DNA from: Takakia lepidozioides
Lineage: Eukaryota > Plantae > Bryophyta
Direction of reading: 5' to 3'
Assembly (NCBI GenBank): GCA_030704615.1
Contig: CM060734.1
Location: 744,001 to 808,000 of the forward strand
DNA length: 64,000 nt
Shown: positions 1 to 64,000 of the stretch, one piece after another
Numbering within the stretch: the stretch's first letter is position 1
Layout of the letters: each line of letters starts with the position of its first letter
Position numbers and translations under genes: made by a program
Notes under the pieces: generated by a model
Databases searched by the model: none
What the model saw: only the letters and a program-made list of their open reading frames with translations
What the model was told of the DNA's origin: nothing

Positions 1-3000
1 CGTTTGAAGTTCGATGTCTCCCCGGAAGCTTTTTCCCCCCCCCATGAGTTGGAGCCTATCCACAACGTGGAACTTAGGGGGAAGCTTTTTCCCCCCCCCA
101 TGAGTTGGAGCCTATCCCCAACGTGGAACTTAGGGGGATCGGCTCAGAGGCCTCCACTCCTAAAAGACGTAGGCTTCAGCTTTGGGCTGCTTCTCTTCTC
201 TCATCCAATTACATTCTGTTTTTACAAGAACACAAACTAGATAGTAGGAAGATCTCCTCTCTAGGACACTCTATCTGGCCCCCCAATTCTTCCTGGTGGA
301 ATCCAACGATTGTTGATACCAGGGGTGGCACTGCTATTCTTATCTCTCCCTCCCTTGCCTCATCCTTCAACAAGGTTGAGACCTGGATCCCTGGGAGAGT
401 CCAATGTGCTTTTACGTCTCCTTCCTCCACCTTTGGGTCTTGTGCCTTCCTTAATATCTATGCGCCCAATTCTGCTGCTGAGCGTGTTGAATTCTGGTCT
501 TCTCTTCGTTCTAAAATTCTTCAGTTTCCCTTGGTCTCTAACTGGGTCCTGGCTGGCGACTTTAACATGGTTGAGAGTCCGCTTGACAGACTGCGTTCTT
601 TCCCTGTTGATGGACTTACTGCCTGGGACAGTCTTTGCTTTTCTGTGGGTTTCTCTGATATCTTCCCCCTGGATTCCACTGCTCTCCGCTTCACCTGGAC
701 TAATAATCGGGGAGCAGACGATCTGAGTATGGCCAGACTTGACAGGGTTTACTGCTCCCCCGCCATTGCCTCTTGGGCCAAATCTGTCCCCCTTCCCCCG
801 ATCCTCCCTGACTTCGATCATGCTCTAGTTACCATGGTCTTCCGTCCCCCTGGGTTGCATGCTAAGGGTCGTAGTTTCTTCAAGTTAAATCCCTCGTTGT
901 TGAAATTCCCTTCCTTACTTCATCAAATTGCTACTGCATGGAAAGAGGCTGGCCTTTCTTTTTCCTCCCCCACTCTCAGGTTCCTTGTCAAGCTTTCTGC
1001 CGCCAGAAAAGTGGCTCAAGAACTTTCTAGGAAAGTGGCCCTGGACAAGGTGACTAAAGAAAAGGCTCTTCTCAAATGTATCTCCCACTGTCAATGGCTA
1101 ATTGAATCAGGTGCCGTAGGCCCAGTGACTTTTGAGACTTTCAACTCTGCCAAAAGAAATCTGGCCGATTTGCGCAGCCTCAAAGAGCTAAACCTCAAGA
1201 GGAAAGCCGGGGTCAACTGGTCCTTGAAAGGAGAGAAAATGTCGGCCTACTTTTTCCAAAAATGAAGCAAAGGCAGGCGGCTTCCTCCATTTTCTCTCTT
1301 AAAGATGAATTTGACCAGTTACATACGGCTCCTAAGTCTATGGCAGCCTTAGCTGCTACAGGTCTGTTCGCCAGGGCTGCCCCCTGGCCCCTTTTCTTTT
1401 CTTGATTGCGGCTGATACCTTGGGCCACCTTCTTGACTCTAATTCTGGAGTGCAGAGCCTCAGGATTCCCCGCTCTCTCCCTACTTCCCCCACTATAAAA
1501 TCATCTATGTATGCTGATGATACCGTGCTCCTCATTGACAATGCTTCTTCTTCGAATGTATGTAATACCTTGGAAGTTCTCAACTCCTTCTGCAAGGCGT
1601 CTGGACTTAAGGTGAATTGCCCTAAGACGGTGGGTATTCTCTCCAAAGTCCTTCCTTCTGCTTCCCTTTCTCACTGTGATCCTTAGGGACAGGATGTGGG
1701 TCTCCGCTGGCTTGCAGACGGGCAAGCTCACACCTTGCTTGGTCACCTCATAGGCCATAACCTAACTGACCAACAAAGATGTGATGTTGTGCTTGCTAAC
1801 CTTAAGAGACAGCTCTCTTACTGGAGCTCTCTACACTTGTCAATTGTTGGGCGTGCATTGGTGGTCAATCAGGTACACCTTGCTTCCTGTTGGTTCTCGG
1901 CTGCTGTCTGGTCTCCTGGTTCTCAGATCATCAATCAGTTCAAAGCCCCTGGAAAACTTTCTCTGGGGTGCCTCCCCTGCTGCTCCAAAACGAAGGGCTT
2001 TGGTGAGCTGGAAGGTCCTCACATAGAAGAAAAGTAGGGGGGGCTTGGGGATTATAGACCCTTTCAAACAGATTACTGCCCTGCTGGCAAAATGGGTTCC
2101 TCGGGTTCTTACCCACCTGTCTGCCCCCTGGAGTCAACTTGTTCGCAGTCACATCCTCTCTGCCTCTCCTGTGTCTGGCCTTTGGCCTCTCTCTCTTCGT
2201 TGGATTGTACAAGGGAACAGATCTATCAGAAGCCCTGTTGCTGGATCTCGTGCCTGGCAATCAATCTGGGCAGCATGGATCAAGTTGCATCCCCTTCTCT
2301 TCCAACGTTCCCCCGCTACTGCTGAAGAAGTGCTACGCCAACCCTTGCTTGCTAACTTCAATGCTGACTCTGAAGTGCTCTTACAGTGCCACCAAAAATG
2401 GGCATTTTGGGAGCAAGGTGGGTTCTCGCATTTCTCGCACTTATGGGACTCTGGACAGTTCATTACTGTCTTTGAAGCTCAGTCTTCCCTTTCTGCCCGT
2501 AGAGCGGCATCCCTGGATCTCATCACCTCTGAACTCCTTTCCCTCTTTCGCTGTCGTTCTGCTCTTTTCCTATGAACATCCGCTCTCTTCTTTTCTGGCT
2601 TGGTGGCTTAACAGGCTCTGAGCAGTTTGCCCTTTACGCCACTTTCAGGGAAGATCTCTATGTTCAAGGCTGGAGGTTTGAGGTAAACCCTGATGGAGTT
2701 TTTGTTTGCCCCCACCTGGGTTTCTGTGCAGGAATCTACCCTTTTTGCAATCCGTGTCTTCTGTGTGGAGACAGGTAGCACCGACCCTGTCCCCCCTAAT
2801 CCTATTGCTCATTACTTCGCTTCATTTCGCTGGTTGCTTTCTGCTCCTATTCAATTGCTGCAATTTGATCCTGCAGAGTGGAAGTGGATGACCAAGAAGC
2901 ATGATCCCTTCTTTGGTTATACGGTTAAGCTAGGATACTCTTTGCTTAATCCTCCGATCACTTCAGGAACTAGGTGGAAAGACAAATGGGCTCACCTTCC

Positions 3001-4085
3001 AGACATCCCAACCAACTGGGCCTCTGTGTGGAAAGATGTTTGGAGGAAGGATAGGGCTTCCAAAATCAGCGGGTTTCTTTGGAAGTTGGTTAACCGAATA
3101 CTGCCTGTCTTCAGCTTTATCTCCAACCCTCCCCCCCCCCTGCTCCATCTGCTCTTCTGGCTGCTCTGAGAATGTGGAACACTGTCTGATCAGTTGTTCG
3201 TTTGCCATCGCTGTATGGTCTGCAGTCTCTAAATTCTTTGCCTCATGGAGAACGGATCTTCCTCTCACCCCCTCCTCCTTACTTCTGAACATTAAAGAGG
3301 GAAGTCTCTGGTCTCACTCTCACACCTACATTTGGAAATGTAGGTGTGCTTGGGTGTATTCGGGTTCTCAGCCTTGTGTGATTCTTTGGTTTCACTCAGC
3401 ACGTGTATTCTGAAGCACAAAGGCTTGGCGAGTGTTATGTTCATCTCTTTCCAGATGTGCAGGAGAGAAGGGCACAGCGGTTACTCCTTGATTTTTTTGA
3501 CACATACTGGGGAAAAGGGGATTGTTTCTGGCACAAGAACTCTTGTCTTGGATTCTCACCAAATGTAAAATGGTCGAGTTTGTCGTGATTCCTCCTGTTT
3601 CCTTCTTCTTAGTTTGCTCCCTATTCTGCCACCCCCTGCTCTACTTGTTTCTTCTCCCCTAGTAATGAAAAGCCCACCGCTGCTGCGCTTTTCTTTCTGC
3701 CTCAGGCTGTTGCATGTTTAATAGTTTTCCTAGTTCTTTTCTGCTTTCTTCCGTTTCTCCTTCCCCTTGGGCTTGGGAGAAGCTTTTTAGTTTTGCTTAT
3801 GCTCACTCCTTGAGCTTAGAATTCCCTTCTGTAAGTGGCTCTTTTCTGTTCCAGGATCCCTGGTAGTTTGCCACTTTTGCATTCCCTTTAAAGTCTCTTA
3901 TGAGCTCAGCTCCCCCCTGCAGTAGTCTCCGTTCTGCTCCAAGGGCTCTTAAACGGTTACGTGGGACTGGGCCTGCCCCCTTTTTCACCCTTATGGTTGT
4001 ATTTGAGGTTATTTTTTCCTCATCCTTATAAATAAATTTCCCAGGGCCTCTGTCCCCTGTTATATTTAAAAAAAAAAAAGAAAAA
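1..4085 (+). mobile_element. L1-like LINE retrotransposon, decayed, with most of the RT N-terminal half deleted; 5' part lies outside the window
   Basis: EEP/APE motifs in ORF 105-1265 (FLQEHK, NIYAPN, GDFN, RLDRVY, DH). Abrupt jump at ~1360 into RT motifs SVRQGCPLAPFLF and YADD (1510-1521). zf-RVT region ~2930-3230 (GFLWKL..., CSIC...E..EH....C). AATAAA at 4031 and poly(A) at 4068-4085. Several frameshifts and stops. Confidence 0.92.
25..137 (+). repeat. ~56-bp tandem duplication spanning the LINE ORF2 start
   Basis: GAAGCTTTT(C)nATGAGTTGGAGCCTATCC.CAACGTGGAACTTAGGGGG occurs at ~25-80 and again at ~81-137. Confidence 0.9.
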
Positions 4086-4651
4086 CTCTATAAATGTTAT
4101 ATTTTTTGAAATCATCCCTGGTTTACTGTTACATGGATAAATGTTAAGAAGAGTCTTGGTTGCCCTCTTTAATTGGTAATATTTTATCACTCTGTTACTG
4201 TTTATTTTTTCTTACTCCCAAGGCGTAACAATAAAGGATTGTCGACTGTAGCATTGTGCACGATGACGTCAATCTCGTACGTATGATGAGCAATTACACA
4301 CACCACATCTCCGGGGACGGCCCGACATAATGACCGCAATAAACTCCTCTTCATCAATTATCAAGACACGCTCCCACATCTATGATCTCACCATCGGTGG
4401 CTACCAAATCTGCATCTCTTTGTAATTAAATACACACCGGACTCGCGCAACGACGTGTGGATCTCGGAGGCCCAATCGTTCAAAGATCGGAAGCCATCAT
4501 TGACACCTAACTTTTTAGAGCTTCCCTATCGGGAATCAAGCGCTCAATATACGACAAGCCCAGTACTTACTGATGTGGTCTCCAGAATGTCGAAGGTGAG
4601 GGCACGACGTCTATCGATCCACACCGACTCTCTCAGAGACAGCGCGATCCC

Positions 4652-4690
4652 CACACACACACAAAGAGAGAGAGAGAGAGAGAGTGTGAG
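4652..4690. repeat. (CA)n-(GA)n compound microsatellite upstream of PAL
   Basis: Read directly from the sequence. Confidence 0.9.
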
Positions 4691-5689
4691 TGTGCCACGT
4701 CACTAAAGTGCTGGCATCCACGTCACCCCCACATTTGCAACCAGTCATTTGGCCTCCCGTCCGTAGCCTTGATCAAAGTAATTTAGCCAAAAATGAATAA
4801 ATATCGCCGCGGTTGGTGCTTGCCCGCGATAGAGAACGAATAGCATCGGAGTATAGAAGGAAATTCATCCATTATCAATTATTTGTCATCCACATCCATC
4901 CGGAGAGGTAGTGTCGGAGAGGACACGGAAGGGGGCAGCGCGGGCAGCGCGGGCAGCGAGGGAGGCATGGAGGGAGGGATGGTTTTTTGGGGGGGGGGGG
5001 CGGCTCGGCCGTGATGGCGTGTTGACTGCTGCTGCAGAGGAGGGGGATTGTCAGCGCTGCTCTGCGACGCTGGAGATGGCAGCGCTGGTGAGCGGTGGGT
5101 GTGAACACACGTCCAGGCAGGGTGTGTTCCTTGCTGGATGGAAAAGCCTTGCTCCTGGGTCCCACGTTTCTCTCGTTTGTCTACAGGTGGTTGCCACCTT
5201 GGACCTTGGGGGCATATAAGCACGTATCAGAAGGATATGAGCGTTGCATCTCTTCCCACCTTTGGGACGCCGCCCTCTGTAGCAACTTTGCTGCTGGGGT
5301 GTGTGGGCCGTCGCTGGTAGCTTTCTGCGATCCAATTCTTGTCACAGATTGTGTCTCTGACGCGAGTTGTGTTTGGGGAACTTATTACTGATTGTTTTCT
5401 CACTTGGGGGAGTAATACTGCTACTCGCATTTCTGTACCAGCCTGAAGCAGCTTCCTCTCTCTGGTTTGTCGGAGTTGCAGGTTTGTCCTTGTTTGCTTT
5501 GTTTCAATGTAGTTGGGCTTCTGTCGAATTTCAGACTCGACTGTTGCTGGCAGCAGTGTTCCCTCATTCGCTGTACCACGCAGAGGCAGTTTTCTCTGTC
5601 TCTCCTGGACTTTGTGCTGCTTCGTTTTCCTCTCTGTCTATCTGCCTGTAGCTCTTTCTTTCCAACGGCTTTCTGTTAAGTTGGTAGCC

Positions 5690-8511
5690 ATGGTGATGGC
5701 CAAGAAAACGATGCTGTCTGCCTTGAATGGTGACAAGCTGATTCACGATGCTAATGGAGACTCGCTCTGTTTGAATGGCGTGGAAGCGATTAAGCTGCAT
5801 GATCCCCTCAACTGGGAGAAGACGGCAGCAGCTTTGCAAGGGAGCCACCTTGACGAGGTGGCCAAGATGGTGAACACCTTCTACGAGATCAAGGAAGTGG
5901 CTCTAGAGGGCGTGAGCCTAACAGTTGCGCATGTGGCAGCGGTAGCTCGCCGACGCGAAGTGAAAGTGGTGCTGGATGCTGCGGTAGCCAAGAGCAGGGT
6001 GGATACGAGCTCCAACTGGGTTCAACAGAAGATTATGAACGGTGGAGACATCTATGGAGTCACCACTGGTTTCGGAGCCACCTCGCACCGCCGCACCCAG
6101 CAGGGCACGGAGCTTCAGAAAGAGCTGATCAGGTATTGTGTGTGTGTGACTCATTGCGAGACTGACGTTCTTCATATGTAAGGACCGCAAACATGCATGA
6201 AAGGTGATTTGAAGAAAACATCTGGTCTGATTGGAGGGAATGCCGGTTATGTTGCGTTTCCAGGTTTCTGAATGCGGGAGTCTTTGGCAAGGGCAATACG
6301 TTGCCCTCATCCACCACGCGCGCGGCAATGTTGGTGCGAACGAATACTTTGATGCAGGGATACTCAGGCATCCGGTGGGAGATTCTGGAAGCAATGCAAA
6401 GGCTTCTCAACAGCCACATCACGCCCAAGTTGCCGCTTCGCGGCACTATCTCTGCATCTGGAGACCTTGTCCCATTGTCATATATTGCTGGTATGGTCCA
6501 TTCTCCGTTTCTCTCTTTTCTCTCTGCAATAAGTGTCGTCCTTCCAAAATCATAATTTGGCATTGTTTCGTGATGCCAAGGTGCAACCTTCAATAGATTA
6601 TATGTCTCGGTTAGTCAGTGTTTGATATATTCCTGCATGTTCGCTGTGGGAGAAGCTGCATATCCACTTGCATCGATTTGCCAGGAAAGTCGACTGTTGA
6701 TGGGAATGTCGTTGATTCGACAATGTTGCTGTCTTTGCAGGGCTCCTCACTGGCAGAGCCAATTCCAAAGCTCTTACTGAGGATGGAAGGGAGGTGTCAG
6801 CTGTTCAGGCTTTGAAGCTTGCAGGGGTGGAGAAGGTCTTTGAATTGCAGCCGAAGGAAGGCCTTGCTCTCGTTAATGGAACGGCAGTGGGATCTGGCCT
6901 TGCCTCCACTGTCTGTTTTGATGCCAACATCTTGGTCTTACTTGCTGAAGTTCTATCAGCACTTTTCTGTGAAGTGATGCAAGGAAAGCCAGAGTTCACT
7001 GATCCTTTGACCCATAGGTTGAAACACCATCCAGGTCAAATAGAGGCAGCAGCTCTGATGGAATGGATTCTTGATGGGAGCTCCTATATGAAAGCTGCAG
7101 CCAAGTTGCATGAGACTGACCCACTGAAGAAACCTAAGCAGGATCGATATGCTCTGCGCACCTCCCCTCAATGGCTGGGCCCTCAGGTACCTTACCTTCC
7201 AAGCAGGAGAAACACTTACCTGATAAGATTCTTGACTGGCACATCAAGTGAATTGTAGAATATTTGCCGACAAACGATTCAATCCATTGGATATGCCCCA
7301 AGGATAAAATTGCATAAGTTTCAATGAACCTGGACTTTTGTAAGTCCCCTGTTCTTCTGGTCTCCCTGTTACTATGCCCTCAGTTGGCATTGGCTCCAGT
7401 CTTGTAACATGTCCAGTCTTGTTTTGTGCGTGTCTTATGTCAGGTGGAGACTATTCGGTTTGCAACACATGCTATCCAGAGGGAAATCAACTCAGTGAAT
7501 GACAATCCACTTATCGATGCTGCTGGTGACAGAGCCCTTCATGGAGGAAACTTTCAGGGAACACCCATTGGTGTCTCCATGGACAATATGCGCTTGGCTA
7601 TTGCTGCAATTGGAAAGCTCATGTTTGCACAGTTTTCAGAGCTAGTCAATGATTTCTATAACAACGGGCTGCCCTCGAACCTGAGTGGAGGACCAAACCC
7701 AAGTTTGGACTATGGCATGAAGGGAGGAGAGATAGCCATGGCTTCTTACCTTTCTGAGTTGAATTACTTGGCCAACCCAGTGACCACTCATGTGCAAAGT
7801 GCCGAGCAGCACAATCAGGATGTTAATTCTCTGGGGTTGGTTTCTGCCAGGAAGACAGAGGAATCCATTGAAATACTGAAGCTTATGAGCTCAACCTTCT
7901 TGGTGGGACTTTGTCAAGCCATTGACCTTCGACACATTGAAGAGACAATGCAAGCTGCAGTCAAGCAAGTAGTCACCCAGGTGGCCAAGAAAACACTCTT
8001 CACAGGCAATAATGGTGTACTATTGCCATCACGATTTTGTGAAAAGGAGCTTCTGGGGGTAGTGGATCAGCAGCCTGTGTTCACTTACATTGATGATGCA
8101 TCAAGCAAGTCATATCCCCTCATGGAAAAGCTGAGGCAAGTTTTGGTAGATCATGCCCTCAAGAACCCCAAGGATGAGATATCAGAGAGTACCTCTGTTT
8201 TCCACAGAATTTCACTATTCGAAGAGGAGTTGAAGATACGCCTGGATATTGAAATTCCCTCGACTCGAGAGGCATATGACAAAGGATTTTCTTCTGTGGC
8301 CAACTGCATTAAGGATTGCCGAACCTACTCCCTGTATAATTTTGTCCGAGCTGAGTTGGGAACGCAGCTACTCTCAGGCACCAAAACTATCTCTCCTGGG
8401 CAAGAGATTGAGAAGGTTTATGATGCTATCTGCGAAGGCAAACTTGTGGGCCCTCTACTCCACTGTGTTGAAGGGTGGACTGGAACTCCCAGACCCTTTC
8501 CCCAATGCTAA
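5690..8511 (+). CDS. PAL: Phenylalanine ammonia-lyase; exons 5690-6132, 6264-6490, 6741-7186, 7444-8511
   Basis: Motifs [19 protein letters not shown]|FLNAG, MIO motif [59 protein letters not shown]. All three introns are GT-AG and splicing keeps the frame. F-L at the specificity position indicates PAL rather than PTAL. Confidence 0.97.
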
Positions 8512-10784
8512 CACTGGAATGTCTGGTTGCAACACAGGAATAGCGTGTTGTTCTACTTCGATTATTTTGTTTCCAACTCAAAATTGACATAGATTTATCA
8601 TCAATCAGATTGTCTATAGGTTTGAGTGGCCTTGAAATGGAGCATGAAATACATGGGCATATGTACCATAATCTCCAACACAATGCACATTAGTTGATCT
8701 TACCAAGAAAATAATTTCCAAAGACAATATCTGCATTGTCTATGATTGTGGTTGCCAAAAAATGGAAAAGTCAACTTTAAAACTACAGGGATGTTTTTGT
8801 TGCATCATGTAGCAAAATGACTTGAAATAAGCATCTGAAAATGATATGTTATCAACCCGCTCAGTTAGCTGAGTTCGTTAGTAAGTAGGAAGAATCTCTC
8901 GGGGGCCGTGGGAACCTTCTAACCCTTCTAGTACCAACCCCTCAAGTGGTGGGACCCACTATCAGGCCTACTCCCACCACTTGACACCTGTATCCTCACT
9001 ACCCAAATTGGCCTGAGCCGTCCCCTATTTAATAGGTATCACCTTCTTGCCTTCTTTTTTTGGACCCCTTCATTTCTTGAAATCCCTCTGCCACCTAGAC
9101 CACTCTAGAAGGAACAGGGACCACCCAAACTTGGGGGCCTTATTCTCTCCAACTCTCAAAGCTTATGAAACTGTTATGTAATATATTTCCTTCCTTCCTG
9201 ATGCAACTTTCCCAGCCCCAAACCCGTACCTGTCACCCCACATGTGGAGAGAGTAGCATGGTCAAACTCAATATCCCTTCTTTTTACAATTCTTCAATCT
9301 AATTCTTCAATCAGCTGTTAACTCTTTCCGTAGTTTTCACCCACTTCCTCCCTTCCTCTCCTTGCACACAGTGCACATGGGAAAAAGGGAAAGAATTGAA
9401 AAGTTTCAGAGCTGTGTCTGTGTAAAGACGATTAAATTTTTGCAAATCATCCAAAGGTCAATCTCCCATCTTCAAAATCCTGAAGTTCTGAACACCTGCC
9501 AAGGCAAAATGCAGAAGCTGCACCGATTGTAACAAGCAAAGAAAAAAACAACAAGCAAGGGAAAAAGGGCAGGTAAATGAAACTAGATTACCAGGAGGAG
9601 AAAGAAAGGGACAGCTGAAGAAAGTAGGGAAGATAGTGTCCGGAGGAAAGATAACAACTATCACCTCGCAGAGCTCATGAAGGTAGAACTACCGCTTGAG
9701 GTAGTGTCAGAATGTAGATGAGCTTTAATCTTGGTATTCCTGATCCTTGAGCACATCTGGAAACGACAGATTATCCTCTTGATGATTGATGGTGTCAGGC
9801 ACAAGCATCTCAGTATATAGCCAGCAACGACGCACACAAGGCTCGCAAAGTGCGGAAATGATTGTCAGTACAGTCCAACATGGGCGCCACACTGCTCTGA
9901 ACCGGGGAGGCGGGTGCTTCAAGAGGAAAAAACTAACAGAGTGCCGTCGACTGGCCCCTTGATGGGGCTGTGCATAAGGAGTTCAACTTTGAAGCTACCA
10001 TCCAGGGATCTGTCATATCATGGAAAGCGAAGTCTCTGTAGCTTCCATGCACACAAATCCCTACCACATTTGTCTCTGCGACAATGGAAGCACAGAGCGA
10101 GGGTCAGACTGCGATGCGTAGCAAGAGTTCCCATTTCTTCCTTGCAGAAGTGCACCTGTTTGAACAGCTAACAGTTCTCGTCTGATAATAAGATAATCAT
10201 CTGTCCAACCAAAGGGCTTAGATTAACCGTGCAATGATAAACCCAGGACCTTGTCTATCATGCAAGAGAGGAGGGTGGCACACAAAGCAGACTTGATTTC
10301 TAGAAATGCAAAACCGGCCTCCATGTGCAGCCTAAATGTTGAGGTAGACACCTTCATCCTCCTCATCTTCACCATGTCGCAAGGCTGCAAATGCTCCCTA
10401 AGCAACTGAAGGTACAGGTCATGGCTCATACCGGCGGGTGCAAAAACCTGCAGTAATGGCACCTGTGTAATTGTCACAACACTGTGGTTCATCTCAGCAT
10501 TTGGTGACAGAGTTTGAGGAAATCCTGAATAGATAGATGGCAGGACAAATATAAATTACACTCAGGATATGATTTACCTTACTAACATAACCGTTTTCCT
10601 GACAAATAAGAGCACAAGGGATATATTAAAGTACCTACAATAACGAACTCATATGCATGAAATGAAAGCTTCTGGCACAGTTTTGGCAGATCTATCTGCA
10701 AATTTTTCCAGTGGATGTTGGGCATTTCACTGCTGCTGTTCAAATTGTACTGGGATTGCCATCACTGCCATAGGCAGCACTCAA

Positions 10785-12356
10785 GGAGCTACGTCCTGCC
10801 TCCTTTTTGACACACCTGTCCTGCATCAATTTTCGCACCTTTGCTTAGTCATCCCATCTACCAGCAGCAGCAGCATAGATATTGGACAGCAGAACATAAT
10901 TTCCAGCATCATGTGGATCCACCTTAAGAAGGCAATTCGCTGCACGTTCTGCTACCTCCACACAATTCTGCAAGGTTCCCCACACTGAAGCACCTGGCTT
11001 GCTTGGCATTTTTCTAATGAAGTCCTCTCCCTCATCCAATTGGCCTACGCGGCTCAGAAGGTCCAGCATGCAACCAAAATGCTCCACTCTAGGAGTGAGG
11101 CCATGATCTTGACTCATGAATCGAAGTGGTGACAACCCTCATCCACCAGGCCCAATGTTTACAGGCAGACAGAAGACATACATAGGTGATACAGTTTGGC
11201 TTCAAGCCTTCCAGTCGCATTTGTTCAAATAGTTGGAGCACTCCTTACCACACCCATTCTGACCATATCCCGCAGTCATAGCATTCCATGAGACTACATC
11301 TCAATGGGACATACTGTCAAACACTTAAGTGCATCCTTCATACTCCCACATTTGGCATACATGTCAACCAGGGTATTCTCCAAATTAATATACGATGGAA
11401 TTCCAGCTCTGCTGATGTCATCATGAACTTCTTTGCCTTTTACCAGGGCTCCTTCGATGGAACATGCATTGACAATGCAAATAAATGTCACCTTGTTGGG
11501 CATTACCCCTTCCCGTATCATTTGCTCATACATCCCCAAAGCAAGCCTACCACATCTCTGCTGAGCATATCCTGCAATCATTGTGCTCCAGGAGACCACA
11601 TTTCGCTTAGCCATATTGTCAAACACTTCCCGTGCATCGTTTACACTCCCTCGTTTGGCATACATATCGACAAGGGCATTCTCCAAATTTATGAATGATG
11701 CAATTCCAGTTTTAATGATGTCAGCATGGACTTCTTTCTTCCAGGGCTCCTAGGCTGGCACACAACATTAACACAGTGAATGTGGCCTTGTCAGGCGCTA
11801 CCCCTTCCTGTGCCATTTGCTTATACATCATCTTGAAAGCCTCCCTACTACACCCATGCCGAGCATATCCTGCAATCATTGTGTTCTATGAGACCACATC
11901 ACATTGTACCATGTTGTCAAACACTTTGTGGCCATCCTTGATGCTCCCACATTGATATACATGTTAACAGAGTATTCTCCAAATTGATATAAGAGGGAAC
12001 TCCAGCTCTGATGATGTCAGCATGGACTTCCTTGCCGATTTCCAGAGCTTTTAGGTTGACACAAGCCTTGAGAATGCAAATAACTGTGATGGTGTTTGGC
12101 GTCAAGCCTTCCTGTACCATTTGGCAGTAGATCTCAAAAGCTTGCTTACCATACCATGTTGAGTATATCCTGCCATCATTGTAGTCCATGTGAACACATC
12201 TCAGCAGGTGATTTTGTCAAACAATTGGCGTGCATCCACAAGGCTCCCGCACTTGGCATACATGTTCAGTAGGATGTTGAGTAGAGAGATGTTTGGCTTG
12301 AATCCAGTTTGGAGAATGTGGACGTGCACGTGCTTTCCCATTTGAAGGTCTTCATT
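10785..12356 (-). pseudogene. PLS-class PPR gene with E domain, frameshifted and degenerate
   Basis: Repeated NALVDMYAK.G...DAR.VFD...VVSWSTMIAGYAQ units. E-domain motifs EHFGCMLDLLSRVG and YVLLSNIYAAAAGRWDD. Many frameshifts. Confidence 0.9.
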
Positions 12357-12358
12357 AT

Positions 12359-12480
12359 TTATGCACTCTTTCTGAACTTGGGCACAGGGCTGCCTGCTGC
12401 ATCAAGGAATAAGGGTTGAATATACCAGGATCCCTCAAACTGCTTCATGAACCCTGGTTCAGCAAGCCAATACTTAACCT
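12359..12480 (-). pseudogene. Isolated exon resembling a polyketide-cyclase/START (COQ10-like) domain C-terminus
   Basis: TTGCAG acceptor followed by VKYWLAEPGFMKQFEGSWYIQPLF; abuts the PPR relic. Confidence 0.55.
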
Positions 12481-13013
12481 GCAAAGCGCAGATCTGCCTG
12501 GTCAGCCATAACTTCCTTATCACGACAGCATGGATGTTGTGATACTTGACTAGCCCTCCACCCACCTCCAGAGTACATCCTCACGCCAGAGCTGAAAGGC
12601 GGCCATCAAGCCCTAGTCTGTGAACCAGCTGGTAAGTATGCAATAATTTGTCCATGTACAATGTCATGGGTGATACTGCATTGGTACAGGCATGGATCTA
12701 GGAGAGAGTGTGGTCTCATCATGTGTGCATGCTCGACACCGTCAAAAATTCCAACTAATAGAAAGGGCCCTGTGATTCAAATAGAAAGGGAGGCGCGACG
12801 TCTGTGCCGTACATGGTATTTCCCCAGACAAGCTGTAGGAAAGGGTGTTCCGAAAACACCAGGAACAATTTGGAAAACTTGAAGATCACAGGGAGCCATG
12901 TACATGCACTTGATTGATCCGTCACCTAGCTTTGGATTGAAAACCCTGCATTACTTCTTAAAATCAGGCCCAACAGCACTAATCTATCTAGCAGGTAAAC
13001 AACTGGGCAATGC

Positions 13014-13750
13014 CTACCCCATCAATGCACTTCCCAGTGAAGACCGGTCCATGAATGTGGGAATGGAAAAGAGAAGCAGTAGTTTGTGCATGGAAAATAC
13101 CTCATTTGGATCCAATGCCCTCATTCGATTGAGAGGCAAGTGGTAGATTGCACCAGTACAGAACACAGTAGTTGATTTTTTGCATTTTGCGGCATGGTTA
13201 TAATGGTGACTTGTTTTGTAGCAAGTAACCGTCCAGCCCTCAGTTTTGGAATCATATATCTCTGTACTATGTATGGGTTCATCACATTCTATACCCCCTG
13301 CCACAAGTATTGTATAGCCTCTTATGACCAGATCCATGTACATGAAAACCACAGGATTTTCTCTTCTATGATGTAGAAGATGCAGTTTCTTCTTGATCAG
13401 ACACAAAAATCCCACAAAAGGTGATTTCAGAGTGCAGTTGTTGTAAAGCAGAAGCACACAGGCTGCCGGGCAGAGCCTCCAGCCAGCTCTGGGTTGTTCT
13501 ATGTAGAAATGAAGAATGGAAGTAAGGGACATGGAGTAGTACCACTCATCCGGCCCATGGTTGTATGCGTGGGCCTCGCCAGACCCACGATTGTCGTACA
13601 AGAATAACCAGGATTTTGGAGGGGGAACTTCGGTTCTGGGGCATTGTTGACTTGGGAACCAGTCAAAGTATATATCTATGTCCCATTCCTTCCTGGCCTC
13701 AGTGGCTGCTGCTTGGCTGGAGCTATATCGTGAAACTCCTACCTCGCCTC
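13014..13750 (-). pseudogene. F-box/kelch-type protein remnant
   Basis: WLFLYD...AHAYN...DEWY and ILVAGG...STEIYDSKTEGW (kelch-like). No intact F-box N-terminus; frame is degraded. Confidence 0.6.
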
Positions 13751-13938
13751 GGTGCTGGAAAGAGGAGTAGGGCTTAAGTAATCAATTGATTGTCCGAGAA
13801 AAGATCTGACATCTTAATTCAGGAAAACTGCTGTTAACTGTCTCTACAATCCTGCTAATAATTTTTGCAATCTAAAACTCACAGGGGAGAATAACTACAC
13901 TAACTCTTAAACCTAGTGAGGATTTCTCGAAAAACAGT

Positions 13939-14277
13939 TTAAAAGGCAGACCCGCTCCCCCGGGATTGCCCAAGCAAGTGATCCTTAGCCTCATTGATCT
14001 TGGAGGCAATGTAATCACTGCCTCCCGCATCTGGGTGATTGGTCTGCATCACCCGCCGGTGCGCCTCCTTCACCTTCTCCTGCGCGACACTCTCCCTCAC
14101 GCCAAGAATCAGTGCAGCTTCTCTTCGCGTCATCACAGACTGAAATCCCCCCTCATAGTACTTGCGCATGCGCGGCCCCGCAGGCCTCGCCTTGAAGGCC
14201 TGCCACGCCTCAATCCCATACTTCCCGGCCAGGGCTGACACTGCCACTGCCACACCTGCTATCAGTGGCGTCGCCAT
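13939..14277 (-). CDS. PAM18: Mitochondrial import inner membrane translocase J-protein TIM14/PAM18 (112 aa, intronless)
   Basis: MATPLIAGVAVAVSALAGKYGIEAWQAFKARP...YEGGFQ..MTRREAALILGV...HPDAGGSDYIASKINEAKD. HPD J-motif intact. GA/CA-rich UTR-like tract upstream. Confidence 0.95.
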   Translation of the reverse strand: MATPLIAGVAVAVSALAGKYGIEAWQAFKARPAGPRMRKYYEGGFQSVMTRREAALILGVRESVAQEKVKEAHRRVMQTNHPDAGGSDYIASKINEAKDHLLGQSRGSGSAF

Positions 14278-14769
14278 GAAACCTCTACTGCATCCCCTGC
14301 CAACTCTCACACGCAACTCCTCTCTCTCCTTCTCTGTCGCCTCGTGTGTGTGTGTCTCTCTCTCTCCCCCCCTAAAGTTCGTTCTTTTCTCTCCCTAAAG
14401 TTCATTCTTTTTATGTTTCTGATGAAGTTATCACCAACCTTTCGAAGTTTGAACTTTGAACTTTGCTTTGAGAATCTCCAAAATGTTTATTGGCTCCTCC
14501 CTATAAGGGAGAGACCACCCATTGGTGCCAAAAATGAGTAAGATCCTGATATACCTCCACTAGATAATACCTTCATGAAGCACATAATCCTCCCCCACTT
14601 AAATGCTAACTTGAATGTACCTTGATTGGGTAAGACCAAAAGTGAATCTATCTATAAATGAAGACCTCTCATTTTACAATAATTGGGACGTTATGGCGCA
14701 CGTGCGAGCTGACCGGTGGGCGCCGTGCACGGACGCCCGGCTCACCCCGCCATCCGCGCCTGCTGTTGC

Positions 14770-14915
14770 CGCGGCCAGTCCGCCCGCCAGTCCGCTTCCC
14801 CTCAGTCCGCCAGACCGCCAGTCTGCCGGCCAGTCCGCTGTGCCAGTCCCCGCCGGTCCACCCAACAGTCTGCCCGCCAATCCGCCGTCCATGAGTCCGC
14901 TTTCCTCCAGTCCAC
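14770..14915 (+). repeat. CAGTCCGC-type short repeats at the MULE left end
   Basis: About 8 copies of CAGTC(C/T)GC-like motif. Confidence 0.8.
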
Positions 14916-16659
14916 TGATGATGCCGTATCTAGACCGTCCGTTCGTAAATCCCATCTGAGCCCTCCATTTTTAGGGCATGAATTCAAACCTTATCCCTGC
15001 CGCCTGCCACTTGCAGCAGCCACGAACGTGCGCACCGATGCTCCTTGCACGTTGTCCATCGTATCCAGTGTACTGCGGCGCATTTCTTGCAGGTTCTGAA
15101 GTATGTCCTCTGTACTGTACAGGGCATGGACGTGGAAGCAGAAGACAACGATATACTGAAAACGGGAAGCTGGATTATACGACCTCTTTGACAATGTTTG
15201 CAAACACCCAAACCAGGACCCTTCAATACGAAGGACCTCCATTGGAAGAGAGACACGCAATATGGTTATATAGGTGCGCGGGTGAATGTTTAGAAGGCCT
15301 GCATACCGTGGGATAGAGTTGATGACTTTCTCCTTGGAGAGGAGGGTTTGGTGGACTACCCCACTCAGGTTTGGGTGAATGTCCATACTAAAGTGCAACC
15401 CGGCATACTAAAAGAGCCGAGAGCCAACAGTATTCTGAACAGTATCATGTTTGCTCCATCCTCATCGTCATTTTGTAGTCTGATTGCATGTCTGTTGCCA
15501 TTTCTTGTACCCACGTACTGTGATTTCATGCTTCCAGAAATCGATGGATATTGATTGTGATTTTTATGTCAAGGTATCAATGCTGCTACGGTCCAGATGA
15601 TAAGCGCACCAACAATGTGATAGTGGAGGATCCCAAACTGAAACGTGGAGGACCTCTTGTGGGTGCTGGAACATCTCACCCTCATAAAGGCCCAAGGAGA
15701 AAGAAGTCGGAATATGGAGAGTCTTACAAGCGTGGTTGCCAATGCTGTTTCAAGGTCCAGCAATGCTATCTCGCCCCCGACATTTGTGTCCTCACGTACT
15801 ACAACAACATGGAGCATACAGACGCGAAAGGGAAAGTCTGTCATGGGAAGTCCGCTGAGTTCAGGAACACTCGCCACGCCTATGCACCACATATTATCGA
15901 GGAATTGAAAGCATGGGTCATGGAGTGTCTGTGCCGAGGCCTGTCAGTCGCCCAAATCATGATGGAACATAAGGAGCACGTCATGAACAACACCGGGTTG
16001 GGGGATGCATGGACACGGGACGATTTTTTGTTGGAGCAGGATGTGCGCAACCTGGCCGAGAAACGAGCGTGGCAAACGTTCAAAAAACATGCCAACGATG
16101 CGGAGAGTGTCCGCATGTGGAAAGACCAGAACCTGAAATCGGTCTTCTTCTATCAAGAAGAGAAATTGGCACCAACATTCAAGCACTACGATGGCGACTT
16201 AACATTCACAATCGGCATACAAACTGAGTGGCAAAAGAAGCGAATGCTTCAATTAGGCCATGCCCGTATCGTTGCATGCGATGCAACCTTTGGGACAAAT
16301 CACCACAAGGTACTCTTCATCCCTTTCACAATTTATCCGCTTGCAGAACTAGTGGATGTGCGCACACTGGCAGCATCTGACATTCTGCATTTGAACAGTT
16401 CATATTGTACACGTTGATGGTCTTCAACGAGTGGCTTAACGATATACCAGTTGCGTACATCATATGCGCGCGTGAGTGGACAACAGATCCGGTGTCGTGG
16501 ATGGCAGCAAAGCGGGACTCACTCCTCGCAGAAATGCCGGACTGACGACCCAATGCCTTCATTGTGGACGATGCCGATGCCGAAATAAACGTCATTACGT
16601 AAGTTTCACGTACCCTCCTGTACACTTGCATGCAAATCCGTTGTGTGCATCCATTGTCA

Positions 16660-17390
16660 GTCTCTTTGGCAAGTCCCCTACCATACAACGCAGTCCTGGC
16701 TGCAAGTCCGGCCCGTTCCTTTCTGCAAGTCTGCTAGCAAACCAGTCCGCTGATAATGTCCTCTGGCGAGGTCTGCTGGAAAACTCACTTGCGCAAGTAT
16801 GCTGCAAGGTCAGTCTGCTCGGATGTGCTGCCAGCAAAGTCTGGGTAAGTCTGATGTCGGCCTCCTAAGGGCAAGTCCACTGGAAGACTCACTTGCGCGA
16901 GTCTGGTGCGAGGTCAGTCTAGTCGGGTCTGTTGCCAGCAAAGTCTGGATAAGTCTACTGCCGGCCTCCTAAAGGCAAGTCCGCTAGCATGCCAGTCTAT
17001 CGGAGATGACTGTTCGCAAGCAGTCCACTGCAAGACTCACTTGCGTCAGTCTGCTGCGAGGTCAATCTGGTCCAGAAAGTCCGCTGGCAGGCGAGTCCGC
17101 CGGAGTGGACTGTTCCAAAGTCTGTTGGCAACCCAGTCCGCTCGGAATGCCCTTTGGCCAAGTCCGTTGCAAGACTCACTTACGCAAGTCCGCTGCGAGG
17201 TCAGCGTGGTCAAGTCTGCTGGCGGTCTCGTGAGGGCAACACTCATGGTAGGTCAGAGTGGGCAAGTTTGCTTGTTGAATCCATTGGGCAAGTCCACTAG
17301 AATAGACGGGCAGACCAGTCCACCAGAGAGTCTACTGGGTTAGTACCCAAGTCCACCGGCAAAGTCCTCTTTGAAGTCTCTCATGTGGGC
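16660..17390 (+). repeat. Degenerate (A/C)AGTC(C/T)GC repeat array filling a MULE intron
   Basis: Dozens of AAGTCCGC/AAGTCTGC/CAGTCCGC copies with higher-order units (ACTCACTTGCGC...GAGGTCAG). Confidence 0.85.
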
Positions 17391-19477
17391 ATGTGTACTT
17401 TGCAGGGCTGTTTTCCGAGGAATGCTCATTTTCCTGTGCCTTTGGCATGTCCGGCGGGCTTGGGTGAAGCAATCATGCGCGAAAACCAAAGATCCTATCA
17501 CTGCCGCAAACTTGCTGAAGGATATGGGAGACCTCATGTACTGTAGAGGTGGACCAAGCAATCCCAAAGAAGGTCTTGCGTGGGTAGCAACAACGCTCCT
17601 CGGCATGAGAAAGAAATATCCGAATGGGCATGAATTTCTGGACTACATCGATAAGGAATGGCGTCCTAAAATAGCAATGTGGTGTACAGCAGCTCGCCAT
17701 GTTCCACATGCCAGTCAAGACACAAATGCTAGCATTGAGGCATATCATGGAAACTTGAAGGCAAGACTGAGGATGGGGAAAAGAAAAATGAGTGGGCGTA
17801 GAGTAGATTGGCTCATATGGGAACTCACAGGTCGTGTGCTAACACACTATAGGTATTCAATTCACCTAAAGACGCATAGATTCATAAGGAATGACAAACA
17901 GGAGAAGTACATGTCCAATTCTGTGCTTGCGGCACGCGACATCCCAGCTTGCAATGTCACTCAGATTCCATTCCATCTTGGGCAACCTGCCTATGTTCTA
18001 AGTACCAATCACCCAAACACAACTTACATTGTTTACAACCCCGGATGCGAATGTGCTTCTTGCACTTGCCCATGGGCAATGAAGGGCAATTTGTGCAAGC
18101 ATCAAGTCCGAGTCCTGAAGTTGCTTCATCCACACTTGTAGGATGGACTTATAGTGCGAGCTTGTGGCACGGTGTTGGGAACCATTCATGGAGGATTGCA
18201 TAATGTGTTTAGGGTTCATGCAAGTGGCGGCGACGAAGAGGGTTTGGGAAATGCAACAGACAGCCCTTCCACAGATGACTTCCCCTATGATGCGGAGCCT
18301 GTCCTTGTACCATCCTCCATGGACGAAGAATTTGCAGACATACTTCACATTGTTGGTGACGACAAATACCTGGAGAAACATGTGTTGTCTTCTCTTCAAA
18401 TCTGTAGGGGGCAGCTTGTTCATATTCTTGCCAAGAGTGTTGCAGGAATGTTGCACCCTGCGGCAGCAAAAAGCTTCCGTCCTGTAAATGACAACAACAA
18501 TATGTCACTGAAAAAGTATGTTCTCGTACAGGAACCTTGCTGTGGACTTGGCTATGTTGTGCCTCAAAGCTTTAGCTTCCACCCCACTTCGTAGTATAAT
18601 CAGTGGCTGTAATTATGTACCTGTTCTGTGTATTCTTGGCTGGTGGGTTGATTGGTCCAACAAAGTCTAGTCCCCGTTTCTGAAATGGTTCCGTAGGCAT
18701 TGTAGGATGCAAGGCCATCCTTCCAGATCTCTGCAAAGGTCCTAGCCTCTGACATTCATCACAACTCTGACAATACTCGTGTACATCTTTGAACAAAGTA
18801 GGCCACCAGTAACCTGCGAGTAGTATCTTCCTACTGGTAGTCTCTTCTCCAAAATGACCTCCAGCCACTCCTTTATGAACTTCCTCCAAAACTTTATTTA
18901 CTTCATGGTGGTACAAGCATCGTTTTAGTACTCCATCAGGTCCTAGCTTATACATTCTGCTTCCTACCGTAGTATAAGGTAAAGCTTTGATAGCGATTCT
19001 CTTCCTCTGCTCCTTACCATAACTAGGTGGGCACTGACCATGAGCAAGGTAGTATCTGATTGGCCACTGCCAATCTAATCAGTCATCTGCACTTCCCAGC
19101 ACCTCCACTGCAAATAGACTCGCATCTGGTAATTGATCATCTATTCCTGTGGCTGGTTCTCCTGTTGATAACCGTGACAAGTGATCCGCCACAAGATGCA
19201 GTCTCCCAGGCTTGTAAACAACCTCGAACTCAAACTCGTGCAAGATTATCAACCATCTTGTTATTCTTCCGCTTATCAGAGGTTTATTTACCAGGTATAT
19301 CAGAGCCTGGTGATCCACATAGAACATAAACTTCTTGCCCAACAGGTAATGCCTGAATTTCTTCACTGCATAGATCATTGCCAATGCTTCTCTTTCCGTT
19401 GTGCTATAGTTCCTTTCAGCACTGTTCATCAATCTGCTAGCATAGTACACAGGTGAATCTATATTTCCTGTAACATT

Positions 19478-22400
19478 CTAGGCTAACACCGCTCCCAACG
19501 CTTCTCCTGATGCATCGCAGTGAACATGAAATACTACATGCCAGTGAGGGTTAATCAGCACAGGTGTAGTTGTTACTGACAGTGTAAGTTCCTCAAACGC
19601 CTGTTGACATTCAGCTGTCCAGGCAAACACTGCATCTTTCTTCAGTAGCTTGCTCAATGGTGCTGCTATTTGTGCATACCTTTTGACAAATCTTCTGTAA
19701 TAACTGGTTTGCCCAAGGAATCTCCTTAGACTCTTAACATTCACTGGTGGTGGAGAGGCTTTAATGGTCTCTGTCTTCGTGGGATCCACAAGAAGTCCCC
19801 TCTTACACACAATGTGTCCCAGAAGCACCCCTGAGTTCACACAGAAAGTACACTTCTCTGGATTCAGGCCCAGACCTCTCATCCTGCATCTGGCCAGACA
19901 TAACTCCAATTTATGCAAGTGCTCATTCTTAGAGCTGTACACACTGAAATCATCCAAGAACACCTGCATGAAATCATCCAGATACTCATGAAAAGATTCA
20001 CTTATTACTCTCTGAAAGGTTGCTGGTGCATTACAAAGTCCAAAGGGCATGATTTTGTATGCATAAGCACCCCAGTCTGTGATGAAAGCTGTCTTTCCTT
20101 GATCTTCTTCTACCACTTGCACTAAATTATAACCACTGAACCCATCCATGAATGAGTACATCTCATGGCCTGCCACAGTGTCCAATACTGCTTCTGTGAA
20201 TGGCAAAGGAAAAGGATCTTTCTTCGTACAAGCATTTAGCTTCTTGTAGTTCACACATACTCTTAGTTTACCATTCTTCTTGGGAACTATAACAATGGGT
20301 GACAACCAAGTTGTATACTCTATTGGGTATATAAACTTAGCCTCAGCCAACTTCTTGATCTCTTCTCCAACCTTCTGTGCGTAGTTGGGATTCATTCTGT
20401 ACCTCGCCTGCTTGATTGGTACTGACCCTGGTTCCAGTTCAATCTTATGCTGACAGACTTCAGGTGGTATTCCTTTAAGATCCTCATAGCTCCAAGCAAA
20501 TACATCTCTGTATTTGATGAACAAGCTTTTAGCTTCTTCAAAGAATTCCGGCTCCAAATCAGCTCCTACTTTCACCATCCTCGGTTCCTCTTTAGTTCCC
20601 ACATTCACTTCCCTCACCTGCTCATCAGCTGTGATTGTCCAACCAGTCACCACTTTATCCTGTAAGCTCACAGTGGCTGGTTCCTCTAGGATTTCCATTT
20701 CTCCTTCTCTTTCCTCATAGAAATGTGATGGGTAAATGCTGGTTTCCTCTTCAGTTGGTGTTGCTGTCACTACACCACAGCAGATACCTCTTAAACAACT
20801 TAGGCTTTCCAGCCGCATCTCTGCAACCTGCTCCCACTCTGGGTGTGCAGCAAATAGGGTAGCTTCTTGCTCCTCATCCAGTCCTCCTTTCCAGTCATAC
20901 TCTCTGACTCCTCGAGGTCTTCTTGTAGCAGGTAATCTACTAGATTTCTTTGTGATAATTTGTATCTCGTGTATCCCATTATGCACGATTAGTAACTGAG
21001 AATTCCAGTCATGGAATACCCTGGCCTGTTTCAGCCACGGACGTCCCAATAATAAGGAGTAAGCCTCCATGACTTCATCCATCTTCAACACAGTTACTGT
21101 GATCATAAAGATCATCTTCTGTATCTGTATCTTAACTCCTCTTATCAATCCCAATGGCTGTACACTTCTTTGATCTGCCATTGTTACAGTAAATGGGGCT
21201 GGTTTCATGTTACTTAGACCAAGCTTCTTCCTTAATTGGTCTGTCATGATATTCACTCTAGAACCTCCATCTATCAGTACATCAGTTAGTTCTGTGCTTC
21301 CAATTCTCAATTGGATTACTGGCATAGAATCATCAAAGTCCATGACTGTTTCTCGCCCTTCCGGCTTCACATTATAACTGGTCACCTTGCTATTCAGGTC
21401 TGTGTTTCCTGTCTCCTCGGCAATTCGATTGATTGCTTGATACAGCCTGTGCCTACAATAAGGTGCCACAGCTAATAGCTGTCCAATGGTAATTTCTGCT
21501 TTGGTCTGGTATATTACTTTAGCCAAAGTCTCTTCATTACTTTGCATGTCTGCATCTTCTTTCTTCCTTTCATCCTCACTCCCTTCTTCTTCTTCATCAG
21601 AATCAGAGGAATCTGCCACAGGAATATCAGTACTCTTCTGCATTTCCCTTATGGTATCTGCCACTTCTTTGTGCAGTTCCTTCTCATCTCTCCAAGTCTC
21701 TTCATCTTCAGGCATATCATTGTCACCTTCATTATCATCTTCTTCCTCTACTACTGGAGGTATTAGTTTGGCTTTACTTCTTGTTACTATCATTGTACTT
21801 ACTTCTGGTACAACACATGGCCTAACCATGTGAGCTGCCACCACTGGGCCCTCATTCACAGGAGCTCTCATCTCATTCTGGTGTCTTATCCAGAATGCAC
21901 AGGCTGCCCTGCGATGTCCTGGCTGATTACAATAGTAACATAGTTCTTCACCATTGGGTCCTCGCCCTTGGTCTGTTCTTGGATTATTTCTATAATCCTG
22001 ATTCCCGGGCTGGTAATTCCCCCTTGGATTACCCTGATAGTTGCCTCTGGAATTTCCTTGGTAATTTCCTCTTGAATTACCTCTCCCTTCCATGCCATTG
22101 TTATATCCACCAGACCTACCATAGTGGTCCTGATCATTGTTTCTTCTTGGCTGGGGCTGCACCTGATGCACCCTTACTTGCCTAGGTTCTCTTGCAGCTG
22201 TCCTTCTGTTATAGTAACAATTCTCGGTAGAATGGTTATCCATTTTACAGATAGTATAGTGTTTCTCCTTCATGTGGCATTCTGTGGTGGTATGGCCTTC
22301 ATTCTGGCACTTTGCACACCATACACCCTTCCTCCAATGTGTTGCAGCCTCTGTGGCATACTTCTTCAAGATTTCTTCCAATCTTTTTTCATAGTTATCC

Positions 22401-23557
22401 CTCTTCAACTTCTCCTTTCTCTTACTCTTCCTTTTTAGTTCTTGCTCTTCTTCTTCATCTGACTCATCCTCAGAGTCCTCATCATCCCTTTTCTCTCTCC
22501 TGAGCATTCCCAATTGCTCAATTCTGTTTGCAGTTTCAAATGCCTCCTCCACTGTATTATGGGGTAACATATCCACTTTCTTTTGCAACTCTGGTCTTAG
22601 TCCACTCACAAACCAAGTCTTCTGTAAACCAGGTGCTGGTACTGCAGCCAGCTTTTTCATCATCAATTCTATCTTTTCCATATACTCTTCAACAGTTTCA
22701 TGCTTCTTTTGCTTTAACTGTTGTAAACTTCCATACACTTCATCTTCAGTTTTACTTGTCCTGAACCTATTTCGAAATGTTGTATTCAAGCCATTCCAGG
22801 TTAGGAAATGATTATCAGGGAATCTTGCATACCATTCACTTGCTTTCTTGATAAGTGAACAAGGAAACAATCTCATCTTGGCATCATCGCCATTCTCATT
22901 GTTCACTATACACATGTGCTCAAATTGGCTAATGTGTACATCGGGATCCCCTTTTCCTGAATATATTGGAAAGGGTGGTTTTGCCCGTGTTGGTTGTAAC
23001 GCCATCTGTGGCCCTACCTTCTGCCCACTGACAGGTGCTGGCACCCTTACTGGTGCTGGTCCTTCTGGACCTGTTGTTTTTGTGGTGGATCTTCTACCAA
23101 GTGGTGGCCCTTGAGCACTCCCTGCTTCCGGCCCCACGATATTCACAGTATTCCCAGCTTCAGTTGCACTACTTCCCACACTCCCTGTCCCCCCAGAGCC
23201 AGATCCAGGCAGCCCGCCTGATCCCCCTAAGCCGACACCTTCGTTGGCCTGTGATCCAAGTGCTCCACTTGATCCAGGTCCAACGGGTTGGGATGTCCTG
23301 GTTGTAGTCTCAACCTCAGCTGTTGGGTCTACTTCTTCATATTCTTCCTCTTCCAATTTCTTCTCTCTGTTTTCATCCTCCAAGTTCTGCCCTTGGGTTT
23401 CTTCTTCACTCATGTAACTCAACTGTACTGGTGTTGGAGAGTCTGAACTCTCCGTTGGCTCTGCCACATCTTCTTTTCCTTCTTCACCTTCAGTTTCAAA
23501 AACTGGAGTTCCTGCTTTTGGTGTTCCATGCCAACTCTTATCAAAGATTTCTGTCAA
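19478..23557 (-). pseudogene. gag-pol polyprotein ORF (1359 aa); continues past an in-frame TAG into RNase H and integrase
   Basis: ORF track. The stop at 19478-19480 is in frame with ORF 19079-19450. Confidence 0.9.
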
Positions 23558-23848
23558 ATCTTTTATCCAGGGATGTACCTCAGATCTTTCACCTCATGAT
23601 TGATCTTCTTCCTGTACCAATTCCCTTAATCTTTCTTGCAAAGAAACAGAAGGAGTGTCATTCAACTCTAGTTCTTCTGGTATGGGTGATGTACTCTTTG
23701 ATCTTAATGGCGTGAGAGGTCCAGATGATTCCCCTATGTCTATTCCTCTCTCCCAAAGATATGGATAATTAGCTTTCAGATAGCTTTCTCTTTTTACTGA
23801 ATATCTCTGGCGTCTAGCTTCTCTTTCATCACTCATGTCCCATTTCTT

Positions 23849-24544
23849 TTAATGTGGCAATAACCAAAACTCTCTTCTGTAATATCTCTCGTATATGCAT
23901 GGGTTTCTTTCAAGCTTCAATGCACCCTTGGCTATACTTGAAGTCTCCGTTACCATATAACCATATGGCAAACAAGTCTGGAAAGCTGTTCTTGGTGTGA
24001 GTTTGATCCACAAAATATCCTTTGGAATCCAATTCTTTGCCAGTACAAGCTCTTCATGCATATGAGTATAAACATTCACTTTTCTTTCCTCCCAGCCTTC
24101 AAACTCTACTCGCTTAATGGATAGCAATGCTATCACATAAACCAACGTTGGTAACCAACGTGCTCTTCCTCTACAGGCTACCTGATAAATCTTTATCACT
24201 CCTTTCTCCAGACCCCATTCCGGATCAGCATCATGCACTCGCTTAAGAATATTTTCTTTACAACCGTCTGGCAATTCCAAGAACCTTTGAAAGAATTGTT
24301 TGGACAATCTTTCTTCCTTCGTTCCACAGGGAATTTGATTCGCTTCAAATTCTTTAATGGTCCAACCACCATGATCCCACCAGATGCCTGTCACATCTGG
24401 TTGTTCATTACTCAGTTCCCCAGTATGGTCGCCAAATGTCGTGCGGCTTTTACTCACCCATCCCTTCGCTATCCGAGGCGGAAACTCCAAGATAGAAGAG
24501 TTGGAAATCTCTAAGTACTCAGCCCGCGCAAAACAATCAGTCAT
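23849..24544 (-). CDS. Accessory ORF of unknown function upstream of gag (231 aa); an 80-aa ORF follows at 23594-23836
   Basis: Long stop-free ORF on the gag strand, with a protein-level homologue at 27551-27770. Confidence 0.6.
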   Translation of the reverse strand: MTDCFARAEYLEISNSSILEFPPRIAKGWVSKSRTTFGDHTGELSNEQPDVTGIWWDHGGWTIKEFEANQIPCGTKEERLSKQFFQRFLELPDGCKENILKRVHDADPEWGLEKGVIKIYQVACRGRARWLPTLVYVIALLSIKRVEFEGWEERKVNVYTHMHEELVLAKNWIPKDILWIKLTPRTAFQTCLPYGYMVTETSSIAKGALKLERNPCIYERYYRREFWLLPH

Positions 24545-25086
24545 GACCTACAGCTAGTGTATCATGGGGGTGTTTCCTCTTTGTTTCCCTTTTGGCATTC
24601 ATATTAGCTACCTTACCATTGATAATTAAGTATCAGTTTGCTTCATCAATTTATCGGATTCCATCAACCCATCCATTCATTCCACAACTTCACTCATATC
24701 TCTCTACACAGTGTGGTTGTATCGTATAAATATCAGATTATGATTTATCAGGTATGAGGCCGAAGCCATTGTGTCTCTAATCTGCTCTACAATATCACTA
24801 CAGTTTTGCATATAACAAGCATCTACTAATCATCTCTCCTCCTTCACCGTGCTCTCCATCTTTGCTTCCGTTCTTACTCTCCGCCCGATCCTCTCTCTCT
24901 CCTGACGTGCTTCCAAGAATCATCCCCCAAAAAGCCCCCTACTCAGTCCTTGCTTCTCCCTTTATCTTCCTACCCGTGGCTCTAACCGTTTCCCTCACTA
25001 ACCGTCGTCCGTGAACTAACATGTTCCATTTGCAGGTGTTGTTCCCCACAGTCGTTCCCTGTCCTGCTCTCCGTTCCCTATGATCG

Positions 25087-25335
25087 TGACAGCTGTGTCA
25101 AGCTGTGACTGGCTGTGTGAAACTGTGACGGGCTGTGATTGGCTGTGCGACTGTGTTTGGCTGTGTCGGGCTGTGACTGGCTGTGTGGCTGTGTCGGCTG
25201 TGACGGGCTGTGACTGGCTGTGTGGCTGTGTCGGCTGTGACGGGCTGTGTTGGCTGTGATGGCTGTGTCGGGCTGTGACGAGCTGTGCTGACTGTGTCTG
25301 GCTGTGTCGGCTGTGACGACTGTGACGGGCTGTGT
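25087..25335. repeat. GGCTGTG(A/T)C minisatellite in the retrotransposon leader
   Basis: About 25 imperfect 7-10 bp units. Confidence 0.9.
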
Positions 25336-25457
25336 AACCCCCCTCTACAGTGCGCTGCTGTCACCCCTAAGGCTCCTGTTGGTCTCAGTCTGTGCAAAAA
25401 TTAAGGGTACCCTATAGATCCCGTATAAGTGTCTAAGTCCCAGACAGTCCTCTAACA

Positions 25458-26200
25458 CTTTGGAACCACCCTTTGAGCAAATTACAGGCTGTCTGGTCTG
25501 ATTTATCAAGCAGGTCTTTGGAACTACGTTCTGAATTTGAAACAGAATGTCTAAGCTGTTTTGGCTCGATGGCTTTCCAGACTACATACTGGCTACTTTA
25601 GGTGTACCAAGCAACATCTTTGAAATTAAGCGTTGAGTTTAAAACAGGCCGAGCACCTGGCATGACGGGCTTTTCAGATTACATAACATCTGTTTTAAGG
25701 TTGCCAAGCTATGCCTTTGGAACCACCCTTTGAGTCTGAAACAGATCTGGTTTTACTGTTTTAACTTGTTTAAGGCAGATATATTCATACTGTTTTAGCT
25801 TGAAGAATACCAAGCAGATGTATTGAAGGGCTTTGCCAAATTACCACCGTCTGGTCTGAGTTATGAAGCAGGTTTTTGGAACTACTCTCTGAGTTTAAAA
25901 CAAAACTGTCTAAGCTGTTTTGGCTTGATGGCTTTTCAGATTACATAATGGCTGCTTTAGGTGTACCAAGCAGTATCTTTGGAATTAACCATTGAGTTTA
26001 AAACAGGCCTGGTTACGCTATTATAAGTTTGAAAAGTACCAAGTAGTACTTTTGGACATACCCAGTGATTTGAAAGCAAGACCTTTGCACACTGTTTTGA
26101 CTTGGAAAAATACCAAGCAGTGGGCTGGTCTGGCTTTTTCAAGATACATAATGTCTGGTTTAATTTTTCAAACTGGGCTTTTTGGAATACCCTCTGAGCT
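25458..26200. repeat. Degenerate tandem repeat array (units ~120-360 bp)
   Basis: TTTGGAACCACCCTTTGAG, GTCTGGTCTGA and TTTTCAGATTACATAA recur. 25480-25650 matches 25840-26010. Confidence 0.75.
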
Positions 26201-27550
26201 GGTGTTGTCCATAAAGTTCTGATTATGCTCAATGTAGCACTCGTGCACTGATTGAGTTTTGGAGAGATGATGGAAATCCAGATCCAGACCTTTATGCACT
26301 CATGGAACATAGACTAAATTATCAGGTTGGGCTTTTGGAATTGCAACACCTGACACTCGTTTTAAAGGCTCAAGTGTTTCTGCTGATGGTATGTACCAAG
26401 GGTGGTGTTTGTCCTGGTTTTTTTTTTTTTTTTTTTTTTTTTTTTCAAACAAGACTCCTTCAATGATGAATGACATCTGAATCCAGGGTGATGGTTGTCT
26501 TGGAAATCCCACCCTCCCACCCTAACTTTTCATGTACTTTCAGGAAGATGACATGAGTTTCTATCAAGTAAGATACTGTCTATGCGAGGTGAAGTTAGAT
26601 AGTGCCTTGTCATGAGGCTGATTTGTCTTTATTTGACAATGACAGCACTTGTCTTGTCTGTGCCTTGACAAGACATATTTATCTTCCCTCTGTTTTTTGC
26701 CCAGTGTACTTAGTGGTTTCTGTACACACTATCTACCTCTCACTTGTCATTCTCCAGTCTTCTTACTTTGATGTTCTAACATCTTTAATGGCTTTTGCAG
26801 AGGTATGGCAAAGCCATGGGGTATCAGCCCCCTATACCTCCATAACAATAATATGGAGCAACAAATCCCTCATAAGGTATGATCCTCTCCAGCAAAAATA
26901 TGTTGGTTGATTGGGCATGGAGAGTAAGGCATCCTTGATGGTACCTGAAATAAACATAGAGCATCTAAATGACTTCTGAATGATGATATTATGAGCTAGG
27001 CCCTGGTAAGACAGCCTGCTAGAGTATATGTACTGTACACCTTATACATGATCCGGTCAATGCACATTACTCTTGTTAGCTGGTCTCCTGTAGCCGATGC
27101 CTTATGTCAGTTTTAGATACCTTATGATACGAGTGACTTCCGTGTCCTTGGCTCAAGTGCTTCCATGTTTCTCCTGGTTATGGCTTTGCTCTTTGTAGCA
27201 CCAAAAAAAGTACCCAATCTTACTATGTTGCTGGAAGATGGCTTGTTTGAATCAGGGGCAGTAGACTACTGCCAGTGGCTGAAGAACACAAGTTCTTATT
27301 CATACCTTTGGGTAAATTGGTTCTAACCAAAAAGTTGGTTGATATGGTGGGAAGATGTGCAGTAGTCTGCTGCCATTCTTCATTCATTCCCACATCATAT
27401 GTGGATTTCTTTTAATTACCCTTTCATAAGCCTTGGTATGTCCGTAAAGAAAATTACAGTGGTCTCTACCTTTTCTTCAAGATTACAACATCCTGCCAGA
27501 ATCCGTAGTACGACTTAATCTTTCTTTACTGATTGATCACCATGAATATT

Positions 27551-27770
27551 TTAATGGGCACAATAATACCATTTGTTCTTTTCGGTGTATGTGACTTGTA
27601 ATAAGTCTTTGGGTATCCAGTTTTCTACCTCCTCTATGATCATATGACAATATTCATAATTTGAACAGCCTTCCTTGAAGACATAACTAGTGTAGCATAC
27701 TTTTCTGATTGGTAATAGAGTAATCAATAAAGCCAAACAAGAAAGCCAATCCTCACTTATATCCTACTTT
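27551..27770 (-). pseudogene. Fragment of a second, diverged copy of the gypsy accessory ORF
   Basis: WLSCLALLITLLPIRKV...HMIIEEVENWIPKDLLQV aligns to WLPTLVYVIALLSIKRV...HMHEELVLAKNWIPKDILWI in ORF 23849-24544. Confidence 0.7.
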
Positions 27771-27789
27771 CCCAAGGTGCTCGTGAAAT

Positions 27790-30700
27790 ATTCCAAATGG
27801 GATAAGGAAAATGTTGAGCAGCATGCCCAGGGCCGTCGCAGTTGGAGCACCGTACCTTTACCGGGTTGGGGCCAGATTCTCCTACTGGAGCAGCATCTCG
27901 ATACCCTACGTAGCTGGTGATCTGCTGGCCGATGGAGCTCATGCGATCGCCCATTGTTTCGATGGTTTTGATGAGAGAGGTGATTTGCGCCTCCAAATGG
28001 CCCACCCGTGAATCAGACTGCCCAGTGGAATCTGCATACGAGTTAGTAGGGGCAGCATTCGTATATTGTGGCACGGTCGGTGCTACTGCTGGTGTAGGGG
28101 ATGTCGCCGGGGCATATGGCCGTGCTCCTCCTACATATGATGACGTATAGTGTAGAGCGGGTTGGATCACCGCTAATGGCGTCGGCTCCTGCGTGGGCTC
28201 GATCGTAATGTATGATGGAAGTGCAAAGTCGGGCATCTTGGCCCGTTGTACCTGGCGATGCATGTTGTCGAACTCCTTGCCGGCTTATATGGCATCTACC
28301 AGTGTTGCAGGTCTTTGCTGCAAAACATGAAAGTGAGTGGTCTCTCGTAATCCACTCAGAAAACAATCCTTCAGTACCCCATCATCTAGGGGGGTTAAAG
28401 GGTTTTGGAGTCGCATCAACTCCCGAAATTGCATTTCAAAGTCCGCCACCTCCTTTGTGGGGCCTTGGCGGATCCTGGCCAATGCCATCAAGACACTGGT
28501 GAACTGGTGGACCACTCGAAAATGATCTAAAAATGCGTCCCGAATCTGCTACCAAGTGACGAATGTACCTAGCGTCTGTTGCCAATACCAAGTGGACGCC
28601 CTACCCTCATGGTCGTGGGAAACCATATCAACCAATAGGCATTGTTTAACGATTGGTTAGAATAGCAACACTAAATAAAGCTTTTCACATGATACTCTGG
28701 GTTTTCATGTGCTTCCCCGGAAAACCAAGGCAAATGCCTGGGTAACGTTAACGGGGGTAGGCCTGCTGGGACCACAATAGGTACCTCAGGAGGTCCTGGA
28801 ACATGTGCCATAACTGACACTAACGACGACAAAGGGCTCCTTGACCTGGCCGTTGGTGTAACTAGATACAGGGGAAACCACTCGTGAACACTCGATCTCT
28901 GAAGAGCTATCAGTGTTCTCTCCTTCCCACTCTATCTTACCCAAACTTCTAGTTTTTTGAGTCTGATTGTGGACTCAATGCTGTGTGTTTCCCTAGCAGT
29001 TGATCTTTGACGGCTTCTCGAGCCAGTCTCCTTTGCAACCTAGTATCAAAGGATATGCTATCCAGGCTTGGGAGTGTGGCTCTTGATCCTGAGCTAGACA
29101 TACACTCACTGTTGTGCTGATGAGGATTCTCCTACCTCAGCCTGTACTAAAGGACCTATATTACCTTGAACAACCATGTCAAGAATAAACGAGGTCAGAT
29201 TTAAATACCTTCCATGGAACCTTGACGATGGAGGCATGTCAGTGTGCAACTTCCCGTGAATTACCCAGTCTTCAGGTGGTCGGGGCACGTTGCAGTACCT
29301 ACACACATCCAACCGAGGAAATAGCATGCACTAACTTTAATGGAATGAGAGGAAGGAAACTTGTGGGAATTTCCCGTGCAAAGTAAAATGACGGCGGTCG
29401 TTCTGGATCCGCAATGACGCCTTTGGGAGCCGCTAAAGGACGTCCTTCAATCCAAGTGATGTCGTGTATGGTGGGCGCCACGTCCAACTGCCCGTTGGTG
29501 ATCAATTCGATGATTAGTGCTGCCTCACTCTCACTGCGACTGCTGTAAAATCTGGGTGGACAAATGTAGGTGATAGTAGTGTTCGGGTGAGGTAGGCGTT
29601 CCTCTACCTCGAGATAATCTTCTAACTGACACCCAAATAGCCAACACATCCAGTCAAAAGGAAGATCAATAAAGCTCTTTCTGCTCAAAAATGAGGTGGC
29701 CTCCCCAGACCTCTGAATAGTGGGAAGAGGACGATGGAAATCGATGCCTTTGTCCGCGATGGTGCGACACAAGGGACAACACCCTAAATACGCCACTTGC
29801 CAGGCGAGATGTGCCTCTAACAATGATTGCACATTGAGATTCCCTAAGAAGGGGGGTTGGCAGCACCCGGGCCAACGTGTATTAAACCTGAAAAAAGGAA
29901 GAGATGGGGGCAGTGAGAGCCTTGTCCCCCAATGGCCCTACTTTGGCCGAGATCCAATACCCTCGATACTCTTCGGCGACGTCCAGTATGCGGCCGCACA
30001 TTAACCTGCAAACTACGATTGCATCTTCGGTTCGCACTTCGCCGGATCGGGTGCCGGAAATAACACGGTAAAGACCCACCACGCGTGCCTCAAAAGACAA
30101 GTAAAAGCGATGGGCTTCCATATGATCGGTGGCCATGCTGCAGCTTCCTGATTGCCATGGCGTTAGTAATTTCAATGAACACTGATCCAAACACCCTCAT
30201 GCAAGAGCTTCTAATCTTCATGTGCATGGGGTTCCTCAATCTCCACCTGATGGAGTAAGATCATGAATAAACAGTAAAGTATTGCATAGAAACAAATCAG
30301 GACGAGAACACATATTGTTAGTCCGTCCATAACAATTTGGAGAAGTCCTGACTATTCACTTACCTCCCAACAGACGCACCATTCATATGACGAGCCCCGA
30401 GCGCGCGCGGTCAGGGTGACGACATAGTAGTCTAGGGGGCTGAGATAAGTTGCGGTGTAGGTTGGGCTCACTGAACCGCCTACCCGACTGCGGTTAGTGC
30501 AGGGGGTCCGTGGTCATACATGGTGGTTATGATCACTATCTAAGTCCTACCGGCAAAGAGAAATCACGTACTCCTCTTCACAGGGCGAGTTTGCGTTTCT
30601 AGGTCCTACGGTATCCTACAATCTACTCAGTAACTGCCTTCCAAGTCTTTGTGTTTTATTGTCTAATTCCTACCGCCTAGGCCCCCGAGCCGCCTATAGC

Positions 30701-31400
30701 CGGGACATGTTTTAATCCCTTCACAAGGCACCTGCCGAGCCTAGGGAGAAGAGGGAAAATCGTCCTCTTCCAATGCCCCTCCTTCGCCGAGGGCTTGAGT
30801 TCAAGTCACATCTAAATGGAAGGGCCAACGCTTCCTACCCCAGTGCCTAAATACTTTGTGTTAGCAAAGGAGTGGCCAAAATGTCTATCGTTATCCAATA
30901 GATTCACTCAATTCAATAAGGTGGTTCTAAGCCCTTCAACTCAATAAGTTCAATCAGTTTAATCAATGCCCTGCAGGCTATAACGAGCACCACGTGCATC
31001 TATCCTATTTAAGCAATTTCGCAAATAAAAAATGCTGGAAAATAAAAGAAATTAAGAAAATCAGAAAAAAATACCTCCCCTATGGGAAATCATGTGGAGA
31101 GTCCAAAGATACCCTTGGTGCCTAAAGATGCCCTTGGGAACCCTATGGGAACCCAATGAGAACCGAGGAACACTCGGGATCTGTTCCCTGCTGCGGGGAA
31201 CTGTCGCGGCTCTATCGGATGAATGAATCTCGCTGAAAGCTCATCCCTGCCACTACATTCGTTAGTCAAGCACATGCACGCGTAAATAATAAAATAACCA
31301 TTGGTGGGTCCAAGCCAGATTTCACCCCCCTTACATTATTTTAAGGTGCTGGTGTGTTTTCCCTCCGTGGAAAAAGTCATCCTCTACCTTGGGCTCTGAC
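27790..31400 (-). mobile_element. 5' half of a second LTR retrotransposon: LTR end, PBS, pre-gag ORF, decayed gag; no pol
   Basis: Gag 27790-28811 (LPWFSGEAHENPEYHV, LARIRQGPTKEVADF, CFLSGLR, CSNCDGPGH). PBS-like TGGTGCGTCTGTTGGGAG at 30364-30381 (-), just after an LTR-type CA end at ~30388. Distal LTR limit uncertain (may reach ~32900). Confidence 0.75.
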
Positions 31401-33969
31401 ACAAAGGCTCATTGTAGCCGAGTTTTTAGGACAAAGTACTTTCTCTCCTCCCTTGTCTCTCGAGGTCTCCGCCTCTAGCTCACTGCTCCCAGGCCCGCTT
31501 GGCTCTCTCTTGGAGTCCTGAGAACGCTCCCCTCCAAGGCTATGTCCTCCCAAAATCCTAGATTTTATCTACCACTGGCGCCTTAGATAATGGCTCCTAA
31601 CCCTTAGAGGGGTATAAATTGAATCTAATAGCTAAAGGTAAGAATACCCCCCTTTAAGGGAATTTGCAGACGCATTGCCCGCTGGGTAAAACGCCCCCGC
31701 CACGTGGCGGGGTGCAGATCCGCGCGTAGCGGTCCAAACCGTGGACCGCTGCGGTTAACGCCAGCGTCCACCGGTCCGTCTTAACTTTTGGTTATCCAGC
31801 GGGTAAAGATCCGCACCCTGCTCGCACGCTTTAGGGCCTCACGCCTGAGCCACGCGGCTGATGCTTCCACGCTTTCAGTAATCGAGTCCCTACTCTCTAG
31901 GCGCAGCACCCGGGCTCTTCCCCGGCTGCTCGCGACTTTGGGGCAGCTGCTGTGAAGCGAAATTAGCCCGCCCAAACCCCAATACAAAAAAATACAACCC
32001 ACCCTCCCTAGGCCTCCATGGCTTGCTAGTGGGGAGAAAAAATTAGCACATGGTGGCCTTATAGTGGCCTGATATCATAGATGCAGCCTACTGGCCTGCC
32101 TTTGCCAGGGCTGGCTATATTTCAAATTAGTAATAAAAAACAAAGATTCATTCTTCCAACAATTCAAATACAAGCCTCTATTGGTGCCTTTCCCAATAGA
32201 CTATGGGGGTCTTCCCCTTCTCACTTCTAGACATGAAATAATGGGATTCCACAATGCACTCTCCTCTTTTGAAGAGTCTAAATCAGATTTTCAACTTCAA
32301 GCTTTGCTTGGAAAATAAATGAATCACATACACAAATGATGAAATGGTAAGATGGGATCAACCTTTCTATGCGAGAGTGCTTGGGATGCTCTATCGACTC
32401 AAGTAATGGTACTCTATGCGGCCTCCACTTGGGCTCTCGTCCATAAGTCCATACCAGCCCCTCCTACTCGTCCTCAAGTCCCTTTCCTCCACATGAAATT
32501 GCCCTCTTCTTTCACAAATGAAAATGGCTCAAAGGCCCACAAGCTAAGGCCACTTGCCTTAGCTTACAAGAATCCTACCTAACTAGGGAGCTTCAAGCTC
32601 CACTCCCTAGGATCTAGCCCCTCCTCAAGCCAAAAGCTATCAAGCACTACAACAACAAGCAAGAGGAAACTAAGCAAATGAGCTAGATGAAGAATAAGAG
32701 AAGCCTTGCCCCCTCTTTTATACCGTTGTTGTGCCTAATAGACTAATGGAAAATATTCATTAAACTATTGTTTCTTTGGAGGATCTATAATATACTATTC
32801 CACATGGATAAAAAGTCTTAGAGGCAAATGAAAGCTGTCTTTTCATCCATCCAATTGGATGACCCGTTGATGCGAGTTGTCATTTCATCCATACAGCTCC
32901 TCCAGGCGAATTCCAGATTTTTTCATCCATCCAAGAAGTATAAATGCAAATAATAGGCCTTGTGAGTGCCGTCGACTCAATAATTTGGCCCCGCTGCTAA
33001 TCAGCTCCATAAATCACCAAACTTGGTGACACACTACAATTATATACCTTGTATCAGTCTGTAAATTCTCAGCTCCATCGGTGGTAAAAAGTTTTGCTTC
33101 TCGCCATTCGTCGTATTTTTGCTGCACACATATTTTGTGGTATATTTGGAAATCAAATCCCTGGTGATGGCTCTGAGGTCTTTGACCCTGCCACTGAGTC
33201 ATAGGTTGTCCGGAGTCCCCTCCAGTTGTCCCGCACCGCTAACAAGTCCACGCTTCGCCGTTTGAAGTCGTCTTGACCTACTATCATTCCGATGCGGCCA
33301 ATTGCTTTGTTGCGATATTTCATCGCTATACATGTCGCTTCCACCAATTACCAAGCTCATCGCCGTGTGTTCCTACTGGACTTGAAATGCGGGAGAAAAG
33401 AGAGATCGCAATCTGGGATTGGAACAGTCGTCCTGTATTGTTTGAACAGGATTAACTCGTCGTTTCTGGTACCAAATTGGCAGCCTAATCTACTGTCGAT
33501 GCAGCTTCCTACGGTCATCTTGACGCCAGAGTTCCACTCCATGGTCGTCGCAGACACTGTCTAATTTCCTATGTGCTTTACCAACGATTTCCAGACAACT
33601 AACAAACTATCATGTTTTGGCAGTAGAATGCCGAAACCGCTTGTCTTATGATAAAAAACGATCTGAAAAGAAAACTGTACCAAAATATGCATCTACAGGC
33701 CGTTGGGCTCAAGTTACGGGCGAACCCTCAAGACACGGCTGTCGATAGGGCCCTAGTTATCATTCCTAACGTGACGTGGCGCTGACACGTCGGCCGTCAC
33801 GTCCGACGTGCGTCGCGTCACGTCACGTCGAATCCGGACGTTTATCCATGTAATTGTTTTTTTACATTTGACTTTTACGATTTACTTCTACCTTTTGTAA
33901 TGACATGGCAGCCACGGTGTAAAACAGACGCGGCCAATTATTAATATTTATTAATTCTTCTTAAAAAAT

Positions 33970-34145
33970 GAGTCCGCCTATATTGGCGGTCGCATATAAT
34001 TTATTACGTTTCATACAAACGACCGCCCATATTGGCGGTCGCTTGTAATTTAATATTTTGTTAAATTAAACGACCGCCAGTATTGGCGGTCGCCGGTAAT
34101 TTATTTATTTTTAAATGAAGCAACCGCCCATATTGGCGGTCGCCC
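33970..34145. repeat. Four tandem palindromic units CGACCGCC(N)ATATTGGCGGTCG with AT-rich spacers
   Basis: Period ~50-55 bp. Typical of DNA-transposon subterminal repeats. Confidence 0.85.
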
Positions 34146-35549
34146 GTAATTTATTTATTTATAAGTGAAGCCGAAACCCGACTTATCAGAAACGACAATT
34201 CAGTCAATCCAGGAAATGTTGTAAAATTAGAGCAAAATGGCACCACTCATTCAAATGCAAAAACATAGTCTCAGGCACCTCATGTACCTCATTGAAAGAA
34301 AAATCTTTTGTGGTATTGCTACTGGTAAACCATGAAACTTTTCTAGGAATGCTTTCCATTCCTTTGCTTCCGCTGATTCCTTCTCCCGTGGTTTCAAGAA
34401 ATCACTGAGTAGCCATCCTTCCTTGAGTTCACTGGAACTCAACATACCGTTAGTCCCCAGTATGATCGCCAAATGTTAACCGCTGGTTCATGACTTAAGT
34501 GAAATGGGCTTTCAACAGTGCAACCCACGCCCTTGCTTCTGATACCCAGGCCGTTTGAAAGCCATCTTTGGCGCTTGGGAGGAAGAAGCAAGTGTAATCA
34601 TGAACCACGACTGCTACACTACCGACTACTGCCCTACGTGGTAGTGTTGCCCGTCTTCTCCTGCTGCTAAGTGTCGAGCACTTAGCTGTTCCTGCCTCGC
34701 GGCCGGGTAGTGTGAAGTCGATCACTACCCACCATTGTCCCATCGTGGCTTAGCTGCCCTGCCCTCATGGCACTGGCACCTAGCCGTTATCAGCCACTTG
34801 TGGAGGGGAAGTGTTAAGATGAGGCTATGAGGATACCTTGTACTAAGGATGCTCTTTTTTGGGATTGTACATGGAAGGAGATGCTAGATAATGCCTTGTA
34901 AAAGGCTAATATGTCCTTTATTGACAATGACTCTAATAGTCTTGTCCATGTCTTGATATGACATGAGTATCTTCCCTCTCTCTCCTTCCAGATTCTGGGG
35001 TTTTTTTTATTAAGTTCAAAAAAAAAAAAAAAACTAGAGACTGCCTAAGTTTAGGCTTAATAGTAGGCTGGATGAAGAACGAATTTTACCAACGGAGCTG
35101 ATGAAAACTAAGGAAACGTCTAGAAACTAGGGTTTCCAATACAACATGGCAAGTTGGCACTTTGAAGATGGAGGTGCGATATCAAGGAAGGAATCTAAGC
35201 GCAGGCGACGATTTACTAACATGTCTCTTTGCTCCCGCCAAGTGCAATTACACTCTAGCATAGAGTAGAAGTATAAACAGCAGATATCAAGCACTATGGA
35301 CTACTTTAGGGAATTGCTCTTTACCCATGTTCCTCAATTCTGTTGTTCTATGCTGTTGCGATTTTGATGGAGCAACATGTCTCAGATGCAGCTCCCACAA
35401 GCTCTCAAGGTGGAGTCTGTACATGCTTTTTCTTGAACTCTAGCATGATGGACATCGATAACAAGTGTGGGCACCTGATTTACCTGGGGTTCCACATGGA
35501 TCACTAATATGTTGGTTTGATGGTTGGCTGTGATGGATCCAGGTAAGGG

Positions 35550-36596
35550 CACGGGGAAGTCACTTCCAAATATTCCCAACCGACGTGCAAAAAAATATAG
35601 GGTGTAATTTATTTTGAAAAGATAAAAATTAGAAAATATTTAAAATTAATAATGGGTACATTATATTGTGATTAGGGAATTTAAATGAATATAGGGTTTA
35701 AAATAATGACTCATTAAAAAATAAAATAAAGATTACTATAGGGTTGAGATAATACCTATGGACACATGTTGTCCAGTGATTAGTCCATGGACACGTATCG
35801 TGCATTTAGAGTTTAGGGTTTAATGGTAAGGGAGGGGGTTTGAGTGCGGGGGTTTCCCCTTTTTCTAACGGTAAGGGAGGGAGTTTCCTATCGATTGTCA
35901 TCCGTGAGGGCCGGATTTTAAGCACAAGATTACCTTTGAATCCGTGTGGATTGATAGCTACGAGAAACCTGCTTGGGTGGATGGTCGACTGGAAGCACGA
36001 GAAGTAGCAGCGGCAGACAGAATACGAGGAGGCCGGCTAGGGCTGACAGAGACGAGGAGAAGTTTTGAGGGAATATTTTTCGGAGCCCTGTCAATTGTCA
36101 TTAGGGAGCTGGTGGGGAGCAGGTGGGGGATATCGCGGCAGCCTATTGATCTCTTAAATAGACCAACCACACCAATTATGGTGTTATTAAACTACTTCTC
36201 AAAATCTAGAGGACAATTTAAATTCAAATATGACCATACCAACAACAAGTGAATAGATGTAGACTTAGTTATTAGTTCAGTCACTATGACTTTCGATAGA
36301 GTGCAGAACGTTTACACCTTGGTGATGATGCGAATGCTTTAAATGTATTTATTTCAACCAAATAATAAATTAAATTGTTTTGGATTTTTTTTTGGTTGTA
36401 TTATTAATACATGGTGTTTAATATTTGTTTATAACAATAAAATATAATTGAAACAGCATATCAAAAATTCACCATATTACAAAATTATGTAATTATAGGA
36501 TACTAAAAAATACCCAAAATAAAAGTAATACACCCCTACAAAATACCCATTTATCTCACGTGCCCTATACAAGTGATAGAGAGTGACTTCCCCAAG
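35550..36596. mobile_element. Non-autonomous hAT-like DNA transposon (1047 bp)
   Basis: TIRs CACGGGGAAGTCACT / AGTGACTTCCCCAAG. 8-bp TSD GGTAAGGG at 35542-35549 and 36597-36604. The empty site CCAGGTAAGGGTGCATCAC is present in the paralogous segment at ~41835-41853. Confidence 0.9.
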
Positions 36597-37258
36597 GGTA
36601 AGGGTGCATCACTTCTTATGCTGCCAGTTAACCTGAAGGATTTCAAGAGGCATAGAGACACACACACCATGGAAATAGGGTTGCATGAGACCTGACTCAA
36701 GCATTTTGCTCCATTCCTACAGCCATCTTCTTTTGTTTGATTCAGTGCTATTGATGACATGTTGTCAAGGGAATTCTACTGGGTAGAAAGCAGATTGCAT
36801 TTCAGACATTGCTGTTCCAGCAAGTTCGGATTTTATGAGGAATTTTGCAAGTTACTGCAGGCTGACTATGAGCTCATGTATGAATATCAGATTACGAAGA
36901 ACTTGAATAACAACACACCTCTCTTTTAGACAAAAAGATGTTCATGCTAACTAGTGCTTAAAAAAGCCCACCCTCCCACCCTGCTTTTTGGAAGACACTA
37001 AAATGTGGAACCTATTGGGTGATCAAATGGCCATTCAGTCATGGTTCTTAATAAGTACTTTAGCGATGTTGCCTTTGCACAAAGGCTGTATTGTCTAAAC
37101 AAAAACGATCAGAGCTGATCCTTTTCCTTGTCAAAGACAAGACAAGTCCTGTATCTCTTATTTTCTTCCAGTATACTGGGTGGTTCTAGTATACACCATC
37201 GCTTTATTTACTTATGGAAGAATCTGTAGGCACTGTTTAACTTGACATAGACTCTAAC

Positions 37259-40200
37259 ATGGGGTCTGTCATGTTTCAGAACGCCATCCAGCCTACCCTT
37301 GAATGGTGCAGTGAGTTCAAGGCACCGGGTTATAAAAATTCACTGCCCCCTCCCATACCTGTACAAGCCACTCTGGCACAGGTTACAATGGTGGACTTTC
37401 ATACATTGGTACAGAGGCTGGTTGGGGATACCATCAATGAAACCAAGACAAGGGTGAGCAACCTACCTTACTGCTGGATACTTTGGCGCCTTTGGAGGAT
37501 TGGATGATTCTTGCTTTATGTGCTTACCACAAGGTGAACTACCTGGAAAGAATAAAAGATTATCATACAGATATGATTGAAACCTTATTCAAAGACCAGG
37601 AGGAGGAAGAAAGCTGGAAAAAATTGTCTCAGGATATTGAAGCTGCTCTGAGAGAAGCTAATCCAGATGACGAAATGACTAGCGTGTCCCAAGTTTCTTC
37701 CAGTTGTGGCAGACAAGATGAATGTGTTCTCTCTGACCCTAAAGTGTCTTTCCTCGCGAGAGAAGAATTGGATGATGCAGATGCGAGTGCTCTTGGAGCA
37801 GTCACAGATTGCACAAAATGCGATTACTGGAGCAACACCTGGTTCCCAACCATTTGTACCAGGACATCCTCCAAGAGCAGTGAAGCTGGACTTGGCAATT
37901 TTCTGGCCTCTGCCTTTTAGCAGGTGGCTTGGGTAGAGTTTCAGTAAAATTGCTAGGCTTGATCAGTTTTACAATGTACCTGGCTCCCTTAGCATCCCCC
38001 AACTGTGCTAAGAGTGTAGTCTGGGGGTTGTTAGTGAATTCCTTAATGGCCCTCATCATGAGATCCCTGGAAAACTGAAAAGTCACTTGAGCCATGATTG
38101 CAACCACCCTGAGCAGCCAGACCATGAAGCTTTTAAACTTACTGGCCACTGTAGGATATTGGTGGTCAAGAAAGAACACATTCAGATGGTTAAGCATATA
38201 CCATACTATGTGATCAAACCAAGCAACACTACCTGTACATCCACTCTTGGCATTAGGGTTGCAATTGCAACGAAAGTATGGCCTGTGCCAGTTGAAAAGC
38301 TGACTTTTATGGTTTCTGGACCTATAGTGCTGGAGTAGGCATGTCATTTTTGGTCCTGGTTGTAACGTTATCAACATTTTCACAGAGCTTGTAGTGGAAA
38401 GTACGAAGAGGCCAGACAATTGCAATACTTTACTTTCTAATGTGTTGGATCCCTAAATGAGCATCCTCTTTACATTGTTTGTATTCGAGGCATCAGTAAG
38501 GTTGCCCCACTTACTCCACATCTGCTTGGAGATTGGTGCCACAAGATTGATGTTAGACAGCGGGTGCCACATCATATGGTCCTTTTGGGGTAATAATGCA
38601 TCTCGCAATCCAAACGGAGGAGCTAGAGGCCGGGGAACTCCAAGAGGCAGAGGAAGAGGTGGTCTCAGAGGAAGAGGAAACAGTTCATATATCAGTCATG
38701 GCCAGCAAGTTTTGAGGACCCCCTCCAACCACTCAGATATGTCTGCAACAACAATCAATTTTGGAAGTATTGCTTCCAACCGGTTGTTCTCACGAGATAC
38801 AGATGCTTCACCAATCAGAAAAAAAGGACTTTGCCCAATGGTGAGAAAAATCCTAACCTGCTGCTGGTTTGTGGTATGGATGGCTGCATGCAGATGGGAT
38901 AAATGAGCCATCTCCTAAAAAAATGCGAGCAATTGAGGCACATTCACATGGCAGAAAGTTTCTCCAAATCACAGCAGGCCCAGCACCATACGGCTACGTT
39001 CATATGATGTACCCTAATAGAGGCATGAAATGGGTTAATACCGAAAATCTGATCAAAGAAGCCTTTACACAGGCTGGATTGGATGAGCCGTGTGCTAAAT
39101 GTGATGACATTGTCTTCGGCTGGAAATACCACAAGCAGTGTGGGAACAAATATTTACCTACCTGCTAAGTGTTTCGTGATTTTGCCTTCCATACTGACGT
39201 TATCATGACACCCGAATGCTGCTGCCAGAAGTTTCAAAGATTCAGGAACTTCCTAGATGCAGATACGTTCAGCATGAATTCCACTTACATGGAACTGAGA
39301 ACAAGTCACATGTACGTTCTATGGATCTTGAGATTGTCAGACATCCAAAACTGAGAAAATTGATGGGACAAGGTATGAACCATATCCCTGTTCGAAAGAC
39401 GATCTTAAGTGAGGTAGTAGAGGTTGTCACTACTGCCTTTAATTTGACACATGTGACTTGTTCAGAATTGACCCGCAGGAACCATGGAGACAACAGTCTC
39501 TGAGATGGATTAAGAATACATGTTGGACGGTACTAAAGCAGCAAGCTGCTAGGAAACGCACCAGCTTCCGAAGACATGAAGGTAATCCTTTGGCCATTAA
39601 AGAGATCAAGGATGAACTAGCATGGTTACAATCCCATTTCTTCATGTCTGGCCTAGATAAAGCAAATAACAATATATGCTTTATGTGCATAAGACACATC
39701 AGGTTGCAGGCTTTTCAAAGACTGATGGGGAAGGACTTTCTACCTTGTTAACAGGATAGGTATGGTCCCCACCAGACCTGATTGTGAATGAGCTGAGTGT
39801 ACAGATGCAGGAAATACTCCTTGAGATATCTGTGATCTTCTGTAAGTTCCCTTACCTAATGGGTACATACAAGATCCATAAAAAGAAATATAGATGGATT
39901 GCAAATGCCTATAAGAGTATCTTCTGTCCTTTAGCTCAATTAATCACCTCGGCTTCTATGGAGCTTCTACTTCAGGTGAAGATTGGGTCAGGCTCAGAAC
40001 TGATTCATATCAGTTTATGCTAAGAGTGAACACATCTATGTACTGGATAATTGATTTCATTACAAATTTCACTCTTAACTTACCTGAGAAGAAAATATTT
40101 TTGTGGCTGACATTACAAGGTGCTACGAGAATATCCCACTTACAGGTGAGGACAATCTGGGAGAGGCTGTGACGTTCGTGATCAGAATTGCTTTTCAGCA

Positions 40201-41266
40201 ATACCACAGTCAACATAATCGTACCAGACATCAGCTATGGGTGAAGTACATTCCATCCAAAGAGGAGTTTGGGGAAACGAGATGGGGCCCTTCAGCACCT
40301 AAGTCTGGTACCTGGATTGAGCTCCCAGAAAACAGGTTGATTTTTCTACATCTTTGGCTCATGAAAAATTGCTTTACCCTTGGGGACAGTGTGTGGAGAC
40401 AATTTTCAGGAATCCCCATGGGATTCTCGTGCTCCCCTCTCTGGTGCAATATTTATTTGTTGTCCTATGAAATTCAATTCAGTCAAATGCTAGCACGCCT
40501 AGGACGTACAGTTACTGTCTCGGTTCCGAAATGCGTTCCGATACATTGACGATATATGCTGGGTTAATGTGGGACATGCTATGCAATTCTTGAACCCTAC
40601 GGAAAATAGGGATAAAGACAATCCATGGTGGATCTATCCCTTAAAATGTATACCTGGTTCAGATAACATCGGCATTGAGGCAAGCTTTATGAATATCCAG
40701 CTGACTGTTACTAACCCTGCCACAGGTACGTACAGTTACAAATTTTTTGACAAAAGAAGACGTCTTCTGGATTTCAGTATACGCAATACATTCAATGTAA
40801 CTCCAATCGGCCTGTGAAACAGACATACAATGTTGCCTTTTCACAATCTTTGCCAATCCTCTATATTTCCAGCAATAGTTTCTTAGCTCTGGATGAGTTG
40901 AAGACTCTTGGACAGGCCTTGGTGAAGAATGGTTTCAACCAAGGAAAACCTGTGTCTTCATGATCAAGTTTCTCAAGGAAGGATACTTCCCTGGCCTACG
41001 GTATGACATCAGAGAGCTTATTGCTATGCACTAGAAGGTATGCTTTACCTTCTAATGTTTCAAGTTCTTCATGTAGAGAGAATGTAGGACAATTTGAGCA
41101 TGGATATCCTGCTCTAATTACATAGTAGAAAAGAGAGTTGTGTTTTCAGGAGATGAGTATGGTATGCGCGCCCTTTCGGGGTGAGTGCATACCACACTCA
41201 CCCTGCACAAGGGACTGCCGTACCAGGGGATATGGTGCCGGGGTCTCTCTCTCTCTCTATCTCTCC
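37259..41266 (+). mobile_element. Penelope-like retroelement of Naiad/Chlamys type, decayed
   Basis: CxC linker (ECCCQ, ~39217) then HVRSMDLEIVRHPKLRKLMGQG. GLDKANNNICFMC, ADITRCYENIP, WRQFSGIPMGFSCSP (40409), FRYIDD (YIDD at 40542), FDKRR...NSNRP...SQ thumb. ORF ends ~41033 with no C-terminal GIY-YIG. 3' hairpins and (CT)n end. 5' limit uncertain. Confidence 0.85.
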
Positions 41267-41968
41267 CTCCAGATTCTGGGGTTTTTTCATTAAGTTCAAA
41301 AAAACAAAGAAGAACTAGAGATTGCCTAAGTTTAGGCTTAATAGTAGGCTAGATGAAGAACGAATTTTACCAACGGAGCTGATGAAAACTAAGGAAACGT
41401 CTAGAAACTAGGGTTTCCATTACAACCTGGCAAGTCGACACTTTGTAGATGGAGGTGCGATATTGAGGAAGGAGTCGGAGCGCAGGCGGCGATTTACTAA
41501 CTTGTCTTCTTGCTCCCGCCAAGTGCAATTACACTCTAGCATAGAGTAGAAGTATAAACAGCAGATATCGAGCAATGTGGACTATTTCAGGGAATTGCTC
41601 CTTACCCATTCCTCAATTCTGTTGTTCTATGCTGTTGCGATTTTGGTGGAGCAACATGTCTCAGATGCAGCTCCCACAAGCTCTTAAGGTGGAGTCTGTA
41701 CATGCTTTTTCTTGTGATGCTTTGATAGCTTAACTCTAGCATGATGGACATCGATAACAAGTGTGGGCACCTGATTTACCTGGGGTTCCACAGGGATCAC
41801 TAACCTGTTGGTTTGATGGTTGGCTGTGATGGATCCAGGTAAGGGTGCATCACTTCTTATGCTGCCAGTTAAGCGATGGTGCCTTTGTACAAAGGTTGTA
41901 TTGTCTAAACAAAAAGGATCAGAGCTGATCCCTAGTATTTCTTTGTCAAAGACAAGAGAAGTCCGGTC
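41262..41968 (+). repeat. Direct duplication of 34977-37160, lacking the hAT insertion and a ~430-bp block
   Basis: Near-identical from TCCAGATTCTGGGG to GCTGCCAGTTAA, then continues with the 37061-37157 sequence. Both ends bounded by (CT)n. Confidence 0.92.
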
Positions 41969-42894
41969 TCTCTCTCTCTCTCTCTCTCTCTACTAAATCA
42001 CACACAGCAGATTGATGCTTGTAAAGGGATTTCTAGAGGATATCTGGAAAACTCGGATCAATTGTCTGTTTCAAGGCTACAGGCTACGTCATACTACAGG
42101 CGTCAGCCCCTGACAAAGGTAGTTTATGTCCCTATGCGCTTCGCTGAAACTGCTCAATGACCACAAGGCTCTACGGCTAACAACGTCTTAAGAGTACATT
42201 CTCTACTAAAGGCACCCTGCGTGCAGCCCAGAGTGACCGGCGGAAGCCTCCTCTACCCTGCATCCCCAAGCATGTCATTTCTATGGTAAATTCACAGGGC
42301 TATAAATCTAAAATCAATAATTTTGCAACTGGGCTGTCAAGTTTGCATGCGGACAAGTGCCTCTGTGAGCGCCTTAATGGCAATTGTCGGAAAATAAGTT
42401 TATACCTGCAGGGATAAGCTAAACCCTGGCAGGTCGTGTGGTCATTGTACAATTGAAAATAAAGGCATTGGAAGCCCTACCTTCTTTAGGCAGCAAGTTC
42501 ATGTTGCCTTACAGAGGGCACAAACAACATTTGCAGGGAATGGCAAGAGTACATTCTCTACGTGGTACAATTAATATAAACAATCCCCTTATAATCCTGA
42601 AAGCAGAAAGGTTAGTAACAGTGAAGGTCAATCAGTCTGTAGCATCTTGAGTTAGTTCAACCCGGAAGGCATAATTGCCATAGCCTTACAAGCATTGACC
42701 CCGCGGGAAACTAACCCTCCTGGAGCTGGGAGTTGTGCGGGTATATCATGGTACAATCATTTAACTATAACTGGACCCGGCGTTTTTGCTTACCTGCCAT
42801 TAGAATATAACCGGAGGCAATGTTTATTCACAACGACCTTCATCTTTTGCTTAACCTAAGGTTTCCATGATCAATCCGCTTCACGAAGACACTT

Positions 42895-43252
42895 CTAGCG
42901 ACGGAACAAAACCAGCCACTATAAAGCGACTCCCGGGACGTCGCTGCTAAAAAAGCCAATTAAATTAATTATCTTATTTTTATTTTATTTTAATGCGTAG
43001 GTTAAAGAGCGACGGCAGGCGGCGGGTAAAAAGTGACGGCGGGGGTCGCTTTCAAAAAGCGACGAGCGCTGATATCACACTAAGAAGCGATCCCTTGGGG
43101 GTCGCTCTAAAAATCCGACGTTTTTTGCTGTTTTTCTTTCACCTGCACGGTTGTAACTGAAAGCACCTCCCACGGGGTCGCTTGTACAAAGCGACGCATC
43201 TGTCGGGTTTTTCAATTTTTTATTTTATACCCTGCTATGAAAAAGCGACCCC
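42895..43252. repeat. AAAGCGAC/GTCGCT inverted-repeat cluster (DNA-transposon subterminal-like)
   Basis: About 10 copies of AGCGAC in alternating orientation. Confidence 0.7.
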
Positions 43253-43254
43253 CA

Positions 43255-44420
43255 TTCTAAGAATTAAAGTGAATTCAATTATGTGGACTTGATTGATTGA
43301 CTCTACAAAATCAATGAAGAGATGTTTCATGTTTCAAATGAGCAAGATTGAGAGTTATAAAGAAGATGCTATGAAATGAGTGTTTTCAATTGGATTGAAG
43401 TTATAATATGAGGAGTTATTTCATTGGTGTTAGTTTACTGAATACTCATTGGAATCTATTGATTGTGACATAGCTGTTCCTTTGGGTTGTTTGTGTGCTT
43501 TGTAATGTTAATTGGATTCATGAACCTGAGTCTAAAATGTACATTATTCTACATCTTTTTGGCGCCGTTGCCGGGGAAAGGCTAGACAATAAGCTAGGAT
43601 TAGGTCCTAGTGGGTTGAAGGTGATGTTGTCCCGGTGAGAGTTATGGCGTTGTTACAAAAATGGAAGAGGAAAGCACTGTTAGGGGAGTTCCACCAAAGA
43701 TTCGTAGATTGTGTGCTTTTTACAAATTCCAAGGCCACTATCGGACAGAGTGTAGGAAAGATCGGAAAGAAGAAGTTGGTCAGAAGTTATTGGTGAGTCA
43801 ATCGAAACAGGAGGAACCCAAAGTGGGTGTCAAGGAGAAGGAAGAGGTGTAAGTTGAAGGAGGGCTGGCCCGATTCAGAGTTTATGTGGAAGTACGTAGA
43901 AGAAGAGGAGGGGTATAAAGGAGTCTCCAACGAGAGCAGCTCATCAGGCGAAGGCGAGAGCTGACAGGGCTCTCGTGCGGGCTAGAAGGCAGCAGCAGCG
44001 GCTCCAACAATCTAAGCAACCATCTACTTATTCCTTGGCTTCAATATTTAGTACATCTCCCCCGGTAACAACTATGGCTGGAGCACCCATTCCAGCTGCT
44101 CTTCAATCGGTGCCTATAGCTATCAATCTTGGCCAGCCTGATGATAGAATCAGTAGTATTGCCCATATGCCTTCTTTTACTGGTCGACAAGGATTGGATC
44201 CTGATGCTCATTTGGCCCAATTTATCACAGCCTGTATAGCCAATAACGCAATAACAGATGAAAATTGGCGGAAGATTTTTCCTGCTACTTTGCGAGAATT
44301 GGCTTTTCAATGGTATGACCGGCAACCACTTGGAAGCTTTGCTAATTGGAATGCATTGAGAGCTGTTTTTGTGACATAATTTTGCCCATTGGGATTTGCA
44401 GATCGTCTTGCTAGAGGCAA
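43255..44420 (+). mobile_element. Athila-like LTR retrotransposon 5' fragment: LTR 3' end, PBS, truncated gag
   Basis: PBS TGGCGCCGTTGCCGGGGA (tRNA-Asp type) at 43560-43577 after ...CTACA. Gag MPSFTGRQGLDPDAHLAQF...IFPATLRELAFQWY...W.AL.AVF. Confidence 0.85.
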
Positions 44421-45393
44421 ATGCTCAGGGTCCTAGCTTTTAAAGAAAAATGCTTGGTTGAAAAATAAATCGCATAAGTACTGCTCATACTGTGCAAACA
44501 TACCTACATGAGTGTGAAGAAGAACCCAAAGGATTACAAATTGATCACATAAAAACCAGCGGTAAGACAGAACCAAAAGAGCTTCAAGTGCTTCAAGGTC
44601 CTGGAAGAACGCACACAGTACTAACATTCACATCCTTTAAGCAGTAATGAATGAGACAAGTTCTCTGCTCAATCTCTGCAATGCTTACCCAAAAGAGGTG
44701 TCCCGCAACACCTCTTCCATTCTTTGCTGCCCCCCCCAAAGTTCGATGTTGATTGCCCAGCTCCTTCCACGGAGCTACTTCCTTCTCCCTTCCTTGAGAC
44801 ATGCTCCGTTCTCATCGTAACAACCGCCGCGATTAGTTCGCATAAAAGTTCGCGATTAGTTCCCAGAAAAGTTCCCATGGATGTAAAAGTAGAATGAAAC
44901 GTGGGATGAAATTTTATGATATCCCGTTACGTGCTGGCCTGTGCGGCCATTGCGGGGGACCCGCCTCCTGCACTTGGTCTGCCCTCTACCCTCCCCTCTA
45001 CCTCTAGATTCGTCCGATAGTAAACTTGGTACGGGTCTGTGCTGCCCTGTGCGGCCAGGCCCTAAAAGAACCATAGCGTTATCTGTTGAAATTAGCGTGT
45101 GTGTGTTTGCGCAGTGCCGGAGAGCTGCAGACTTGGTCTCGTGTTGGACAAGTTGTTGCGCTTGTTAATCGTCCCGACCCACATTTCCATCTCTCGCTGG
45201 TTCTAGATCAATGCGTACCAGAAGTATGGCTTCATCTGGGTTGAGCTGATTCGAACGGAGCAAGAATGCTGGGCCACGGAATCGGTGATCGATCGGGGGA
45301 ACCGACTACTTTTGATTGGAAGTTGTGAAGCTAGGTCCAAGCTGCATTCAGTCTGCACGGGAGACAGAAGCGTGCCATAAGTTGAACTTAAGA

Positions 45394-47322
45394 ATGCTGG
45401 GGCAGGGAGGACAGGGTGGAATGGTAGTGGTGGAGCCTTGCCCACCTACAGGCAAGCGATTTGCAGCTCTCTCCTCCTTCTTTCACTCTGGCAAGGCCCC
45501 CCATTCGACCGTTCACCTCCGCCGTAGCTGCACTGTGAGCTGTGTGGGTGGTGGTGGTGGTGTTGGAAGATCAAAGGTCATACACTCACCGGGAGAACGC
45601 GGGTCTCCGGAGCTGGAGGAGTCATATGAGGAACAGAGTGTTGAGTCAGATGCAGAAGATACCGATGTCACGGCCTGTGGGGTAAAACCCAGATGGTTAT
45701 CCCGGGTTTCGAAGGTGCATGAAAATCAGAAGGAGGCTGATTTGCCAAGGAAAAGGGACGAGGGGTCGGGCACGAGGCTGGACCAGGATGCCAATCATCC
45801 GACCTCGACAGTCTGTGAGGAGACCACGCAAGCAGCTTCTTCATCATGGCGAGAGGTAAAAGGCTCAGTTTTGCAGTGTCAAGAATTTGTAAATCTTCAA
45901 CCCCCGGAAGTGAGTTCGAAGTTCACAAAGGATGTCGGTGAAGGAGAAAATGCGCCCCAGGGCTCCCTCTTTGAAGGGATGAAATCCAAGGACCAGAGCA
46001 GGACAGATCAGAGAAAAGAAGATGCGGTTCTGGAAGTTCGGGAACAGTGTACCTCACACCGCCAGGAAGGGAAAATTGGCCAAGACCACGACGACATCTC
46101 GATGCCCATTCTGGATAATAAGCTCTTGCGAGTTTCGGGCCAGCAACAGGACACCAGGATACATAGCGATGCTCATGCAAATTTTCAAGGCTTTGAGGAG
46201 CTTGAACAGAATGCAAAAGTCTTCAAGGAGTGGAAGAGTGCAGTGAAGCAGCTGCTCTCCGGGAAAGCCGAGGAACGGGCTATAGCTGCTGCTGAAATAC
46301 GACACCTAGCAAGAGATAATGCCTCAGCTCGCGTCACTCTTGCGATGCTGGGAGCCATCCCTCCTCTAGTTACCATCCTGGATGCCGAGCAGTCCATGTC
46401 TCAGCATTCAGCTCTCCTTGCCCTCCTCAACCTTGCAATTGGTAATGATTTGAACAAAGCCTCCATTGTATTAGCAGGGGCAGTACCTAAGATGGTGGAG
46501 CTAATCAATGGGCCCGACGTGGCAATACAAGAAGCAGTGGTTGCAGCGTTCTTGAGCTTGTCGGCATTGGATCGGAACAAGCCTGTGATTGGTTCATCGG
46601 GGGCAGTGCCAGCCTTGCTGCATATCCTGGAGCATGGGAGTGAGCAGGGGCAGAAAGATGCGTTAAGAGCACTTTATAACTTATCGATCTCCCAAGCAAA
46701 CGTGCGTCCTCTGGTGGAGGCTGGTGCAACACAGCCCCTGTTGATGATGGTGCGGGATCCCAAGACCACAGAGAAAGCTCTGGCAATGCTTGGGAATCTT
46801 ATCGGGGTTGATGCAGGTCGCATTGCCATTGAAGGTGCGCAGGATGCACTTGCGAGTTTGATCAATGTTTTGGGGTGGGCAGATTCACCCAAGTGTCAGG
46901 AACGCGCTGTATACGTGCTCATGGTGATTGGTCACCACAGTTGTGGGCAGAGGCAGGCCATGGTGTGCAAGGGTGCAGTCTCTGCCCTCCTGGAGGTAGC
47001 ATTGCTGGGCAGCACACTTGCACAGAAGCGTGCATCCCGACTCTTGGAGTGTTTACGAGGAGATCGAGAGAAAGGTAGGCCAGTGTCAGCTCCAATATTG
47101 GGTCCTCTGAGCAGCTCATTAGCTTTTCCTGTGGAAACCAACAGTGAGGTTGAAGAAGTTTCAGAAGAGCGGAGAGTTGTGAACCTCATGGTGCAGCAAA
47201 GCCTGGAGCGCAATTTGCAAAGAATGGTCCGTCGTGCCAACATGCCTGCACGAGAGTTCGCCAGGGCTGAGGGAAGGAAGGCACTGACAGGGAGTTTGAG
47301 CTCAAAGAGCCTTCCCTACTGA
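45394..47322 (+). CDS. ARM-repeat (PUB-like, no U-box visible) protein, intronless, ~642 aa
   Basis: ARM repeats (AAAEIRHLAR, GAIPPLV, LALLNLAIGNDLNKASIV.AGAVPKMV, DALRALYNLSI, LLGSTLAQKRASRLLE) and C-terminal SSKSLPY. First in-frame ATG at 45394. Confidence 0.92.
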   Translation: MLGQGGQGGMVVVEPCPPTGKRFAALSSFFHSGKAPHSTVHLRRSCTVSCVGGGGGVGRSKVIHSPGERGSPELEESYEEQSVESDAEDTDVTACGVKPRWLSRVSKVHENQKEADLPRKRDEGSGTRLDQDANHPTSTVCEETTQAASSSWREVKGSVLQCQEFVNLQPPEVSSKFTKDVGEGENAPQGSLFEGMKSKDQSRTDQRKEDAVLEVREQCTSHRQEGKIGQDHDDISMPILDNKLLRVSGQQQDTRIHSDAHANFQGFEELEQNAKVFKEWKSAVKQLLSGKAEERAIAAAEIRHLARDNASARVTLAMLGAIPPLVTILDAEQSMSQHSALLALLNLAIGNDLNKASIVLAGAVPKMVELINGPDVAIQEAVVAAFLSLSALDRNKPVIGSSGAVPALLHILEHGSEQGQKDALRALYNLSISQANVRPLVEAGATQPLLMMVRDPKTTEKALAMLGNLIGVDAGRIAIEGAQDALASLINVLGWADSPKCQERAVYVLMVIGHHSCGQRQAMVCKGAVSALLEVALLGSTLAQKRASRLLECLRGDREKGRPVSAPILGPLSSSLAFPVETNSEVEEVSEERRVVNLMVQQSLERNLQRMVRRANMPAREFARAEGRKALTGSLSSKSLPY

Positions 47323-50300
47323 GAGCGTGCTGTTCCTCTTTAGGGTTGCTGTGAGGGATAGAGAGGCAATGGGAGAAGTAAAGAGGCTTTAGACAATGTA
47401 ATGTAAGAACCTTAGCTGTGGTGCAAGTGCTTCATCCCTACTTTTGTGTTGTTTTCTGACGGCCCAATCAAAATTCAGCCAATGCTGCTGAGTATCACTC
47501 TTTGAGGGATCGTGAGAGGCCTGCAGGCAGCTGTGTCCATTTAGAAGGAATTAGGGACAGGAAATACTTCCCCTTCTGAGGATAGAGTTCTTCTAGTACA
47601 CTGTTTGGCAGGGAGTTTTGTCCAACAGATGTATTAGTGTGAGACTGCCTTGAAGAATCGGGATTCATTCGTCTTCTACAGCATTCAGCAGGTTTGTGCC
47701 GCTTCTGCCATGTCCCTAAGACATGCAAATAAGGACAGCATTTGGGCCTGGCCAAGATTTGTTGCATTTGTAAATGTTTCCAACAGACTCTCTCCTACTC
47801 TGTTCAGCGGGTGCAGGGTGTAGGGGTCAAATCTGCAGCAAGCCTAGTCTTGTGAGTACATATCTTGCCCCTTATTTAATCCAAAAGCCACAGATGGGTG
47901 CTGTTGCTAAGGATATGAAATGTTGTCAGGTGTGCAAGAAGTTGGTTAAGATGAGGATTTCATCTGGTGACTCCAGTTCCTTAGTGACCATAAACTCTGG
48001 GCTGAATCAAGACTGCGCAGTCAAGCCATGTTTGATGAACTAGAGCTGTGAAGTCAGGATGCTGCTGGAGGATCTGGAATTGAAGTTCACGGAGCTGGAA
48101 TGATGTTCTGTACTAGGGACCACAGGACTACAGGCTGAGACTGATGTAAATGTGTTGAAGAAACGAAGGTTGAGGCATTGTGCATAACCAGGTGATTCTG
48201 GATTCAACGCTTTACTTGACTATGCTGGAGACTGACTCTCAAAGATGAGTTTGGGGTTGGTCTAAAGGGTTGTCCAATTTTAGTTAACAGTGGCTTCACA
48301 TATCCATCAATGTCTATGCCCAAAATGGGGTGCCTTTTACAATTTTGATAGGGAATAGATGCCCTTTCTAATTTACGTAACTTCAAATTGCAGGTGGGTC
48401 TCTCAAGGTGTGACTACCAGGAACTTGTTGGCTTCTGAAAGCTGTTATAAATGGCCAGTGGCAGACAAATTTCTCTGCTTTCTAGTTGCTTCACACCAAT
48501 TGGCAAGTTGGTTTGGTAATGCAAAGTTTCTGTAGCCAGGAGAGCCTGCTTTGAATCCTGCATATCCCCTCAGTGTCTGGGACACACTGCCGAGGGTGGG
48601 CTTGATTGTCAGGGTACCCACTTGTCATGCGATTTGAAAGTGGAAATGTGACAAGCTTCCCGGCCTCCCAGTTTATCAAGTTATGAGCAGGTGGGCATGG
48701 GCTTGCTTGTGACCTGACATTTGTTGTTGCCCATAAGCAAGAGGAAGGGAGTCCTTTTGAGGGACAGGAGGTTCTTTTTCTGGCTGATGCAACACCACAT
48801 CTTTAATTTAAACGGATGTTGCATGTGTCATGAACTTTTTGCAGCGCATTACATGCCACAATCTTTTGACTGCAGTAGTTATGATCAAATGAGACTACAG
48901 AGGGGTTCATCATTATGCGAGTTATTACATCTGCGACCGATGCAGCTGATTTCCGAGAATGAATATCAGTACCATCTTTGTACTGAGGACCTCTCTCAAA
49001 CCATTGACTTGGGTACCCGTGAAAGGAAGGGGGGAGAGGAGCTCAAGCTCTTTGTTGCAAGGCCTTTGAGCCATTATTTGCAATCGTAAGATTCCCAAAC
49101 AGAACTTTACATCCTTGCGCTTTCGTCACAAAGTCAGATTGAGCACGGCAACAGGGGTGGAAACACCTGAATGAGAGACAGCAGCATAATTGAAGAAACC
49201 ATGATGAAAGACCGCTAATGCCTATATTAATACCAATAATTGACATATTAAGATGCGAGTCATACGCTGTAGCAAAGTGGTCCGCCTACGGACATCATCA
49301 ATAATCCTAAACACATCGGTCCCCTGTGAGCTATTACTAAGGCGCTGAATTGATGACTCTGATGACTAATCCGTTTGGAAGCGGCTTGAGAATAGGATTC
49401 TGACATTGATCGCTTGCATCAAACATTAACGGATCACCATTGAATGCGAGGAGAATGCTAAGTTCGTTGCTAACGGTAAGATAAAAAGGGAAGGAATTCG
49501 AATTTTGGAATAGGCAGGAGCAGCATCTCAACTGTCAAATGGGCTGAAGTCTTGGCTCGTTCGATCGTGCCGTCACGCCACGTTGAGCACCGCCACATCC
49601 CCCCCATGGCTTTAGGGTTTGTGGGTGCCTTCTCCATTTTTGGTTCATTTTTTCCTTGGGTTTTGTACCATGTGAGATATGTACGCAGCTTTTGTACTTT
49701 GATGTCAGCGTCTCGGTGTTTGTCAGGTACCTGTTGATCGATCACATGTACTTCACGAGTCCGCTTGAACATCTTTTCATACCGAATATGACTGGAACTT
49801 GGGCACGCCCATTTCTCCTACATGTTTGCAACATGTCATGTTGGGGCGTGAAGACATCGGCACCCTGCACATCTTTGCTGCTTCCGAAGGCCGGCATTCA
49901 GGCAACGTTCTGCAGACGATATTGAGGTTGTTGACATGTGACTAAGGGCCAGGTTCCATGGGCACTCCCAATCGCCTCCTAAGGAATCGCCCCCCAGATG
50001 GAATTGCCCCTCCAAAACATGATGGGGTGGTTCCGTGGAGACCCTTGTAATCGCCCCTCCTTAAATCAACGATCCTCCGTAAGGCTACTCCACAGGAACG
50101 AAAAACAAAAGTATTTTGACAAGGCCAGCAAAATTCGATCGTCCCTTCCATCGTCCCTTCCTAAAGGGACGTGATTTTTGGGTCCACACAGAAAGGCGAT
50201 TTGCTGGGTACAGAATACAAAAAAGGTCTATGCTCTTTCGTAAAAACCTGCTCTAGATTTTCCTTTGTACTTTTTAGGGCATTTTGAAGCAGAAGTCCCC

Positions 50301-50904
50301 AGGAGGCACAAGTGGCATGAAACCAGTCGTCCCATTGGGGGTGGGAGCAAGGAACGGGTGGTTCCAATTCTGGAACCTCGTTGCCAGTGGAACGCAATCT
50401 TGTCCCTTGGATGACATATCATCTAGGGTTGATGTGAAGCCAGCTAGTCAGAGGGTGGAACCAGGTGAGCAAATTTTTACGCAGCGGAAAGTTCCTGCCC
50501 TCCGACTTCCCACAATTTGCGGGTATGGCCTGGGGCTCCCGCCCTCGGGCCCACCCTTAAACAGCGGAAAGTAAAAAATCCATGGCCCAGGTTTTGTATG
50601 AGAGGAATCTTGCTAGCCTTGCTGAAAAGCGGTTGCGGAGGAAAGAAGCAAGGTACAGTCGTTATCAATCCTGAGGTTTTTTATGGTGTTGCATGTTTAA
50701 CCCCTAATGGACGAGGCGACCCGTTTCGGGTCGCGTCAGGGTGGCTACAGAATTCATCCAGGATGTAACTTCGTCGGATGACCTTGGATGAAAAAAAATT
50801 TGAACGAAAGTTGTGCGCCTTGATGTCATGCACCTCCCTGACTTTATGGCACCCTAAAATAATAAATAGAATCTGATATATTTTTAGATATTGGAATTGT
50901 GAGA

Positions 50905-51901
50905 ATCTGTGAAGCCCGGCCACATCATGTTTGTGTGCATTTGCAACTTGTGCAAGCCTGGCAGCCCTGGAGAAGGGCAAAGAGGTGCATGGATATATCA
51001 TCAAAACTGGAATTGTACCAAATGTCAATCTGAACACTGCCCTGGCAGCTCTGGAAAAGGGGAAAGAGGTGCATGGTGACATCTTCAGAGCTGGAATTGT
51101 ACCAGATGTCATTTTGAATAAGACCCTGGTGGACATGTTTGCCAAATGTGGGTGCATTGAGGATGCAAAGGGAGTGTTCAACACTATGGCTGAACGAGAT
51201 GTGGTGTTGTGGAGTGCGATGCTTGCAGGGTATGCACAGCAGAGACATGGGATGGAGATGGTTGAACATGCAGCAGCCTCCATTCTCAGGTGGGATGAAC
51301 AGGGTGTCGCAACTTACGTGTTGCTATCAAACATCTATGCTGCAGCTGGCAGGTGGGATGATACTTCAAGGGTGAGAAAATAATGAAGGTCATATCAGGG
51401 GTTAGGAAGGAGCCAGGTCGCTGCTGCTGCCTGCATTGAGGTTGGCAACAGCATGCACACCTTTGTTGTAGATGACAAATTGCAATCCAAAATTGAAGAA
51501 GTCCATGCTGAGCTCAGAAGACTGTCTGCTGCAGATGAAGGAGGCGGGGTATGTGCCTAACAGACGATTTGTGTTGCATGATGTGGGGGAGGAGAAAAAG
51601 AAATTTTCTTTTTGCCACCACAGTGAGAAGCTAGCCTCTGGTTTTGGGCTGATCAGCACGACCCCTGGGATGCCTCTCCGTCTCACCAAGAATCTACGGT
51701 TGTGTGGTGACTGATGGTTTTGGGCTGATCAGCACGGCCCCTGGGATGCCTCTCCGTCTGATGAAGAATCTCCGGGTGTGTGAAGACTGCCACACCGCCA
51801 CCAAGCTCATCTCAAAGACTGTTGGCTGAACAATTGTGGTACGGGACTCAAACCGCTTTCATCACCTTGAAGATGGGGTTTGTTCTTGTGGGGAATACTG
51901 G
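50905..51901 (+). pseudogene. PLS-class PPR-E-DYW RNA-editing factor pseudogene
   Basis: PPR units, YVLLSNIYAAAGRWDD, PG box, [29 protein letters not shown]. Internal deletions, frameshifts and a ~75-bp tandem duplication (51639-51790). Confidence 0.92.
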
Positions 51902-51954
51902 TTTTCTGGAAAGGTTTAAGTGTCTTGACGTGACCAATGTATATGGGGATTTAG

Positions 51955-52027
51955 GTGGCACACGCATGTATTTGGTACTGGGGTATGCAGGTAAAGGTGA
52001 GCTGTACAAGGAGCTGCAGCGATGAGG
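51955..52027 (+). pseudogene. Aurora kinase exon fragment
   Basis: TRMYLVLGYAGKGELYKELQR resembles Aurora RVYLILEYAAKGELYKELQ. Followed by a GTATG donor-like site. Confidence 0.65.
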
Positions 52028-52579
52028 TATGCCTTGTATTTGTTTTCTTTTGCCTGTAGCTTAGAAAGATTGCACCCCTGCACTCTCGTGTCATGAGTGG
52101 CATTTGGGTTCATGTTGTCTTGTAAGCTGGTAGACAGCACCTGATAACTGGGTGGGTGCAGGGTTCATCAACTTGAATCACGCCTAATAGCATTCCACAC
52201 TCAATCCGGCAGTGAGTCTGGACTGCTTTTCTCCACTTCTATGTTGCCTCCATACAGAAGAGGAGAATAACAGTGCAGACACAATCGGAGATGAGACAAT
52301 CTTCCTCTCAAATGCGGAGCGCGAATCCCAGATGCGGAGCTCAAACTGTTTAGGGAACGACGAGCCCTTTGCCTTAGCATATTTCATGTTTGGTAATGAT
52401 CTGTTCAAGGACGATAGTGTTTCGAGGGGTGCATGTAAAGCTTGCGACATGTAAGCCAGATAGCATGAGATGTCGGCAGCTGCCTCGCAATAGGCTTTGA
52501 GGGAGACATGTGGTTCAGCAATTAAGCATGGGTGGATGGGCAACTGCAGGAAGCAGCAGCAGCAGCAGAGTTGTCAAAA

Positions 52580-52740
52580 TCCGGCACTTTCTTCTTCAAC
52601 ACATGTCATCCACTTGTTGTCATGGTGTGGTGGAGTGCAATGATTGCAGGATATGCCCAGCATGGTTGTCACAGGAAGGCCCTGCATCTCTTTGAAAGAA
52701 TTAACAAAAAGGCTTGAAGCCAGACAATATCACCTTTTAA
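52580..52740 (+). pseudogene. Single PPR motif fragment
   Basis: WSAMIAGYAQHGCHRKALHLFE. Confidence 0.75.
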
Positions 52741-53449
52741 ATGTGAACATCAAGGTGTTACTCCGGCAGCGGCTGCATGTTGGACCTTCTTGGACGCGTG
52801 GGCCGGCAATTTGCCAAGGCATAGGACCTCTTTCAATAGTTATTTTGTGTGCAGATCTCGTAGCGTTAAGATGCAGGCACCTAAGAGTCTTGCAACGACT
52901 TATATTAGAATTCAGCTTGTGTGGTGTGATCAAAAACTTGAAAATTCAAAATGTATATTCTACACCAGTACAATTTGGCATTCTTAGGCCATTTCATAAT
53001 CAATGTGCCCCATTGTGTTGCCTGGGATTGGAGCTATTGAGTAACATAACTGTGCCGCTCTATTGCACTTGGTAAACCCATTGTTTGAGGTAGTTGTTTT
53101 GTGTGCAGATCTGGCAAGACACGCAAGTTTTCATGGCAAAATCAGCAGAAAATAATGTGGGGGTAGAATGCAACACCACGGACATTGTTCAAAAAACTCT
53201 ATGTACACTTTCTGGAGTGTTCATCCAAGTCATTCCCGACATAGGTTGAACATGTTGACCATTACTTTCAATAAAACCACATTCTACATTTTTTTCGCTT
53301 GCAATACCTTAAGTAGGGCAGCAGGAAGTGATTGGTGGTGGTGGATCCACACATGGAAAATGTGTCTGTAGTACTAAAATATATATTCTCAGGGCCTTCC
53401 TCCCGAGCCGCTCAATGTCGAAAGCCACTCGATGGCTGATACAGACATC

Positions 53450-56400
53450 ATAATCCCATGGGGGAATTGGAGTAAGGGGTGTTGTTGAGCAGGTGACTTT
53501 TGTTCCATGAGAATTAGGATAGTGGCAGAGGAGGGGGAGGAACGGGCAACAAGGCGAGCCCATTGGAGGGCTTCATGTGTGAGGTGTCCAGGTGGCGGGT
53601 GGGCAAGGCCATGACCTGACCATGTGTGTTGAGTCGCGGTGCCTTTAGCCCCGGAGACACATTCTCTAGGGTATGGGCTGTCATAGGAAGAGAGTTCAAG
53701 AGGACATGTGAGTGGACTTGAGTAGTAGGTGTGAGTGACTTGAAATGAAGTGATAAGAAATTTGAGGATATTCGATATCTGGCGACTAGCCAGCATACTT
53801 CAGTGGCGAAGTCTTGCCTAGGGGGTTGAAGCTGGTTAGTGTAGATGGCGGAGGCAGTATATCGCTCCCAGAGCCATGCCATCCTTGTGTGAGAGATTGT
53901 TCCTACAAATTGTCCATGGAGTGTGTATATGTTAGTTACGGAATGGCTTGGGCAGAGGACAAGGTGGATTTGGTCAATGTCTTTGTCAGGGTTACATTCG
54001 GAGATTGTTATCTGTATTTTTGGGGCAGCAAGTGGGGTGTGGATGTATCTGTCATCCCTTGATTGGGTTTGGGATACATGTTGTTGGTGGAGGTGGGTTA
54101 GGTATTTAGTGTTAGTCGAATTGTGGAAATTAGTCAGGAGGGTGAGGTTGTGAACGGGGTCGCAATCTTCATGGTTGCCAAAGAGGTCATCTTCTATTTG
54201 CCATGTGTTATCTTCAATGGGATAGTCGGCCCATTTGGGTAAGTGCAGACTACACTGGCGCAAAAACGGCAGACGTGCCCTCCACTTAAAGTCCATGAGA
54301 AAAACTTTGCTACCATTTTAATTAAGGATATTTGTTCAAGTATATGTTTATCTTCATAGGCAATGGTATACTAATCATATTTAGTAAATGGTCTCATCCC
54401 AAATATTTGAGATATTTTTTATTATATATTTTAAAAATATTTTCCCTTATTTAGAAATAATAGCTATTTATTATTATCTTGTAGTTTATGAAAATTTTCC
54501 ATATAACAATAAGTTCCTAGAGACAACAACAATATATATATTCTTAGCAAAGATCTCCACCCAAATATGAAATTTTCAAAATGCTATGGATAAACCGTCA
54601 TTTTGGGGGTTTTTTTGGTAAAAAAAAATCCATAGTGTCTTGATGGATGGATGGAATTGTTCACAAATTTATATTTGTGTCTATTCAAACATTGTGTATG
54701 TAGTGTAAAGTCCATATATGAATTGGTTTTGCACAAATAGGTTTTTCAAATGGCATTTGGGACAATAGATGGACTATGACAGTCCATTGGAATTCCATGC
54801 AAAAGTCCATAGCTTCATGAGATTTCATCCAAATTCCAAAATAATTATACCCACATGTACATATGGTAAGCAGCTAACCCATTCTAAGTCCATTTGCTAT
54901 GAATATATACTTATGTGTATAGGGTGAAGAATAATATGATAGGCAATCAATCGAAAACTGCAAATTGCAGTCCAAACTAAAGCCACTCTAGTCTGCATCT
55001 ACCCATTTACAGAGATCGTATGTATCGACACATGTGGCGCCAAAGGCGTCCAGTGAAGTTTGGGTTTTGATGCCATGGATAGCCTCAATAACGAAGGCTT
55101 CTGGGTGTTCTGGGTTTGTTGGATAGGAGTTAAGTGTCGGGGCGGTATGATTTGGGAAGCTAGGGGGGGTAGATTGGGATTGAGTAGGTGTGGGGAGTGG
55201 AGGGGAGGTGGTGGGGGTGTGTCATGTGTGGGATGTTCATGCATGTTATGGGAGTTTTTTAGCTGCTGGAGTATTGAGGTGGCTGGAGCTGTTCTGAATT
55301 CGGGGAGGAGGTCTTGCTGGTTGTGTGGGAAGAGTAAACAATGGAATCACAATCCAGGGTACATGAGACCGTTGGGTGGCAAAATAGAGAGCAGAGGTGT
55401 GATAGATATCTACATGTTTTGATGGTGGCTCGAGAATGTCTTTGGGTGAATTGTGTGGGTGTTAAGAGCCGTGTCCCTGTGGCAGTGGTAAGTTGGGTAA
55501 GGCTAGAGATACTACGTTGTTTGAAGTATGCCAAAATGAGTTTTTTCTGTGGTGGGTGGGAGTGTTCAAATTGTGTGTGGGAGGGGCTTTGAAGCCATGC
55601 ACGTTCAAGTGGGGAGATGGTGTTGGGGTAGCTTGGTAGGTCGGTTTGTATACTGATCTTCAGTTGTCTTAGGATAAACAGTGTGCGGGCGGTTGGGGAG
55701 TGAAGGCATGATTGGGGATAGAGGGTGGGAAGGGAATAAAGCCCATTGTATTTACCCGCTAGGTGTTTGAGGAGGCCTCTGAAAATGAGTCCTAAGCGAC
55801 CGGGGTCGTTTAGGGCTTTTGTAATTGTGAACCAAGGGTGCGGGCGTATGAGATGATGAGGGGACTAGAGCCTATGCCATAGCTATCATGTGGGAGTTGG
55901 GTAAGAGCGTTCGGGGTGCTAGTGGGTAGGCCACATATACATTTGGTGAGTTGAACAACATTTTTATCAATTTCTTTGATGTCTGGTAAAGAGAAGGGGG
56001 CGGCATGAAAGGCGTATTGTACTTGGGTTTTGAGGACTGTGTTGATGATGGCAAGCTTGGGGCGGATCTCGAACCCCTATTTCATGACCTCCTCTTTAAT
56101 TTTTTCCAACTCTGCTACCAGCTCCACCGTATACCACACTCTTGGAAGCATAGCAGGACCATATTACTATTAAAAAAAGGTGACCCCATGGACCTTGGTA
56201 ACTACAAACCTATCGCACTAGCTAATACTATATACAAACTATTCACTAGCACCCTGACAACAATGTTGTCTACCTATGGGGAACAACACCGGATCCTCAG
56301 CGACCCACAAGAAGGTTTTTGTGCTACGCGGAGTATCACCAGACAGATACAATATGTCATGTCAGCTCTGGAAGATGCAAAACTGACCGAACAGGACATT

Positions 56401-58571
56401 TATCTTCTCTACATCGACTTCAAAAATGCCTTCTGATCCCTAGACCACCCCCGCCTGCTCGCTGTCATGACAGATTTAGGATACCCTACAGATGCTATCC
56501 AACTCATTGGTAACATCTACACCAACAGCACCACAGAATACGCTGGTTCTTACTATGGTTCCACGCCTCCTATTCCCATCCTTCATGGAACCATTCAAGG
56601 TGACACTCTGAGCCCTTATCTCTTCATCATATTCCTTGAACCCCTGCTCAGATGGCTCGCCAGTAGAAACCTACAAAACCTCCCCTAATGAAATCACTGC
56701 AGCAGCTTATGCTGACGACCTTGCCATACTTGTACACAACCTCAACATCTTAACCGACAGGTGGACAAACTTGTCCGCTTCAACCAATGGTCTGGCATGG
56801 AGCTCAGCCTCCACAAATGTGCGGTCACTGCTGTCATACATTGCAGCAAACTCACAAAATCCACCATAGCCTCCCACTGCAAACTCCACATACATTACCA
56901 ACAAAAACCCTTCCCTTTCTTAGGCCCAGACGAACCCTACACCTATCTTGGCATGCTTGACTTTGCATAAACAAGTGGATGCGTGTTGGCTTGGATGCAG
57001 GCAGTTAGAGACTGTGGGTGTGTATGAAGTCGATGCGTGCGACCATATTTCATCCCGAATGTCACCAGGTTTGGTTAATAGGTGGCCTAGTCTGTGTTTG
57101 AGACAGTCGATGGGGGGGTTAATTGCAGGATTGAAGATAGCTTTGTGGGCTCGTTTAGGGTGTTCATGTAATAGTTTGCCAAAGGAGGCAACACTTTTTT
57201 TGTGATTGGCTGTGGCCTTTTCTTTTGTGATAAGGTATGTCGGTTTTTTTGCATTACGACCGATTTTGGATAGGGAGGCAAGCCATTGGGGAAGGGAGGG
57301 GGTGTCCATGGGTGGAGGTAGGAGCGGTTGGCATATTTCTAATGTATTTAAACAGGTTATGCGCTCCAGTTGTTATATGTCGGGGGTGGGGAGCGGGGTA
57401 TGACGGCAAGGGCCCGTCGGATGGTGTGGTAGATATTGAGGTGGGAGGACCATGCCCGTTTCTGGGTCCTAGTGAGATATCCGCCGTTTTGCTTTGAGCG
57501 GGCGGTTTGTGGGAGGTCTAGAGGAGCTGAGCATATGGCTAAGACACTTTTGGTCATGTCTAGCATTGTAGATGAGAGGATAATCTCAGCCTCGGTCCAT
57601 GCGGCCTCGGGAGATAAGAGTGTATTAGTGTCTGAGAGGGTAGAGGAGATTTTATGTATGAAGATAGAGGAGGCGGTGTGGAAGTGTTCTTGGAAGGCCT
57701 TGAGATTGTTAAGTAGGATGGGTGATAGAATTCTGGGTTGAGGGGGTGGGGTGTGTACATCCGGGAGGGGTCGGAAGGGGATAAGAGATGGGGGAATAGA
57801 GATAGAGATCGGGTAGTGATCGGAATTGCATAGACTATTGATATGGACATGGTTGTGAAGATATGTGGGGATTTCATTACTAGATCTGAGGTAAAAGCCA
57901 TCAAGCAAGCTTATGGAGGAGTAGTGGAGACCCCCTTGTCGGGAGTAGTGATAATCGGTGGGGATATATTTGAGCTTTAAAGACTGAGTGAATTTGGCCC
58001 AGTCGTGATCTGGGTCCGAAGGTGATTTGTGAACACCATTATATGAGTGACCTAACAGTGCAATGTCCCTGTTAAAGTCCCCTGCTAGGATGACGTGATG
58101 GTGCTGGTGGTCTGGGTGGGTGACTGTCTGGGAAATACTATGTAGTATTTCCGGTATGAGGGGAGGTCATTTGTATGAGAGGGCATATATAAATGTATAA
58201 GGGTAATGGGGCATAGTGCTGGTGGGTGTAGTTGGATAATTTGTAGGTGTGAGCGGATAGGGATAGGGACGGTGATTTTGGTAGTGGTGCTAGGAGAATG
58301 GTGTGTGCGGAGGATGCCCAGTGCAACGCCGCCCCTAATGGGCTTATAGGGTGCGGAGCGGCGTAGGAGACATTGTTGAGTAGTTAGAGGGTTACCGTAA
58401 AATAGATGATAGTTGGGAAGTAGTTTGTTTAAGTAAGAACTGCTAGTGTTATTGGTGTGGAGTTTGGTTTCCTGCAGGAGGAAGACATGTGGTTGTGCTG
58501 TGTTAGAGAAGAGGTGAAGCAGGCTTTGGATACTAGTGGCTAAGGCGCCCACGTTCCATAATGTGATGGTG
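53450..58571 (-). mobile_element. Non-LTR retrotransposon (APE-RT with long C-terminal extension: chromodomain and PCIF1-like domain); RT core inverted, nested TIR element, 5' end interrupted by a gypsy element
   Basis: APE: TLWNVGAL, LLQETKLH, GDFN (~58075), LDGFY, SDHYPI. RT on the + strand 56068-56955 (NYKPIALANTIYKLF, YIDFKNAF, GTIQGDTLSPYLF, YADD, YTYLG). Post-RT domain resumes on the - strand from ~56065. Confidence 0.9.
54237..55004. mobile_element. Non-autonomous TIR element (768 bp) with 4-bp TSD, Sola-like
   Basis: TIRs GGGTAAGTGCAGACTACACTGG / CCACTCTAGTCTGCATCTACCC. TSD ATTT at 54233-54236 and 55005-55008. Excision restores the LINE reading frame. Superfamily call is tentative. 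Confidence 0.85.
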
Positions 58572-59297
58572 TGTCGCGGCCCTTTGCCTTGAGGGCAGGG
58601 GGTCGGGACACATGAGGGGCTGCCCCTGTGGTGGGGGCAGTGGCAGCGATAGGTACGGGGGGCTGAAGCACCCTTGAGTGCCCAAGGCACTCAAGGAGGC
58701 GGAGGTGCTCACTAGGTGGAGCCCCGCACACCGGGATGCGGTGGGGGTGGCTTCACAAAGGGGTGGTGGTAGCTTAGCGGGACTTAGTGGGGGTGGCATA
58801 GGACTCACCTTGGGGCGGAGACCTCGTGGTGGGAGTCGTGGGGAGTCTTGGGACTCATCACGGTCCATAGGGGCCGTGGTGGATGGGCCAAGTCTCACCG
58901 CGACTCATCACCGGGAGTCGAGGGTTTTCGTGGTGGTTCGCCATAAAATGGCATGGTTGTTTGTGAAACCCCCGCGGACAGCTACAGAAGTATATATAGG
59001 GAGTAGTAACCCCGAGAACGGTGCAAGCCCGTTGGTGACCAAAAACTAGTGAGTAAGCGAGCGAGCCGGAAAGCGACCAAAGAGTGGGGAGCTGTTCCGG
59101 ACTGCCAACTACCAAGGGAATTCCCGCTGGGCCCAAATCGGTGGAGGGTTCTTTGGGAGATCAAAGGGGGACCGTTATGCCCCGGTGAGTAGCCGAAGCT
59201 CCAAGTTGGCCCGGCGGCCAGGTTGGGAGTTAGGCGCGCGCATCAAAGCGAGTAACTATGACTTGAAGGGGAGCTTACCGAAGTGAGGTGCGCGACA
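58572..59297 (+). repeat. 5' LTR (726 bp)
   Basis: TGTCGCG...CGCGACA termini; matches the sequence from 63595. Confidence 0.95.
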
Positions 59298-59299
59298 CT

Positions 59300-59311
59300 T
59301 GGTATCAGAGC
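59300..59311 (+). promoter_or_regulatory. Primer-binding site, tRNA-iMet
   Basis: TGGTATCAGAGC, 2 nt after the LTR. Confidence 0.93.
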
Positions 59312-62300
59312 TTAGAGTTCAGTACGTGATCGTCCTTGGGATTGGCCTCATCATGGGGTCGGGCAAGCCAAAACGAAAGCGGAACGGCCCAAAAGATGAT
59401 GATCCTGGTGAGCCCGATGGGGGCGACGTGTCACCGAGGCGGCCGTTTGAGGAAGCGATGCATGATTCCGAAAACAAGGCCGCTCAAGAGCGGGAGGAAT
59501 CCGAGGAGTCGGAGCCCGAGGAATCCCTGAGAGCTCCGACCGACCAACAGATGCCTCCCATGCCGGCAGCCTTTTGGGAAGGGTTGTTGGCGCAGTTTGG
59601 CAGGACGCTGAAAGACGTGTTGAAGGCGGCTAATGCCACTTCCACTGAGGCAAAGTTTAAGGTGAAGCCTAAGGAACCCGGCACCTTCAAGGGCGTCCGA
59701 AATCGGAAGGCACTCAACACCTGGCTCCTGGAGCTAGAGCAGTACTTCCGGGTGGCCAAGTTGAGTGACGAGGATCGGGTGGAAGTGGCTCCCACCTATT
59801 TGAGGGGCTATGCTCAACAATGGTGGCAGAAACGCCTTCACGACCAAGGTCCAAGCCCGGAAACCTTGAACTGGAGTGGGTTCAAGGAATTGATGAAAAG
59901 ACAGTTTGTGCCCCTCAACGCGTCCTGGCTTGCCCGGGACAAGATGAGGAATTTGAAGCAAACAGATGACATTCGGGGATATGTCCAGGCTTTCAATGTG
60001 CTTTTGCTCGAAGTCGCGGACATGGCAGAACCAGAAATGGTCTTCAACTTTGTGGCGGGATTGGCCCCATGGGCCAGGCGGAAGTTGGAGGAGAAGCCAC
60101 CTAAGACTTTGAACGAGGCAATTGAGAGGGCTGAATGTTTCTCGGATGTCTCTAGGGGTGAAAGACAAGGCCATACGGAGCTGAACCACAAGAAGACCCG
60201 GCGGGAAGGTGACCCCTTCCGAACGGAAAAGAAGTGGGATAGACCACGCGGCGACAATGACACGTGGAAATCGAAGGGAGGGCCTTTACACGTCAAGGCG
60301 GTACCCGGTGCTTCGAAAGGAAAAGCGGGTGGAGCGGCTTATGGCGGACAGAAGACCACCTTTGATGGAGTGTGTTTCAATTGCGGGGAGCCCGGGCACA
60401 TGGCCAAGAAGTGCACAAAACCTTGACAATTGAACATGACTCGGGCAACCACGGAGCTGTCAGAAGATACCATCAGTCGCTTGGTGGAAGCGGTGGTCGC
60501 CAGGACTTGCAAGGTAGGCAACTATTCTTGTGAGTTGTATCAGGAAACTAGCGCCCTACGTAAAGGGAGTCAGTTATTGTTTGTGGATGGGATAATATCC
60601 GAAACTAATGTGTCGTTGTTGGTGGACACATGAGCGCCGCACTCCTTCATGACGCCGACGGCGGCGCAAAAGTTGGGACTTCCGACAAGTGACGTGGGGG
60701 CCTCTATTGAGGTGCATTCTGCCAAAGGAGAACCACAACTGGCGACAAGGTTGGCATTTGATGTTCCTCTTCAACTGGGGAGTTGGGAGGGACGTGAGAA
60801 TTTCACCATCTGCGAGATCGATGGAGTGGATCTCATTTTGGGGATGACCTTTTTGAGCAAATCCGGAGCGGTCATAGATGGTCGCAAGAGAGTAGTCACA
60901 CTGCCATGTGGGAATGGTGGTGAGGTCTTACGAGTGTCAGAAACGCCCAAACCCGTGGGAGGGCGAATAAGCCTTCTGTCAGCAAGGGAGTGGGCCGTGG
61001 AGGAGGCACATGAGCCCCAGTTTTTGCTCTACATTAGAGAAGTGAAGGGGGAAGGCGATGGGGAGCCGAGCCCAGATTGGATCAAGGGGATTTTGGAGAA
61101 ATACCAGGATGTGATGCCGGAGGATTTACCAAGCGGTTTGCCACCGCGAAGAGGAGTTGACCACAAGATTGAGGTGATACCGGGATCGGAACCGCCTGCC
61201 AAGGCGCCCTACCAGTTGAGCCACAGAGAGTTGGTCGAGCTGAAGACTCAGCTCAAAGATATAATGTCAAAGGGGTACATCCGGCCGAGTAAGTCACCTT
61301 ACGGAGCCCCGGTGCTATTTGCAGATAAAAAAGATGGGACGCTGCGGATGTGTGTCGATTACAGGGCTCTGAATAAGGTGACTATCAAAAACCGATACCC
61401 TTTGCCAAGGATCGACGACCTCTTCAATCGGTTGGTAGGAGCGAAGTATTTCAGCCGGATCGACTTGCGCTTCGGCTATCATCAAATTCGGGTGGCGGAA
61501 GGAGATGAGGAGAAGACCGCGTGCATGACAAGGTATGGTTCATATGAATTCTTGGTGATGCCTTTTGGGCTCACCAATGCACCAGCGACATTTAGCACGC
61601 TGATGAACAGCCTTTTTCAGGAGTGGTTGGATGGCTTTGTGATCGTGTACATCGACGACATCTTGGTGTACTCGAAAACGGAGGAGCACCTGGAGCCCCT
61701 GAAAAGGGTGTTCCAAAAATTGCGGGAAGGGAAGCTATACGCCAAAGCTTCAAAGTGCGAATTCGGGGTCACGAAAGTGGAGTTCTTGGGGCATGTGATT
61801 ACACAGGATGGGATCAAAATGGATGACAGAAAGGTGAGGGCGATCTTGGACTGGGAGCCTCCGACTTCGGTCCCGGGAGTGCGATCCTTCTTAGGACTCG
61901 CCTCCTATTACCGGAAGTATGTGAGAAATTTCGCCAAGATCGCGGGGCCGCTGTCGGACCTTCTGTGTAAATCCAAAGTCTGGGTATGAAACACCTTTTG
62001 TGGCCAAGCTTTTGCTGAATTGAAGCAGCGGATGGCGGAAGCTCCAGTCTTGAAAATCCCGGAGTTCGATCGTCCGTTCGAGATTCATACGGATGCGTCG
62101 GACTTCGCGATTGGGGGTGTACTTATGCAAGATGGACGTCCAGTGGCTTACGAAAGTAAGAAACTAAATGAAGTGGAGCGACAGTGGCCGACGCACGAAA
62201 AAGAGATGAAGGCGGTGGTGCATTGCCTTGAGCTTTGGCGCCACTATGTTGGTACCAACCCAATGAAGGTGTTCACGGACAATGTTACGGTGAAGTATTT

Positions 62301-63594
62301 TGCCACGCAGCCCAAGTTATCCCCAAAACAACTTAGGTGGCAAGATACTTTGGCAGTGTTTGACGTGGATATCGTACAAACCGGGACGTGACAATGTGGT
62401 GGCCGATGCTTTAAGTAGAAAGCAGCAGCTCATGTTGGTGTACAGGGGCGAGACGGCGCTCCAAAGGAAGATCCGGAAGGCTTGCCGGAAGGATGAGCTG
62501 GCGAAGTCCGTGATGCAGGACTTGAGGAGGGGGGTTAAATCGCAGTTCCACTTGCAAAATGGACTGCTCCGGTATAAGCAAAAGCATCTCTACGTGCCGA
62601 AGGGAGGGATCAGAGATAGTCTCTTGAGAGAATGCCATGATAGCCCGCTTGCGGGCCACGGCGGAGCCAAGCGCACTGCGGCACTCTTGAAGAAAGAGTA
62701 TTTCTGGCCCAAACTGAGGGAGGAGGCAGAGGAGTATGTCAAGACATGCATTACATGCCAACAAAATCGGAGCGAGTACAAAAATCAAGTGGGGCTATTA
62801 CAACCCTTGCCGATTCCAGAGGGGACTTGGGAAAACGTCTCGATGGATTTCATGACTGCTATGCCGCTGTCAAAAGGATTCGATTCAATCATGGTGGTGG
62901 TGGATAGGTTCAGTAAAATGGGCCATTTCATCCCCATCAAGGAGACGGCAACGGCACAGGAAACATGACGACTTTACTTCGCTCACGTCTTAAAGCATCA
63001 TGGAGTCCCGAAGGATATTGTCTCGGACCGCGATCCAAAGTTTACGAGTAAATTTTGGAGGGCACTTTGGAAGAAGATGGGGACGAGGCTGAAGATGAGC
63101 ACCGCCTTCCGACCTACGACCGACGGCCAAACGGAAAGAATGAATTCCGTAGTGAAGCAGATCTTGCGGAATTACGTGTCGGCAGACCAAACAGACTGGG
63201 TGGAACACTTAGACACGACAGAGTTCTGTTATAAGGGGGTTCGAGATGAACCCTTGCGCAAGGTGATGCCAAAAGCGGCATCATGAGCGATCGCAAGCAA
63301 TGTTGTTGCAGTAAGGCGATTCGATCCTCGGGGAGGATCGTTCCTTGGCCTTGAAGTAGGCCAATAAGAGTGCACTGGGAGGAGCTTGAGAGGCTCCATC
63401 CCTGGCCGAGACTTGGAGGAAGTCGGCCGAACTAGCTAGTGGAGAGTAGAGTCAAGTGTGGGGTTTGGTTCTTTGCCATGGGACGCCATGGTACGGAAAC
63501 AAACTCCTTGATGTGGGACGCCACAACTTGGATGTTCGTTTCTACAAAATGGACAAGTCGATGAGGACATCGACTCCCTGTTGGTAGGGGTGTG

Positions 63595-64000
63595 TGTCGC
63601 GGCCCTTTGCCTTGAGGGCAGGGGGTCGGGACACATGAGGGGCTGCCCCTGTGGTGGGGGCAGTGGCAGCAATAGATACGGGGGGCTGAAGCACCTTTGA
63701 GTGCCCAAGGCACTCAAGGAGGCGGAGGTGCTTACTAGGTGGAGCCCCGCACACCGGGATGCGGTGGGGGTGGCTTCACAAAGGGGTGGTGGCTTCATAA
63801 AGGGGTGGTGGTAGCTTAGCGGGACTTAGTGGGGGTGACATAGGACTCACCTTGGGGCGGAGACCTCGTGGTGGGAGTCGTGGGGAGTCTTGGGACTCAT
63901 CACGGTCCATAGGGGCCGTGGTGGATGGGCCAAGACTCACCGCGACTCATCACCGGGAGTCGAGGGTTTTCGTGGTGGTTCGCCATAAATGGCATGGTTG
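63595..64000 (+). repeat. 3' LTR (runs off the window), preceded by a short purine tract
   Basis: Near-identical to the 5' LTR from 58572, with an extra ~20-bp duplication at ~63790-63810. GGTAGGGG at 63583-63590. Confidence 0.95.

What the first reader, a model, noticed from the sequence alone, without database searches (positions are those of the whole stretch)
53450..58571. LINE with architecture APE - RT - chromodomain - PCIF1-like methyltransferase: a possible chromatin-reading, adenine-methylating retroelement
Seen: the minus-strand fragments assemble into one polyprotein order once the RT core (56068-56955) is re-inverted and the TIR element (54237-55004) is removed. The order is APE (58571-57800), RT, a post-RT helical region (IRPKLAIINTVL...QYAFHAAPFSLPDI...CGLPTSTPN...NDPGRLG), a chromodomain, a linker (ECNPDKDI...FATEVCWLVARY) and a PCIF1-like domain. 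Known: plant L1 and RTE LINEs normally end in a zinc knuckle or RNase H, and chromodomains are a hallmark of gypsy chromoviruses rather than LINEs. Inference: the ancestor coupled a methyl-lysine reader and an N6-adenine MTase-fold module to target-primed reverse transcription. It may be related to algal RTEX/Dualen-type elements. I cannot establish novelty without a search.
Basis: partly seen in the sequence, partly recalled or inferred. Interest (0 to 1): 0.9.

Follow-up and report, generated by a model that had tools for sequence, protein, structure and literature searches.

The report
Dualen-type LINE carrying chromo–PCIF1-like module
This is a dead, rearranged copy of a plant jumping gene (a Dualen-type LINE) whose family carries, between its reverse transcriptase and RNase H, a chromodomain and a PCIF1/CAPAM-like methyltransferase fold that lacks the catalytic motif, a combination I found described in no paper.

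Summary
Window 53450-58571 (minus strand) is one non-LTR retrotransposon remnant in the order APE, RT, post-RT, chromodomain, PCIF1-like fold. Every piece maps colinearly onto near-intact relatives from plant-derived metagenome contigs. In one relative, a 1220-aa stop-free frame runs from the RT C-terminal part and post-RT region through chromo-like, PCIF1_WW, RNase H and CCHC to RLE.

The inverted RT core (56065-56955), the nested TIR element (54237-55004, TSD ATTT) and the gypsy LTR cut at 58570 are all real. The copy is also 3'-truncated inside the PCIF1-like fold. It lacks the RNase H, CCHC and RLE that relatives have, so the family has Dualen/RandI architecture.

The PCIF1 fold is solid: VIA Z 15.7 to human CAPAM against 7.5 for the next family, and Pfam up to 49 bits. 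The catalytic [DN]PP[YFW] motif is replaced in all 73 distinct family contexts (His 61, Tyr 5, Phe 5), so "adenine-methylating" is not supported. The domain is as conserved as APE and RNase H, so it probably serves the element in a non-canonical way.

The chromodomain is canonical in this copy's lineage and degenerate (chromo/chromoshadow-like) in most others.

First readers of this scan noted the same architecture on many other stretches of this genome. I rate it a new variant of a known kind.

The parts
57780..58570 (-). APE (apurinic-like endonuclease) remnant, with a frameshift near 58100-58165. It is cut on its 5' side by the gypsy LTR.
   Evidence: Pfam Exo_endo_phos E 0.0065 and Exo_endo_phos_2 E 5.7e-4. 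tblastn to the L001 APE segment gives E 1e-24. The L001 segment itself passes Pfam GA (25.9 vs 24.5 bits). Maps to L014 6735-7895.
56956..57779 (-). Region between APE and RT (pre-RT).
   Evidence: Colinear tblastn to L001 7444-8571 and L014 7980-8315.
56065..56955 (+). RT core, inverted relative to the rest of the element. It has an in-frame stop at 56434-56436 and frameshifts. About 162 nt and 105 nt of element sequence are lost at the two junctions.
   Evidence: RVT_1 hits on the + strand. 49-76% identity to relatives' RT on the + strand. GC skew reverses here.
55132..56058 (-). Post-RT region (IRPKLAIINTVL..., ALNDPGRLG...) and the linker up to the chromodomain.
   Evidence: tblastn to L001, L007 and L014 post-RT, E 7e-33 to 1e-22. 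The same motifs occur in P0111 in one ORF with RT.
55005..55131 (-). Chromodomain, N-terminal half (…AFVIEAIHGIK…TYDLCKW).
   Evidence: Aligns to the first half of the uninterrupted domain of relatives. Maps to L014 10345-10455.
54237..55004 (.). Nested non-autonomous TIR element that splits the chromodomain. It is not part of the LINE.
   Evidence: 24-bp TIRs with 20/24 matches, TSD ATTT on both sides, 32% GC, no other copy in the window.
54031..54236 (-). Chromodomain C-terminal half (KWADYPIEDNTWQIEDDLF), the following helix (HNLTLL…) and a short unaligned linker up to the PCIF1-like fold.
   Evidence: Pfam Chromo E 0.052. All 10 PDB sequence hits are chromodomains, best E 0.0019. Aligns to relatives.
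53450..54030 (-). PCIF1/CAPAM-like methyltransferase fold, from ECNPDKDI to …TILIL…. Frameshift near 53775-53790. The motif-IV equivalent AHPPP is at 53590-53604. Roughly the last 60 residues of the fold are missing.
   Evidence: tblastn to L001, L007 and L014, E 2e-38 to 4e-24. Pfam PCIF1_WW E 0.17 here, but up to 49.2 bits (GA 31.1) in relatives. Fold match to CAPAM: Z 15.7, Foldseek E 4.5e-9.
58570..64000 (+). Ty3/gypsy LTR retrotransposon inserted into the LINE. This is context, not part of the LINE, and it runs off the window.
   Evidence: LTR copies at 58569-58947 and 63592-63989 are 98% identical. Long + strand ORFs lie between the LTRs (59299-60426, 60649-61989 and others); read by eye as gag-pol, no family search was run.

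Best explanation
The stretch is a dead copy of a Dualen/RandI-type non-LTR retrotransposon of a land plant. An intact member encodes one roughly 2500-aa ORF2 in this order: APE, RT, post-RT region, chromo-type domain, PCIF1/CAPAM-type class I methyltransferase fold, RNase H, CCHC finger, PD-(D/E)xK restriction-like endonuclease. It ends in a simple-repeat tail.

The window copy suffered five kinds of damage:
- a gypsy insertion at 58570;
- an inversion of the RT core, with deletions at both junctions;
- a TIR-element insertion in the chromodomain;
- several frameshifts and stops;
- loss of everything 3' of about 53450.

Shown: the identity of the pieces, their order, and that the chromo plus PCIF1-like module is an integral, conserved part of the family.

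Inferred mechanism:
- The element moves by target-primed reverse transcription. APE and RLE make the DNA cuts, and RNase H removes the template.
- The chromo-type domain tethers the RNP to chromatin, to methylated histone tails in the lineage of this copy, which keeps the aromatic cage. This would bias insertion toward heterochromatin, as in chromoviruses.
- The PCIF1-like domain has lost the [DN]PP[YFW] tetrad but is as conserved as APE and RNase H. I think it most likely works as a non-catalytic or non-canonical nucleic-acid- or SAM-binding module of the RNP, about 55-60%.
- I give about 15% to a canonical adenine N6-methyltransferase. The rest is unknown.
For: - Colinear tblastn of all window pieces to L001, L007 and L014.
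- Single-ORF fusions in relatives: P0111 has RVT_1 and PCIF1_WW; P0105 and P0126 have PCIF1_WW (47.8 and 39.4 bits, GA 31.1) and RNase_H.
- L014 has a 1220-aa stop-free frame through RNase H, CCHC and RPDIL…IEFT.
- L001 and L007 show APE, RT, PCIF1_WW, RNase H, a CxxC…H…C finger and KPDIL…IEFT.
- Fold: the top six Foldseek hits are all CAPAM (E 4.5e-9). VIA gives Z 15.7 over human residues 366-668, against 7.5 for RlmJ. Profile A1 hits 6irx at E 3e-4.
- The chromo-like model (pLDDT 90.7) has chromo and chromoshadow domains as its best matches among 48,161 chains, Z 5.0-5.7.
- Per-domain identity between families: PCIF1-like 41-59%, APE 42-64%, RNase H 47-60%, RT 64-79%, chromo 26-45%.
- The family RT is closer to R2 (E 7.6e-27) than to L1 ORF2p (1.5e-11).
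- Dualen is defined by APE plus RLE, with RNase H and CCHC, and is known to add accessory domains (SET and C48 in a cryptophyte; PMC5029228, PMC4640811).
- Algal RandI families end in microsatellites (PMC3747384). L001 and L007 end in (TTC)n.
- Plant origin of the relatives: a DYW-type PPR gene lies on contig L013.
Against: - The window copy has no RNase H, CCHC or RLE, so its Dualen membership rests on relatives that are only 36-62% identical in protein.
- The RLE is supported by motifs and a weak Pfam hit only (L_protein_N, E 0.0014). It has no PDB sequence hit.
- No RT phylogeny with reference clades could be made.
- No function of either accessory domain was tested.
- His at the Asn position is strongly conserved (61 of 73), which could mean an unusual catalytic residue rather than loss of catalysis.
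- Most family members lack the third aromatic-cage residue. Their best fold matches include chromoshadow domains, so histone reading may not be the family-wide role.
Confidence: 0.78

Rival explanations
1. Reader-writer element. The PCIF1-like domain is an active N6-adenine methyltransferase acting on the element's capped RNA, the cDNA or the target DNA, coupled to a methyl-lysine-reading chromodomain.
For: - Clear CAPAM-type fold.
- The stretches that match PCIF1 best are conserved: SYFSSPxTCP and SPFPRDxIFGSxG against FECFASPLNC and SAFPDiDGFFGSRG.
- The domain is as conserved as APE and RNase H.
- A few members read HPPY at the motif.
Against: - None of 73 distinct contexts has Asp, Asn or Ser at the first motif-IV position. 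Most have no aromatic residue at the fourth: HPHN in 31, others HPHT, HPNT, HPPP, FPTD, YPTY.
- [DN]PP[YFW] is the canonical catalytic motif of N6-adenine methyltransferases, and a recent enzyme screen discarded PCIF1-like ORFs that lack it (bioRxiv 10.64898/2026.10.22.757692).
- Only the part equivalent to human residues 366-668 aligns, and no WW domain is present.
Confidence: 0.15
2. In the family at large the chromo-type domain is a chromoshadow-like dimerisation or nucleic-acid-binding module, not a histone reader. Only the sub-lineage of this window copy and P0001 has reader-type residues.
For: - The top fold matches are chromoshadow domains: Chp2 CSD Z 5.7, HP1alpha CSD Z 5.6.
- A long helix follows the three strands.
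- Only 1 of 82 members hits Pfam Chromo.
- The third cage position is Leu, Ser or similar in most members.
Against: - Z values of chromo and chromoshadow matches are tied within 1 unit.
- The invariant Trp and the first aromatic residue are kept in most members.
- The window copy and P0001 match bona fide H3K9me3-binding chromodomains in sequence.
Confidence: 0.3
3. Chance adjacency or a chimera. On this reading 53450-55100 belongs to an unrelated gene or element that merely lies next to a truncated LINE.
For: The region is a nest of insertions (gypsy, TIR element, inversion), so juxtapositions do occur here.
Against: - The same order is found in at least five divergent families on independent contigs, partly within single ORFs.
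- The window is colinear with them across the supposed boundary, including the linker 55132-55600.
Confidence: 0.02

Closest known systems
Dualen/RandI group of non-LTR retrotransposons (Kojima & Fujiwara 2005; Repbase 'RandI')
   Same: - APE upstream of RT.
- RNase H, CCHC finger and restriction-like endonuclease downstream, in one giant ORF.
- Simple-repeat 3' tails.
- RT closer to RLE-type (R2) than to L1 RTs.
- Found in the green lineage.
- A known tendency to add accessory domains, such as SET methyltransferase and C48 peptidase in the cryptophyte Dualen-1_GCr (PMC5029228).
   Different: - A chromo-type domain and a PCIF1/CAPAM-type fold lie between RT and RNase H. No paper I could search mentions either in Dualen or in any non-LTR element.
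- Whether algal Dualen consensus sequences hide the same module could not be checked.
PCIF1/CAPAM, cap-specific mRNA (2'-O-methyladenosine-N6)-methyltransferase (PDB 6IRV-6IS0)
   Same: - Same fold over about 240 residues: Z 15.7, Foldseek E 4.5e-9.
- Pfam PCIF1_WW above the gathering score in relatives.
- Shared sequence blocks around F-x-SP-x-x-C and FP-x-D-x-x-FGS-x-G.
   Different: - NPPF is replaced by (H/Y/F)-P-x-x.
- There is no WW domain.
- The part N-terminal of human residue 366 has no counterpart.
- The domain is embedded in a retrotransposon polyprotein.
- Sequence identity is only 16-17%.
Chromoviruses and other chromodomain-bearing LTR retrotransposons (Ty3/gypsy chromoviruses, Chronos, CoDi-I)
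   Same: - A retroelement that captured a chromodomain.
- In this copy's lineage the domain looks like reader-type chromodomains.
- In chromoviruses the domain directs integration to heterochromatin (Gao et al. 2008, cited in PMC5348765).
   Different: - Here the carrier is a non-LTR element without an integrase.
- The domain sits between RT and a methyltransferase fold, not at an integrase C-terminus.
- Most family members have a degenerate cage.
DIRS-type retrotransposons with a Dam-like adenine methyltransferase domain (from my own knowledge, not checked here)
   Same: A retrotransposon polyprotein that carries an N6-adenine-methyltransferase-type fold of unknown role.
   Different: - A different methyltransferase family (phage Dam-like, not PCIF1-like).
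- A tyrosine-recombinase retroelement, not a LINE.

Membership tests
Dualen/RandI non-LTR retrotransposons | APE-type endonuclease N-terminal of RT | tested here: met
   Window. Relatives: L001 Exo_endo_phos 25.9 bits (GA 24.5).
Dualen/RandI non-LTR retrotransposons | Restriction-like endonuclease (CCHC plus PD…D/E…K) at the C-terminus of the same ORF | tested here: inconclusive
   Absent from the window copy, which is 3'-truncated. Relatives show CxxC…H…C, then (K/R)PDIL…IEFT, in frame with RNase H. Beyond the motifs there is only a weak Pfam L_protein_N hit (E 0.0014) and no PDB sequence hit.
Dualen/RandI non-LTR retrotransposons | RNase H between RT and RLE | tested here: met
   Relatives: RNase_H 48-52 bits (GA 25.8) in P0105, P0109, P0125, P0126 and L014. 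Not present in the window copy.
Dualen/RandI non-LTR retrotransposons | RT groups with Dualen/RandI in a phylogeny of non-LTR clades | not tested
   No reference RT set was available. As an indirect result only, the L007 RT scores E 7.6e-27 to R2 against 1.5e-11 to L1 ORF2p.
PCIF1/CAPAM methyltransferases | PCIF1-type class I methyltransferase fold (Pfam PF12237) | tested here: met
   35 of 82 family members hit PF12237, best 49.2 bits against GA 31.1. Fold Z is 15.7. The window piece alone scores only 11.9 bits, but it is 42-45% identical to relatives' cores.
PCIF1/CAPAM methyltransferases | Catalytic [DN]-P-P-[YFW] motif after strand 4 | tested here: not met
   0 of 73 distinct contexts have it: His 61, Tyr 5, Phe 5, Pro 1, Thr 1. 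The window reads AHPPP.
PCIF1/CAPAM methyltransferases | Helical cap-binding domain with a cap-stacking Trp, and an N-terminal WW domain | tested here: inconclusive
   The structural alignment covers human residues 366-668 only. No WW hit appears in any of the 82 members. Individual cap-contact residues could not be mapped without coordinates.
Chromodomain (Pfam PF00385) | Sequence match to the chromodomain profile | tested here: inconclusive
   Window C-half: 13.9 bits against GA 25.1, but all 10 PDB sequence hits are chromodomains. P0001 scores 36.6 bits. Only 1 of 82 members passes. The rejoined domain has no reference and was not submitted.
Chromodomain (Pfam PF00385) | Three-stranded sheet plus helix (chromo fold) | tested here: met
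   Model of P0105:147-247 has pLDDT 90.7. Its best matches among 48,161 chains are chromo and chromoshadow domains, Z 5.0-5.7, covering whole targets. Foldseek was not significant.
Chromodomain (Pfam PF00385) | Aromatic cage of three residues for methyl-lysine | tested here: inconclusive
   By alignment the window copy has Phe (AFVIEAI), Trp (CKW) and Tyr (ADY), and P0001 has Trp and Tyr. Most relatives lack the third residue. No binding test was done.
Plant L1 / RTE LINEs | APE and RT followed by a zinc knuckle or archaeal-type RNase H, a poly(A) or short-repeat tail, and no RLE | tested here: not met
   Relatives carry an RLE-like C-terminus and (TTC)n tails. The RT is nearer to R2 than to L1.

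The most novel reading that the evidence does not exclude
An abundant land-plant Dualen lineage has fused a histone-mark reader and a PCIF1/CAPAM-derived enzyme with an unusual His-Pro motif into its ORF2. The enzyme still methylates adenine, either on the cap-adjacent base of the element's own RNA or as 6mA on cDNA or target DNA. This would make it the first LINE to carry its own epigenetic or epitranscriptomic reader-writer pair.
Probability: 0.12. Interest if true: 0.85.

Novelty: new variant of a known kind. Interest (0 to 1): 0.62.

Why it matters
- Chromodomain capture is documented for LTR retrotransposons, where it steers integration into heterochromatin. I found no paper describing it in a non-LTR element.
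- I also found no paper linking a PCIF1/CAPAM-type fold to any transposable element.
- The PCIF1-like domain is conserved as strongly as the endonuclease and RNase H across divergent families. This says the domain matters to the element even without the canonical catalytic motif.
- It therefore offers a natural case of a repurposed (pseudo)methyltransferase in a retrotransposition machine.
- It also gives a testable example of chromatin-guided LINE targeting in plants.
- Practically, these ORFs are mis-annotated in metagenomes. One sits in an archaeal MAG as an 'RNase H family protein'. They could also be mistaken for host PCIF1 genes.

Tried and rejected
- The larger profile A2 found nothing in PDB by sequence, although the 10-sequence profile A1 did. 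A2 is fragment-rich.
- The RLE segment of L007 had no PDB sequence hit.
- The N-terminal chromodomain half alone had no PDB hit.
- Foldseek on the chromo-like model was not significant. Only the exhaustive VIA search ranked chromo folds first.
- blastn shows only about 63-68% nucleotide identity to L001 and L007, and only in the RT. No close DNA relatives were obtained.
- The third homology search (RNase H to RLE region) reached only the same family and no algal Dualen. So the question of whether classical Dualen already carries the module stays open.
- NPPY and SPPY strings in four relatives lie about 120 residues downstream, in a Pro-rich linker. They are not conserved, so I rejected them as a displaced catalytic motif.
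- The ESM Atlas feature search gave only sub-threshold PCIF1_WW clusters (0.76).
- Kojima & Fujiwara 2005 (PMC1182223) is not held.
- I built no de-inverted, de-inserted or frame-corrected polyprotein and no consensus. Every piece was searched by reference, and the joined step was left out.

Full report
**What is in the window.**
Minus-strand stop-free segments between 53400 and 58700 carry recognisable LINE pieces. A block at about 56000-56970 reads on the plus strand instead. GC skew is strongly positive on both sides and negative exactly over 56000-57000, as expected for an inverted segment.

Pfam on the pieces, each given by reference, returned these hits:

| Pfam family | E-value | Window piece |
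|---|---|---|
| Exo_endo_phos | 0.0065 | 58088-58690 (-) |
| Exo_endo_phos_2 | 5.7e-4 | 57360-58166 (-) |
| RVT_1 | 4e-7, 1.6e-5, 0.0098 | three plus-strand pieces, 55990-56967 |
| Chromo, profile positions 22-44 only | 0.052 | 53517-54317 (-) |
| PCIF1_WW | 0.17 | 53392-53799 (-) |

Alone these are weak. The window holds no second copy.

**Relatives.**
- A full-library phmmer search with the 267-aa chromo/linker piece found 69 proteins, all short metagenome ORFs, best E 2.6e-27.
- Their Pfam content is PCIF1_WW, several above the gathering score. P0001 also has Chromo (36.6 bits) and P0029 also has RNase_H.
- Contigs that carry them show an RVT_1 ORF directly upstream on the same strand, in two different multi-copy families. 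APE lies further upstream, and RNase H plus a PD-(D/E)xK-like segment lie downstream.
- Further searches gave single ORFs that join the domains. P0111 (749 aa) has RVT_1 and PCIF1_WW. P0105 (734 aa), P0126 (1112 aa) and others have PCIF1_WW and RNase_H.
- Contig L014 holds a nearly intact element of about 11.4 kb. A 1067-aa frame holds the N-terminus, APE (mapped by tblastn only; no Pfam hit at E<=0.01) and the first part of RT.
- After one stop and one frameshift, a 1220-aa stop-free frame holds the RT C-terminal part and post-RT region, then chromo-like, PCIF1_WW, RNase H, CxxC…H…C and RPDIL…IEFT.
- Contig L013 carries a DYW-type PPR gene next to such an element, so these contigs are plant DNA.

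**Colinearity.**
- tblastn of the relatives' frames against the window, and of the window pieces against L014, is strictly colinear.
- The RT core at 56065-56955 lies on the opposite strand.
- About 162 nt and 105 nt of element sequence are missing at the two inversion junctions.
- The two chromodomain halves map to adjacent, slightly overlapping positions of L014. In alignment A3 they fall on one uninterrupted domain.
- Homology ends at about 53450-53500, which is residue 363 of 464 of the L007 frame. No RNase H or RLE is found anywhere in the window. The copy is therefore 3'-truncated inside the PCIF1-like fold.
- On the other side, the 5' LTR of a gypsy element (LTR pair 98% identical) starts at about 58570 and cuts the APE at its first conserved residues.
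- The nested element is exactly 54237-55004. It has 24-bp imperfect TIRs and a 4-bp TSD, ATTT. Removing it plus one TSD restores …YDLCKW|ADYPIEDNTW… by reading. This joined sequence has no reference and was sent to no tool.

**The PCIF1-like domain.**
- A 10-sequence family profile hits zebrafish and human CAPAM in PDB by sequence, E 3e-4 and 4e-3.
- An AlphaFold model of P0105:165-575 (82-row alignment, pLDDT 75) has the six CAPAM entries as its only significant Foldseek matches, E 4.5e-9 to 1e-7. The next hit is at E about 1e-2.
- VIA-align gives Z 15.7, with 239 residues aligned to human residues 366-668. RlmJ follows at 7.5.
- In the ESM Atlas the nearest shapes are a chlorophyte PCIF1_WW cluster and vertebrate PCIF1.
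- The HMMER alignment puts the family's G-x-G-(L/Y)-A-H-P-x-x opposite PCIF1's …E-A-N-P-P-F.
- Among 73 distinct family contexts the Asn position is His 61, Tyr 5, Phe 5, Pro 1 and Thr 1. The tetrad is most often HPHN, and the window has HPPP.
- [DN]PP[YFW] is the canonical catalytic motif of N6-adenine methyltransferases (bioRxiv 10.64898/2026.10.22.757692). Canonical catalysis is therefore not expected.
- The domain is nevertheless conserved between families (41-59%), like APE (42-64%) and RNase H (47-60%). The blocks shared with PCIF1 (F-x-SP-x-x-C and FP-x-D-x-x-FGS-x-G) are kept. The element evidently needs the domain.

**The chromo-type domain.**
- The window's C-terminal half matches only chromodomains in PDB: E. 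histolytica HP1 at E 0.0019, then Chp1, CHD6, CBX1, HP1 and CDYL.
- The closest relative, P0001, passes Pfam Chromo.
- By alignment, this copy keeps Phe, Trp and Tyr at the three cage positions.
- Across the family only 1 of 82 members reaches Pfam Chromo, and the third cage residue is usually lost.
- A model of P0105:147-247 (pLDDT 90.7) has three strands and a helix. Its best matches among 48,161 chains are chromoshadow and chromo domains, Z 5.0-5.7, covering the whole targets.
- So the fold is family-wide. Reader-type sequence is lineage-specific.

**Classification and literature.**
- APE plus RLE, with RNase H and CCHC, is the hallmark of Dualen/RandI (PMC4640811, PMC5029228).
- Algal RandI families end in microsatellites (PMC3747384). 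L001 and L007 end in (TTC)n.
- The family RT is nearer to R2 than to L1 ORF2p.
- A cryptophyte Dualen with SET and C48 domains shows that this group accretes domains (PMC5029228).
- Chromodomain capture is described for LTR elements only in the paper I read (PMC5348765).
- Full-text searches combining PCIF1, or chromodomain, with non-LTR, Dualen or RandI terms found no report of this architecture.
- Repbase itself could not be searched.
- First readers of this scan noted the same architecture on many other stretches of this genome: 47 notes hold PCIF1, LINE and chromodomain together. These are unchecked leads. I tested the claim on independent metagenome relatives, not on those copies.

**Verdict.**
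- It is too strong on 'adenine-methylating', and only conditionally right on 'methyl-lysine reader'.
- This particular copy is a wreck. Its value is as one more witness of a Dualen lineage with a chromo plus PCIF1-like module that I found described in no paper.

Noticed in passing
window 58570-64000 (+): Ty3/gypsy LTR retrotransposon with long plus-strand ORFs that read like gag and pol (not scanned against any family library) and 98% identical LTRs, so a fairly young insertion. It is nested in the old LINE. The 3' LTR runs off the window, so the TSD could not be checked.
   Followed up: partly
window 54237-55004: 768-bp AT-rich (32% GC) non-autonomous TIR element with 24-bp imperfect TIRs (GGGTAAGTGCAGACTACACTGG…) and a 4-bp TSD, ATTT. 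The superfamily was not determined, and there is no second copy in the window.
   Followed up: partly
window 56065-56955 and its junctions: The RT inversion has tight junctions, with about 162 nt and 105 nt of element sequence deleted at the two ends. It is an internal inversion with both flanks in direct orientation, so it is not a simple twin-priming product.
   Followed up: partly
window 52500-52720 (+): PPR-like reading frame (…WSAMIAGYAQHGCHRKALHLFERI…) just beyond the truncated 3' end of the LINE.
   Followed up: no
window 1372-1626 (+): A weak second RT match (34% identity to the L007 RT, E 1e-5) far from the finding, probably another retroelement.
   Followed up: no
P0121 (NCBI, 'MAG TPA: RNase H family protein, partial [Candidatus Nitrosocosmicus sp.]'): This archaeal-MAG protein is 61% identical to the PCIF1-like to RNase H part of the plant LINE P0105 and carries PF12237 and PF00075. 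It is most likely plant LINE DNA mis-binned into an archaeal MAG.
   Followed up: no
L001 about 13150-13170; L007 about 9240-9270: The elements end near (TTC)n-type simple repeats, like the microsatellite tails reported for algal RandI families.
   Followed up: partly
P0148:264, P0151:240, P0140:380, P0158:146; L001 frame 10960-12132: A Pro-rich linker between the PCIF1-like fold and RNase H reads I(N/S/T)PP(Y/F)I..PP.TP in some lineages. It imitates an NPPY motif but is not conserved, and it lies in a low-confidence loop of the model.
   Followed up: yes
L013 3-1058 (+): A DYW-type PPR gene (…CSCGDYW) next to a family member on an ENA metagenome contig. This marks these 'metagenome' contigs as land-plant DNA.
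   Followed up: no

What the first reader, a model, noticed from the sequence alone, without database searches (positions are those of the whole stretch)
53500..53772. PCIF1/CAPAM-like N6-adenine methyltransferase domain with NPPF changed to HPPP
Seen: ILKFLITSFQVTHTYYSSPLTCPLELSSYDSPYPRECVSGAKGTATQHTWSGHGLAHPPPGHLTHEALQWARLVARSSPSSATILIL. Known: the PCIF1 catalytic core reads approximately VFEALHRLFGVSFECFASPLNC..RQYCSAFPDTDGYFGSRG.......SGSFEANPPF...L....RLLESS....SFIVFI (recalled from memory). The motifs F.V, SPL.C, Y.S..P, G..G, SG...A.PP and the final hydrophobic strand are colinear with similar spacing. Motif IV is AHPPP (HPPP at 53590-53601), so this copy is probably catalytically altered or dead. 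Inference: the domain may methylate or bind the element's capped RNA or its cDNA.
Basis: partly seen in the sequence, partly recalled or inferred. Interest (0 to 1): 0.85.

Follow-up and report, generated by a model that had tools for sequence, protein, structure and literature searches.

The report
Dead PCIF1-like domain in plant LINE
This stretch is a broken, truncated piece of a domain descended from the mRNA-cap adenine methyltransferase PCIF1; the domain is a standard module of a family of plant and algal jumping genes (Dualen-type LINEs), and the His that replaces the catalytic Asn belongs to the whole family, not to this copy.

Summary
The quoted peptide is on the minus strand, and HPPP sits at 53590-53601.

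The PCIF1 reading is supported:
- The window piece alone scores weakly in Pfam (PCIF1_WW, E 0.17). It does find 101 homologues (best E 4e-26), and those hit PCIF1_WW, some above the curated cut-off.
- Profiles of these homologues find only PCIF1 in the PDB (E 5e-10).
- A model of the closest intact relative matches human PCIF1 residues 419-664 (Z 17.9; next fold Z 7.9).
- A model of the window fragment also ranks all six PCIF1 entries first.

The domain belongs to a LINE with the order APE, RT, chromodomain, PCIF1-like, RNase H, C-terminal CCHC/restriction-like region. That order is colinear on an independent contig.

None of 114 family members has Asn or Asp at the first motif position. His is the family state (79/114), including GC-rich, probably algal, members with HPPH. 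The aromatic fourth residue is mostly lost. The domain evolved under purifying selection (dN/dS about 0.13).

This copy is dead. It has a frameshift with about 25 codons deleted, has lost the last third of the domain plus RNase H and the C-terminal region, and has changed three top-conserved residues.

The scan reported this family before, elsewhere in this genome.

The parts
58088..58569 (-). N-terminal part of the APE-type endonuclease of the LINE. The element's 5' side ends at about 58569, against a very high-copy repeat that I read as the LTR of the neighbouring gypsy element.
   Evidence: Pfam Exo_endo_phos E 0.0065. Translation. Read depth jumps at 58569. A PBS-like TGGTATCAGAGC lies at about 59300.
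57360..58166 (-). C-terminal part of the endonuclease (SDHYPI motif) and the linker that follows.
   Evidence: Translation. Colinear match to L002 2763-3436.
56923..57372 (-). Pre-RT region.
   Evidence: Match to L002 3547-3798.
55990..56967 (+). Reverse transcriptase fingers and palm, inverted relative to the rest of the element in this copy only.
   Evidence: Pfam RVT_1 E 3.7e-7 on the + strand. In L002 the same pieces are colinear on one strand with EN, thumb and the PCIF1-like domain.
55813..56076 (-). RT thumb region.
   Evidence: Match to L002 5061-5306, E 1e-20.
55262..55864 (-). Post-RT linker.
   Evidence: Match to L002 5307-5741.
54230..55001 (.). 772-bp nested insertion that splits the chromodomain. 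It is flanked by the 7-bp direct repeat CCCATTT and has imperfect terminal inverted repeats.
   Evidence: DNA contigs of two runs join 54229 to 55002. In-script excision restores one open frame across the chromodomain.
54165..54257 (-). C-terminal half of the chromodomain. The N-terminal half lies beyond the insertion, at about 55002-55075.
   Evidence: Pfam Chromo E 0.05. PDB chromodomains, E 0.009. The closest relative P0001 has Chromo at E 4e-9.
53775..53963 (-). N-terminal part of the PCIF1-like domain (three strands and the WLxxRY helix), in the upstream reading frame.
   Evidence: tblastn of P0001 residues 96-160. These residues are inside the model that aligns with PCIF1 419-664.
53770..53774 (-). 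Junction of the frameshift and a deletion of about 24-27 codons (the basic loop of intact relatives).
   Evidence: All homologues jump from 53775 to 53769/53772 and skip 24-27 of their own residues.
53473..53769 (-). Core of the PCIF1-like domain: strand 1 with the SSPLTC loop, the decayed RD..FGS.G loop, strand 4 with AHPPP, the long helix, and strand 5.
   Evidence: 55% identity to P0001. Profile A3 finds PCIF1 6irx at E 3.7e-5. The fragment model gives PCIF1 as top 6 hits, TM 0.70, rmsd 2.4 over 97 columns.
53590..53601 (-). Motif IV equivalent, His-Pro-Pro-Pro, aligned with PCIF1 Asn553-Pro-Pro-Phe556.
   Evidence: Codon positions. Profile alignment. Family column counts.
53443..53472 (-). 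End of homology. The last third of the domain, RNase H and the C-terminal region are missing from the window.
   Evidence: tblastn of 11 homologues, including ones carrying RNase H and the CCHC/restriction-like region, finds nothing beyond 53443 anywhere in the window.

Best explanation
The stretch is a decayed, truncated remnant of a PCIF1-derived Rossmann-fold domain. That domain is a regular module of the ORF2 polyprotein of a Dualen-type LINE. The domain order is APE endonuclease, RT, chromodomain, PCIF1-like domain, RNase H, then a C-terminal CCHC/restriction-like region.

Shown here:
- The homology is real, and the domain corresponds to PCIF1 residues 419-664. PCIF1's helical and WW domains are absent.
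- In the whole family the catalytic NPPF is replaced by His-Pro-[Thr/Pro/His]-[Asp/Asn/...].
- The loops that PCIF1 shares with the family stay highly conserved: (S/A)SPL(T/N)C after strand 1, and Asp..FGS.G after strand 2. The Trp equivalent to the cap-contacting W588 is also conserved.
- The domain evolved under purifying selection.

Inferred:
- In active elements the module is no longer a canonical N6-adenine methyltransferase.
- It is kept as a binding module, most likely a pocket for SAM or a nucleotide, or a holder for RNA ends, that helps ORF2p handle its template.
- A non-canonical catalytic role for the conserved His is possible but less likely.

In this window nothing works. The copy has a frameshift and a deletion of about 25 codons. 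It has lost the C-terminal third of the domain. The conserved Asp, Phe and Trp are changed to Glu, Ser and Ser. The RT segment is inverted, a transposon sits in the chromodomain, and RNase H and the C-terminal region are gone.
For: - Pfam: PCIF1_WW is the only hit of the window piece.
- Homologues: 101 found, best E 4e-26. Ten long ones all hit PCIF1_WW, three of them above the curated cut-off, with Chromo upstream and RNase_H downstream.
- Profiles against the PDB find only PCIF1: A1 at 1.2e-7, A2 at 5e-10 with HPP aligned on NPPF and the family Trp on W588, A3 at 3.7e-5.
- Structure: the model of P0001:96-345 has pLDDT 88.9. Its top 6 Foldseek hits are all PCIF1, at 6e-10 to 4e-8. VIA-align gives Z 17.9 over 223 residues on 6irv 419-664, and the next fold scores 7.9. 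The ESM Atlas gives PCIF1 clusters at TM 0.71-0.73 and an RT-bearing cluster at 0.55.
- Window fragment model: PCIF1 fills the top 6, followed by a 100-fold gap in E-value.
- Family columns: His 79/114 and no Asn or Asp at the first motif position; Asp 101/117, Phe 106/116, Trp 105/116. Distant GC-rich members carry HPPH.
- Selection: dN/dS 0.13-0.28 between independent copies.
- Architecture: colinear on L002.
- Defects of this copy.
- Literature: mutating NPPF inactivates PCIF1 (PMC8287941). A catalytically dead PCIF1 is kept in Drosophila (PMC9916840).
Against: - The conserved His, and the well-kept loops where class I methyltransferases bind SAM, are also what an enzyme with altered chemistry would look like. 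No biochemical test exists.
- Cap binding is doubtful. The residue equivalent to E558 is not conserved, and the helical domain that supplies the other half of PCIF1's cap pocket is missing.
- Most family sequences are translated from decayed copies, so the column counts are noisy.
- Both structure models lean on the alignment of intact relatives.
- Assignment to the Dualen clade rests on architecture, not on an RT tree.
Confidence: 0.75

Rival explanations
1. In active family members the domain is a working SAM-dependent methyltransferase with a non-canonical His-Pro-Pro motif. It would mark the element's own RNA (cap-adjacent or otherwise) or its cDNA. The window holds a dead copy of that enzyme.
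For: - His is conserved from land-plant members to distant GC-rich members.
- The loops shared with PCIF1, where class I enzymes hold SAM, are the most conserved columns.
- Purifying selection acted on the domain.
- Some members have HPPY or HPPH, with a ring at the fourth position.
Against: - None of 114 members keeps Asn or Asp, and mutating the NPPF motif inactivates PCIF1.
- The fourth position is mostly Asp, Asn or Thr, so the stacking ring is lost.
- The second Pro is not conserved (Thr32, Pro28, His24).
- The helical domain needed for cap and RNA binding is absent.
Confidence: 0.2
2. The resemblance to PCIF1 is chance or compositional, and the ORF is meaningless.
For: The window piece alone is weak in Pfam (E 0.17) and finds nothing in the PDB by single-sequence search.
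Against: The evidence is transitive through 101 homologues, and only PCIF1 is found by three profiles and by two structure searches with a large gap to the next fold.
Confidence: 0.01
3. A fragment of the host's own PCIF1 gene was captured by, or lies next to, this one LINE copy.
For: LINEs can transduce flanking sequence, and this locus is heavily rearranged.
Against: - The domain sits at the same place, between chromodomain and RNase H, in many independent relatives and on contigs L001-L003.
- It is only about 17% identical to PCIF1.
- It lacks the WW and helical domains.
Confidence: 0.02

Closest known systems
PCIF1/CAPAM, cap-specific mRNA m6Am methyltransferase (Pfam PF12237; PDB 6IRV-6IS0)
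   Same: Same fold and detectable sequence homology over PCIF1 residues 419-664 (Z 17.9; profile E 5e-10). Shared features are the (A/S)SPL(N/T)C loop, the Asp..FGS.G loop, Pro-Pro after strand 4, and the Trp equivalent to W588.
   Different: There is no WW domain and no helical domain. NPPF is replaced by His-Pro-x-x across the whole family, and the E558 equivalent is not kept. The domain is embedded in a retrotransposon polyprotein. In this window it is also frameshifted and truncated.
Drosophila Pcif1, a catalytically dead PCIF1 retained for a non-enzymatic role (PMC9916840)
   Same: It is a precedent for a PCIF1-family protein kept by selection without methyltransferase activity.
   Different: It is a cellular protein that still binds the Pol II CTD through its WW domain, and the LINE domain has no WW. 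I did not compare its motif IV.
Dualen/RandI LINEs (Kojima and Fujiwara 2005; Dualen-4b_cRei, PMC9977147)
   Same: An APE endonuclease N-terminal to RT. Relatives also have RNase H and a C-terminal CCHC plus PD...E/K-like region, and the pairing of both endonucleases is said to be unique to this clade.
   Different: Published domain lists give RT, RNH, APE, RLE and a Josephin-like protease. They do not mention a PCIF1-like domain or a chromodomain. The window copy lacks RNH and RLE. No RT phylogeny was done here.
Other N6-adenine methyltransferases (ZCCHC4, METTL5, KsgA/Dim1/Erm, MmeI)
   Same: Generic class I Rossmann methyltransferase fold (Z 6.5-7.9; ZCCHC4 Foldseek E 1.5e-3).
   Different: They match far more weakly than PCIF1 and show no sequence-profile match.

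Membership tests
PCIF1/CAPAM family (PF12237) | Sequence-profile match to PCIF1_WW at or above the curated cut-off | tested here: inconclusive
   The window piece scores 11.9 bits against a cut-off of 31.1. Its homologues P0010 (39.6), P0098 (39.7) and P0055 (31.2) pass. Profiles of the family find only PCIF1 in the PDB.
PCIF1/CAPAM family (PF12237) | Fold of the PCIF1 methyltransferase domain | tested here: met
   Z 17.9, 223 residues, 6irv 419-664. Foldseek 6e-10. The window fragment model ranks PCIF1 in the top 6, TM 0.70.
PCIF1/CAPAM family (PF12237) | Catalytic NPPF motif after strand 4 | tested here: not met
   HPPP in the window. The family has His 79, Tyr 15, Phe 8 of 114 at the first position and no Asn or Asp. 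The fourth position is mostly Asp, Asn or Thr.
PCIF1/CAPAM family (PF12237) | Helical domain and WW domain (cap/RNA groove and Pol II CTD binding) | tested here: not met
   The model aligns only with PCIF1 419-664. Upstream of the domain is a linker and a chromodomain.
PCIF1/CAPAM family (PF12237) | SAM binding and m6Am methyltransferase activity | not testable with these tools
   The only evidence is conservation of the strand-1 and strand-2 loops shared with PCIF1. No coordinates or assay were available.
Dualen/RandI LINE clade | APE-type endonuclease N-terminal to RT | tested here: met
   Exo_endo_phos E 0.0065 and RVT_1 E 3.7e-7 in the window. The order is colinear in L002.
Dualen/RandI LINE clade | RNase H downstream of RT | tested here: not met
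   It is absent from the window copy because of truncation. It is present in relatives: RNase_H E 1.7e-14 in P0002 and P0009, and colinear in L002.
Dualen/RandI LINE clade | Second, restriction-like endonuclease with a CCHC motif at the C-terminus | tested here: inconclusive
   P0002 and P0009 have a C-x2-C...H-x4-C...RHN pattern followed by PD...E-x-T/K-like motifs, which I read against R2-type RLE from memory. There is no Pfam or PDB sequence hit. The region is absent from the window.
Dualen/RandI LINE clade | RT groups with Dualen/RandI in a phylogeny | not tested

The most novel reading that the evidence does not exclude
Dualen-type LINEs of the green lineage have carried a PCIF1-derived domain with a conserved His-Pro-Pro signature since before land plants and the GC-rich (probably algal) members diverged. 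In this reading the domain is functional. It would be either a non-canonical SAM-dependent enzyme or a reader of RNA 5' ends acting on the element's own transcript. That would make it a retrotransposon-encoded epitranscriptomic activity.
Probability: 0.2. Interest if true: 0.8.

Novelty: new variant of a known kind. Interest (0 to 1): 0.5.

Why it matters
If the family-level picture holds, a LINE clade acquired the catalytic domain of a cap-adenine methyltransferase, changed its active-site motif, and kept it under selection. No LINE is known to encode an RNA-modification module. The papers I could search list Dualen domains without it, and searches for PCIF1 together with retrotransposon terms found nothing relevant. 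The family offers a natural series of PCIF1-fold pseudo-enzymes, or altered enzymes, for asking what the fold does without Asn-Pro-Pro-Phe. The copy in this window adds only one more dead example.

Tried and rejected
- Single-sequence phmmer of the window piece against the PDB found nothing.
- The search for homologous proteins with P0090 residues 24-290 returned only the query itself, apparently swamped by low-complexity words.
- The same tool with the divergent alignment A2 gave only a few GC-rich fragments. All have HPPH, none has a canonical motif, and no cellular PCIF1 appeared.
- A PDB sequence search of the C-terminal half of P0009 found only RNase H and no restriction-like endonuclease.
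- No inverted repeats mark the RT inversion breakpoints. The read contigs were too short to bridge them, so an assembly artefact is not excluded.
- No RNA run held the stretch, which says nothing about expression.
- Rfam found nothing in the very high-depth 58300-59500 region.
- The Boulias 2019 paper (PMC6703822) was not held.
- I translated the chromodomain restored by excising the insertion only inside a script. The joined peptide was not sent to any search, as the rules require.
- Chance resemblance and capture of a host gene were considered and rejected (see rivals).

Full report
**Context.** The window is plant nuclear DNA. It holds phenylalanine ammonia-lyase exons, PPR repeats, gypsy elements and a MULE-like transposase. 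The finding lies on the minus strand inside a degenerate non-LTR retrotransposon.

**Observation.** By codon count, His-Pro-Pro-Pro is encoded at 53601-53590.

**Is it PCIF1-like? Sequence evidence.**
- On its own the window piece is weak. PCIF1_WW is its only Pfam hit, at E 0.17 and 11.9 bits, and single-sequence search of the PDB finds nothing.
- An exhaustive phmmer search of 1.84 billion representatives found 101 homologues, 37 of them below 1e-10. The best is P0001, at 55% identity and E 4e-26.
- All ten longer homologues hit PCIF1_WW. P0010 (39.6 bits), P0098 (39.7) and P0055 (31.2) pass the curated cut-off of 31.1. Chromo lies upstream and RNase_H downstream.
- Three profiles built from these homologues find only PCIF1 in the PDB:
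  - A1 (39 sequences): 1.2e-7.
  - A2 (10 divergent members): 5.2e-10 and 6e-10.
  - A3 (limited to the segment that survives in the window): 3.7e-5.

**Is it PCIF1-like? Structure evidence.**
- AlphaFold2 on P0001:96-345 gave pLDDT 88.9 and pTM 0.85.
- The six best Foldseek hits are the six PCIF1/CAPAM entries, at E 6e-10 to 4e-8. Next is ZCCHC4 at 1.5e-3.
- VIA-align gives Z 17.9 over 223 residues on human PCIF1 419-664, against Z 7.9 for the next fold.
- The ESM Atlas search returns a Chlorophyta PCIF1_WW cluster (TM 0.71), vertebrate PCIF1 (TM 0.73) and an RT-bearing cluster (TM 0.55).
- A model of the window fragment itself (pLDDT 87.9) again puts all six PCIF1 entries first. TM is 0.70, rmsd 2.4 Å over 97 columns, and identity about 25%, with a 100-fold gap in E-value to the next hit.
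- Both models are driven by the alignment of intact relatives. A fragment like this would not fold on its own.

**Host element.**
- Window pieces searched against an 8.4-kb metagenome contig (L002, plant-like) are colinear on one strand. The order is endonuclease, pre-RT, RT, thumb, linker, PCIF1-like domain, then RNase H and the C-terminal region.
- P0002 and P0009 end in a CCHC...RHN pattern followed by PD...E-like motifs. From memory these resemble the R2-type restriction-like endonuclease. No database hit confirmed this.
- The pairing of APE with RLE is described as unique to Dualen LINEs (PMC9977147). The domain legend in that paper lists RT, RNH, APE, RLE and a Josephin-like protease, but no PCIF1-like domain.
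- Literature searches for PCIF1 with retrotransposon terms, and for the Pfam name, found nothing relevant.
- I therefore call the element Dualen-type by architecture. No RT tree was made.

**Motif IV.**
- The A2 profile aligns the family's Ala-His-Pro-Pro with PCIF1's Ala-Asn-Pro-Pro-Phe. The chain index converts to human N553-F556. The same profile aligns the family's Pro..x-Trp with the Trp of FIPEW, which is W588. W588 and E558 are reported cap contacts (PMC13290413).
- Column counts over 114 family sequences:

| Motif IV position | Residue counts |
|---|---|
| 1 | His 79, Tyr 15, Phe 8, no Asn or Asp |
| 2 | Pro 84 |
| 3 | Thr 32, Pro 28, His 24 |
| 4 | Asp 31, Asn 30, Thr 19, Tyr 11 |

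- Distant GC-rich members, probably algal, carry HPPH.
- So His in place of Asn is the old family state. Only the last Pro is special to this copy, because P0001 has AHPPN.
- Mutating NPPF inactivates PCIF1 (PMC8287941). Canonical N6-adenine methylation is therefore unlikely for the family.
- The columns shared with PCIF1 are still the best conserved: SSPLTC; Asp 101/117, Phe 106/116 and Gly 102/117 in RD..FGS.G; Trp 105/116; and the W588 equivalent at 57/70. From general knowledge of class I methyltransferases, the loops after strands 1 and 2 hold SAM. Retained SAM binding is thus plausible, but it is inferred, not shown.
- The E558 equivalent is not conserved, and the helical domain that forms the other side of PCIF1's cap pocket is absent. 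This weakens a cap-reader model.

**Selection.** Nei-Gojobori estimates on the domain give dN/dS of 0.13 (L001 vs L002 and L001 vs L003, dS about 1) and 0.28 (L002 vs L003). Window against the others gives about 0.3, with saturated dS. The domain was under purifying selection in the active lineages.

**State of this copy.**
- Every homologue's match jumps from 53775 to 53769/53772 and skips 24-27 of its own residues. This is a deletion of the basic loop plus a frameshift.
- Homology stops at 53443-53473. The last third of the domain, RNase H and the C-terminal region are absent from the whole window.
- Within the surviving core, the conserved Asp, Phe and W588-equivalent Trp are Glu, Ser and Ser.
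- The RT segment 55990-56967 lies on the opposite strand from the rest of the element.
- A 772-bp insertion splits the chromodomain.
- The 5' side abuts a very high-copy repeat at 58569.
- No RNA run held the region, which is not evidence of silence.

**Conclusion.** The alteration is a family trait, and this copy is a dead relic. The most likely family-level role is a non-catalytic binding module retained in ORF2p. An active non-canonical enzyme remains possible at about 0.2. Earlier notes of this scan reached similar conclusions on other pieces of this genome. I re-derived them independently here, but I did not find the intact-looking distant relatives that one of those notes mentioned.

Noticed in passing
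window 54230-55001: A 772-bp nested insertion flanked by the 7-bp direct repeat CCCATTT, with imperfect terminal inverted repeats. DNA contigs from two runs carry the empty site. Removing the insertion in a script restores one open frame across a complete chromodomain. Read depth here is 5-20 times that of the LINE, so it is a higher-copy element.
   Followed up: yes
window 55990-56967: The RT fingers and palm segment of the LINE is on the + strand, while the endonuclease, thumb, chromodomain and PCIF1-like parts are on the - strand. The relative L002 is colinear, so this is an inversion of about 1 kb specific to this copy, or an assembly error. There are no flanking inverted repeats, and the read contigs were too short to bridge the breakpoints.
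   Followed up: partly
window 58569-59311: Read depth jumps by three to four orders of magnitude from 58569 onward, and one contig from a run guessed to be RNA covers 58569-58693. A TGGTATCAGAGC primer-binding-site-like sequence at about 59300 precedes the gag-pol ORFs at 59299-62968. I read the stretch as the 5' LTR of a very abundant gypsy element that bounds the LINE. Rfam found nothing there.
   Followed up: partly
P0002 and P0009 (relatives), C-terminal 250 residues; L002 7714-8427: The C-terminal region after RNase H has a CCHC...RHN pattern and PD...E-like motifs that resemble R2-type restriction-like endonucleases. It has no Pfam or PDB sequence hit. A fold prediction would settle the Dualen assignment.
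   Followed up: partly
L001 4843-11401: The metagenome contig carrying a relative of the domain also carries DUF4216 and DUF4218 genes, which I know as plant transposase-associated domains. These 'metagenome' homologues are therefore probably plant DNA.
   Followed up: no
window 50684-51383 and 11294-11686: PPR-repeat ORFs (E/DYW-type, to my eye) lie on opposite strands close to the LINE's truncated 3' side. Their relation to the truncation was not examined.
   Followed up: no
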